A stretch of 64,000 nucleotides of DNA from positions 8,493,360-8,557,359 of the forward strand of contig NC_043019.1 of the NCBI RefSeq assembly GCF_006345805.1, read 5' to 3'. The notes under the pieces were generated by a model. The model made no database searches and was not told where the DNA came from. It saw only the letters and a program-made list of their open reading frames with translations. Every line of letters begins with the position of its first letter. The stretch's first letter is position 1. Positions 1 to 64,000 of the stretch are shown here, in pieces. Position numbers and translations under genes: made by a program. Source of the stretch: Octopus sinensis. Its lineage: Eukaryota.

Positions 1-180
1 TATATATATATATGCAAACGCGTGAGTAAAAGGTTGTTTTGTTTGCGTTCGTGTATGTCCGTCGTCCCTGTATCTAATTTTACAAAATCTAAAATATATA
101 TGGTCGTATTCATTAAACACCCTCTTTTGTTTGTCATGAATAATGAATATACATACCGAATATATATATATCCATTACCG

Positions 181-416
181 TCATATCGTCCCAGACCCTT
201 TGTTAATACTTAGGAATTCCTGCGTATCAATCTCAGTATGATAAGCCTGGCTGTAATCCAAGTATCCAATGTTTCCCTTTTTAATTGCTTTTATTTCCTC
301 ATTGTTATAACCACGTTGTTGTTTATTCCCAGAGCGATCTTTATCCATGAAACTAGGATCAAATTTGTTCCAGTTATTCACGATCCAGTATTTTTTACTT
401 TTATTTCTTTGTAAAT
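181..416 (-). CDS. Possible coding exon of unknown product (DLQRNKSKKYWIVNNWNKFDPSFMDK...QEFLSINKGSGTI*)
   Basis: Acceptor-like tgttattttcag precedes ~78 open, non-repetitive codons on the minus strand. No family motif recognised, and the length alone is not significant. Confidence 0.25.
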
Positions 417-1063
417 CTGAAAATAACATTTCTCACCATTTAAGGAAAACGAAAATGAAAACGGCAATGGCTTTACTTTTATTTCCAGCGTTTCGTCTGA
501 CGGTTCTGCGACCATTTTGAATATGTTTACATAGAAAGTAATTATGATGAATGGAATCAATGAAGCATATATTCCAATGTAACAATTCTCTTCTCTTGAT
601 GCTGCTAATAGTACGGAGAACTACGATATCTTTGTATTAAAAGCTGTGCAAAGCAATTTGAAAGATATTTTACAGCTCTTCTTGTAGCGACCATGATTTT
701 CCTTTTGCATACATCGTGCTACTTCGATTTCAGGTGCACTTTTGATTCTCTTTCTTTAGAATGAAGGTTGTAGATATTCTTAGATCTCCCCATGGCGAAA
801 GGAGTCATCGAACATCACGAAAACTAATGTGTAATTTTGTAAATTATATTCAATCCAATACTAAATGCAATGTGCTGGAAATATCGTTTAAAGAAAGAAA
901 ATTGCATATATTATATAATCATAATTATCTTTAAATAGACAACTTGTGAATGGTTTGAGATAATTTTCGTCATGGGATAGCAAGTTCAGAGTCAATCATT
1001 GAAGAAATTATAAGGAGACAAAGCAGTAACATTTATATTGGTAACAGTATTTGCACCTATATA

Positions 1064-1106
<43 letters not shown>

Positions 1107-1250
1107 GTATGTATGTATGTATGTATGTATGCTGTATGTATGTATGTACAATATATATGTATATATATGTCCATGTGTAAATATATATGTATATGTAAAT
1201 ATATAATATATAATAAATAAGGGTGTGCACTAGTTTTTTCTATATATATA

Positions 1251-1330
1251 TCCACCGAGGTCGACTTTGTCATTCTTCCTCTCGGGGTCGATAAAATAAA
1301 TACCACTTAGACACTGGTGACGATGTAATT
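1251..1330 (+). mobile_element. Fragment of the abundant tRNA-derived SINE family
   Basis: ccgaggtcgactttgtc...ggggtcgataaaataaataccac matches the body of the full copies at 17488 and 60741. Confidence 0.7.
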
Positions 1331-1489
1331 CAAACTAGCGGCCTTATTCCCAAATTTCAGCGATGGGTGTATTCCTCTAATTTATAGGAATATCTTTACG
1401 AAAACTGATACGAAAGAGGCACAACAGCACGAAATTTTACAAATGAACAAGGACACTCAAATATATATTTTATACCAAGCTTTTGCCAT

Positions 1490-1625
1490 TGTTGTGTGGA
1501 CGCCCCCAGACGATGAAGTAGGCTAGCCCAATACGTAGATATAGAGGAAGTAGACTAGAGTAATAGAGAGAAGAGTTGACTAGTAGAGGCATCCGAACGT
1601 GCGACATAAAAGTGGCGACGAGGAT
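1490..1625 (+). mobile_element. Short LTR (1490-1606) plus primer-binding site of a Gypsy-like retrotransposon remnant
   Basis: TGTTGT...GCGACA termini (TG..CA), followed 6 nt later by TGGCGACGAGGAT (1613-1625), complementary to the 3' end of tRNA-Ser(GCU) including CCA. No second LTR seen. Confidence 0.55.
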
Positions 1626-2368
1626 TGCGTATCTCACACAGCCACTGTGTAGTATTACGACATAACAGCCATCGAAATTCTACTCACGATACTGCGGTTA
1701 AACTTGGACTAGATTTAAAAGCATTACTTGAAAAAAAGGCGCAATGCGTCTGAGCGATATATGGATGTCTTTGCGATGTAAATTTAATAAATATATGAAA
1801 ATTCGCTCTACATAAATCTTTTGGGTTTGAATTCCTTATTATTATTTCGTTGGGTTTCTACAGTTTCGCTACAGACTTTCATATTTTTCAATATATTATT
1901 CCATATATTTTGTTTTTCCCCTTTATTCTCTCTTTCTAAATTGTATATTTAACTCAAATCTATGTGAAACATCATCTTATAAATCATTTACATAATCTTA
2001 TTTAATGGGATTATATTTCGCACAGCTCTCAACGCACCTTATCACACACCATCCAATCTCCAAAGAACGCGGTGTATAAATCTCACCGATGAGATATCTT
2101 TAACAGTTGCGATATTATTTCACTCTTCCATATCGCTTCCTCTTCTATTTTCATTTAGTTATCTCATTACAAATACAAAATCACATCGGAAATGCTCAAG
2201 CGTCCATATATATAAACATAAAGATATATAGATATAATCATACTTATTTATATATGTACACACACAGGTGCGCGCGTTTGTGTTTCCGCATGTGTGACTG
2301 TGTATGTATGTGTGTGGATATATATGTCATAATGAATTAATTTATCGTTATATCCTATTGTATTTTCA

Positions 2369-2416
<48 letters not shown>

Positions 2417-2958
2417 TGCCAACAAAAGAACGAGACCGATATGTAGATAGAGGAATTTATATATATATATGTTGACTTAAAATTTGAATGAAGATATAAG
2501 AAAATCGAAAATATGAACAAACACGCGGAGTTGCTAAATATACTTGGCGTATTTTCACAAATACGTGAATCATTATTAGAAGACTATTTAAATTGACTTT
2601 TACTAATATCACTAGTTCCTGATACTTCAGTTTTGATGTTGTGCGTTCGTCAGGTCTATATTCCCAGAAATATATTCATATATGTCACTTGCGTATAAGG
2701 AAAGTTTTCTCGTTTACAATATTAACTATATTTAAATTAACAATCTTATTTCTTCGTATAAATTAACGACCATTTATTTTTTATTTCGAGCTGCCAACAC
2801 TTCTGAACTAGCATATATTTTATATCTCCAATTAAGTAATTTTAAATAATGAAGTTTTTTTTTTCCCTGTGACATTAAACAGATCACTACATGTGTGCAT
2901 ATGTGTGTGTGCGTGTGTGTGCGTATATGCCTCTGTATGTATATGTATACACTCACAA

Positions 2959-3053
<95 letters not shown>

Positions 3054-3926
3054 CTTTATATATATAGAGAGAGAGAGATGTATGTATGTATGTATAATGT
3101 TTTTCACCGAACACACTGCGCGGTGTTACTGTACCTCCATTTCTGTTTGAGTCGAAGTTATTTTGTTTAGAAATGTCAAACCGTCGCCACGTAATTTCCG
3201 TTTATGTTTTACATTTTCACTGCTGTTTATTTTCATTTCACTTCTGCGAAGATAATATATACCTTATATTAATTTACCATCTACATTTATACTATATTTT
3301 GCTTTTTATTAAGTACTTTTCAAATTGAATATGTTTTAAATGTCACATTCACACTGTCCCAAAAAATCGATCTGTCTAAGATTTCTGATCAAAATATGAA
3401 GTCAGTTCTAACAAGGAAACTATTCGACAGAAGAATGCCGAGCAATTTATTACACACGACTCAAATCTTTATAAGAAGTGAATGAAACGAGAGAGAAGAT
3501 AAGCCGTGAAAGTTTTACAGACAGAAAGTTGACAATGCGAGAAAAAGAATAATTGTAACTACATTAACATTAATCAACTATTAATTAACGATTTAGATCT
3601 TGGAATACTAAAGCTATTTCTATATCCAACTAATTAGTAAGAACTGGATCTTGAACAGAGAAAACTGTTGATAAAATTGTAACGGAACTGGTTTAATAAT
3701 TGAGTAAGTGTCCGAATCCGTGAGAGGAAGACTCTAATGCTAACGAAACAATACTTTCCTGCCTGAAAATGTCAAAGAGTATCTTTATAGCTAGTAGAGT
3801 ACGTCAAGGGGGGGATTCAAATTATCTGGCGATCGAATTACATTATTAATATTACGCTGTGATGTCGGTTTCATGAGCCGTTGCTGATTTATAAGCTCTA
3901 CCAAATCATCGTATAACGAAGGTATT

Positions 3927-3973
3927 TAATAATAATAATAATTATAATAATAATAATAATAATAATATTATAA

Positions 3974-4022
<49 letters not shown>

Positions 4023-4083
4023 TTTAAAATAATAATAATAATAATAATAATAATATAATAATAATAATAATAATAATAATATA

Positions 4084-4150
<67 letters not shown>
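3927..4150. repeat. (AAT)n microsatellite, ~220 bp, interrupted
   Basis: Direct reading. Confidence 0.97.
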
Positions 4151-4152
4151 TA

Positions 4153-4371
4153 GAGGGTGACGAAATTAAACAATCATTAATGGATATAAGAAACGAAGTT
4201 GCAGCTGAAGAAGATACTACAGATGAAATAATTAGTGAGCAACCCGGGTCTGATGAAGATGCAATAATGATAGAAAGAGTGAATGTAACTGATAAGCAAA
4301 GTGAAATACAGTCTAAACCAAAGATAAACACTAAGACAGAGGAAAATCAAATAGATGGAGAAGTCACATAG
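4153..4371 (+). CDS. Acidic ORF tail (EGDEIKQSLMDIRNEVAAEEDTTDE...IDGEVT*); terminal exon or retroelement ORF end
   Basis: 72 open codons rich in Glu/Asp start right after the (AAT)n run. No homolog recognised. Confidence 0.3.
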   Translation, partial: EGDEIKQSLMDIRNEVAAEEDTTDEIISEQPGSDEDAIMIERVNVTDKQSEIQSKPKINTKTEENQIDGEVT

Positions 4372-4506
4372 AAATTGACTCAAATGAACTCATCTCATAT
4401 TTATTATTTGATTTATGTACCCCAAATTTTGTATTGTTGTATGTAATTGTAATGTCCTTTCTTTATTCAGGCTACATGCCTATAATAAAGAGAAAGCCAT
4501 GATTGT

Positions 4507-4551
4507 CACACGCTGACGACGGGTCAATACTCAGAAAATCGAGTCCGTGTG
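4507..4551 (+). ncRNA. Type I minimal hammerhead ribozyme motif (slightly decayed)
   Basis: Stem I cacacg(4507-12)/cgtgtg(4546-51); core CTGACGA 4513-19; stem II gggt/actc with caat loop; GAAA 4534-37; GTC triplet 4543-45. Confidence 0.7.
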
Positions 4552-4763
4552 TATCATAGGTTGAAGACGAGAAGGATGGCTTCCCTTTGCAAATACTGAT
4601 AGGGCACAGAACGTGTGTCTATAGCCAGATGGAAGAGGTGTCCTCCTGGGGCTACAAGCTACACTAGCATCCACGCTTAGGGGCTAGTCATATTTAAATG
4701 GCAAATATGCTTCACGATGTGTTGCAACTACTGTTTATACCTCGCTCAGAGATTTATTTTGGG

Positions 4764-4817
<54 letters not shown>

Positions 4818-5295
4818 TATAATACTTACTTCCAATGTCTATCTCCGATTAACTGTATTTAAGTTTATATATTTTTGCGACAATACTTAGACAGACGGCA
4901 GACATGATTGAAATGTCACCGCCATGAAAGTTTATTTTATCATACACTTATCAACTGATGTTATAAATATCACCGAAATAATTCTTACTGTGTCTGAATT
5001 TCTAATCTGTATCCGAATGATGTTCTTGTAGTGTATATAGACAATTAGACCCATCTGAGTGAAGAAATCCGCCCTTAGCCATTCAGATATGTACTTTATA
5101 TCACAAATATTTACGAATATTTTCTTACCACCGACCAGTAGACATTGAGCAACTGCTTAATAAATAAATTTAAATTATTGGTGCCGCGCCCTCCTCTCTT
5201 GGTAGAAGTATTAATAATTGAGTCACTGGTGTCTATTATTCCTTCCTAAAACCTCTATTAACCCCTAAATTCCAGTTCTGATCTAATATACATTA

Positions 5296-5433
5296 TTCTG
5301 GTAAATCCATTCTGTCAACTGAAATAGTAGCAGGATCACTGTAAATGATTTTGTTCCATGGATTATAAACTATGTGAAATCTTTCTAAATATTCTTTATT
5401 TTGAAGTTCATGAATTCATCTGACGAAAACGGT
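5296..5433 (+). repeat. Dispersed repeat, copy 1 (unclassified, probably transposon-derived)
   Basis: ttctggtaaatccattct...aactgaaata...gatcactgta...ttcatgaattcat.tgac.aaaacggt aligns with 42981-43117. Confidence 0.75.
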
Positions 5434-6064
5434 TTCTTTACAATGATGTAATGTTTTCCTTAATCAATTAAAGTAGTCATTCGAAACGGCCGTAAGGGAT
5501 TCGCAACTGTAACTCTTTGTTGCTCACTTATATATTATTTCCATATATGTGTATATATATATATAGACAACATGCATATTTCATATACATTATCATGTAT
5601 ATATGAAGGTGTTAGATCTCTTGCTCTCTTTCTCTCTCTCCTCCGCTTTCCATACGCACACATATATATATGTATGTATGTGTGAGTGTGTGTGTGCAGG
5701 CGTATGTATGTTTGTACGTCAACAGCTACAATGGGAACCTGATATTTTGCTTCTCAAGAATGCACAAAAATCTTTTACATTCAATTTTCTTTTATTTCTT
5801 CTACGTGCATCCTATTTTGATTGTCTCTAATTTCTTTTTTCTATCACCTCAGCTTTGTGGTCATTCACAGAATTTAACTAGATTTCTTGAAAATCAATAT
5901 CCTGGAAATATCTTAAACTTCGTTCGTTAGACAAGTGTTGAAAGTTGAAGTGCAGCTTGCATGCTATGTCTCGATTGCTTCAACTGATATTATTTTTGTT
6001 TTCATCTCTGCTACACAGAAACTATTCAATTTACTTTGACAGCCGAAAGAAGACCAGTTGAGTT

Positions 6065-6298
6065 ATGGGGTCAGTATTGGAACCTGCGGAAAGACTTCTT
6101 GATTTATCGTTGAGGGTGCATTTCGAGGAGCAGTTAGTTGCTTTGATCAGTCATGAAGACTTGTATTTCGTTATTGTCCCCCATGGAATTCGTACTGAAG
6201 TTCGTGACGGCGCGGATTACAAGCTCGTATTCTGCTCCGAAAGTAACCGCAGCTCAGACAACAGAGACGCCTCTGTCTTCGCTGATGTTAGTCCCTCC
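6065..6298 (+). CDS. Possible first coding exon (MGSVLEPAERLLDLSLRVHFEEQ...FADVSPS)
   Basis: ATG in good context (gttATGG), in-frame stop just upstream, 78 open codons, then CC|GTAAGT donor in phase 0. Locally GC/CpG richer. No homolog recognised. Confidence 0.35.
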
Positions 6299-7526
6299 GT
6301 AAGTAAGCTGCCATCGCAAACATCGTGCAACAAGTTCCTGTGTAATGAGATACGTCACGTCTCAAATTATTTTTATGCAACTGTCTTATTTTCATAACGT
6401 ACTTTCACTGCGCTACCGAGCGCAGCACTGCGATCCTTGAGTAGCTGCTATGGTTTGTTTTGGTACTCTTGCTTTCACTGTATTGAGAGTGCTTTACGTA
6501 GGATGTGTTCAGTGCAGGTATATCCTACCCGAAGACAAAAACTAAGTGTTCTTGATATTTGACCCCGAAACTACATTCATGCGGCATAGGTTCAGTTATG
6601 GGCACAAAAATATTCGATCCTTCCTTACCCATAATTTAACATGTATCGCGTATCTCAGACAATCCAGTGTGTTTTTTTATTATTGTTTTCAAGAGGATGA
6701 GTTACGATTTATCAGTTATCCTGTAGCATTTCGAGAAACCAAGCTGCGACTGATACCCCGTTGCTTAATGTCAATGATTTGATCGCATTTCATACACGAT
6801 GCTGCTTTAAGCCAGTCGATGATGTCTTCCATGCTGGATATTCACTTCGAGTAGCGTAATTGCCTTCAACGGTAATTTTGTTATATATGCACAGGTGTTT
6901 ATTCATAATGCAATTTACTCCAGATCTGTTCACTCGAAATATTTTAATTCCTACATAAACGGTTCTTATATGGGAAGTCGGAGAGCGGAAACAACTGATA
7001 CACTACACTCATAAAGGAAAAGACAAAATGTTATTTTCCTCTATAATTTAAAGATTGCTAAATCAGTTGTTCTTAATAATTGACAAGTCTTTGTGAATAC
7101 ACAATACAACACACACACATACATTATATATATATATATTATATATATATATATACTCTTACATACCATACGTCTAATACATACTATACATACTATACAT
7201 AACACCAACCCCTACATACGCACGTCATACCAATCCTACGCACTAGTACTCTCTCATGACACACACACCACACACACACACACCACACACCTTATACATA
7301 CTAATGATACACACCAACCCTATACATACCACTCCAGACCCCTCCCACGCACTTTTAGCTGGTCCCTTACAACCCTTTTATCAACCCTATTCTCCCTTAT
7401 TTCGCTTTCGCGTCTCATGTTTGATCTTTGTGACCTCTGGCCAAATCAGATCGCCATGTTGTTGTTAGCTACTACTGCACGCATTTTTTTTCTCTCTCTC
7501 CTTCTTTCTGGTTTTTCTCTCTCTCT

Positions 7527-7669
7527 GTGTATCTTTCTGTTGAATAGCGTAGGCTCGAAACGTTAAGACTTGTTTTATTTATATTTCCTGACGCCCATCT
7601 AATACAATTGTTCGTTTGTTTTCCACCTGCTTCGTCTTTTGTTTATTTTCATAAAGCTTCCCGTTATAT
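7527..7669 (+). mobile_element. Dispersed repeat with hammerhead-like motif, copy 1 (Penelope-like terminal repeat suspected)
   Basis: Shares gtgtatctttctgt.gaa.agcgtaggctcgaaac and ccacctgc.ttcgtcttttgtttattttc.taaa with 13396-13534. Confidence 0.6.
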
Positions 7670-7715
7670 ATTACATAACATATATATATTATTAGACATA
7701 TATATATATATATAT

Positions 7716-7826
<111 letters not shown>

Positions 7827-7842
7827 GATGACATATATATAG

Positions 7843-7880
<38 letters not shown>

Positions 7881-8169
7881 TATATACATATATTCATATA
7901 TATATATATATATATACATATCAAAACAGTTTCATTCCAACTCGTTGGTACCCCAGTTTTCAAGCTTCGGGCTAATCAAATTCAAAATGCCTGAAGATAA
8001 ACCTCAAGCTTGAAACTAGGAATACCATCGAATTTGAAGCCAATTGTTTTCTTCCATACATATAACTCCCAATAAATGTGTTGAGTGTTGTATATATACC
8101 AGAGGAGCATATAAATGTGAAACAAGGTGGGAAAAAATAATACTTGAATATAGGAGGTAAATTAGCATG

Positions 8170-8329
8170 CTTTATTAATAAAGCTGCAAAGACAGAGCAG
8201 TAAGTGTTGCTCAGAGTTTCACGTTCTCGTTCGTTGGAGAGTTTTTCTCAACCAAAACTGTTCGAGGAACGAGAACGTGTTACTCAGAGGCACAGTTTTT
8301 CTGATGTATTTGCAGCTTTATTAATAAAG
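8170..8329. mobile_element. 160-bp foldback, MITE-like
   Basis: Perfect 21-bp terminal inverted repeat ctttattaataaagctgcaaa (8170-8190 / 8309-8329) and inner 13-bp IR cacgttctcgttc (8220-8232 / 8267-8279). Confidence 0.75.
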
Positions 8330-8969
8330 TCGGGAAAAATACTGCAAGTTATTTGTCTAAGGGGAGTAACAAATGTGCTAGCTCAAGACATATCTATTGC
8401 TAATAATATTAACAATGAACTGTATGTTAGATATAAGACGATAAATTAAGAGGGTAACATTCCCAAAGCTTTCAACTAGCAATATACAGATAAATAAACA
8501 TATTTTACATGGCGTTCCATTAACGGAGATGTTGATCTTGTAGTTGAGAACCTGAGCCCTGATTCGCTCGATCGGTCGCATCTGTATTCCGATAGACAAC
8601 TGAATCTCTATTCAGGATTGCTCCAATAAAACATTCTCATAAATGCCTTGAAAGAATGATGACAAACGCATGCATATCTAGGATGTTTCGTAGGCACAGA
8701 ATATCATTGAAAGCAGTATTTGACAGGAAATTTATATTAGCGATATCGGAAGGAAATAAGGGGTGCATTCTAATGATGGCCTCACTAGAAGAGAGAACGA
8801 CAAGACGTAGTCTCTCGCTGATTCTGCCGTTAATTCCGATGAACATATTACCTCTGTACACATCTATCTATCTGTCTGTCTATCTGTCTGTCTATCTATT
8901 TATCCATCCCCCTCTTACGCCCTCAACCTCTCTCTCTCTTCGTATATATATGTGTGTGTGTATATATAT

Positions 8970-9010
<41 letters not shown>

Positions 9011-9124
9011 TATATATATATATATATGTATATTATATATACACCCACACACATAATATATTATATATATATATATACACACACACATATATATATATAT
9101 ATTATATATGGTATATATATATAT

Positions 9125-9190
<66 letters not shown>

Positions 9191-10102
9191 GAGAGCATGT
9201 CTAGATAGCCACGCATGTATTTAGATGCATATACATACTACGTATATATATCTTTTCACATGTAAACATGTGTGTGTGTGTGTGTGTGTGTATGGATTCC
9301 ATATAAATGGTTATTACTTCCTCTTAACTTTTCTATTAATTTGTAGTTATCTCTTTTGCTTGAGTAAATCCTGACGTAATTTCAGCAATATGAATAGTGT
9401 TCGGATATTTAAAGAGTTCAAAGAGATTACATACACACACACACACTATATATATATGCGTATGTGTGCGTGTATATGTGTGTATATATATATGCGTGTG
9501 TGTGTGCGCGTGTGTGAGTATGTGTGTGTATATGTATGTATGTATGTATGTACGTATGTATGTATGTATGTATGTATGTATGTATTGGCCCACACACTCA
9601 CATGCGATGTACATTCTAGGCCTCTGATGTGTAATCATATAATTACATAACAAACACTGAAAAATATACGCTATGAAACACTCTCATATCGATCAATTGA
9701 ACGCACACACACATACACATACTGTAGAAACGCGCTGTAGAGACAATCGCACACCCGTACAATCACACGCACACATACACACACGGCAAACACACACACA
9801 CACAGTCACCGAAACACACACATATATGAACACATAGGAAATTATCCTGGTGTAAATATTATATAACAAAAACGCATGTATCTGCAGTAATTCTTTGGAA
9901 GTATTCGGATCTCAACGTATTAATGGGCCAAGCGAAATGTAAATATGAAATTTGAGATGAAAAGATATATAAGTGTGTGCGGCGTTATATGCATGTGTGT
10001 GTAATGTGTAATGTATATATATATATATGTTGTGTGTGTGTGTAATGTGTGCATACCTATGTGTGTGAGCAAACTCTGTACGCTTGGAGCAATTCCTTGG
10101 TA

Positions 10103-10152
<50 letters not shown>

Positions 10153-10290
10153 CACTTATATATATATGTGTGTGTGTGTGTGTGTATGTGTGCGTATGTA
10201 CATACAAGCATATAAATATGTATATATGTGGACACATGCATACAATGACGTTATTTTACGTTGTGCTGCATGAGTTAAATACGCTTCTTC

Positions 10291-10339
<49 letters not shown>

Positions 10340-10501
10340 TGCGCGCGCTTAAGAACATGTTTGTCTGATTATGATGAGGTGGGTAAAAAAAGAAGGGAAA
10401 TATTCTTACCTGTATGAATTATAGTTAACCCTTAAATATGGCGTTCTGGAAGGTCCTACTTTTACTATCTAGCTATCTAGCTGTCTATATGCATGTTTGT
10501 G

Positions 10502-10535
<34 letters not shown>

Positions 10536-10814
10536 CAAGTAAAAACGTACACATATAAATGTATCCATGCTCACACACTATATATCAGTGTGTGTAGATA
10601 TGAGTGTGTATATGTGTGTGTACGTATAACTATGCGCGTTTCTATATTCATATGTTGCGATGTATAATTTGAGTTAAAATGTATATGCATACTTGTATAC
10701 AGACATGTACCGTCATATATATTTTATGCATGTAACAATATATACATATGAAGTTATAAATATGTATGTGCGTTTGTCTTCGTTTCCCACAGTGTATGTG
10801 TTTATAAGTGTGTG

Positions 10815-10858
<44 letters not shown>

Positions 10859-11715
10859 AGTGTGTGTGTATGCGTCCATGCGTGCGTTCGTTCGTGCGTG
10901 CGTGCGTGCAAGTGTAGAAATTGTGACGGAATGAATGAGCGAAAGAAGGCGCACGAAAAAATATACCTGAGTGTAAGCGAATGCGCAACAGATCATAGAA
11001 AGATTAGGTCGTAAATGTGCTTCGATGGAGAGATTACGATTTATATAGGGGTATATATGAAAGAGTTACCTGCTCTGTATATTTACAAACATTTTAGGAA
11101 AAAAGAAATTACACACGAGCGATAGAATATTAAATTTTATTTGAAGAGTATATCATACTTTGCATCCCTTTTTTGATGATGCGCCATTATGCTAAAATTC
11201 TTTACAAACACAGATTATATTAAAGTTATACGCAGAAGGCCAAACACACGCACAGACCCACAAACACAGTGGCACACACAAAGACACGCACATACACACA
11301 CTTTCAAATCTATATATACTACATATAAATATGTCGTATAGACATATATATATATAAGTATCTATATATATATATATATATATTATATTATATATGTATA
11401 TATATATATATATATAAATATGTATATATATATATGTATGTATAGATATACATATATGTGTCTTTCTGTGTGTATGTATATATGAATGAATGTATGTTCG
11501 TGTGGGTATATTTATGTAACTATGCATGTGTGTATGTTTGTATGAACGTAAAATATGATCACAGTTAGAGAAAGAAAGGAGAGGCAGGGACGTTTGAGCA
11601 GCCATGGAAATTTCTTATTATCTGCCTATAAAAGAGAATGGCCAAACATATTTACATACTAAGGGCAGTTGCGTTTACACACACACACACACAAACACAT
11701 ACACACATATATATG

Positions 11716-11776
<61 letters not shown>

Positions 11777-12067
11777 ATGCATGTGGATGTGTGTGTATGC
11801 ATGTGGATGTGTGTGTATGAGTGTGTATGTCTTTGTGTGTTTGTGCGTGTGACTTTTTAAGGATTTTGTGGCCTGTGCATTATGATAAATATCAAGAACT
11901 GTATCTATTATCTATAGATGGGAAAGGAATTCTGTTTAGCTGGCCTTTCATTTGTGCTTTATTCTTCCGAATCATACATTATCTCACCGTATTCATCAGC
12001 TCGATGGACTAGATTTTCAACTGGATCCACATATATATATACACTTAGTCAAACAAAAATCTATCTA

Positions 12068-12071
12068 TTTC

Positions 12072-12158
<87 letters not shown>
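12068..12158. repeat. (TCTA)n tetranucleotide run; similar runs near 12440, 20445, 40982 and 52128
   Basis: Direct reading. Confidence 0.95.
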
Positions 12159-12385
12159 GTGTGTGCGTGTGTGTGTGTGTGCGTGCGTGCGTAATGGATT
12201 CTCCAGTCGAGGAATGTATGTGAGTGCACAGTGACGTGCACAAATGATTTGATTATGTTGAGCAAATGGTCGTACCGTACACTTACTCACTTGCTCTAAC
12301 AAAGTCAGGAATTGAAATCATGATCTGGCGATGGTGGGTGCAACACACTAGCTACCACTGCACATATATATATATATATATATAT

Positions 12386-12423
<38 letters not shown>

Positions 12424-12438
12424 GAGAGAGAGATAGAG

Positions 12439-12499
<61 letters not shown>

Positions 12500-12500
12500 T

Positions 12501-12545
<45 letters not shown>

Positions 12546-13227
12546 GGCAACCAATGAATGAGACCACGATATTAGGTAATCAGAGGAATTTATATATGTA
12601 TATATATTTATATCGAGAAATATTAACATTTTCTTTTTTAATTGATGAGTGTAGTGTATCAGCATTCCTCCCAGTTTCTGTTGTCTTGTTGCTTTTTTTT
12701 TTTTGAATCCATAAAGCAAAATCTGTCGAATAGTCTCCTTTGTCACTTCTGTAAAATCTTTGAAAAATAACTGTTAAAATCGAACTGCTCTCTTCAATAC
12801 TTGCAGTAAGCGTCAGGACAAGGTGTAATTACTAACTGCTTTCATAGCAAATTGATGAAGGTAGTTTATTCCGTCCCTCTCCGAATTTTAATTCATGTAA
12901 TTGAAGAAGAAAAAAACGCGTTATTCATGGGATGACCCAATATTTTCTCATATGTGATACCAGTATACACATATCATGGGAGAATATATCGATGAAAACA
13001 GACGACAGAAATTCTAGGTTCGATATCGTTATGGATAGCGAGGAGAATCAGTGAAATTGTGAAATCATTCTGATTGGAAATAAAAATCTAGAATAGCACG
13101 ACACAAGATATGTACACAATATTTACCTAAATAATTCGACCGATGCATTCCGTAGGTTATAGGTTACCACACATCAGAATGGACTGTCCCATTTACACAT
13201 ATTCATATCTACATGCTTGCATGCTTG

Positions 13228-13352
<125 letters not shown>

Positions 13353-13395
13353 GCACATATAGCTACCACACACATTTTTCTCCCCTTGTTTTTCT

Positions 13396-13534
13396 GTGTA
13401 TCTTTCTGTAGAAGAGCGTAGGCTCGAAACATAAAAGACCTTTTCTATTTCTGAGCGCTATACTAACACATTTGTCTGTTTGTACACCACCTGCCTTCGT
13501 CTTTTGTTTATTTTCGTAAACTTTCCCTTTATAT
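13396..13534 (+). mobile_element. Dispersed repeat with hammerhead-like motif, copy 2
   Basis: Homologous to 7527-7669; contains tcttt-CTGTAGA-a-gagc-gtag-gctc-GAAA-cat-a-aaaga. Confidence 0.6.
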
Positions 13535-15899
13535 GCACATATATGCCTACATTCGCACTCACACACATATATGTACAAAGACACACACAAACATATATAT
13601 ATGCATGTATGTATAAACACACACAGACACACAAGCTAGTAGAATGTGTTTACATTTCGGTGTTCATTTTACTCAGCCACATTCAATCGCAACTTCCCGG
13701 AAATACTGGAACCCAATATGGCGACATATGAATCTGCCTTACTTATTCATCCTTTGTCTTGTACAGTAAATAATGCTTCGCCGCTGTGGATATGCTACTT
13801 TTGGAATCATTGACGACTAGACAGTGTTTCCCCAACAGGAATCTAAACTATACCAAAATTTAAAAAACACGAACTGTCGAGCAATTTTCTCTTTTAATGA
13901 AATAGACATAAAAAAAAACGCTAATTTTTTCTTTTAAATACCTGATCTCTTACATTTATAAGTGTTTCTCAACTCAAAATGCTGGAAAATAGGAATAAAA
14001 CTCGGGAATAAAACTCGAGCTTGATGTTATCGTCTGGCTTGAAATTAAAATCGTGATATAATACTATTACTATCGCAACGGTGTGTAATGACTTTTTAGG
14101 CAGGCATTCGGAACAAAATGATGTACAGGGCCACACGCATCTTCTCCTGCACCTGTTGTGTGTTAACGCATTTAACGAGCTATTGTATATATATTCAACG
14201 CGTGTTGCCAGAAGGTAAAAAAAAGCTTGCACTAAAAAACTCCCAAACCATTATTAGATACTGCTACAGTACAACTCAATTCACAATGTTTTTTTGTTTT
14301 AGTTGTCAGGTAGGGTAACGGAGTATATATACATACACATGCGTGTGCTTATATATATATCCATCCCTCCCTCCCTCCATCCATCCCTCCCTCCATCCAT
14401 CCCTCCCTCCATCCATCCATCCATCCATACATACATACATACATACTTACATACTTACATACTTACATACATACATATGCATACATACATACTTACATAG
14501 ATAAATTCATATATGTATACATACACATAGAGTGGGGGGGGGATAAATATTCTTACATGTCAAAATTCTTTATTTATTTAATTTCTAATGAACATAAATG
14601 GGCTACACCAATACTATATTTGCATACACATGCATAAACTAAGAATATGCAAAAGAAACTAATAAATTATAGTAAGTAAGGAATTTATATTAAGTTTAAA
14701 GAAGACAGAAAATGGAGATAGCATTGATGAACAACAATTGATTTTGCATCAATTGTTATTTTTATTAATAACTTCGAAAAAGACTTCATCCCATCTAATA
14801 CCTATTTCTGCTGCTAATGTTCTCGGTAATTACCATTATGATGCTGAGAGAATATTTACCATAGTTGTTAATAAATATGATCTGAATCATGGAGCTTCAT
14901 CGGAGTGGAAGATGAATAAAGAAAAAGAAGAGACAAGAAAAGATGAAGGAAATGTTGACTTTGGTGAGAGACATGTCATGTTGCGTGTAGAGCCATTGCA
15001 CGAGCAGTAAATGACCAAATTTTAGAATATAAGGGTTTTTTGTGGGATATTCCTATATACTAGGGGTGGGCATAGGTTAGAAAAATAAAAGCTATTTACA
15101 CAAATCCGATAGGTCAAAGGAGGAGTAAAAATACTATAAATTGTTAGTAATAATTTTTATGTTTAGTGTTCTAAGTAATATTATTTATCATAATAAATCG
15201 ATTATCGATTTAATGGAATTTTTCACTTACTACAAATAGGCGTTTCAGTCAATCCAGCTATTGTCCGAAATAGGTAGGCCAGGGTCTACCACCATATGAC
15301 CCGTTAGTATCTGAAAACAATAGACAGGGTATTAATAAACCGTTATTCTCCGGGGTAAATAGAGAAATGATATATGTAATCAGGGGTACGAAACCGTTTA
15401 ATTCAAAATAAAATTATACAAATATAAAAACAGTAAAATAAAATAAAATAAGACTAATAAAATAATAAAAATTAGAGAATTTTGCGGTTGTACTAAAGAG
15501 GGAGAAGGGTTCTAAATCCATTTAAGTCAACAAAAATAAAAATGAAATTATAAAGATAATACTAAACAATTCTCATTCCAGTTTCACATTTAGAAATATT
15601 GATGGTCAAGGGGAGATAAATGAGTAAACAGTGATCTGAAAGCTCAACCAAGTTGGAAATTTATGCAGCTATCAATGATTTATTTAGTTGATCAGTCAGT
15701 GCATTTATTCTAACCTCTAGCTCAACTAACCTTATATATATATGTATGGATATGTATGTGTGTGAGTGTGTTTGTCTCTGTGTCTGTGTTTGTATAGGTA
15801 TTTGACCCTCACTACTTCTTAACCAGCCTTGGGGTGCTACGCATCTGTTAATCTGTAATTCTCGTTTCGGCGTTCTGATAACAATGAGAAACCAAACTT

Positions 15900-16640
15900 T
15901 CTGACGACATTCGCACGCTGTACTTTATTCAACAACTGCAGGACAATATACAAGAAGATTCGAGCCAGAGATTTTAAGCTTCTACGAGAAGGACGGGAGT
16001 TGGAGACGCCACCAAGTAGTTGGTGCCTAACGACACCGTTCGCTGCCACGCGTCGAAAAAGCGCAAGAGATAAATTCGGAAATGCAAGACCAAGTAGAAC
16101 CGCCTGACGAAGGCAAAGAACTCCTGAAGAAGATTAGTCAGGGATGATCTGTTTCTTCTCAGATGAAACCAATTTTTGCCAGGACCTGTTTCACAACATC
16201 CACAGGGACATACGGAGACCTATCAAATCCTTGCCGGACAGTATTCTTATTGGATGATCACATGGGTGTCAGAAGGATTCGACTACTTGCCATACCATCG
16301 TATGGCAATCGTCGAAACTGATTGTTGCAAAATTTCTAAGAATTGAACAACTCCAATCCTTGCACCTTAATTAACCCGATTGTAACCCTGTGCCTTATTA
16401 CATGTGGGGTGCGTTTAAGAAGACACCGACCGCTCTATTTACACCACCGAGTTGATGGCCAAGATCAAAAACTATTCGTAGACCGCCCTGGAGATGCTAA
16501 AGAATGCATACGCTAGGTTCCTGAGTCGTCATCAGGTTGCCGTTGAGCACAATTGCAGCTACGTAGAGCAAAAGTTTATCTACCAACAATAATCTACTTC
16601 ATGTTTTGATTCTTCTAAAATGCATTTATTTTTAGATGTC
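15900..16640 (+). pseudogene. Decayed Tc1/mariner-superfamily transposase fragment
   Basis: Remnant catalytic motifs across several frames: FFSDETNFCQD (from 16153), KDSTTCHT (cf. QDSAPCHT), PDCNP..YYMWGA (cf. SPDCNPLDYYVWG), ELMAKIK. Many frameshifts and stops; boundaries approximate. Confidence 0.8.
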
Positions 16641-17487
16641 ATATTCTACATTCGTTTCATTTTATGCACTGCCATATTTCTTCCGAACACACTGTGTGCA
16701 ACCACACACGCGCACACACACACACACACTGATGCTCACAAACATACAGACACAACACATACGCATTTGTGTGTGTTATATTTATACAGAATATTAATTT
16801 CCGTATATACACATACATATGTACATACGTGTATATGTGTGTGCACGTGTATGCATGTATATATGTATTTATATATAAATATATCTATATATTTATACAT
16901 ATATATATATATTTATATAAATATGTATATACGTACATACATACTTACATATATACATACATACATATGTTCATATGTATTTTCTTACATATATACATAC
17001 ACATAATTTAATATTAGCTGTGAATATAAATTAATTTAATTTGCACTAAATTGTTGAAATTATAAGAAAATATTGGCAAAGACTTAATTGTTCTTGGAAT
17101 ATATGAACTTGAATGATGAAATATGAACACCTGAGGTGATTTATAATTCTATGACAATTAACATAAATTAGAATTATATAAAATTAGACACTTTAGTAAA
17201 AATTTAATTTATATACATTTTCCCCTATCAGCGTATTTCCAATATATTTTGCAAAGAATATTATATTTGAAGGGATTTATCTTCAATATTCCTTCACTAC
17301 CAAACTTGGTTAATTTCCATAATATTATTTGAGAAAAATATATTCTGTGAGTCAATATAATATCAGCAATTTGATGTTGTTAAAACCCGTACCTGTTGGG
17401 GTCTGGAGTCGAGGTAATCGGTGATACTCCTCTTCAGAAATTCCTGGCCACGTGCCACAATGGGAAACCACTATATTATCAGGTATT

Positions 17488-17815
17488 AAGGCGGTGAGCT
17501 GGCAGAATCGTTAGCACGCCGGGCAAAATGCTTAGCGGTATTTCGTCTGCCGCTACGTTCTGAGTTCAATTTCCGCTGAGGTCGACTCTGCCTTTCATCC
17601 TATCGGAGTCGATTAAATAAGTACCAGTTACGCACTGGGGTCGATATAATCGACTTAATCCGTTTGTCTGTCCTTGTTTGTCCTCTCTGTGCTTAGCCCC
17701 TTGTGGGTAGTAAAGAAATAGGTACTTCATCTGACACTACATTCTGTGTTCCAGTTCCGCTGTTGACGATATCCCCTGTCGATAAAACAAGTCCGGTTGA
17801 ATACTGGGGTCGGAT
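17488..17815 (+). mobile_element. Full tRNA-derived SINE (17488-17720) followed by an older headless SINE body
   Basis: aaggcggtgagctggcagaatcgttagcacgccgggc head, B-box-like gagttcaatttcc, tail gtgggtagtaaagaaata, then ggtacttc and a degenerate second body. Confidence 0.92.
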
Positions 17816-18260
17816 TCACCCCCCACCAAAAACAAAATAAAGGTTTTTATTCCAAAATTTGAAACTAAAATAGTTCAGAGATGTATTTCATAAGATATAT
17901 TTCACAGTTGATATCTTTGAAACAAATAATACTTCTGCATAATAAGGTGGAGTGGTGGAAGACTCGACAGCATGCCGGGGAAATTGCTTCACGTCATTTT
18001 GTCGGTCTTTAGGCTCTTAGTTCCACCAACGTTTAATTTGCCTGGAATGATTTTGGAATCTACAAAATATGTACCATATGCCCACTCAGCCCGATATAAT
18101 CAACTGGCTCCTTCCCCCAAATTGTACCTATAGTAGAAAGGAATATGTATGTAGAATCTTTCTTTCTCTATAAAGTTACATTGGGTGTATAGTTTTGTCA
18201 CTGACAAATCTATACACTTGTGAAAATTCAGGATCTAAATATTTCGAACATAACCGGATA

Positions 18261-18300
<40 letters not shown>

Positions 18301-18336
18301 CATATGATGGGCGTTTTAATTTTGTGTTTTCGCAAT

Positions 18337-18466
18337 CCGCTCACAAAAGCTGAAGTCGGCACGACGCTATTGCAGAAGTCACTTGCCCAAGGTGCCACAC
18401 AGAGGAAGTGAACAGTCGCCGGTGTGGTTGGGAAGCAAGCTTCTTAACGAATAACAGCGTCTACGC
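18337..18466 (-). mobile_element. Degenerate CORE-like SINE head fragment
   Basis: cacttgcccaaggtgccac is the reverse complement of the ccttgggcaagtg motif in the copy at 36652. Confidence 0.7.
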
Positions 18467-19683
18467 ATGTTTTCAGTTTTTCTTTCTTTTAGATCCGTTA
18501 CTATTTCTGTAGCAATACATTTCTCAAATTATTATTAAGTTATTTTAATGACCCTGTTAGTATTTAGAAAAATAAATCTCTTGATTAGTAATATCATTAA
18601 CATAAAATACCTAACAAATTCTCGGTATCCGTAATGCAATTTACTCTGGTTTCGGTTTAAAGTAGCTGCGTTCTAAAACACAGAATTTAACAAATTTCAG
18701 CGTTGAAAATCTAAATATGAAATCGATTGGAAATAGGTGACATAATTAAGTAAGATCTTTTAAAGTAACCAAAGCTAAATTGTAAATGAGTAATCTACAT
18801 TCTTTCTTTCTTATATTTTAGTATAAATCTCATTTCAAGATACACGTTTGGTATTTCATCGAAGTTCTGCAAACGTCCCCCCACACACACACTCACATAA
18901 GATATGACTTCCTCATTGTTTTTATTGTCTCCCTTTTAAAACTATTTGTCACAAGTAACTATTCTCCTTCACCTTGCACTCACAGCCATCACACTCTCAC
19001 GCATTCCTACCTCACAATTAATAACTGATGACTTTTGTCTCTCGCACTTCGAGAATTACGTTTCTACAATTTCTCGTTGAACAATCTGCAGAAATGATTT
19101 TATAATTCATAGTGATGAAATGTTTGTAGTGTGCATTAGTTTACTCCTTCTCTTAACTCGAAGATGCCTGAAACAGACGCAAGGCGTACCATACGACAAG
19201 TGTTGAGGGGGATGGTGTAGAAGTGAGAGATGAAATGTTTGGCCCAAGGACATAATGTACCAATCGGTCCCGACATTGAGACAATGATCTCGCGAACCTG
19301 AGAACAGCACCCTAGAAACTAAACTTGCGCCCTCAGAAAACTATCGATTACACAGTTCATTCGCGTCGAGATCCAATGTCAAACTGAGAAGACCATCGCA
19401 TCTGCCCGCCAGTCAGCCTCTATAACATAGCAAAGTTGCACTACCAGAGAAAACAGTGTCCAACTGACAAACGATTCTGAGTTCCTGACTAGACTCTAGG
19501 TGCCCGGGTCCCTGCTTTGGTTTACGTTTGATCCGGGACTACAGCGTAGTGAAAGTGATGTCTTGTTGAGGAGCGAGTATGAGAAATGGCGACCAAACAT
19601 CTCCACCGCCATAGAAGCGCTGGTGATGTCGTAGTTAACTGTACATGTATATATGTGCGTTTGTGTGTGCATAATATATATAC

Positions 19684-19733
<50 letters not shown>

Positions 19734-19836
19734 GATACATATATATACATGTAAATATATATATAACATATATATATATATATACATGTACATATTTATA
19801 TACATCTACATACACATATATATATAATATACATAC

Positions 19837-19869
<33 letters not shown>

Positions 19870-20440
19870 GAAGAGAGATACAGGTACACACATATGCATA
19901 ACCGCACATAAGTACACACATGCAGACATATATACCCTGTCGCGACTTAACATATTACATTCTACTCACAAATCTCCATATCAACCATAAGCAATGATTA
20001 TGCTTCGTAGTAATTAGTATAGCTTTCTAAACTATTAATCTCCATGAACTAATAAGAATTGCAATCGCAACATGAAACCATAATTACACTAGAGTATGTA
20101 GCGATATATTTGTATTATTTACACTTACAATCCATTAAATTCCCAATGCAAAACAAATTATCAATTAATTCTAATCCAATATTTTTAGTGATTTATACAC
20201 GGTCCATTACAATATATGATTTGTAATTATGAATATTATGACTAAGATTTCCCCATATAATGAATTGAAATGTCGACGTTTAATGCGGTATTTTTTACGT
20301 CCACTTACCCGTAGCTTCCATATTTTAATATAATGCGTTATTCGTGAATAGTGTCTTGTATATGTTCACGGGTCTATCAATGGAGATTTGTTATATGCTG
20401 TTCTATAGAACATATAATCTTACTTTATAAGACACACACA

Positions 20441-20491
<51 letters not shown>

Positions 20492-20516
20492 ATTATATCT
20501 ATCTATCTTCTATCTA

Positions 20517-20554
<38 letters not shown>

Positions 20555-20867
20555 GCGCACACACACCCACAACCAGCACACCACACACACACCAACCACA
20601 TACACACATATTTTCTCTCTGTCTACTTCCTCCTCACCCACTATACGAAACTATAAAAAGGTATCAAACTACCCACAATGATTTGATTTGAAACCCATTA
20701 GAATGGGAGCAAGCGCTAATCCGAATGATATGATATATATGTATGTAATATATAAATAAATATCTACAAATATGAACCATCTGATCTGATTACCTCAATT
20801 TTTCTAATATATAATCTGTACATCATCTCCAAACCTTCCGATATATATATATATATATATATATATA

Positions 20868-20903
<36 letters not shown>

Positions 20904-20956
20904 TCTGTCTGTATGTCTGTCTCTCCCCCTCTCTCTATATATATGTATATATATAA

Positions 20957-21009
<53 letters not shown>

Positions 21010-21961
21010 GATAGGCAGAAACGAGGAAAATGCTACTTGTATTTGAACTCTATACAAATATTCTTTTAAAACAACTTTTCTTTTAGTTTTCTAAATTTAA
21101 TTGTTTAATTGTTACAGTTGAAAAAGTCTCGATGACGGAAACCGGTACTGAAATGTTTTTTATCAAATTATTTTAGCATTTTCTATCTTGACTTTTTCTC
21201 CATACGTATATATAACTATAAAGAAATGAATATATTGTATTAGTACACAATATTGGAGAAGAACAATCTAGGACACATGTGACGTATTCAAGTTTGCTGT
21301 TATTAGCTCGAGACTGGAAAGCTATACATATTATAACTCACACGATTTAGTGCAGTACCGATTTTGAAAATTTACTGAGGTGAAAAATAATTTAAAGTGA
21401 TTATGCAAATTAGTAGTTTAAGCTATAAGGAATTGGCCCAGAACGTAAAAGTATTTTTTATATGTGTTAGATTCTATTTTCATTCATGTTTATGAAGCTG
21501 GGCATGATACGTCATCTTGGATGAATGAAACAATTCTAAGAAATTAACATTTCCGTAGGAACGGATGATTGTAGGGAATCACTTTTAATGTGAGTTATAC
21601 GAAACACAGAGAATTCATGTAATTATGTTTATTCTGGGTATAGAGAAGCTGGGTTAGGCTGGACATGGCTGTTAGCTTATATGCATATGGCCCGAAACAT
21701 AAGCTTCATGTAAGCATATATTCGTGAGCGTTAGCATTTTATTGTTTATGTGTACGGAGATTTCTCCTCTCAGTGAACATTAATATATACTACAAAATGA
21801 ACGTGCATACATACATACATACATACATATATACATATATATATATAATATATTATATATATATGTATGTATGTATGTATCTATGTATATATATATATAT
21901 AAATGCGTATATATATATGTATATATATATACATATATATACATGAATATATATATATAAA

Positions 21962-22000
<39 letters not shown>

Positions 22001-22108
22001 GCATACATACATATATATATATACATACATATATAAATGAATATATATATAATACATATATATATATATATATATAATATATATATATATATATTATACA
22101 CATACATA

Positions 22109-22172
<64 letters not shown>

Positions 22173-23172
22173 AACATATATGAATAAATGCATGCGTGTC
22201 ACGAAAATAGCTTAAACACCTCTCAGCTGAGTTTATATAAGACAACTGAATCTAAAAGCCATTAGCATAGTTTGTTTTCATTCTTGCCTTTTATTTTGTT
22301 TTTGCCGTCCTCAGTTCCGTTTCTGCCTAAGGTTATATGGTGCTTCGTTCAGGAAACCAAACATCGTATATATTATTTTGTTTCTACTTATGTAAACCCC
22401 TATCCACATAACAAACCCAATAACCCCTTTCTCTGAATCAACGAGGGGGATGTTTACGTGGTTGCTATACCTGCCAAGCAACATCAGCCGAATCCCATTT
22501 AAATTACTACACAATAACGACGTGAGTATAATGCCAAAGAGAAACCCATATTGGGTGAAAAGAAATTAATCCTAGACGTACTCAGTTATTCTGCATGAAG
22601 AAGAAGGATTGTGGTTGTAGGTAAAATAATTTTGGTTATATATTACTTAGATTAGGTCTAACATGAGAAGATATACATAACAACAACCTCAATATCAACA
22701 ACAACAGTTGTAGGGAAAACAATACCACCAATAATGTTTATTAATTAGACTGAAGAATGGAAATTGGGGGGAACGTCTTTATCAATTATAGCACCCATAT
22801 TTCTTTACTGGCGCTTGAATACTTTAGCAGAAGTAAATCTGTCCTTGGTGAGCTTTGAACGTAGAATATATAAAAAAAGGGTGTGACAAAATCTGAAGGT
22901 TTAAATGATCCTGTCAATGTTATAGAATAGGAATTAAAAAAAAACGCAGAAAGAAGAAAAAGGAGACGAAATGATGTGTCAACACCACGACTACTATTAT
23001 ATCTATAAGCACAATTACCGCTGCTATTCCTAATCCCTTTCTTTCAGTGGAACTGTTTAACTCTCAGAGAGGATAAGTATACAACGCGCACAACACCGTA
23101 TTAATAAATAAATGGATTTATAGAACAAACATACAGGGAATCCTAGCGTTAGGATTTCTACATCGATTTCTC

Positions 23173-23348
23173 TCATAATTGTATTGACATATCCATAAGC
23201 TCCAGTGGAACACTGTTAGCATATGGCTCAACTAATCTTTCCGTGTTTTCAGCTTGCATGGGAGACAACCCTCGACTTGATCTTGCGTGTTTGTGCTCCG
23301 CCAGCGGAAGTGGCAACTCTCCATAATTTTCCGGTGCTATTGAGATTT
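23173..23348 (-). CDS. Possible terminal coding exon (ISIAPENYGELPLPLAEHKHARSSRGLSPMQAENTERLVEPYANSVPLELMDMSIQL*)
   Basis: Acceptor-like ttttataacaatag, non-repetitive open frame to TGA, protein-like composition. No homolog recognised. Confidence 0.3.
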
Positions 23349-23438
23349 CTATTGTTATAAAATATGCTGACACATCTTTATTGATTACTGAGACGATATG
23401 TTTAGCGTTCTAATGTAAATAGAACGATGTATTATTAT

Positions 23439-23506
<68 letters not shown>

Positions 23507-23612
23507 TTTCATTTGTTGCAGCTGAGACAAGTTTAGACAGATCTACATGTTCCCAATGACGCCGACGTAAGTCAGATATATTTCTGGACTTAATTGTTTT
23601 ATATATATACAC

Positions 23613-23696
<84 letters not shown>

Positions 23697-23849
23697 TATA
23701 TAAATATACAGAGACACACACAAACACACGCACGTTTGTGTGTGTATATCATGCGATTTTATAGTACATCGCTTGTCACAGTGCGCTTTGCCTGGTTTTG
23801 GCTTTTCAAAAATGTCACTCTGCTGGCAATTTAAGGGGGTCACGATTCA

Positions 23850-23980
23850 CCCCGATCAGCTACTCATTTACAGCTGGGCGCATTGGAGCAACGGGAAACG
23901 AAGTGTTCTAATCAAGAACAGAACGCGCACCCAATCCGGCAATCGAACTCACAATCGAACGGTCATCAGGGCAATATACC
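23850..23980 (-). mobile_element. Degenerate tRNA-derived SINE fragment
   Basis: The reverse strand resembles the SINE head at 24106 (gttcgattgccgg...gttctgttcttg...gctccaatgcgcccagctgtaaatgagta). Confidence 0.55.
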
Positions 23981-24105
23981 TATTCAATAACACAAGCAAC
24001 TTCACATATGTGCACATACAGACACACCCGTACGCGCTCACACACCCACATACACACACACATATAGCAACAGACACATGCACACATATATATAATGAAG
24101 ATTAA

Positions 24106-24230
24106 TCGCTCAGTGGTTAGAGTGTCGGGCTCACAATCACGAGGTAGTGAGTTCGTTTCCCAGACCGGGCTGTGTGTTGTGATATTGTGCAACACATTTT
24201 GCCCCAGCCTTTTCCAGTTCACTCATGTGT
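24106..24230 (+). mobile_element. tRNA-derived SINE head
   Basis: A box gctcagtggttagag and B box gagttcgtttccc; no complete cloverleaf. Confidence 0.75.
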
Positions 24231-24247
24231 GACGTCACTGGTGCTAA

Positions 24248-24570
24248 TGCGTAACTGTTACTAATTTCATCGAGTCCGAAAGGATGAAAGGCCACGCTGG
24301 AATTTGAACTCAGAACACGAAGACGGACGAAATACCTATTTCTTTACTACCCACAAGGGGCTAAACACAGAGAGGACAAATAAGGACAGACAAATGGATT
24401 AAGTAGATTATATCGACCCCAGTGCGTAATTGGTTCTTAACTTATCGACCCCGAAAGGATGAAAGGCAAAGTCGACCTCGGCGGAATTTGAACTCAGAAC
24501 GTAGCGGCAGACGAAATACCGCTAAGCATTTTATCCGGTGTGCTATCGATTCTGTCAGCTCGCTGCCTTA
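24248..24570 (-). mobile_element. Full tRNA-derived SINE (24337-24570) joined to an older headless body (24248-24336)
   Basis: Reverse complement of the 17488 family; junction at gaaatacc 24329-24336. Confidence 0.92.
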
Positions 24571-24726
24571 ACATATGCACATAACAATCCTATGTGTAAT
24601 ACATACGAACAGAGACAGTAAAGAACGCATGCTGCTGCTCTACCACGACACACACACACACACGTGCAAGTTTATACTTGTACTACATGCATACATTCAT
24701 AAAGCAATCTAGGTAACAGGAAAGCC

Positions 24727-24781
<55 letters not shown>

Positions 24782-26389
24782 GTCTTCATTTATTCCTGAA
24801 TGTTTGTGTGTGTGTTCTTGTGTGTCTGTCTCAGAATATGTATTTACAGTATATATTACCCGTATTGAGAAGGTCTGTGATTTTAAGCATGAAGACGAGA
24901 GATCTTATAGTGATCGGAAGCCGTGTTTGAAAGTTAATAAAAGAGAGAAATCTAAGTGCGCCAATGTATCTGATCTTGGAGATAGTGCTGGTGGTGGTGT
25001 TAGCGGCTGCAGCGGTTGTGGCTGTGGAGGTGACGGGATAAGTCCACAACCTTAATCAGAAACGAGGTCTTCGAGGATCTATGATTTAGCATTCTTGTAA
25101 CAAATTTTGATCATAATTCTTCCGTTATGCCACGTTTAGGCGATGTTATGGAGAAATATATTTCTCTGTCTTTAAGTACTGCTCAGTAAAATTGTACCCA
25201 AAGCCATTTGTTTCAGGATCGAACACTTTAACCACACATCCATAACGGTTAATTTAATCACTGCCAGAGATGTGAATGTCAATATAATCTCATGATTCCA
25301 TCAACATTAACTGAATGAAAGGGGAATCTGATCCCGCCGTTGATTGAACACCACAAGTTAAAAGACGTTTGACGTCAGACAGGAAAGTATGATATTAAAT
25401 ACACAACCGATTTCATCATCAATCTCCAACACTAATCTGGCATATTTTAATGTTTTGGACGCAAAACCAAAGACATGAAGCGGTGGAAGGAGACCAATAA
25501 ATTTCTCAGTTCTGCCTCTACTTGATTCTCTCCTTTTGTAATTCCATTTTCTCGAAGGACGCCTGCATACAAATATTTAATCGATATTCCTGCATATCTG
25601 ATACTTTATTTTATTGAATGCTGGAATTACGGCTGATAATGATCTCGGCGGGTTTCGAACTCTTAGTCTTTGTGGTGTTACTTGTGTGCGTATGTCCGAC
25701 TTCGGTTTTGTGTGCTGTATAAATATTGAAGTATATGTTTGTTTCTAAAAGTAGACAGAAATGTCCATCCCTCTCTTCTATTACAGAAACATTCATTGCT
25801 AGGTTTCATCGTCCGAACATGAGTCAGCATGGTATTTGTCTACGTCTATAATGTATTGATCTCTTTCGAAATATATAAAAAATTAAGGTAACGGGTAAAA
25901 TGTTGACTGTATTTATATGTAAATGTCCATGCGGTTCCGTCTTGTGTTATAGCACCAATTACGTTTACGGTGAATTATGCGAGAATAAATCAATTTCCAT
26001 ATTGACAACGGTGCGATTTGAAATCGGCCCGAGAAGGGTCTGTTACTTACTTTCGTCTTATAAAACAGTGATATCAACGGATTTGTGGTATTCGATAACA
26101 CCTTCCTGGAAATATTCAGTCAACACAAAAACATGATCGCAAAATTGAGTCTCAGATCTGAACTTAGAATCTAATACTGAGCAGATATTTAGCTGATGCC
26201 TATTGTAATTGCGGATGGCATTTGGTTATTATTGCGTATCATCGCTCCTGAAATGGAACAAAACAACGCTATTGATTTTGCTGTTGTTAAAAACCTGCTG
26301 ATCATGGCTGATCGAAGCTTCAACGTAGAACAGCCTAAATATTATAGCGATTTCAAATTTTGGCTCAGCGCCAGCAATGTTTGGGGGGT

Positions 26390-26560
26390 ATGGTATGTCG
26401 ATTACATCGAAACTAGTGTTTAACTGGGAATTATATCGATCCCAAAATGATAAAAGACAAATCCATTTCAACGAAATTTGGATACGGATCATAAAAAACG
26501 GACGAAATATCACTAAGCATTTTGTCCGGCATGCTAACGGTTCTACCAGCTTGTCGCCGG
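26390..26560 (-). mobile_element. Old degenerate copy of the abundant SINE
   Basis: gtcgattacatcga...cactaagcattttgtccggcatgctaacggttctaccagct. Confidence 0.75.
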
Positions 26561-27164
26561 AAACTGGCAAAACATTTTGTTACTAGTTTTACTAAAGCAC
26601 AGAATATAACAGCGTGAAATATTCGACATGGCGTCTTACGTTGAGAATTCAAATTCCACGAAGGTCAGGATATGTCCTTCGTTCTCTTGGAGTCGATAAA
26701 TAAATTAGTAGTCTACTTGTGTTGTTTCTCTTCTCCTCTCATCTTCATCTCACAATCGGCTTCATGGAAGGTAGCAAGAAGAGAGCATTCATATTCTGCG
26801 CGAAACAAATCCTCCCACGACCACCCTATAAACTCACTATCAAAAGAGCTAGTTCTGAAAATCGCGAAGTAATTTCTGAGATGGACTCCGAAATTTTATT
26901 AATCTACGACATTGACAATACATTCAGGATGAAAGCCAGCAAGGATTAAGGTCATTCTTTCCCTGAATTCTTATCCGGCGTTCTTAAAGAGGACGCTTTC
27001 AATAATTCGTTCTTGTTTCCTTGCACATCGGATTAGAAAATGAGAAAGGGCGGTGATCACGGCTACAGTATATTTGACTGATCGATTATATCTCTCATCG
27101 ATCACGGTTAACCTGGGGCTAAGTAACATAACTACCCAAAACAGAAGCTTTCTTATGGACGCAG

Positions 27165-27211
<47 letters not shown>

Positions 27212-27564
27212 TAGAAGTGGAAATATTGGTATCCTTGGTGATAATGTTAAAGGTGATTGAGGTGGAGGTAATTGTGTTATCTTTGCGGTTGCCGTTCATG
27301 TTCCCGAGAAAGGTGGCGCTGCTGTTGTTGTTTTTGTTGTTGTTGGCAGCGGTGGTGGTGGTGGTTTGGAAGGGTATGGAGGTGACGACTCTGTAGTTGT
27401 GGGTTTGCGGTGTAGGGATGTCGGCGGTAATGGCGATGCTGATGGTAGTCTAACTACCAGTTACGGTGGGGGAAGGGTTAGGGGCCCTCACTGAGTGCGA
27501 TGTCTAATTAAAATGCAACCCCTTAAGGGGGAATAAATACTTGAAGTGGAAAGAAAATTGTAAT

Positions 27565-27648
27565 GAAGAAGAAGAAGAAGAAGAAGAAGAAGAAGAAGAA
27601 GAAGAAGAAGAAGAAGAAGAAGAAGAAGAAGAAGAAGAAGAAGAAGAA

Positions 27649-27695
<47 letters not shown>

Positions 27696-27735
27696 AGAGG
27701 AAAAGGAAGAAGATGATGAAGAAGAAGAAGAAGAA
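27565..27735. repeat. (GAA)n trinucleotide tract, ~170 bp
   Basis: About 35 uninterrupted GAA units followed by GAG/GAT variants. Confidence 0.98.
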
Positions 27736-28030
27736 AAAGATGAAGGAGAATAAATAAAAAGGGCCGAGCACTCCTACTACTGCACCCACCTGCATCTCTA
27801 CCTGCAGGCGGTGCACTGATGTTAGTGCCAAGGCAATTAGCGGAGTTGCTAGGAATCGGCTAAAAATACTTCAATTGGAGATTAAAAACAAACAGTTTGA
27901 CATTTTGCCAAGAGTTGCAGGGGCGGGTCAAAGACACGCCGCAAACACACAGCACACATATACAGACACACTACATCGCATCACTATATATATACATATA
28001 TATATAGTGATGCACATATATATATATACG

Positions 28031-28089
<59 letters not shown>

Positions 28090-28178
28090 TTATATGTCTA
28101 TGCATATAGATGTACATATATATATATGTAGATATATGTACATATATATATGCATATATATGTATATATATATATATG

Positions 28179-28229
<51 letters not shown>

Positions 28230-30306
28230 TATGTATGTATATATATATATATATATATATCAATGTGTGTGTGTCAATGGGAAAGTCTGTATATCAACAT
28301 AAATATATATATATGTGTGGCTATATACATATAGACAAAGACGCATGTATACACCTGCACGCGCACACGCATATAGAATGAAAGAAAGAGAGAGAAATCG
28401 ACATCAGTAGCTACTGATTAAAGGTATGCGTGTACGGTTACGTGGGTGGCAGTTAACGTTTATACAGAGGCAGTCTTCCTTTCTCCCCCACTTCTCTCTC
28501 CCTCTCTCTCTCTCTGTCTCTCTCTTTAGCTGTCTCTCTGAAACCAATATGTACAAATATATATATACATATTTTTTCATACATGCTTATATTAATGTGT
28601 ATCTGTGATCTGGTCTGTGTGTGCATCTACCGGACTTTCACTCGAGCATGTGTGTTAGGTCGATACACATATAAGTATACGCAAGACCAAGCTTATAACA
28701 AGAAAATAACATAGGTACAAACGTTTGTGTGTTTGTGCATAAATGGTTGATTGGATATGTATGAGTCAATGATATATTGTATGTTTAGGGACAAATACTC
28801 TCACATATACATCGGAATACGTGTATACATAATTATACATACACATTCACACATGCGATCTCACATATTATAGATAAAATGGCGTATACTCTTTTTAAAA
28901 TGATCATGCAATTTTAGCTTTTCTCTCAAGGCTAAAGTTCTTCTCCAACAATTTTGTATCACCGAGGGCAGAAAAAAAAAACCGAGTTCGATTTTACAAG
29001 ATTTTAGTTTCCTCAGAAGTCCTTAATTGAAAGTAACGTTTATACAGCTATTGACATTTACGCATTGCTATCTCACTCTCTCTCTCCCTCCCTCTCTCTC
29101 TCCCTCTGAAATACACACGCACACATACACACATAAACACATGTATATTTAAATTTATATAAAAGTAACCTCCAGGTTTAATTTTTATTTCTTCTTACAA
29201 TATTTTCCATATTTAGTCATGAGACGTTCAATAACTAAAATATCCAGACTTTCAAGAATAACCTTCGTTTGTACTTTACCGTTTGGAAATATTGTCGCTC
29301 AGGAGGATATAGAACAGAATTGTTGTCATGCTTCGTAATATTCAACGAGGAATTGCCAAATTGGATTATAATTGATAGCAGTATCAGTGCTCCATTCAAT
29401 ATTCTTGAGCGCTTAACTCTTTGAAATTTATACGCCAAAGTATTTTAGATTCCTTTTGACTACAACCATGGAAGACTTCTTGGTGACATTGTTGCGTGTT
29501 TAAACCTAAAAAGAAAATTTTTTCCTGCCAAGTAATCAACCGTAACCAGAAATGTATGAGGTCGACCCTTTTGCGCCTTCTTGTGCATAAATAGACTGAT
29601 ATTGTATACGCTGTGGTGTATGCGGGATCCGACAGTGTTAACGTCTCTCTGATGCATCTGCTTCGACTTTCGCTTCTAATTTACTAACAATATGGCTTCT
29701 GTAATTATGTTTATACTTTATGGTGTAATTCTATTTTTGATGCATTTTATTAACTAATCATTTACCATCTCGTTCAGTTTCCCATTTTTCTAACAATATG
29801 CACTAATTACTCTTTATAATTCTTAAAAGCAGCCGCAGAGAACAAATGTACTTTTGTTTTTCATGTAACAGGTTGTATACTGTTTTTCGTAAAGTACATC
29901 TATACATTGAAATCGGTGTCTGAACAGCCTTTTGTAATCTGACTATTTGTGATTTTATGTTGATGAGAGGAATAGATTTTATGGTTTCGTATTTTTAGTA
30001 ATATTTTAAATACATTTTTTCAACGTGGTTGCATTCAATATGTTGCATTTGCTTTTCACGAGTTTCTATTCATATATTCATCTCTTCTATAACTACTATG
30101 CTCGCTCTTTATGCCTGTTCTCTCGTGTATGTAAGCTTGTGCAAGTCTGTATGTATTTGTGTGTTGTGTATGTGTGGGGGTAATATCAGTTGACCTTATT
30201 TCATAATTTGTCCTGATGTTATTCAGCGGCTGTATGATTTAAAGTGTTTGTTTATCGTTTAATGAGTAATTATATAAAACTGGTTACACATTTTCTAAAA
30301 GAGCCA

Positions 30307-30436
30307 GCAAATGCGGCGGAGGTGTTAAATCGATTAAATCGAAACCAGTGTTCAACTGGCACTTATTTTATCGACTCCGAGATCATGAAATGCAAAGTCG
30401 ACCTCACGCTAACAATACTGCCAGCTCAGCTTCCTT
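30307..30436 (-). mobile_element. Degenerate, internally deleted SINE copy
   Basis: cacttattttatcgactccga...caaagtcgacctc...ctgccagctc. Confidence 0.7.
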
Positions 30437-31212
30437 AAGTAATATTAAATAATATTTGTTTAACTTTAAATATTTTTGTAATTGGTAAGTGATTTTAACC
30501 CGAAAGACCCACAAGATTCACCAACAACTAGCACAATATGGTTTTAAATTGCGACATATTAAATTTCCAAACATTAGAAAGCAAAGAAATGTAAAAATTC
30601 GAAAAGCAGCGATAATGAAATGATGTAACATCTTTGAGACTCATCACTATCATCTTATACATTATTTCACAATTTCTAGAAAGACAAGCCATTCACATCA
30701 TAATCCTGCACTTACCAATTTAATAATCAAACACCGATTCAGACCATTACTATCGGTCACTGCCCTACCGTTGTTATAGAAGATTGATGATGACTTGACC
30801 AGTAAAATAATTCCCACTTGAACCGGTTACAACCAAAGACATCAAAAGAAAGATTCTTTAAAAACTGGGAAAATGTGCTGCGTGCTCTAACGATAAAGGA
30901 GCAAATTGTTCTCATCTTCACTCTCACTGATATTGACGCCAAATGCAGTGAAATATTATTGGATTAAAAAGAATTAGTGTTCCAAGCATAAAACGAGCAT
31001 CAAATAAGAAAATAGGGTGGAAAAAAAAAACATTTGGAACACAAAGATATACATGCAGGACATTAGGAAGCAAAAGGTAAGTTTATGTAAAGAACAAGAG
31101 AATAAGACAGAAAGCTGATATACCAGTAAGTGTTCGGGACAGAAATGTAACAGAAGACTTTCTCACCATGAAATAAGAAGCATGTTTAAGAACGATGAGA
31201 TGAGGGAGAGAA

Positions 31213-31254
<42 letters not shown>

Positions 31255-31408
31255 GCCAATGGAAGACTCCGGCTTCGTTTGAGAAGATGGTAAAAGATTG
31301 GTGTGTTTAAAGGAAACTTCATAGCAAACGGATAAGAGTTATTAAAATATACATGTAAAAGGGTTGACGCGACGGACAAGATGCTTAGAGGTTCTTTATG
31401 TTTAAAGA

Positions 31409-31530
31409 TCAACTTCCGCCTGGGTCGACTTCACCTTTAGAAGTTGATAATATGAGTACCAGTAGAGCACTGGGGTTCGATGTAATTGACTAAGCCCCTT
31501 TAGCGAAATTGATGGCCTTATGTCAAAATT
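31409..31530 (+). mobile_element. Degenerate SINE fragment
   Basis: ttccgcctgggtcgact...gagtaccagtagagcactggggttcgatgtaattgact. Confidence 0.7.
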
Positions 31531-32835
31531 TCAAACCAATATGTACATGTAATGTCTTTATTATTTGAACACAGGTTTTAACGTCGACATTCCTTGGTGT
31601 TTCTCCGAGAGTAGTTTTACTTTGGTTCATTTTGTATATCCATGATACGCGGAGAAAATTTTCAATAATTTCTACTTTCGTTATTATTGTGGTTGAGAAG
31701 TCTTCAGTTTTTTTCTCAAAGATGAAAAACACCAGAAAACCATTAACTTGACAATTTTTTTCTCTGTAGCTGTAATTGGAATGGAATCAAAGAGAAACTG
31801 CCAAAATAACTAATCGTTGGGAATTACTACGCAAAAAGTCAAAACTACAGAATTCCTGGTTTATTTCTTCTTTTCCTTTTTATGTACTTTTCTAACATAA
31901 CATTTCTATCTTTCGAATACAACCATATTAACATCTGCACGAATATTTTTTTCACAGACTCTCAGAAGCTATATACAAACCCACATTATGAGAGAGATAC
32001 AATACCAAATTCTCACACAGTCGACCAAATACATACTAAAAAGCCTTAGTAATTTTTATTGTATTTTCGTTCCGTTTTGTATGTTTTTGCTTTTTTATTT
32101 TCGTTTTATTTATTTATTATTTTTTGTTATAGCTAGCACAAAAAATGGCGCAACGTTAATTGAAAACCTAAACTCATTTACAATAATTTTGTTCCTGATT
32201 TTTTTTTCTGCGTTATTTTACAGAAATTCCATGGAATTCTGTTGAAGCGTCCCATGAAAGTTCGAAAGTCTGTTTAATGGCAAATGAATGCCGCTTATAT
32301 TGAATGAATATTTTTTATTTTGTTTCCGTTTCTTTTTCAGCATTTCATGATTTTATAAAAAAAAGGAAAAAAATTATTTAACACATTTTGCTGCATGGTT
32401 CCGTCTGTGTGTACTTGTGTATTTGTACATATGTGTATATCTGTATATGTTTGAGAATGCTATTTCGTTTTGCCTTTCTCAAAAATAGTTGCTAACATAG
32501 AAAGTGAAATGGTTGGCTTTAATTTCTTAAATAATAAGATCAGCCAAGCAACAGGTTGATATCATGTGACTTGTATTTTTAATTATGTTTCTTTTCTATA
32601 GAAGAATCTCCCCTTGATTTTTTTTCTGTGGCAGGCTCGAGAAAATATGTTGAAATGTGAAAGTATAATTGTATAACAGATTTCTAACAACAAATAAAGC
32701 AAATAATAGACGGACAAATTTAATAACAAATATAATAATAACAATAATAATAATAATAATAATAATAATGATAATAATAATAATAATAATAATAATGATA
32801 ATAATAATGATGATAATAATAATAATAATAATAAT

Positions 32836-33468
32836 TCAGAATATGTGGAGATGGACAGTCCTGGCTAAGAAGGAATATATTCACAGACATGACAGAGTTG
32901 GAACCTACATACATTGGAAGCTATGCCAACATTATGGAATAACAACAGAAAAAAATGGTATAGGCACACACCAGAAAAGGTCACAGAAAACGAGAAAGCA
33001 ACCATACTCTGGGATATGCCGATACACACAGGTAGAGAAATTAAGGCCAACAGACCAGATATAGTTGTCAGAGAGCATGAAGAAAAAAAATGCTTTCTAA
33101 TTGATGTATCAATACCGGCTGATGACAACGTGTCTCTAAAAGAAATGGAGAAACTCTCAAAATACAAAGACCTGGAAATAGAGGTAACTAGAATGTGGAA
33201 TCTGAAAACAGAAACAATTCCTATCATAGTAGGTGCATTAGGCACGATAAAAAAATATTCAGACAAATACATAACAAAAACACCAGGACTTACACACACA
33301 TATAACATACAGAAAATTGCACTACTAGGCACTGCACTCATCCTACGCAGAACACTTTCCATACAATAACCATCAGAGCATCACAACAAATCACAGCACA
33401 TACCCAAGGCACACAGAGCTGCGCTCGGTAGTGAAGTGAAAGCACGCTATAAAAATAAAACTACTGGA
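32836..33468 (+). mobile_element. 5'-truncated non-LTR retrotransposon with restriction-like endonuclease (R4/Dong type)
   Basis: LAKKEYIHRHDRVGTYIHWKLC, ILWDMPIHT, NRPDIVV, LIDVSIP, EKLSKYKDL, IIVGALG, KIALLGTALILRRTL*: an RHD motif plus PD-(D/E)xK domain. One frameshift in an A7 run (32949-32955), AATAAA at 33454-33459, (TAA)n on both sides. Confidence 0.93.
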
Positions 33469-33527
33469 TAATAATAATAATATAATAATAATGATAATAA
33501 TAATAATAATAGTAATGATAATATTAA

Positions 33528-33586
<59 letters not shown>

Positions 33587-33589
33587 GCA

Positions 33590-33950
33590 CAATTTCTGCA
33601 AATTTAAGGGGAGGCTAATAGTCAATTTCATCGACCACCCAGAGCATAAGTATATGATAGTTCCTTATTTTGTCGATGCTGAAATGGTGGATGGTAACGG
33701 CGATGCTGGAGGAGTTTGAACTCAGAACTCAAAGAGTCGCAAAGAATAGCACAATGCTTTAACAACTTTGCCAATCCACTCATATAATATTGGTTTTAAA
33801 TTTTGACAGTTTCGTGGAAGAGATTAAATCGATTATGTCGACCCCAGTTATCAACTGATGCTTATTTTATCGATCCCGAAAGGATGGAAGGTGAAGTCGA
33901 TCCCTGCAATATAAAGTCGGAAAAAGTGTCGCTAAGCATCGTTTTCGTTT
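33590..33950 (-). mobile_element. Two old degenerate SINE fragments
   Basis: ggagtttgaactcagaac and gattatgtcgaccccag...tgcttattttatcgatcccgaaaggatggaaggtgaagtcga. Confidence 0.7.
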
Positions 33951-34639
33951 GCACAATAATATAATAATGTATTTTTGGTTCGACAGAAGTACCAAAATAA
34001 CGGCGTAGGAACCAATCGACTATTTAAACTTCAGAGCTTGACCAATGCATGCTTCGTCGAGCTTTTGCAGGCTGAAATGAATAGGTGGCGCTGCCCTATT
34101 CGAATGTAAATGAACGTAGATGGAACAAGAAATAAACACTTTGTTCATCCGTCCTTTGCTCATTCGTCTCCCCTCAAGAACTCACGTCTACACTTCATAT
34201 CGCTCCTTCCGTGCCCACTCCTCCAGTCGTTGCTTAAATTCACATGGTCTTTCCTTCGAAGGACGTTAGGCATTTAGTTCGCTACGTATGACTTTCCTAG
34301 TAGTGAGCGTTTCAGGAGCTCTTGAACTTGAGGGGATCTTAAACATCATCGATCCGATCCGTATCGGGTTGATGTAGCAGTTTCCATGCTCATTGGCTTC
34401 ATCTTGAAGTCATAGGGATTAAATGAAAACTAAATATAAAAAAAGATACGTCAATTCTCTCGACTTGAAAACAATATTTGGAATAATAAGATGTGGTAAA
34501 GTGATTGCACATGGTCACCGATAATTGTACCTCAGAATTGGAAAGACAAAGTATTATGTAATATAATCTTATTAACACACAAATCTATGGGAGGACTATT
34601 AGGACTACCATTATTCATAATGGCTATAAATTTTAGAAA

Positions 34640-34803
34640 CAGACCAGTAACTTCTAAAGAGATGATGAGTTGATTGCTTAGATCACGAAAGTTTGAAAGG
34701 TAAAGTCGACCTCGGTGACGTCTGAACTCAGAACATCAAGACCTATGAAATGGCGCTAGGTCTTGTAGCCGGCATGCTACCGGTTCTGCCAGACTGCCAT
34801 CTT
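34640..34803 (-). mobile_element. Degenerate SINE copy
   Basis: gaaaggtaaagtcgacctcgg...tgaactcagaac...ccggcatgctaccggttctgccag. Confidence 0.75.
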
Positions 34804-35275
34804 ACCGTTATTTATGAAGAGTTTGGATAAACAACTTCAGTACAATTGCATTGCTTTTCAGGTATTTCAATGGTCCTTTGTATTAAAAGACACTGGAATC
34901 AACCAAAGCACAGTTAACTTCAACGGAATTTGAACGCAGGATATATTACGAAGGACATTTCAGTCGTCATACCGTTACAATGTTTCTGACGTGACAAAGT
35001 GATCATACCTATCTGGGACATGTCAGTTTACACAGTCAATGAAATACAGATATAAAGATATATAATTACATACTAGAAAATATATAGAGCCATGCCTTAA
35101 CATTACCGCAACGAAAACCACTAATATCATGGAAGAAAGAAAAGGAAGGTATGTTATGTGGATAGTGATTGTTCGACGTGAACCTCTGGCATGCAGAATT
35201 ATTAAATTAATTCAACTCTGAATTCAAAACACGTTAAAGTGTTGGCTTCAATTATGCAAGCCATCTGCTTTATAC

Positions 35276-35356
35276 CATCGGTAAGGGAGCATCTACGCGA
35301 TCATCGGTAAGGGAGCATCTACGCGATCATCGGTAAGGGAGCATCTACGCGATCAT
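35276..35356. repeat. Perfect 26-bp tandem triplication
   Basis: catcggtaagggagcatctacgcgat x3 plus cat, no spacers. Confidence 0.97.
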
Positions 35357-35714
35357 TGGAGCCGATGCTACATATATCGCCGCTGAATTAATTATACCTT
35401 AAAGCTTTCAGTGAGATGAAAGAACCCAGAGAACAACGAACAAAGAAATTACATCATGTAATTATAATGTGGTAGTCACAGCCGAAATAAATATTTCTAT
35501 TCCACCTTGGGTTAAGCATTGAAAACAAATACACACACACACACACACATACACAAGCACACATACACACACATATATATATATAAATACGTATATGTAT
35601 ATATATATATATATATATAATATACACATGAATAAATGTATGTATATATATATATATATATTCATGAATAAATGTATGTATTATATATATATTATATATA
35701 CATGAATAAATGTA

Positions 35715-35761
<47 letters not shown>

Positions 35762-35787
35762 TATATGTATATATATATATATTATAT

Positions 35788-35862
<75 letters not shown>

Positions 35863-36161
35863 TATATATTATATATAACCTTTCAAGGAGAGAGAGTATC
35901 TAATCCAAAACATATTTCTTACGGAATCTACGAAGAATAAAAGAAATATTCTACACCAATGCTTGGATTTTTCTAAATTAATTACATCGAGCGCATCGAG
36001 AAAAGAAAAGGGCTTAGAACGTACGGCTCAGCTGGGGCTACAATAGAAAATTAATGTTGATGCAATTCCTCTTTGTGTTGTCGTTTTCTTAATGATATTC
36101 AAAAATGCTGACGTCCGATCAAACCAGCGTGCCATGTGATCTTGAGCAAAATGTAAACAAG

Positions 36162-36226
36162 TGGAGAATCCGGGCATCGAACCCGGTACCTCTCGCATGC
36201 TAAACGAGCGTTCTACAATCTGAGCT
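36162..36226 (-). pseudogene. tRNA-Ala(AGC) retropseudogene lacking the 5' acceptor strand
   Basis: Minus strand agctcagattgtagaacgctcgtttagcatgcgagaggtaccgggttcgatgcccggattctcca. Anticodon AGC at 36199-36201, intact T-stem ccggg/cccgg, flanked by the direct repeat atgtgatcttgagc (36134-47, 36231-44). Confidence 0.88.
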
Positions 36227-36651
36227 GAAGATGTGATCTTGAGCGAAACACTTCAATTGTTGTTCCTATGCGATAAGTTCGTCACCTGACGCGTTGTACA
36301 ACGTGCAGCTGCTCAGGTAACGACGATTTGATGGAGGAAGGGAGGGGGCATATATACAACGCTAACATTTGATCAAGATAAACAAAGGATTTGAACAGGT
36401 AAGATGGGGTGGGGTCTTCAACGATATCAGGTCGGTCGGTGAATGGGAAATACTGTTTGCGTCAAGTCAGGTCCGCGGTTAAAACAACTACGTGCAAAGA
36501 TCCCCGCGTACGAGTTTGTATGTGTGTGTATGCGAGTGAGTATGCGACTGCACGCCTGTTTGTATGTGTATACACAAACAAACATGCATGCATCCACCCC
36601 AAAAAACACACACAGGGACATGTATATATATATATATATATATATAATATA

Positions 36652-37061
36652 GGCGCAGGAGTGGCTGTGTGGTAAGTAGCTTGCTTACCAACCACATGGT
36701 TCCGGGTTCAGTCTCACTGCGCGGAACCTTGGGCAAGTGTCTTCTACTATAGCCTCGGGCCGACCAAAGCCTTGTGAGTGGATTTGTTAGACGGACACTG
36801 AAAGAAGCCCGTCGTATATATGTATATATTTTTATACATGTGTGCGTGTATGTTTGTGTGTCTGTGTTTGTCCCCCTAGTATTGCTTGACAACCGATGCT
36901 GGTGTGTTTATGTCCCCGTTAATTAGCGGTTCGGCAAAAGAGACCGATAAAATTAGTACTGGGCTTACAAAAAAATAAGTCCCGGGGTCGAGTTGCTCGA
37001 TTAAAGGCGGTGCTCCAGCATGACCGCAGTCAAATGACTGAAACAAGTAAAAGAGTAAGAG
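36652..37061 (+). mobile_element. Full-length tRNA-headed SINE with CORE-like central motif
   Basis: ggcgcaggagtggctgtgtggtaag head, gggttcagtc B-box-like, ccttgggcaagtg (cf. MIR core), 3' gactgaaacaagtaaaagagtaagag. Confidence 0.9.
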
Positions 37062-37096
<35 letters not shown>

Positions 37097-37502
37097 GTTT
37101 ATATCTAAATGTATATACGTTACATTTGTAATGGCAATAGCAAACTTACTGGCAGTAGCAAATACATGTTCAAACTATATAAAATGATCTACAATCTAAA
37201 ATAGAAATCGTACATATATATGCGTGTGCACGATATATACATACATACATAGATACATACATACATACATACATACATACATACATACATACATACAGAT
37301 ATATAAGATCCAGACATCGAAGTGTAGGAAGAATGTTAGTTTCAAGAAATCCGTATTAAATATAAAAAACAAATTTCAAGGACGAAAGTGGTTTATTGAG
37401 ATAGAAGGTTGTGGATTGTTCTCGTATCGAAGCATGATAAACTGAAAAAAATATTGTTTTTATATTTCACGCTAAGTGACCAAGGTTCCCGGGAATGCAA
37501 AT

Positions 37503-37737
37503 AAGAATAGAAGAGTTCCGGAATGGAGCAGATAAGGTCCGGGCTACATATGTTTCATAGTGATTGGAACCTCGAAAGTAGTAAACATCTAAGCGAGGTG
37601 TATAAAGTATACAAGGCCTGAAGAGCAGCCTACTGTATACAGACACGCTTAAATATTCCCCACTTCCAAGGTTCCATGCGGTTTGAAACATATGTAGCCC
37701 TCGTTTTATCCACACCATTCCTTAGCTCTTGAATTTG
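37503..37737. mobile_element. ~235-bp foldback, MITE-like
   Basis: Perfect 17-bp IR gggctacatatgtttca (37541-57 / 37684-700), plus ggaatgg/ccattcc, aagag/ctctt and ggaacct/aggttcc in register. Confidence 0.78.
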
Positions 37738-37987
37738 TATGTGTGTGTGTATATATATATATATTATATATATATATAATAATACACACGCATATACACA
37801 CATACACAAACATACAAACACACACGTATATGAATTTAGAAATGCCTCAAAATTTTCTTAACATCTCTGTCTTTTTCTTCTCTTTCTCTCCATCACTATT
37901 TCCCTTTGCAGATACATACTCACCCTCACACATGTGTATGTGCATGTAGATAATGTGTGTGCACCTACGTATATAGGAATGTGTGAG

Positions 37988-38030
<43 letters not shown>

Positions 38031-38793
38031 CACGCACACACCACACATTATAGGTTTATGTATATATGTATAGCAGTACTTACATTCCTACAGTCCAGCG
38101 GTAGTCTCTATTATATGTTATAACAAGTGGATTAATCATAATTGCCCCATATTGTCAAAACCAGACAGTCACAAAATTAAATATTATCTAATGCACTTCA
38201 ATTTCCGTATACTTAGCCATGGTTTGATGACGTTAATCGGGTGTATAGGTCAACAGTCTACTGCAGGCGACATTTCTAAATATAAAGCTCACGGCAGTCT
38301 ATTGAGCCGTTTTAAAATACAAACACACACGGATACTTGAATAAACACGATGCTGATATTTTCGTCTATTTGCCAGATACAGTCAAAAGATTGCGACCAA
38401 TAATGAGACAATACTACGGAGATATTTGCTCGTTTTGCTGTTATTATTGTGGTATAGTCGTATTATTGTCGTATAGTCCAAAGTCAGAATTGAACAAGCA
38501 AACGTTTACATATAAATATATCAGATTTGATGAAGCTTCCTTCATCAATTTTAGCACAGATCTACGACGGTTAAATTGCTTCGTGTTATTTTACAGGCGC
38601 CATTATAATCAAACTTCATAACCGTCGGGGTTTTCTTCGTCTAAAATATTACCTACCAGAGGTAATGAAAGAAGTCCACAGACGCTGAGTCGCTATCACC
38701 ACCAGGCAGAGGTCTCCAGTACTTTTCATTCAAAAGGTGACTACTTAAAGTAAGTCAATTCACCTGGGCCTTTTTCTCTATCTTCACCCATTA

Positions 38794-39157
38794 GGAAGCA
38801 CTCCGTCGGTTACGACGACGAGGGTTCCGGTTGATCCGAATCAACGGAACAGCCTGCTCGTGTACCCTTAACAGACACGTGTACCCTTAACGTAGTTCTC
38901 GGGGATATTCAGCGTGACACAGAGAGTGACAAGGCCGGCCCTTTGAAATACAGGTACAACAGAAACAGGAAGTAAGAGTGAGAGAAAGTTGTGGTGAAAG
39001 AGTACAGCAGGGATCACCACCAACCCCTGCCGGAGCCTCGTGGAGCTTTTAGGTGTTTTCGCTCAATAAACACTCACAACGCCCGGTCTGGGAATCGAAA
39101 CCGCGATCCTATGACCGCGAGTCCGCTGCCCTAACCACTGGACCATTGCGCCTCCAC
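38794..39157 (-). mobile_element. tRNA-headed SINE with a LINE-like 3' stem-loop
   Basis: Minus head ggaggcgcaatggtccagtggttagggcagcgg...ggtttcgattccc; strong hairpin gttcc-g-gttgat-ccga-atcaac-ggaac near its 3' end. Confidence 0.88.
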
Positions 39158-39263
39158 ACTTCACGCATTATTCCTTCGTAACACAGTGAAGGTAAAAATG
39201 CACCGGAGTCTTTAGTCATCTGTCAAGTCACAAGGACCTCAGACAGATATTACTTTCCTTAAG

Positions 39264-39401
39264 ATCATCATCATCATCATTATTATTATTATTATTATTA
39301 TTATCATTATTATTATTATTATTATTCAGGTCACAGCCGGGAATCGAACTCGGAATCTTGGGGTTTAGTAGCTATTTGCTCTTAACCACTACGTCATATG
39401 C
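39264..39401 (-). mobile_element. Short tRNA-derived SINE with (AAT)n/(GAT)n tail
   Basis: Minus strand gcatatgacgtagtggttaagag...gagttcgattcccggctgtgacctg then aataataat; A and B boxes present. Confidence 0.75.
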
Positions 39402-40089
39402 TCGCTTTAAGATAACACATCTTTTGTATTTCAATATTTACTTGATTTGCCAAATTCCTTTACAGATATATTTTTATCAGTGGGAATATTTACATCTATT
39501 AGTTTACAAGTATTTTCTTACCCGTTTTTCATGATTATGTGCGGCCGATTAACCTTGATCGTTCTATCAGTGTTGACTGGAAAAGCCCGTGAGATACTGT
39601 CACTTCTACCGTCAACGACTGGCTCTAAAGGATGTGCATACCAGTAGGCAGGGGTGCTGATTCTGTAGTGTTACATATTTTCCAATGTAAATGTAGTCCT
39701 ACACTATCGCAGCCATTTTTGTAACCGTTTGGTGTCAGCAGAGGACATCTCGAAACGAAAAACAAGGCGACTTCACACATACTAATAAAAGCAAGGAGCA
39801 AATTAGTTACTCAGTTTATTATTATTATTTTATTATTATTATTATTTATTATTATTATATTATTATTATATTATTTCTGTTGTTGTTGAACTTGTTTTTC
39901 TTCTTTTTATTTATGTATCTACGATAATAGGACCCGCGAGAGGGGATGGGGATGAGACCTGGCAGTTACTTCTAGGCATCTGATCGGACGATAATAACTT
40001 CCCCACGTTTACTTAATAATGCTCTTATTAGTAGCATTGTTGGAAGTAGTGCGGTTAGTGGGAGGTAATTATAGAATCTTTGCTTATTG

Positions 40090-40600
40090 TTGTCGTGGTG
40101 GTATTGGTGCTGGTGGTGGAGGTGGTGGTCGATTTTTTTTTTGCGGTAGTGGGAAATGCGGTTGTAGTGATTCGCAGATATTATGGTCATGGTTGTGGTG
40201 GTGTGTGAAGTCGTCCTATTCATTTTTGGGGTGTAGAGCAGGTAGTTGCTTTGATTGTGGTAGATATATACATTGTCTGTGCGGTGAGGATGACTTTCCG
40301 ACGGGGTTTTGTAGTTTTGCTTACAAAGTTGTAGAGGGTGACAACGATGGTACATTCGATGGTGGTGATGTCGGTGCTACTTGAAACGCAGTTGGGATTG
40401 TGATGATGGTTATGCTGGTATTGTAGGTAGTGGTGGTCATGGTGATGGAATTAACTGTATTTCTCGTGATACTGTTGTGGTATTTATTGTAGGTGGAGGG
40501 GACTGTTTTCGTGTTAGTGATGCTGATGTTGTTGCTGGTGGTGGTGGTGGTGGTGCTAGTGGTGATGGTGGGGTTTTCGGCGGTGGTGGCACTATTTTGG
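40090..40600. repeat. Degenerate (GGT/GAT/GTT) low-complexity tract
   Basis: Cryptic trinucleotide periodicity. Confidence 0.75.
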
Positions 40601-40801
40601 CACACTCACCATCTTTCTATAAAAGTGTAAAATGAAGACCTGATTAATTAAGTATAAATTGGCAAAGCACATTATTAGGAGAGGAAGGAGCTGCAGTAAT
40701 TATCAGATGGATGAAGTGCGATCGTGCTTACCTGCCCATAAACACACACGCACACACATATGTGTGTATAATATTTATATATGTCTCTGCATATATTATA
40801 C

Positions 40802-40852
<51 letters not shown>

Positions 40853-40908
40853 CAAACTTACCACATATATATATATTTACTTGCATTTATATATAGAGAG
40901 ATGTGTGT

Positions 40909-40979
<71 letters not shown>

Positions 40980-40981
40980 GG

Positions 40982-41018
<37 letters not shown>

Positions 41019-42581
41019 GGATAGATAGGTAGGTAAGTAGATAGAGATCGATAGCGAGATATACATATAGATGGGTATGTATTGTTTATGTATGTGTATC
41101 TATATTTATATTTGCATATATATGCGTGTATATGTGTGTGTTTACATATGTAGGGGTGTAAGATGTACCTGAATGTATACATACATTTATATTTAGGCAT
41201 AGACATGAATAAACAGTCATACACACACATGCATATGTAGAAAGATGCACAAGTGTACGTGTGTGTGTTTGTGTGTGAATCAATATGAAAATGGATGACG
41301 GCAAAACAGAAGTGGACTATATGTCCACTTTCGTATATAGGTCCCTATTAAGCGCTAATGCACTATATGTTATCCAGTGCTACCCATTATGTGGTCGGAT
41401 CATCAGCGACTAAATTAACAAAGTTACCTGGCTTCCTTGGTGAGGAGGATTATATTATATAGTTCGGTTTCTTTATTAGCCACAAGGGCCCAAACATAGA
41501 GGTGGGACAAACAAGGACAGACAGGGCACCACAGAGGGGACAATACGTAGAACGAATATGATGAGATGGTTATACAATAATGGGTTTATGAATGGCTGCA
41601 TGCGCCCCTCATCACATACGTTACCATTAATCTTTATAAACTGTCCTGTATTATCATGTGTTGACATACAATTAATTATCGTCTACCATTACAGTTATTC
41701 GAACCGTTATATACGTTCTCTAAAATTGTTCTCTTTTCCGATATTATTAAACATAACATAAAACACTTAAACTTTCTTTTTCCTTTTTTTCCTCCTTTTT
41801 CTTCTTCTTTTACTTTTATTTTTTCCTGTCGCTTTGACATACTTATTTACTTTTTAGTAATATTTCATTAGTGGTTCGATTTCTACTAAATCCACTATTG
41901 GTGGTAATTCTTTGAATTCCCCCTTTATTCCTAACGGGTCAATGTTAGGGGGGGTTATATTCTATAATTTGACACCACGTGCGTCAAAATATGAGAGCAA
42001 TCAAATAGCAGAGGAACTCATGCGTATTCAACGATCATCCAATAACACATACATACCCAAACACACACGCACGCACACACACACACACACACACACGCAC
42101 ACACATATATATAGGACAGCCACATTTAGTTGGCAAGTATATTTTATCATATGTATGTATATTTTTTATATAATTTTATCTTACTTATAATTTTAGATTT
42201 GAGCACTTTTAATTTTTATAGTTTTATAAGGTTAAATATGAGATACAATGATCTGAAGAACAATGCTGCCGTGAGTTCAAATCCTGCTGAGGCTACATTT
42301 GCAATAGGTGACGAGGGTCAGGTGCCAGACTAAAATATTAACCCTACAGGAGTAAACGTCAATTATGAAATGTAATTGAACGAGGGCTACGGTGAAACCA
42401 TGGGAAGCAGCATCATGGTTTTGTCTGTGACGGCGGAAAAGCTGTCTGCTACTCAGGAAACACTCAAAGACGCTGGGCAGAAGAACCTTCAAGATCACCC
42501 AGTTGAGTATGACAACTACGCAAACATCTGGAGGTGTGCTGTCTGTAGATAGAATATTCAGTTGAAGAACGCTAAGCATAT

Positions 42582-42629
<48 letters not shown>

Positions 42630-42980
42630 ATATATATATTATATATATTGGAGGACTATTAAAATATACAAATATACAAGTTACAAAGATACCAAAGATT
42701 CAGTATACACCACGTGGCAAAATTATGAGTTGAAAATATGTGGAAAAAATATAAAAGGCATTTCTCTTTCACGTTTTATATTTTTTCCACATACTTTCAA
42801 CCTGCGACGCGTAATCAAGGTGGTGTGAGTTCGAGTCGCATAGCCGGCCGCCTAGACTTTTTTCTGCAAAATAGGGGTGGCTTATTCTGTTCAGGCTATA
42901 TTATTAGCATTATCCTGCGTCTGAGAATTTAAAATCAGTTCTTTAACTTTCCATGACATCTCAACCCTTCTAAGGCACAC

Positions 42981-43117
42981 TTCTGGTAAATCCATTCTTT
43001 GAACTGAAATAAAAGCAGAATCACTGTACATGTTTTTGCGCCGTGGATTTTACCTATGTTAAATGATTTCGAATGTCCTTTATTTTGAAATTCATGAATT
43101 CATGTGACAAAAACGGT
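42981..43117 (+). repeat. Dispersed repeat, copy 2
   Basis: Homologous to 5296-5433. Confidence 0.75.
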
Positions 43118-43121
43118 ATTT

Positions 43122-43175
<54 letters not shown>

Positions 43176-44005
43176 GTGTGTGTGTGTGTAAGTGTGTGTG
43201 TGTGTGTGTGTGTGTGTGAGTATGAAAGGATATAAAGTGTGTTGATTATGTTAATTTTGTTCGTTTGTCATTTATTAAATTCACGCCACACTCGGCACTC
43301 GATCAACGCTTTATTCTCAAGCGTATATATTTGTACCATATAAATTCGTACCTTTTATATGCCTTACCCAATATCTTATATATATTATATGTATATATAT
43401 ATATATACCGATCACTCTATTTATCTACCTATTATCTATCTGTCTAATTATCTATCTATCTACGTGTCTGTCTGTACATCAATCTACATATCTATTTATC
43501 TATGTGTATAATTATGAACGTATGTAATTCGTTTCGTATCTATCTGTATGTCAATGTGTATGTATGTGTGTATATCCGTATGTACATGCGCTTGTAAGTA
43601 TGTATATCTGTGTGAATATATGTGTGCGGCCGAGTTCTTATTTGTGTATTCTTCAGTATCGCTGTAGGTTTTCAAAATCAGAGTCTAAAGAACTGATTCA
43701 AAATTGCGAAAATAAAGAAAACTATTTTGTACAACATTAAAAATGAAATAAAAATAGAAATGTCTGACTAACCCGAAATATATTCCGGGAGAGACACAAA
43801 ATGATGTGATTGTCTTCATAAAAACTAAAGAAAAGTTCCCTCCATTTCATGAATACCCACATACACAGAAACACATACGCACACACATATACATATGTAT
43901 ACGTATAAATATGTATGCGTATATTATATATATATTCTCTCTCTCTCTCTTTATATATATATATATTCTCTCTCTCTCTCTCTTTATATATATATATATT
44001 CTCTT

Positions 44006-44036
<31 letters not shown>

Positions 44037-44068
44037 ATATTATATCTCTATCTTCTCTCTCTCTCTCT

Positions 44069-44109
<41 letters not shown>

Positions 44110-45055
44110 TAGATATATATATATATATATATACATACATAGATAGATAGATATCTTCTATCTCTCTCTGTCTCTCTCACTCTGTCTATATATATATATA
44201 TATATATATATACAAGCACACACATACATACGTATATATATACTTACGTACATATATATATCTCTCTTCCCTTTCCAGCCCTCGCTATCATGGAAATGTC
44301 AAGTAGTGGTTATTTTTTAAACGTATACATTTCGAGTAGATTCGCCTCGAAAATAAAGATACTATTGACAGAAATAAATGAACAATTTACAATAATACAA
44401 AAGATAGTGAAAAGTAAAGAAAAGTCAGTGTGTTGTTTCTTTCTTATTTTCTGTTCTTTTAATCTGTAATAAAGACAATAGTTCGTGTTGCAGCTTGATA
44501 AGATTCTTAGAAGAAGTTAGTCGTCTGGAAACAACTGACAGAAGACAATTTAATCGCTGTTGAAACTGTATCATTTCAGTTGAAATATCTTGAACGCCGG
44601 CCGTCGACCCTCAGGAAATAGGAAGAATATCTCCCTCAAACATTCCGTATTTTCTTGATACTGGCACGTTAGAAAATAAAGCTTGCGTTACATTTTATAT
44701 GTGAAAAAATGTAGACATGTCTGGAATGGTTTTTCTTATTACATGTTGGCTCAATTTCCATGTACAAGACAACAACTGAAATAGCAACTAACTTCAATGT
44801 TTCTTTTCAGGTGCATCGCCGTCGTCTCCATGTTGCTATTTCTTGCTTCGTTTTCTCTCCTGTCTGAAAACTATGACTGGACTTTATGTCACCACTTGCT
44901 AAGTCAATCAATAAATTCTTTTCTCTACCATGTTCCTTCTTTTCAGTTTCACAGTTAGGAATAGTAGTTCAATGGGTCATTATTTCTCATAGAGTGCGAA
45001 ACGCACTTAACCGATTGCCTTCACAGAGTTGCAGAGAAAAAGCGTTGGAAATTAT

Positions 45056-45106
<51 letters not shown>

Positions 45107-45432
45107 TATATATATATAATATATTATATATAAATTTTCCTCGAATGAGGCTTTTACATGCCGAAGACTACTTGGTGTAATTGATAATTATTCCAAATTA
45201 ATTAATTTCACCCTTCATTATTACGGATAACCATATTTTATCTCAGTAGATGACCACAGCATCTTGTTTTGGCTACACGCGGGTGGGAAGGGGCTGGTGA
45301 CACAATCGTTTCATTCACAAATTGAATTCGGTGATACTAGTTGCGGATTCTAGCAGCTCGCTCTGATACTGAGTTGAGTTGGTGCCTTCTAGTATCTCAA
45401 AATCAATATATAATCATTTATGATTATAGTAT

Positions 45433-45539
45433 TCTACGCTGAAGAGAAAAGAAGTTTCGGTAAGATAGAATTATTTAATATTTAATATTTAATTCTTATG
45501 CTTTCCTAAAAACTTGATTTCGAAACGTACGTCCGTAGA
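45433..45539 (+). ncRNA. Type I hammerhead ribozyme, copy 1, all core positions intact
   Basis: tctacg(45433-38)-CTGAAGA(45439-45)-stem II gaaa...tttc(45446-45521)-GAAA(45522-25)-CGTAC-GTC(45531-33)-cgtaga(45534-39). Confidence 0.9.
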
Positions 45540-46035
45540 TAACTTAAAAATGTATGATAGATTGCAGTCAATTCATTCTCTCTTACCTGTTTGTGTCTGC
45601 CTTCCAATTGCTGTTTTTACTGAGATCTCCCTTTTTAGTAGAAGAAATAGCTATAACCCTTTGACTGCTATTTCTAAATTCGGTATGTGGTAAGGCAATT
45701 CCTTGCTAAACCCTTTATTGCTTAGTATTACTTAAATTTTCCTCGAATGAGGCTTTTACATACCGAAGACTACTTGGTGTAATTGATAATTATTCCAAAT
45801 TAATTAATTTCACCCTTCATTATTACGGATAACCAACTATTTTATCTCAGTAGATGACCACAGCATCTTGTTTTGGCTACAACGCGGGTGGGAAGGGGCT
45901 GGTGACACAATCGTTTCATTCACAAATTGAATTCGGTGATACTAGTTGCGGATTCTAGCTCGCTCTGATACTGAGTTGAGTTGGTGCCTTCTAGTATCTC
46001 AAAATTCAATATATAATCATTTATGATTATAGTAT

Positions 46036-46140
46036 TCTACGCTGAAGAGAAAAGAAGTTTCGGTAAGATAGAATTATTTAATATTTAATATTTAATTCTT
46101 ATGCTTCCTAAAAACTTGATTTCGAACGTACGTCCGTAGA
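46036..46140 (+). ncRNA. Type I hammerhead ribozyme, copy 2 (reads GAA instead of GAAA)
   Basis: Same layout; CTGAAGA 46042-48, C17 at 46134. One A is missing from GAAA, either a mutation or a homopolymer sequencing error. Confidence 0.75.
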
Positions 46141-46650
46141 TAACTTAAAAATGTATGATAGATTGCAGTCAATTCATTCTCTCTTACCTGTTTGTGTCTG
46201 CCTTCCAATTGCTTTTTTACTGAGATCTCCCTTTTTAGTAGAAGAAATAGCTATAACCTTTGACTGCTATTTCTAAATTCGGTATGTGGTAAGGCAATTC
46301 CTTGCTAAACCCTTATTGCTTAGTATTACTTAAAATTTCCTCGAATGAGGCTTTGACATACCGAAGACTACTTGGTGTAATGATAATATTCCAAATATTA
46401 ATTAATTTCACCCGTCATTGTTAGTGGATAACCATATAATATTATACTAAAAGTAGAGACCACAGCATCTTGTTTTGGCTACACGCAGAGATGGGATAGA
46501 GGGCTGTGACACCAATCGTTTAATTCAGAAATTTGAATTCAGGTGATACTAGGTTGCGGGATCTAGGCTCGCTCATACTTGAGTTGGTGTGTGGTGGCCT
46601 TCTAGTATCTCAAAAATTCTTCCAATTATATCATGTATGATTATAGTTAT

Positions 46651-46771
46651 TCTAACTGAAGAGAAAAAGAAAGTTTATGTTCGGTTAAGATACATGAATT
46701 ATTTAATATATATAATATTAATATCTTATGCTATCCCTAAAAACTTGTTTCGAAACGTGTACGTCCGTAGA
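46651..46771 (+). ncRNA. Type I hammerhead ribozyme, copy 3 (degraded or noisy)
   Basis: CTGAAGA 46656-62, GAAA 46752-55, GTC ending at 46765. The stem I 5' strand reads tctaa and stem III has a GT insertion. Confidence 0.6.
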
Positions 46772-47007
46772 TAACTTAAAAATGGTATGTATATAGATCG
46801 CTGTATATTCATGTCTCTCTTACCTGTTGTGTGTCTGCCTATATATAATTTGCTGTTTTTACTGAGATCTCCCTTGTAGTATGAAGATATATATATATAT
46901 ATATATTTGATGCTATATATATAAATTGTGTGTATTGTGGTAAGGGTAATTCGTTGCTATAACCTTTATTGCTTAGTATATATATATATATATATATACT
47001 ATTAAAT

Positions 47008-47233
47008 TAGAGAGTGAATATACCACTATTAGGCAAATCCTACAATGAACAACTTAGCCCAATACTAAGTATTAATTAATTTATATGATTTTAAAATATA
47101 TCAAAATTATTAAAGAAAAAAAGATAAGTTTGATATTATTTAAATAATATAAATTAATTAATATATATCATGATTGGATGTATAACTTAAGTTTTTCATT
47201 GCATGTATTTGCCTAATAGTGGTTTTATCTCTA
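47008..47233. mobile_element. MITE with ~45-bp imperfect TIRs
   Basis: Perfect 16-bp core ccactattaggcaaat (47023-38) / atttgcctaatagtgg (47207-22); outer tagag.../...ctcta; AT-rich interior. Confidence 0.8.
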
Positions 47234-47502
47234 TTATATAAATTATTTTTTAAATATTTTTTATAATGGATTATTTTTAAATTTGATTTTTTTTGTAAGT
47301 TTGGTTTATTTTTAATATTTATTTATATCTATACTATCCTATATATAATATATATACAATAGATTTACCTATGTATAATGGATATTCTTGTTAATATAGA
47401 GAAGAAGACTAGCTGAGATATCTTTATAATTATATATATGAGTATATATATAGATATATATATATATAGATAGATAGGATAGATAGATATATAGATAGTT
47501 GG

Positions 47503-47715
47503 GCTAGGCACAGGAATGCTGTTAGACCATGACTCACATATAAGGACAAGCTGAAGAGTAACCTCTTAGCAGTGAATATTGCTCACAACATCTTTCAGTG
47601 AACAGCCTTGGAGCGAACAAAATGGAGATTGTTATGGCAAAACGGAATAAGAAACTTTGGTGTTACCAGCGTTAACCGTCTTAGGGGCGCAAGGCAAAAG
47701 AGAAAAACAGCTGCA
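47503..47715 (+). pseudogene. RTE-clade LINE ORF C-terminal fragment
   Basis: RHRNAVRP*LTYKDKLKSNLLAVNIAHNIFQ*TALERTKWRLLWQNGIRNF resembles the RTE pattern RP..RYKD.LK......W...A.DR..WR......G...F. Two in-frame stops. Confidence 0.75.
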
Positions 47716-47868
47716 AATATATGGTAACGGTATACACAGCAATCCTCGAATCATGTTCATCTTCAATTTTGTAGAGATAATAATTGTTTTTAACTGCTAC
47801 ATTCATCATTAGAATGGATCAGATTGCGTTCCTGCGTCCCAGCTTTTTGCGCGAAGAAGAGAAATACC

Positions 47869-48100
47869 TATTTCTTTATTACCCACAAGGGGCTAGACAC
47901 AGAGGGGACAAACAAGGACAGACATAAGTATTAAGTCGATTACATCGACCCCAGTGCGTAACTGGTACTTAATTTATCGACCCCGAAAGGATGAAAGGCA
48001 AAGTCGACCTCGGCGGAATTTGAACTCACAACGTAACGCAGACGAAATACGGCTACGCATTTCGCCCGGCGTGCTAACGCTTCTGCCAGCTCGCCGCCTT
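47869..48100 (-). mobile_element. Young full-length SINE with 16-bp TSD
   Basis: TSD gaagaagagaaatacc at 47853-47868 and 48102-48117. Confidence 0.95.
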
Positions 48101-48700
48101 AGAAGAAGAGAAATACCGAGATGTTATCTTCAGCTTGCTAACTATTGGAAAATTAAGTTGAACAGTAATGGAATCACTATCGTTTCTTCCTTCACAGCAA
48201 TGAACAATTCGATTGCATGAATATTGATATGTTGTAGTGAAATGGTAGAAGTGCTTATTCTGATAAAGTTAGAATTATTATCGAATTGTGAAAGATATGT
48301 GAGTATGAGCTGCAATTAATGGAGAATGCTGATAGATATTAACTGTTAGTTGTGATCTAAACAGGCTAATGTAATAGAATACTTTTAATAATTGATTGTA
48401 AAGACAGATCCGAGATTGTTAATAATTGTTACAGCAAAACTGTTAAATTAGTTAATGTCAAACCACTTAATTCTGAAAATTACAGTCTGATAAAAGACTT
48501 CTTATACATTACTCACGGATAAAATTTCATTGGCAAGTAGCACGTTGCATTTCCTATTTAATTTTGATGAAAAACGATATTATTTATCAGCTCTGGCCTG
48601 GAGAGTCACGTGTGAATTCAAACTTAAACGCTGTAAGGCAAAACTTTATAAAATGTATTTTCCTTAAGGTATATTTGATGCAAATTTTCAGGATGTTATT

Positions 48701-48933
48701 TATCTCTTTAGTGCCCACAGGAGGCTAAACATAGAGGAGGCAAATAAGGACAGACAAAGTGATTAAGTCGATTATATCGACTCCATTGCCTAACTGGTAC
48801 TTATTTAATCGACCCCGAAGGGATGAAAGGCAAAGTCGACCCCGGCGGAATTTGAACTCAGAACGTAACGGCAGCTGAAATAACGCTAAGCATTCCAGCC
48901 GGCGTGCTAACGATTCTGCTAGCTCACCGCCTT
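48701..48933 (-). mobile_element. Full-length SINE with ~19-bp TSD
   Basis: TSD aaatttt(t)caggatgttatt at 48682-48700 and 48934-48953. Confidence 0.92.
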
Positions 48934-50932
48934 AAATTTTTCAGGATGTTATTGAAAGATTATTCTGACATCAGTGAAGCCTAGCTTCTATATGCTCTGA
49001 AAGAAAATAAGAAAAAATATATGAGTGTTTGTTTTCAAAATATGCATGCTGTTTGTGTTGTTATATGGTTGTGAAATGCTGACTTTTATTAAATATATTC
49101 GAGTAGAGAGTAGAAACAAAACTCAATGTTTAAATTTCATCTGACAAATGAAATATTCAAGTGAAAGTTTAGGAAATTATTGATCTGACATCATGGCGAT
49201 AAACACACTTAATGCGTGCCAATATGCAGAAGGCAATTGCACGGAAGACGCAGAAGTGAACGGAGAGGCAGAAACAGGAAATCCCATAATAACAACAATC
49301 CGTTCAAACACTAAACTTGAAACTGAGTTTGGTTTTTTCAATGGTTTTTTCAATGATGCCATTGTTAACGGTCCAAGAGGCCTCCAACATTAACAAGTAA
49401 ACGTTATATGAAGTGATATATGTCTCTCAAACACGAAAAATATTTGAAACTCTGTTCCCGAAAATCCAGATAAGAAATATTTCTAGCAAACACAAAATTC
49501 TCTGGTAGTTGCTGCAGCAAATCCACCAGAGGGACACACCGGATGACGAGTGAAATTATAAGTAATTTGCCTGCTTTGATAAATTCTTCAAAAGAAATTA
49601 TAATTTCAAACTTGATAATGGTTCTCTTCTTCCATTCATTGTTTTTCTCTTTATATACATACATACATATATATATATATATAATATATATATATCAGAC
49701 GAATTTCTCAAACATAATTATTGAATTACTGAACCTTAAGATAGGTCACGCATTGTCACACAATCAAGCCCTGTCTAAATTTAGCGAAAGCACACCAAGG
49801 ACTATCTACTGTACTGACATTTTTTTTTGTTTTGCCTGTGTTTTCTTTCAGTGTTTTTGTTTGCGAATTGTGCGAAAGCGTTCGTAGGCTGGAATAATTT
49901 TGAGAACCAAGGTAACTCTGAAAGATGGTGTAGAGAAATTTATCGATAAATGACGCAGAGGCTATCCAGGGGTAACAGCAGTATTTAGAAATCTTCAGTT
50001 CCCAACATCAAGGTTTTCAAATAACTGGGTGTTATATCGGTAAAACGTTTAAACAGGATCTTGTTTTTACATATTTAAGGAACCCTTTGTAGATCAAAAG
50101 CAATTGTTTGGCTAAGAAATTTATATTCCGAAACAATGATGTCTTCAACTGCGCCGCATATCTTTGTCTTTGTCCGTCTTCAGTCTGTATGTATCTCTCT
50201 CTCTTTCTCCCTTTCATTCTCTCCCTCCTGCGCTCTTTTTTCCTCCCCTTCTCTCTCTCTCTCTTTATCTATCTATCTTTCTATCTCTACCTCTCTCGCT
50301 CGCTTTCTCCGGGTGTACTGGGCGTGATATATATTGGAGAAGTGCCTGTAAGAATGTGCCAAGTCAAAGTTGTTGCCGGTTCTAAGAATTAAATACATAC
50401 AGGATCGTACACACATATAGATCTTCTTACGATTGCCTGACCATATGAGAGTGTATGTATGCATTTATGTGTATATACAAATATGCATATGTACATGTAT
50501 ATATATATATGTGTGTTTATATGTGCATGTATGTATCTCCCTCTCTCTCTCTCTCTCTCTCTCTAAATATATATATATATATATATGCATGTATGCATAC
50601 GTATATATAGGTATATATATCTACATACATATATGTCTATGTGTAAGACTGTGCAATTGTGCATAGGTATGTGCGTGTGGGTACTTCAGATGCCACATTT
50701 CAACACAGCATTAACACACATCAATTTCCACAGCGTACTCGCACGGGACGGCCTCCCATAAAAGAGTACACGTCATTTCCTTTTCCCATATCCAAATATG
50801 TGTTTTCTTTATTTCACTTATTACGTTTCAACCGTTCACTCAGTCCATCTTTAATGTTTATTGGAGGACATCAACCTAAGAAGATAAATGAGATATTCAG
50901 CTAATGTAGGGGAATGCATAATCCATTCTCAT

Positions 50933-50968
<36 letters not shown>

Positions 50969-50971
50969 ACG

Positions 50972-51003
<32 letters not shown>

Positions 51004-51347
51004 TATAAATAAACACACATATATGTGTATATACGCACAAATATATATATATATATATATACATACAGATTTATATGCATACATATATATGTGCATATAT
51101 ATATATGAACTTGTATATATGAATACTATATATATATATATATATATATGTGAGGGGGTGCATTGATCTTAATGCACATTAAACCGGTGGCTAAATAACA
51201 AGGAATATGAAAGCATAATTCTTTTTCTAAGAACACATTCGAAGTTCTGTGCTTTCTGTTTATTATAACGGTAAATGGATATTAAATGAAATCTATTCGC
51301 TCGAAACGACACTGAATCCACGAACACATACTCAAAACGAAAAAATA

Positions 51348-51836
51348 CAGTAGAATCTCTCAGTACGAGTGCCCCATTGTACGAGTAATTTGTTGTACGA
51401 ACCGAGACTAGTGCGAATTTTTGTCTTCAAGAACGAGCAGAAATCCGGAGTACGAGCACAGAAATGGTCCCATCTCTAAGGTAATTCAGTTAATAAAACC
51501 AGTTTACATATTTCTTTTGCATTCTCTTGTATCTGGGGAGAGAGATTCACTTTTGGTGCCTTATAATCTAACACACTCACCGGTAAAATTTCCACTTGTT
51601 TCTGTTTTTATTTTCTTAAACTTTTCGTTGCGTCTTACAACCTTTTCAATAGTTTTACATTTTCATTTTTATAATTGTCATTTGGCTTCTAACCACACCT
51701 TTTTTTCTGTTTTAAAACCCATAAAATTACTTTTTAGTGGTTTTACGGGTCTGGAACAGATTAATCATATTTATTTAATTTCAATGGGGAAAATTGATTT
51801 ATGGAACGATTTACACTTGTACTAAGTATCACGGTA
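51348..51836. mobile_element. Pogo/Tigger-like non-autonomous DNA transposon remnant
   Basis: ta|cagtagaatctct...gtacgag start, internal ggaacagattaat...atttcaatggggaaa motif, degenerate inverted end ...gtactaagtatcacgg|ta. Confidence 0.55.
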
Positions 51837-52153
51837 AAATATTTCTCTAACTTTCAGGTGTACCATCTTCTTCTATGCTTGTTCTTTCGCTTCTTAGACT
51901 ATCCTGAAAATATTCTGTTCCAAAATAACTACCATTTCAACCGTCCGCAGTTTCTCTTTACGCCTTCTCATGCCATACTGCTTCAGTTTGAATTTTGGAG
52001 AACTTTGCAAGATTTATCTATATTTTATTGTTTTTTTTTTACTTGGTTCATCACAGTGCGACCATGCTGTAGCAGCGACTTGAAGAATTTCAATCAAGGA
52101 AATCGACTCCAGTAATTATTTGGATGGATAGATAGACAGATAGATAGATATAT

Positions 52154-52215
<62 letters not shown>

Positions 52216-52451
52216 TACACACGGATAGATAGATAGATAGATAGGACGGGCGTCTTTCTCTTTCCGACTACAAAATCCACCAACAAGGCCAGAGCATATA
52301 GTACGAAGCACTGGTTGAAGGTCTCAGAGAAAGTTAAATCTGAAGGCAGAACCAAGTGATTGGGAAGCACGATTCTTACAACACGGCCACAACTGCACTT
52401 AAAGGGGTTTTTTTTATGTTTTCTTGCGTTGTAAATCCCTAGAAATGAAAT

Positions 52452-52660
52452 CAGGGGTTCTCAAATATTTTACCTTGGACCCCTTTAATTTCTATTTAAC
52501 TCGGAAGGATTCTGTTATATTTTCGAATTATATATTGTAAGTAAATTTAAGTAAATGAGAAAAGCGTTAGAATATTTTGTGTTGTAAAAATATAACCAGT
52601 TTAAAGAAAACCTTATTTGGACCGCCCAAGGGCCATATGAATCTAGGGTGAGTGAAACGG
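52452..52660. mobile_element. Degenerate hAT-like MITE
   Basis: Begins caggggttctcaaa, a typical hAT/Charlie-like terminus; the right end is only weakly recognisable. Confidence 0.45.
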
Positions 52661-53046
52661 AATTATATGCTTACCAAAATGAATAGAATACTATCATAAA
52701 CTTTTTCAAATATGATATTGCAATGATTGTTATCTGTTATATTATTTTTAAACCGTTATTTGACCCCTTTCGTAATACTTTACAAAAATAGAAATAGTTA
52801 CGAAGACATGTAAATATACATGAAACTGGGCGTCTACGAGTGTTTTTAACAGATTATGCAACTCTGTCTCACGCAAATCTTTATATATGTGTGTGTGTGT
52901 GCTTACATAAATAAAGCTATAGTATATATATAATTACTATTTCTGACTGTATGTATACATATACATTATATTATATATATATATAATATACACATTTATA
53001 TCTTTAAAACGATCTATATATATGCATATATGATTATATATATATA

Positions 53047-53117
<71 letters not shown>

Positions 53118-53413
53118 TTTGAAATTATTTGTTCACATAAATATCTGTGTATACAATCATACTTCTTTCTGTTAACTTCTATATATAAGTGAAAACGTAT
53201 ATGCACGACTCCGTGCATTTATGTGTGTGTCTGCATGTATGTGTATCTGCATTCATATATGCGTTTACATGTTTATCTGCCTGTATTAATACTTATGCTA
53301 TTTTTGGCAATAACCTTGTTGAAATCAGATAACAAAACAGAATTCTCAAAGACTTGACATTAATATTTGTCACTATATGTCTGTGTAAAATGTTAACACT
53401 CGTACGTACAAAG

Positions 53414-53447
<34 letters not shown>

Positions 53448-54039
53448 ACACACACAAACATACATTCACACACTCACACACACGCAGATACACACATGCA
53501 TACACACACTTACAGTATGTATACCATGGCATCTTTTGTACACACCCGTTCGCTTTTATATCTTGTATATGACTAAGAACAGGTGACATTGCAAGCTTTA
53601 TATCAAGTTTCTTTTTATTTACAGTTTCTGATTTTTTTTTAGTATTCCGCGTTTCTCCTTTGTGTATAAATGCGCAAGTTCTGATCCATGTGCAGGCGAT
53701 ATTATTTCTGTCGTAACACTTTAATTCTGCTTACTAGATTATAGGTCCTTACGTGCGATCAGTTTTCCCCATAGCCATTTCGTTACGGAGGTTGAAGTTG
53801 GCCATTAGCTGCTTCATTTCATCCTTTATTCCAATCTAACAGTTCGTGAAATTGCCATCCCCCCCACCTCTTTGTTTTCCTATTACGCTATAATTAATAG
53901 AATGTGTCTGAAAGTATTTATACGTAATGTCGTTCTGTTGCCTTATTCAGAAATACACTAAAGCGTTCACGCTACATTTTCTCAGTACTCCTCTCTAATA
54001 TAGGCATTAGCCCTGGAAGTCAGGTGAAGGAGCTAGTCG

Positions 54040-54341
54040 GTAAAATTAACCTGGCTGTACAGCTGGTACTTATTTTATGGACCTCAAAACTATGAAAGGT
54101 ACAATCGACCGCAGCGAAATTTGAAATCAGAATGTAAGTTCAGGAGAAATACCTATTTCTTTACTACCCACAAGGGGCTAAACACAGAGAGGACAAACAA
54201 ACTGGTACTTAATTTATCGACTCCGAAAGGATGAAAGGCAAAGTCGACCTCGGCGGAATTTGAACATAGAACGTAACGGCAGACGAAATACCGCAAAGCA
54301 TTTCGCACGACGTGCTAACGGTTCTGCCAGCTCGCCGCCTT
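54040..54341 (-). mobile_element. Young internally deleted SINE (54154-54341) joined to an older headless body (54040-54153)
   Basis: Junction gaaatacc at 54146-54153. Confidence 0.9.
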
Positions 54342-56890
54342 CCATCTTTTAATATTCGCAATTCTACAACATAAATTCATATGTAAAGTAAATGCCGGTC
54401 TGTGAAATAACGCATAGAGAACATCAATTCATAAGCTCTTTTAATATAGATTTAAAAAATAGAATAATTATTCCTAACAATACTCTAAACGAAACGGCCG
54501 TCAGATTTTGAAATACCCACGTATTTGGAGAACCTGTAAGAATTTTTAGCGAAATATCTAAGAAACGTCACCATGTATTCTAAGAGAACAATGGAAAAAT
54601 TCTTCAAATATGTTTAACAACGGATTGTTCGTAGCCAGAATATATTGACCACGTGTGTGCTCGAGCTGTGTTTGGTAGGGATCATAATTAACAGTACAAA
54701 TATTAAATGAAGTCTTTCAATTTTATGCAATTCACGCACACACACAATTAGATATTGTTGTAGGATAATAAAAAAAGAGTACAGGAAGTAGCCACATCCG
54801 AATAATTTTCTTCCTAATATGCACAAATCAGAGACAATATCATCGCAATTAGAAATATTTAATTATAAGGTACTTGTGTCAATGTAGCGATGCGGATGAA
54901 TAAGGATCTTTTACAAAAACCAGCATTTCAAATGTGGGCATCAATTATATATCGATGCCAGTTCATGATTTTTACTTCATTTCATTATTTTACCGATCGT
55001 TAGACGTTGTAGAGGCAGAAATGATCTCGGCAGTATTTGAACTCAGAACGGAAACGGCCGTAACGTTATACGACAATGCAATTTGTTCGACGCTTTCACA
55101 CCACTGACAACAAAATAACAATTACAAATAAATTGTCTTCAAGTTGGTAGGATTCCAGCCGTCAAAATATATTAGAAACTCCTCGAAAGTCTTAATCAAG
55201 TAAGACGCATAAGCAAGTCACCAATATCACTTGATACAGGATATTTCTATAAAGGCAGCTTCGTGTAATTTCGCTTAATGTCGGTCATTACTCATACGTC
55301 CAGTCTCTCTTGACACAATCGATATAAGACACAGACGCAAGCAAAGGCAAAAGCAACTGGCCTTTTAGCTCATTGCGAAATGCTAAAACCAGCATTAGCT
55401 GGATTCCGTTCAGCAATTTCTGTCTAGACAGTCTCTGTAATTCATCAAAATTACATAATATGGTCGTTCGCAAAGTTAACCATGCGCAAGGACTGTTCTG
55501 TTAGAGCTAAGTTATACGTCCTCTGTATTTTTACTAAACATTCTGGCATTAACTCAAACCACACATTATATACGTTTCGATCGTTAATGGGACAGTCGCG
55601 TGTGATAATGTTGGAGAAAGAGGGAGCGTGAGTGAGTGAGAGAGAGAGAGTGAGAGAATGTTTGTAGTAATCTTTAAACAAATATTTCACAAATGTAAGA
55701 ATGTATCACAACGTTTTCTTGAAGATTTGACACAAATGTAGGAAATAGGAGACATTCGATCGACGCAAATGTATGGAATAAGTCCCAACCGATCGACGGG
55801 GCGTCTATCTAAGTTGTCTGATTATTTAGCTTTGTAGAAATGTAGAGATATCTCTCCACCGCCTTTCTCTCCCATTGTATATCCTGATGGCATAAAATCA
55901 CATGACATAATACAGTAAGACATTCGTTATGAAGAAAACAGACGGAATTGTCAGCGGTGGAATGCTTTCGATCGCATATCTCTGTGCTCAGGTTTAACCC
56001 GGGGCTAAAAATGAATAACAATTAAATACGCAACTAAACTAAAGATAGCAACGCTTTCCTTGAATAATTTGTTAAAATAAGGAACTTTATCTCTCCTTGA
56101 TTATTAGACAAGAGTAAGGGAAATATAGCTTGATGAAGACCCAAATATGCAAAGTTTCTAAAGGGTACTACGTGATGGTCACGGCTGGTATTCCATTGAT
56201 TATTATCTTATTCAATGAAGGACTTCAACTTGGAGCTTCTACAAGCGATCGCACTGCTAAAAGGAGCAGTCAAATCTTTGATTATGAAAGGGTACTGTCT
56301 CAAAAAGATTGCATAATTTCGCCCAAACTGTGGAAATTGACGGGACGGACACGGGAGGGCGCGTTGTGATTATGATCCCGATACCAGGTGTTTGCGAAGT
56401 AAACTTCTTACCACACAGTACACCTGTATTCTGTCGTACATTATGGTAATTGGGTCTGATATTTCCGATAAACATGGGATTATCCAGATTGCAATAAACA
56501 CAACTCGTATGCGTGATTTAGTATCTCCTGTAACGTTTCATAATAAACGCCATTTTAATAGATTTCATTTTGCTCAAAGCCATTGGCTGAAGACATAATG
56601 GCTCGTGTCGTGAGAAGAAATTTTAAAACATTGTAGTAGAGATAATATCTTTGTATTTCAAGTATTAAGTTTATTTCGATACACATTACACCAAACAACA
56701 TAAGCATACAAACACGAGCATGTAGACTCGGACACATATGCGAATATGTAAAATACACAAGCACACACACAAACGCATATGTGAGCTATATTCCTATATG
56801 AAGTTATGTGTTTGTGTATGTGTGTATGTGTGTGTATAAATGTATGCATGACCGTATATATGCCTGTATGCATGCGTCTATGTATGTATG

Positions 56891-56936
<46 letters not shown>

Positions 56937-57032
56937 GTGTGTGTGTGTGTGTGCATGTGTGTGTGTATACATATATATCTATATCTATGTACATTTATCT
57001 ATATACATATATATATTTATATACATATAAAT

Positions 57033-57075
<43 letters not shown>

Positions 57076-57089
57076 CATACATACATATT

Positions 57090-57124
<35 letters not shown>

Positions 57125-57172
57125 GTATATATATATACATAAATATATTTATCTCTCTCTCTCTCTCTCTCG

Positions 57173-57205
<33 letters not shown>

Positions 57206-57409
57206 TAAACATAGATCCGAGGGAAGTCAGAATGTAATGCATTACATGAAGGAAAATATATTGTATATAGTCTTTAAGAATCTCTAGTTGACATCAGTCT
57301 CTGTTCACCATTATCTAACAAACTATCTATATTTTGGTATTTCTATCATCTAGCAATCTTCGGCTATATGTGTATGTGCATGTGTACGTATGTGTGTATA
57401 TCATATTAT

Positions 57410-57640
57410 AAAGGCCGGCCAAAAGTAATCCGACAGTAAATCAAAAGTCCTTTAATACCTTCTGTAATTCTATATTGACTCGAATGGGAAAATGTGTCGC
57501 TCAAGAGAGACTCCAGTTGGAACTATTTTCCTGATGTTTCATATTTCGATGCTTTTCTTTTTAAGTCATTCAGTTGTTAAACCTGAATAAATCTTAAATG
57601 GTTTTGATTTACTGTCAGGTGACTTTTGGCCAGCACTGTA
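57410..57640. mobile_element. Tc1/mariner-derived MITE
   Basis: TIR ggccaaaagt(aatcc/cacct)gacagtaaatcaaaa at 57417-57446 and 57602-57631; the right end reads CAGTGCTGGCC on the minus strand and is followed by TA. Confidence 0.8.
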
Positions 57641-58602
57641 TATGTATCATAATATATATTAGTATGTGTGTGTGTGTGCGCGCGCACACATCTATTTACA
57701 TGTTTATGCGAATGCGTTCACATGTAAATTAGAAAGAGTTTGTCTCAGTTTACGTTGTACATTTTCGCTAAGGCATATCAGCGAGAAGTTTATTTCATAT
57801 AATTAATTGCCAGAAAAATTTGACAGCGTTTAGTAAAGTTTGAAAGTATTTGACAGCAGTCACAATATACGCGTGTCTGGCGTTTAAATTCGCTAAGTGG
57901 TATAGAAATTTAGCAATTAAGCGTCTGTTAAGTAGTAAGTATGAAAAGCATTTTACAGTAAGTTATACGTTTTAACTAATTAACCGGTGGATTGCTGCTG
58001 AGCCAATGAAATATGCCAATAAGCAGATGGTTTTCGTGGTACATAGACATAACGAAATTCTTCTCAAACCACATTCCACCGATATAAATAATGGAAAGGA
58101 AGGGCACGTTTGTTATGTGCCTGTAAAACAAATAGCAAAATGTGTATTGGATTGGCAGTGGTGGAACAAAATAAATTAATGATAGATTTAGTTTATGTGG
58201 ATGGATGTTAGGCTTAACAACATGAAGAGTAAATATGAGCAGCGGCAAACAACACGAGGAGCTTCTTTCCCGATCTTTTGTAAATATAAAACGAAATATC
58301 TGCCAATAAAGACAAGGTGCGTTCTTCATTCTCGTGCGTTAAGCGGAAACGTAATGTGATCGTCAGGCGATTAACGAGCGCCAAATAAATGGCCAGGGAC
58401 GAAAGAACCAAAGGCATTTCCTCTAACATGCTGCTCGTTATATTTTAATTCTTTCTGCTTTTGAATTGGGGCTTTGAAATCAGATGTATCCCATCTCTAT
58501 GAACGATAAATTAATAGCTCTGTAATTTTTGAGATCAAAAGATGAAACTTAGTTTCTTGGTGACGAAACTAGTCAGATTGGTGAATACATGGTCTTTTCT
58601 TA

Positions 58603-58649
58603 TTTTACTAGTTTCAGTCATTTGACTGCAGCCGTACTGGAGCAACACT

Positions 58650-58712
<63 letters not shown>

Positions 58713-58743
58713 CGCAGGAGTGGTTGTGTGGTAAGAAGCTTGC
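58603..58743. mobile_element. Two fragments of the 36652-type SINE either side of an (AT)n run
   Basis: 3' end on the minus strand at 58603-58648; 5' head ggcgcaggagtggttgtgtggtaag on the plus strand at 58711-58743. Confidence 0.75.
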
Positions 58744-60740
58744 ACTGAGAGGAATGTTGTTAGGATTTAAAATAGTAATTTTCTAAACTGACATTTATTC
58801 CCAGACGGACTGCAACAAATGCTTACACTCAAGTATGCTTGCGCAATCGCAAACACACACACACGTAGACACATGTTCACTAACTCATCCACAGCAGTAT
58901 TCCGTACGGTTTATCTTTAAGAAATTCACTAACAATACAATCGACGTCCCACGGGAAGCCCTGCACAGACTGCCTCGCACTAAAACTGACACAAAATACC
59001 TCAAATATTCAAAGTAATCTATTAAACCACAAAATCTAAACTGTATATATTACACATAATATTTGATATCTTATATCTATCTGGAAGGTAAATCGAGTTG
59101 GAAATGTAAATAAATTCACTTTCAACAACGGAATGCTATAACGCCATCAATTTTGCAATAACTTTTCAGAGAATGTTCTTTTTCGCCGTCAGATAATGGA
59201 GAATTTTATTTTTATGTCTGGTTTTATTTATATGGAAAACTTTCATGAAGAGGTCTGGTCTATAAAATAATTGACTCTGTTGAAATGGTTTTCACTTCGT
59301 ACATTGACAATTGCTGACGTCGTTATTGACTGATTGATCTGTTTAACCCAGTGTCAGCCGTCATCGAAGCCATTAATGTGAAAATTCGCTTCAATCTGAT
59401 CTTCATTCCCTCTTTCAGATGTAACGAACCTCAAACTACGTTAGCAGTCTTTCTCTTCCATATTATAACAGCAATGTGAAGTGAGTTACATTTGATGGCT
59501 ATTTCGTGTATATTTGTTTTTCCCAAGAATGTGGTGTTTGCCTCTTAGTTGATAACGCCGTTCAATGTTCTTCTTGAATGCATATATAGAAATACACTGC
59601 CAGTAACTTCTTATCGATTTTACTGCCATTTCTTATAAATCTAGCATGAAATAAAAACTATATATAGTATCCCATAGAAAACAATTTGTTTTGATAAATT
59701 CAACGGAATGCTCAATATAAAAAAAATATTATTGTATAAAATGAATTGCGATATGATATAGATTATAGTTTTTCAGGACCAGAACAATAATCTCTGATTG
59801 TGGTATAAAAATTGAATTTTAAGTCTTATCACTTTCATTTTCATCAAGATTTCCACCTACGTAGATACAGAATGAATTACCAAGAAACGCTAATCTTTCA
59901 AACAATCCAATGTTCAAAGATCTTTGTCGAGCCATAGGCATTTTGAATTTCGCTGTTTTGGTCCCAGTAATTGAATGACCAACTACAAAAGATTAAGTTA
60001 AAATTCAAATGATGTCATCTGACCATCCTCTGATATCTATAGGGACTCTACTGTAAGAGAAACATAAACAGTCAGGTATGCAAACACTCTTAAATGTATA
60101 TTCACATACAATTTAATAAACAAATTACGAAAGAGCTGCTGCTAGTACTTTCATGATTTTTACCATCCTTGAAAGAGGCAGATTTACGGAACACTCCAGG
60201 AATCTCCAAGCTGTCTTTCAGACTCTTTTTATGCTTTATATCTATTTTGAAATTGGGAAACGGAACTGTGCGAAATTGAGAATCACCACATATCTTTCTT
60301 CCCGTGTGTCTTTTCTCGTTTGCTCACCGTCCAGCGACATCCTTTAAAAATCAACGCATAAACAGAGCCTGGAAGATTGGTTGGAGCCACAGGGCATCTT
60401 TTATAAATCTGCCTGTTTAGGCTCTTTCGTAACTTGTGTGTTAGATTAATATCTATCTTTCATTAGATTATTAGTTTTCTTTTTGGTTCCACCTACTTTC
60501 TAAACGTTCATTTCACGAACCACTACTTGACGTAAAGTTCAACATAGTGTTTAAAGCTTACTTTAAAGCTTAAAGAGGACATACTTGGTTTATAGAGAAG
60601 ATTTTGTTCGACGCACCATCACATTTATAATCCCACTCCACTAGATCTGTATTATATTCAATACCTTACAACTAATAAAATGCAAAGTTGAAACCTTTGT
60701 GAGGTGAAATATTACCACAAAACATTATAACTAAGTGAAT

Positions 60741-61065
60741 AAGGCGGCGAGCTGGCAGAAGCGTTAGCACGCCGGGCGAAATGCTTAGCGGTATGTTGTC
60801 TGCTGCTACGTTCTGAGTTCAAATTCCGCTGAGGTCGACTTTGCCTTTCATCCTTTCAGAGTCGATTAAATTACTACCAGTTCCTGGGGTCGAATTGATC
60901 CGTTTGTCTGTCCTTGTTTGTCCCCTCTGTGTTTAGCCCCTTGTGGGTAGTAAAGAAATAGGTATTTCGTCAGTCTTTACTTTCTGAGTTCAAATTCCGC
61001 CGAGGTTGACTTTGCCTTTCACCCTCCCCAGAAATTTCGGGCCTTGTGCCTAGAGTAGAAAAGAA
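60741..61065 (+). mobile_element. Full SINE (60741-60960) followed by an older headless body
   Basis: Tail gtagtaaagaaata, then ggtatttc (60961-68) and a second body. Confidence 0.92.
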
Positions 61066-61238
61066 AAGTTTATAACTGGATGAGTATCAATTCGCAAACA
61101 TATAGATTTGAATATTGACGTTTAAACAACGTACGTATCTTAGAGACAAAATAATCCCCCAAACAGGAAATGAAGTGAGCCCTTAAGTTGACGATCGCTT
61201 AAATATAAGCGTACACACAGACACACACGCATGCATAC

Positions 61239-61460
61239 AAACCCGAGTCGAAAAGGTCTGCAGAGCTGGAGGAGAAAAGACGACGACAGAAGGAGCGCCA
61301 ACAACAGCCACGTGCGACTCTCCCTTCCGGCACTAGACGTCCGCACTGTGTCCGATCTTTTCGAGCAAGAATTGGTCTTATCAGTCACCTGCGGACTCAC
61401 CAATAAATTTGCGCGAAGATCATCATCCTCGACCTTGATGGATTGCCATAGTAGTAGTAG
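61239..61460 (+). mobile_element. 3' end of an RTE-clade LINE
   Basis: ELEEKRRRQKERQQQPRATLPSGTRRPHCVRSFRARIGLISHLRTHQ* (stop 61404-06): the RTE C-terminal zinc-finger-like tail with its first Cys replaced by Arg, then a short 3' UTR and (TAG)n tail. Confidence 0.9.
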
Positions 61461-61927
61461 CATACAAACACATATATATGTACATAAATGCATATTTTTT
61501 ATGTATTTACATGTATATATATGTGTGTGTGTGTGTGTCTGTATTTGAGCATGTCCCTGTATGTGTGTCTATGGCCGTGTGTTTGTGTGTGGTATGCGTG
61601 TATGAGCCTTTGTATGTACATTTATATCGATGTGCGTTTTTTTCTGCGTGTCTGTCTCTGCGTCAATCTCTTACTTTTGTATATATTTATGCGTGCACAT
61701 GCACATACACACACATGCACACAATATATATATATAAGTGTGTGTGTGTGTGTGCGTGTGTGCATACACCTACACACCTAAGTACATATATGTGTGTGCA
61801 TGTTTGTTTGTGTGTCTCTCTAAAACTTCACGTCTTTAACAATCACTCGACAAAAATACCATCTGCTAATAAGGAATTAATGCTATTATTATCTAACTTC
61901 AGAACGGTGTGGGAAATAACAACACAA

Positions 61928-62019
61928 TCCTCATCGTCATCATCTCCATCTTCATCCTCATCCTTCTAATCATCATCATTATCATCATCATAATCATCAT
62001 CCTCATCACCATCATCCTT

Positions 62020-62050
<31 letters not shown>

Positions 62051-62180
62051 CCATCCTCATCGCATTCATCACCATCATCATTCCCATCATCACTATCGTC
62101 GTCATCATTGTCTTCATCATCACTAGCAGCATGAGCATCATCCTAACCACAATCGTCTTCATCCTCATCATCTTCATTAT
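61928..62180. repeat. Degenerate (CAT)n tract
   Basis: Direct reading. Confidence 0.92.
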
Positions 62181-64000
62181 CGCTATTCCTATCCTCAGGA
62201 AAAGATGCCAACATAGCATAAAAGCTTACCTTGATAAATGAATTCCTAGCAAACGCATTTTGACAGAACTGACAGCTTTTGTATAAAGTACTGCCTACAT
62301 ATATTTATGTGCACAGTCGCCGGTGTGTGTGTGTGGCAGTGTGTTTGTATGTGTATACGTGTGGCGATGTGTGGTGTGTGTATGTGGGAGCGTGTGTGGT
62401 ATGGTGTGTGTGCGCGTGTGGTGTGTGTATGTGAGATTGTGTGTCTGACTCTATGTGTGAGCTTATCATTGTGTTTTTCTTCTGAGTACTATCATTTTCT
62501 AAGAAATATATTTTGCTATGATAGTTTACGTTAAACAACGCTTTATATCGTAGGTTGTGCGTATATTATGTATATATAAATATATATATATATATGTCTG
62601 TGTTCACTCACAAATTACGCTACAAATATATGCAGAACGCATATTCATACACACATCTCTTTCTCTCTCTCGTTGTATATATATTATATATATATAATAT
62701 ATATATATATATATTATATATATATATATACATATATAAGTATGTGTATTGTTCTTTGTGTGTGTGTCCGTGTTTATATTCTCCGACGTAATGTAGTGTA
62801 TGAAAATGTATTACACTACGGAAAGCCCTTTTCGTTGCATCATTTTCTGACACGTTCAAAATACTCATGACTGGTGTCACCGAGTTCTCTCTCATCCAAT
62901 TGTTCAAGAGACAGCAGCTGAGCGATGAGTGTCCCCTTAGTTGCTGCTGAATGAGACAATGGACGTAAACATGATGATATACCAGAAAACTCGATTATAT
63001 ATTAAAAGCTCTTGTTTTCGCTAATCAAAAGTGACAAACGGTTCAATGATATTTTGCTTCTTGCCAAAATCATAGGTACACCAAATCCCAATTTATCACA
63101 GGTACTCTTGGTTCACATCCACACACCTATGATGAGCTGCTTGCACACCTTGTCAGAGACTCAAAACCTATCTTGATCACTAACTTTTAATTTAAAATAT
63201 GTAAAATATTTGGCCTTTCTCCTGGAATGGTAAAAGTGCCACAGATATAGGAAATGGGATTTATGGTGTGAAAGAGAAGGGGTAGACATGATCTGAAAGA
63301 AAGAAAATATATATGTGAATACGAAATAAGATGTCACAAGCTTAGAAAAGATAAAAGCTTACATAATGTATGCTAATTATATGAATACAGACTTTTATTT
63401 TATTATTTTGTTGCAGAATATTATAGTAATCAGCTATAAAGGGAGGTCACTGGGGTTTGTCACCAATTAGTATACGAAAATTCCATATAAATATATATGA
63501 ATATGCAACCCAAATTGAATATACATACGTATTCATTAACACCAATACCCATAAGGAAAACGAACAAGGCTGAATATAAAGCCTCAAACCCAAGGATAGA
63601 ATCGCTCCACGTTTCAAACAGTGTTTTCCCTCGGTTCAAAGCTGTGCCCTCTCTCCTCAACTGCCTAAGTCTTTTTTTCTGACCTGCAACCTTCGGATCA
63701 TCTACTTGTCGCTCCCTTATCTTGACCACATTGATGTACGAGCATGCATCAGTGCACCAGGTGAGCTTGCAGCCTCCATTTTGAGACAGGACCTCGATTC
63801 TCAAGGATCCAAGACCAGCAAAGATATTTGATTGGTCAATAATCGTGATTTACTTTTTAGAGAGAGATTTTATACTCTCTCTCAGCTGCCATACTTTACA
63901 AAGATCAATAGAAAATCGTCAGAACTGACAAATGCTCACTCATTATCCTTAAGATGAGGAAAACAGTCGGCTGACCAATCTTATTATTTACGTGAAAACA

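What the first reader, a model, noticed from the sequence alone, without database searches (positions are those of the whole stretch)
45131..46977. Tandem ~600-bp hammerhead-ribozyme array: candidate retrozyme or circular-RNA system
Seen: three head-to-tail non-coding units with a hammerhead at the same position in each. Predicted cleavage falls after 45533, 46134 and 46765, giving monomers of 601 and ~631 nt. The array starts and ends away from the cleavage site and sits between (AT)n runs. Established: metazoan non-LTR retrozymes and hammerhead satellites (newt satellite 2, Schistosoma SM-alpha, Dolichopoda repeats) are tandem type I hammerhead units whose multimeric transcripts self-cleave into monomers that can circularise; described units are generally shorter than this. 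Inference: this is a cephalopod retrozyme-like element with an unusually large monomer, inserted by reverse transcription of a multimeric or circular RNA into a (TA)n site. I do not know of a description of this family but cannot search.
Basis: partly seen in the sequence, partly recalled or inferred. Interest (0 to 1): 0.92.

Follow-up and report, generated by a model that had tools for sequence, protein, structure and literature searches.

The report
Three-unit hammerhead retrozyme-like tandem repeat
A short tandem repeat of three ~600-base non-coding units, each with a self-cleaving "hammerhead" RNA motif (intact in only one unit), most likely a partly decayed copy of a known class of parasitic elements (animal retrozymes) in an animal lineage where that class has not yet been described.

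Summary
Only unit 1 has a complete type I hammerhead: helix I 6 bp, helix II 4 bp closed by G10.1-C11.1, helix III 2 bp with palindromic GUAC loop, GUC site. Loop 2 is replaced by a ~68-nt hairpin extension, and Rfam does not detect the motif. Unit 2 lacks one A of the GAAA core. Unit 3 has a disrupted helix I. A motif with all these canonical features occurred in 0 of 3,050 shuffled windows.

Best reading: a non-LTR retrozyme, a non-autonomous element probably dependent on Penelope-like elements, inserted in a (TA)n microsatellite and partly decayed or mis-assembled.

- The monomer is not unusually large (published range 51-972 bp).
- Origin from multimeric or circular RNA is not shown. Units 1 and 2 are near-identical and the array ends are in phase, which points to DNA-level duplication or defined termini.
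- The cephalopod host is unverified.

No other copy could be retrieved, so family status, conservation and expression are untested. It is a new member of a known kind, of moderate interest.

The parts
45053..45130 (.). Left (TA)n microsatellite that abuts the first unit; presumed half of the target tract
   Evidence: TRF row 45053-45132, period 2; pure (TA)n runs listed; sequence
45131..45732 (+). Unit 1 (602 nt, 34.6% GC), the only unit with a complete hammerhead
   Evidence: Direct-repeat families D2-D9; alignment and blastn; GC
45433..45539 (+). Type I hammerhead of unit 1. Helix I 45433-45438 pairs with 45534-45539 (6 bp). Core CUGAAGA 45439-45445. Helix II hairpin 45446-45521 (4 bp closed by G10.1-C11.1, a 2x2 internal loop, then a ~68-nt extension). 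G12-A14 45522-45524. Helix III 45525-45532 (A15.1-U16.1, C-G, loop GUAC; ACGUACGU is an 8-nt palindrome). C17 at 45533, with predicted cleavage after it.
   Evidence: Descriptor scan: the single strict hit in the window, 0 of 100 and then 0 of 3,050 shuffles with the canonical extras. The MFE fold recovers helices I and II. The full hammerhead fold is -20.0 against an MFE of -21.1 kcal/mol, and the palindrome self-duplex is -9.8 kcal/mol.
45733..46330 (+). Unit 2 (598 nt); differs from unit 1 by 1 substitution and 9 indel events
46036..46140 (+). Hammerhead-like motif of unit 2. Helices I and II are intact, but the core reads GAAC (46124-46127) where unit 1 has GAAAC. GUC is at 46132-46134. 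Predicted inactive as assembled. The missing A lies in a homopolymer and could be an assembly error.
46331..46977 (+). Unit 3 (647 nt, 32% GC). About 81% identical to unit 1 when gaps are counted. The divergence is dominated by indels, with internal (TA)n at 46887-46923.
46650..46771 (+). Hammerhead-like motif of unit 3. Core CUGAAGA 46656-46662 and GAAAC 46752-46756 are kept. Helix III is lengthened to 3 bp with a UGUA loop. GUC is at 46763-46765. The base of helix I is disrupted (UCUAA where unit 1 has UCUACG).
   Evidence: hammerhead-like fold -13.4 against an MFE of -19.0 kcal/mol
46978..46999 (.). Right (TA)n microsatellite that abuts the last unit
45534..46134 (+). Predicted 601-nt monomer RNA, if both flanking hammerheads cleaved (this needs the unit 2 core to be intact in reality)
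   Evidence: Coordinates. Its fold is z = -4.9 to -6.8, but that is not exceptional for this window.

Best explanation
The locus is a short genomic array of a non-LTR retrozyme. This is a non-coding, non-autonomous retroelement whose unit carries a type I hammerhead ribozyme. It was most likely mobilised by the reverse transcriptase and GIY-YIG endonuclease of a Penelope-like element (PLE), which prefers (TA)n targets.

Inferred life cycle, by analogy with described animal retrozymes:
1. Read-through or Pol II transcription of the + strand gives a multimeric RNA.
2. Hammerheads of neighbouring units, each with a weak 2-bp helix III, pair through the ACGUACGU palindrome into a double hammerhead and cut after GUC. 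[quoted passage not shown]
3. A host tRNA ligase circularises the monomers.
4. A PLE enzyme copies the RNA back into (TA)n DNA, starting at a defined internal site, not at the ribozyme site.

This particular copy is partly decayed or mis-assembled: only unit 1 has a complete ribozyme. At least the unit 1 / unit 2 pair arose by a recent DNA-level duplication and not by retrotransposition.

Shown here: the tandem anatomy, the motif anatomy and its non-random nature, the (TA)n context and the absence of coding capacity. Inferred: transcription, cleavage, circularisation, the PLE partner and the existence of a family.
For: Three in-register non-coding units. Unit 1 has exactly the canonical metazoan type I architecture quoted by Cervera & de la Pena 2014: helix I of 6 bp, helix II of 4 bp, helix III of 1-2 bp with a 2-4-nt palindromic loop. 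It also has G10.1-C11.1, A15.1-U16.1 and GUC. Such a motif occurred in 0 of 3,050 dinucleotide shuffles of the window. The hammerhead fold is within 1.1 kcal/mol of the MFE, and the 8-nt palindrome gives a -9.8 kcal/mol intermolecular helix III. Both helices have 2x2 internal loops at the distances where loops 1 and 2 normally sit (read directly). GC is 34%, no ORF exceeds 66 aa, and there is no Pfam domain; these match the definition of non-LTR retrozymes. The unit length lies within the published 51-972 bp range, and 75% of families have at most 7 units. (TA)n at both ends has P of about 0.004, and (TA)n is a stated preferred target of PLEs. Array ends away from the cleavage site fit PLE reverse transcription starting at defined internal sites, with no need for hammerhead cleavage. 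Mussel retrozyme hammerheads also lack the archetypal loop-loop nucleotides.
Against: No second locus could be found, so multi-copy status, conservation and covariation are untested. Rfam hammerhead models do not match, even at E<=10. Only 1 of 3 motifs is complete, which fails the 'two consecutive complete HHRs' criterion. Helix II carries a ~68-nt extension for which I found no documented precedent. The strong fold of the monomer is not distinctive: random segments of the window give z = -2.9 +/- 3.6. The window holds no PLE RT or GIY-YIG remnant and no inverted truncated copy. The near-identity of u1 and u2 and the in-phase ends favour DNA-level amplification of the tandem over a multimeric cDNA.
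Confidence: 0.6

Rival explanations
1. A single hammerhead-bearing element (a solo retrozyme, SINE-like unit or PLE-derived fragment with defined ends) was inserted once into a (TA)n tract. It then became a three-unit array purely at the DNA level, by unequal exchange or replication slippage. The tandem arrangement would then say nothing about multimeric or circular RNA intermediates.
For: The array is 3.0 units, with start and end in the same phase to within 6 nt. The unit junction ATTACT resembles a decayed (TA)3 (note). u1 and u2 differ by one substitution while u3 differs from them by 30-49, so at least one duplication is recent and local. The surrounding DNA is microsatellite-rich and prone to slippage: 158 (TA)>=5 runs.
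Against: In-phase ends are also expected if the element's ends are set by defined reverse-transcription start sites, as in PLEs. Tandem dimers and multimers are the normal genomic form of retrozymes. ATTACT differs from (TA)3 at 2 of 6 positions.
Confidence: 0.25
2. Part of the picture is an assembly artefact. The copy number, and many of the differences between units (including the core defects of units 2 and 3), would come from unpolished long-read consensus. The real locus would then have a different number of near-identical units.
For: The indel-to-substitution ratios are abnormal: 9 indel events against 1 substitution for u1-u2, and 48 against 49 for u1-u3. Of the 48, 36 are insertions in u3 and many are single bases next to the same base. 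The missing A of u2 lies in an A-run.
Against: u3 also carries 30-49 true substitutions and internal (TA)n expansions, which are typical of real decay. The repeat has unique flanks on both sides. No reads are available to test this.
Confidence: 0.15
3. The array is what remains of the pseudo-LTRs of an autonomous Penelope-like element whose coding region was lost.
For: PLE pLTRs carry hammerheads, form partial tandems and favour (TA)n. The cleavage site lies 199 nt from the unit's 3' boundary, in line with hammerheads near PLE 3' ends.
Against: The units join seamlessly with no trace of RT or GIY-YIG sequence. There is no adjacent inverted 5'-truncated copy. Metazoan PLE hammerheads are mostly minimal variants that lack helix III, whereas this one has canonical proportions.
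Confidence: 0.1
4. The hammerhead is a chance match within an ordinary AT-rich tandem duplication and has no ribozyme ancestry.
For: Rfam does not recognise it. The bare descriptor has a chance rate of 0.0075 per window, which means hundreds of hits per Gb-scale genome. Helix II is atypically long. Thermodynamic support is weak: z = -1.29 for the motif.
Against: With the canonical extras (6-bp helix I, G10.1-C11.1, GUC, palindromic loop 3) there were 0 hits in 3,050 shuffles. The motif lies in the classic context of a tandem repeat. The core blocks CUGAAGA, GAAAC and GUC, and the 3' strand of helix I, are retained in the diverged unit 3.
Confidence: 0.05

Closest known systems
Metazoan non-LTR retrozymes (Acropora, Mytilus galloprovincialis, Ambystoma; Cervera & de la Pena 2020, PMC7229834; vertebrate survey, bioRxiv 10.64898/2026.07.22.740005)
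   Same: Head-to-tail non-coding repeats, low GC, and one type I hammerhead per unit with a weak, palindromic helix III. There are no LTR, PBS or PPT. Short arrays (most families have at most 7 units). As in mussel, the archetypal loop-loop nucleotides are absent.
   Different: The unit (~600 nt) is larger than the 170-400 nt of the characterised invertebrate families, though it lies inside the 51-972 bp range of the 2026 survey. Loop 2 is replaced by a ~68-nt hairpin extension. Only one unit has a complete motif. Expression, circles and copy number are unknown.
Hammerhead satellites: newt satellite 2, Dolichopoda pDo500, Schistosoma Sm-alpha (named from my own knowledge and)
   Same: Tandem units with a type I hammerhead. 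The weak helix III implies cleavage as a double hammerhead, as shown for newt. To my recollection the Dolichopoda units are ~500 bp, which is close to this size.
   Different: Those are large satellite arrays or very abundant families. Here there are three units at one locus, and abundance is unknown.
Pseudo-LTRs of Penelope-like elements (Cervera & de la Pena 2014, PMC4209133; Craig et al. 2021, PMC8557442; Frangieh et al. 2024, PMC11167929)
   Same: Hammerhead inside a directly repeated non-coding segment, (TA)n target preference, and insertion ends that do not coincide with the ribozyme site.
   Different: No RT or GIY-YIG ORF between the repeats and no inverted truncated copy. The hammerhead has canonical proportions, unlike the minimal variants.

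Membership tests
Hammerhead ribozyme, type I (canonical metazoan form) | Conserved core C3-U-G-A-N-G-A9 ... G12-A-A14 ... U16.1-H17 | tested here: met
   Unit 1: CUGAAGA 45439-45445, GAA 45522-45524, U16.1 45532, C17 45533. Unit 3 keeps the core. Unit 2 lacks one A (GAAC) and fails.
Hammerhead ribozyme, type I (canonical metazoan form) | Three helices around the core with helix I open; G10.1-C11.1 and A15.1-U16.1 pairs | tested here: met
   Unit 1 has helix I of 6 bp, helix II of 4 bp closed by G-C, and helix III with A-U and C-G pairs. This is not met in unit 3, where the base of helix I is disrupted.
Hammerhead ribozyme, type I (canonical metazoan form) | Helix I 6 bp, helix II 4 bp, helix III 1-2 bp capped by a 2-4-nt palindromic loop | tested here: met
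   Unit 1 is 6/4/2 bp with loop GUAC, and ACGUACGU is an 8-nt palindrome. The departure is that helix II continues past a 2x2 internal loop into a ~68-nt extension where a terminal loop 2 is expected.
Hammerhead ribozyme, type I (canonical metazoan form) | Loop 1 - loop 2 tertiary-contact nucleotides | tested here: inconclusive
   Internal loops lie at the right distances (after 6 bp in helix I and after 4 bp in helix II), but the archetypal nucleotides are not recognisable. Mussel retrozyme hammerheads lack them too.
Hammerhead ribozyme, type I (canonical metazoan form) | Match to the Rfam Hammerhead covariance models | tested here: not met
   No hit at gathering score over the window, nor at E<=10 on 45000-47100. 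The long helix II insertion is the probable cause, but that is an inference I could not test.
Hammerhead ribozyme, type I (canonical metazoan form) | Site-specific self-cleavage | not testable with these tools
   Needs in vitro transcription of monomeric and dimeric constructs.
Non-LTR retrozyme | Head-to-tail tandem repeat of at least 2 non-coding units without LTR, PBS or PPT | tested here: met
   Three units in register. The longest ORF is 66 aa and there is no Pfam domain.
Non-LTR retrozyme | [quoted passage not shown] | tested here: not met
   Only unit 1 passes the descriptor; units 2 and 3 fail even the relaxed one. The unit 2 defect is a 1-nt homopolymer deletion that may be an assembly error.
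Non-LTR retrozyme | Low GC content (<45-50%) | tested here: met
   32-35% GC; definition. The whole window is also 34% GC, so this does not discriminate.
Non-LTR retrozyme | Unit length within the described range | tested here: met
   598-647 nt, against 51-972 bp in the 2026 survey. This is above the 150-400 nt of earlier reports.
Non-LTR retrozyme | Multi-copy family dispersed in the genome | not testable with these tools
   One locus in 64 kb. No animal genome collection is available. Protein-word, exact-DNA and exact-ORF searches all came back empty.
Non-LTR retrozyme | Expression as linear and circular monomer RNAs | not testable with these tools
   No transcriptome access.
Non-LTR retrozyme | Co-occurrence with autonomous PLEs in the same genome | not tested
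   No RT or GIY-YIG in this window. PLEs are reported in Octopus and squid genomes, but the host of this window is unverified.
Penelope-like element pseudo-LTR | RT plus GIY-YIG ORF between the direct repeats | tested here: not met
   The units abut directly, and no Pfam domain is found in ORF fragments of the neighbourhood or the rest of the window.
Penelope-like element pseudo-LTR | Adjacent inverted 5'-truncated copy (frequent, not obligatory) | tested here: not met
   blastn of the unit against both strands of the window finds only the three direct units.
Penelope-like element pseudo-LTR | Insertion bias for microsatellites such as (TA)n | tested here: met
   (TA)n abuts both ends, P about 0.004; the bias is described.
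Hammerhead satellite DNA (newt satellite 2 type) | Long arrays of many units | tested here: not met
   Three units bounded by unrelated sequence on both sides.

The most novel reading that the evidence does not exclude
This locus is one copy of a live, cephalopod-specific retrozyme family that produces unusually large (~600-nt) circular RNAs. Their hammerhead has replaced loop 2 with a ~70-nt structured arm, a ribozyme variant that current covariance models and descriptors miss. In that case retrozymes and hammerheads would be systematically under-counted in such genomes.
Probability: 0.2. Interest if true: 0.55.

Novelty: new member of a known kind. Interest (0 to 1): 0.35.

Why it matters
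If the family is real and active, it would extend retrozymes (genome-encoded, ribozyme-processed circular RNAs) to a lineage where none has been described. It would also add a hammerhead with a long helix II arm that Rfam does not detect, so standard annotation would under-count such elements. The (TA)n context and the defined, in-phase ends would give one more data point linking animal retrozymes to the integration machinery of Penelope-like elements. On its own, a three-unit, partly broken copy is an ordinary piece of repeat annotation.

Tried and rejected
(1) Rfam at gathering score and at E<=10 on the region gave no ribozyme family. The weak hits (YrlA, MH_s25, mir-297, pestivirus UTR) are AT-rich chance matches.

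(2) TRF cannot see the array because its period limit is 500.

(3) Whole-monomer folding looked striking at first (z = -4.9 to -6.8). I rejected it as evidence because random 601-nt segments of the window reach z = -9.9 (mean -2.9, sd 3.6) and the minus strand gives -4.3.

(4) A six-frame translation of the unit was used as bait for mis-called ORFs in 5.8 billion proteins. It returned 8,000 word candidates and no hit. The candidate list may have been capped.

(5) Exact-pattern scans with four conserved blocks against metagenome, viral and prokaryotic genome collections all returned 0. That was expected, because these collections hold hardly any animal DNA.

(6) Exact-identity look-ups of three window ORFs found nothing on record.

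(7) Host identification through the LINE-like ORF gave hits in many marine invertebrates, and the best ones sit on anonymous ENA contigs, so it was not diagnostic.

(8) Pfam on all non-low-complexity ORF fragments of at least 55 aa in the window found nothing, so no PLE query was available to fetch host PLE termini.

(9) I ran no further search on a shorter bait, because the chance of success was low for the cost.

(10) Lunse et al. 2017, on dimeric PLE hammerheads, is not held in the library.
Full report
OBSERVATION.
The region 45131-46977 holds three head-to-tail copies of a ~600-nt unit. The repeat finder reports nine direct-repeat families with start-to-start spacings of 598-605 nt. A global alignment and blastn place the units at 45131-45732 (u1, 602 nt), 45733-46330 (u2, 598 nt) and 46331-46977 (u3, 647 nt). 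The 64-kb window has no further copy on either strand. TRF missed the array only because its longest period is 500.

The array lies exactly between two (TA)n tracts, 45053-45130 and 46978-46999. The window is rich in such tracts: 158 pure (TA)>=5 runs cover 5% of it. Even so, only 0.4-0.5% of random 1.85-kb segments have one within 6 nt of both ends.

The units are 32-35% GC. Their longest stop-to-stop ORF is 66 aa, and they give no Pfam hit.

IS THERE A HAMMERHEAD?
Rfam says no, both at gathering thresholds over the window and at E<=10 on the region alone. I therefore tested the motif with an explicit descriptor: CUGANGA, helix II of at least 4 bp spanning up to 130 nt, GAAA, helix III of at least 2 bp with A15.1-U16.1, H17, and helix I of at least 5 bp.

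It finds exactly one site on both strands of the window, in u1. The layout there is:
- helix I: 45433-45438 pairs with 45534-45539 (6 bp)
- core CUGAAGA: 45439-45445
- helix II: opens at G10.1 (45446) and closes at C11.1 (45521)
- G12-A14: 45522-45524
- helix III: A15.1-U16.1 and C-G around a GUAC loop
- C17: 45533

This is the architecture that Cervera & de la Pena 2014 give for canonical metazoan type I hammerheads: helix I of 6 bp, helix II of 4 bp, and helix III of 1-2 bp capped by a 2-4-nt palindromic loop.

The bare descriptor is not rare enough to stand alone. It gave 23 hits in 3,050 dinucleotide shuffles, or 0.0075 per window, which would be hundreds of hits in a Gb-scale genome. I then required features that were not in the descriptor: helix I of at least 6 bp, G10.1-C11.1, GUC and a palindromic loop 3. 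None of the 3,050 shuffles had such a motif.

The MFE fold of the 123-nt motif recovers helix I and a long imperfect helix II hairpin. The complete hammerhead secondary structure costs only 1.1 kcal/mol more than the MFE. ACGUACGU is an 8-nt palindrome whose self-duplex is -9.8 kcal/mol, whereas the monomeric helix III hairpin is not stable. This is the arrangement of the double hammerheads of newt and PLE ribozymes.

The unusual feature is helix II. After the canonical 4 bp there is a 2x2 internal loop and then a ~68-nt extension, where a terminal loop 2 would normally be. That extension is the probable reason for the Rfam miss, but I could not test this inference. The motif's fold is not thermodynamically remarkable (z = -1.29).

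THE OTHER TWO COPIES.
- u2 keeps helices I and II as its MFE structure, but it reads GAAC where u1 has GAAAC. One invariant A, or the A15.1-U16.1 pair, is therefore lost.
- u3 keeps CUGAAGA, GAAAC and GUC, and even gains a third helix III pair. But the 5' strand of helix I reads UCUAA where u1 has UCUACG. Its best hammerhead-like fold is 5.6 kcal/mol above its MFE.

As assembled, the locus fails the operational criterion for an active retrozyme, which is two consecutive units with complete motifs.

HOW THE UNITS DIFFER.
u1 and u2 differ by one substitution and nine indel events. Six of those events are single bases added next to the same base.

u1 and u3 differ by 30-49 substitutions, depending on gap penalties, and by about 48 indel events. 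Of these, 36 are insertions in u3.

Indels this frequent relative to substitutions are not what ordinary sequence decay produces. They suggest an unpolished long-read consensus, microsatellite-type slippage, or both. Two things follow:
- The core defect of u2 may not be real.
- The near-identity of u1 and u2 beside a clearly older u3 means that at least one unit arose by a recent local DNA-level duplication, or by an assembly effect, and not by a single integration of a trimeric cDNA.

ARRAY PHASE.
The array begins at TAAATTTTCC and ends at CTTAGT, and the internal junctions read CTTAGT-ATTACT-TAAATTTT. The array is therefore three whole units minus 6 nt, with its start and end in the same phase (note). 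Random ends of a rolling-circle cDNA would coincide this closely only about 2-3% of the time.

Two readings fit:
- The element has defined termini. This would match Frangieh et al. 2024, who showed that a PLE reverse transcriptase initiates at defined internal sites of the element RNA. In that study genomic insertion ends fell on those sites, hammerhead cleavage was not needed for insertion in vitro, and no reads ended at the hammerhead site.
- One unit was inserted and then amplified at the DNA level.

I cannot decide between them from one locus.

CONTROLS THAT REMOVED APPARENT EVIDENCE.
The 601-nt monomer folds much better than its shuffles, with z between -4.9 and -6.8. Random 601-nt segments of this microsatellite-rich window give z = -2.9 +/- 3.6 with a minimum of -9.9, and the minus strand of the monomer gives -4.3. 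The "highly self-paired" property of retrozyme RNAs therefore cannot be claimed here.

SURROUNDINGS.
Pfam found no domain in any non-low-complexity ORF fragment of at least 55 aa in the whole window. In particular there is no reverse transcriptase or GIY-YIG endonuclease next to the array, and no inverted truncated copy of the unit.

The window carries:
- at least eight copies of a ~250-bp SINE-like repeat, two of them 0.9-1.9 kb downstream of the array
- one LINE-type RT C-terminal fragment at 32914-33369, with relatives in many marine invertebrates
- no tRNA genes and no Rfam families

The host could not be identified. That is a lead, not a test.

SEARCH FOR OTHER COPIES.
None of the available collections holds animal genomes. 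All of the following returned nothing:
- a six-frame translation of the unit against 5.8 billion predicted proteins
- exact scans with four conserved blocks against metagenome, viral and prokaryotic contigs
- exact-identity look-ups of ORFs

Family size, conservation of the core, covariation in the helices and expression therefore remain untested. This is the main weakness of every interpretation given here.

COMPARISON WITH WHAT IS KNOWN.
The anatomy matches non-LTR retrozymes as defined by Cervera & de la Pena 2020: tandem repeats from dimers to multimers, low GC, no LTR/PBS/PPT, and one type I hammerhead per unit.

Those authors characterised units of 170-400 nt. A 2026 survey reports family consensus lengths of 51-972 bp, with a mean of 650 bp in ray-finned fishes and at most seven units in 75% of families. 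[quoted passage not shown] A ~600-nt unit in a three-unit array is thus within the known range.

The (TA)n context agrees with the microsatellite target bias of PLEs. PLEs are present in octopus and squid genomes. The giant squid genome paper already lists 235 Rfam Hammerhead_1 loci.

I found no description of retrozymes in cephalopods in the searchable literature or in the one held supplement.

The locus is not a PLE pseudo-LTR in the strict sense, because no ORF lies between the repeats. It is not a satellite of the newt type either, because it has only three units.

MECHANISM.
My best estimate, at about 0.6, is as follows.
1. The family is transcribed as multimers from the + strand. Two T5 runs per unit would stop Pol III, by established knowledge, so Pol II or read-through transcription is more likely.
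2. Adjacent hammerheads pair through the palindrome into a double hammerhead and cut after GUC.
3. The ~600-nt monomers are circularised by a host tRNA ligase, as shown for coral, mussel and axolotl elements.
4. A PLE enzyme integrates copies into (TA)n.

Every step after the sequence anatomy is inferred by analogy. This particular copy is probably inert or nearly so.

VERDICT.
The claims of unusual size and of an origin from multimeric RNA are not upheld. This is most likely a new member of a known kind, and it is worth a genome-wide follow-up mainly because its long helix II makes it invisible to standard hammerhead models.

Noticed in passing
window 17486-17760, 24299-24571, 26394-26558, 34686-34792, 47859-48101, 48701-48935, 54093-54341, 60740-61000: A SINE-like repeat of ~240-280 bp occurs at least eight times at 72-91% identity, in both orientations (one copy read). 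From memory it resembles the abundant tRNA-derived SINE of Octopus genomes. ARAGORN calls no tRNA in it.
   Followed up: partly
window 32914-33369 (+): A 151-aa ORF is the conserved C-terminal region of a LINE-type reverse transcriptase. It has 767 database relatives at E<=1e-5. The best are 82% identical on short anonymous ENA contigs, and others are 55-65% identical to proteins of Exaiptasia, Holothuria, Montipora and Styela. There is no Pfam hit, and an overlapping 165-aa ORF lies on the opposite strand.
   Followed up: partly
window 46988-47257: An AT-rich imperfect inverted repeat lies directly after the array. Its arms are 46988-47038 and 47207-47257 (71% complementary, with a perfect 16-nt core CCACTATTAGGCAAAT) and are 168 nt apart. 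It may be a MITE-like element or only AT-rich palindromy.
   Followed up: no
window 45131-46977: The differences between the repeat units are dominated by short indels: 9 events against 1 substitution for u1-u2, and 48 against 49 for u1-u3, mostly single-base insertions in u3. This pattern suggests an unpolished long-read consensus in this stretch of the assembly.
   Followed up: partly
whole window: Microsatellite load is extreme: 158 pure (TA)>=5 runs (5% of bases) plus many (TG)n, (TC)n and (TCTA)n tracts. No Rfam family at gathering score, no tRNA, and no Pfam domain in ORF fragments of at least 55 aa across 64 kb. The window looks entirely intergenic or intronic.
   Followed up: yes
window 2519-2653 (-): A relaxed hammerhead-descriptor hit (helix I 3 bp, helix II 3 bp, helix III 7 bp) is at chance level, with 0.15 expected per window.
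   Followed up: yes
window 45470-45495 (inside helix II of unit 1): The tip of the helix II extension contains about three copies of a 7-nt AT-only motif (ATTTAAT / ATATTTA). Part of the long arm may therefore have grown by slippage after the ribozyme arose. Unit 3 differs here.
   Followed up: no
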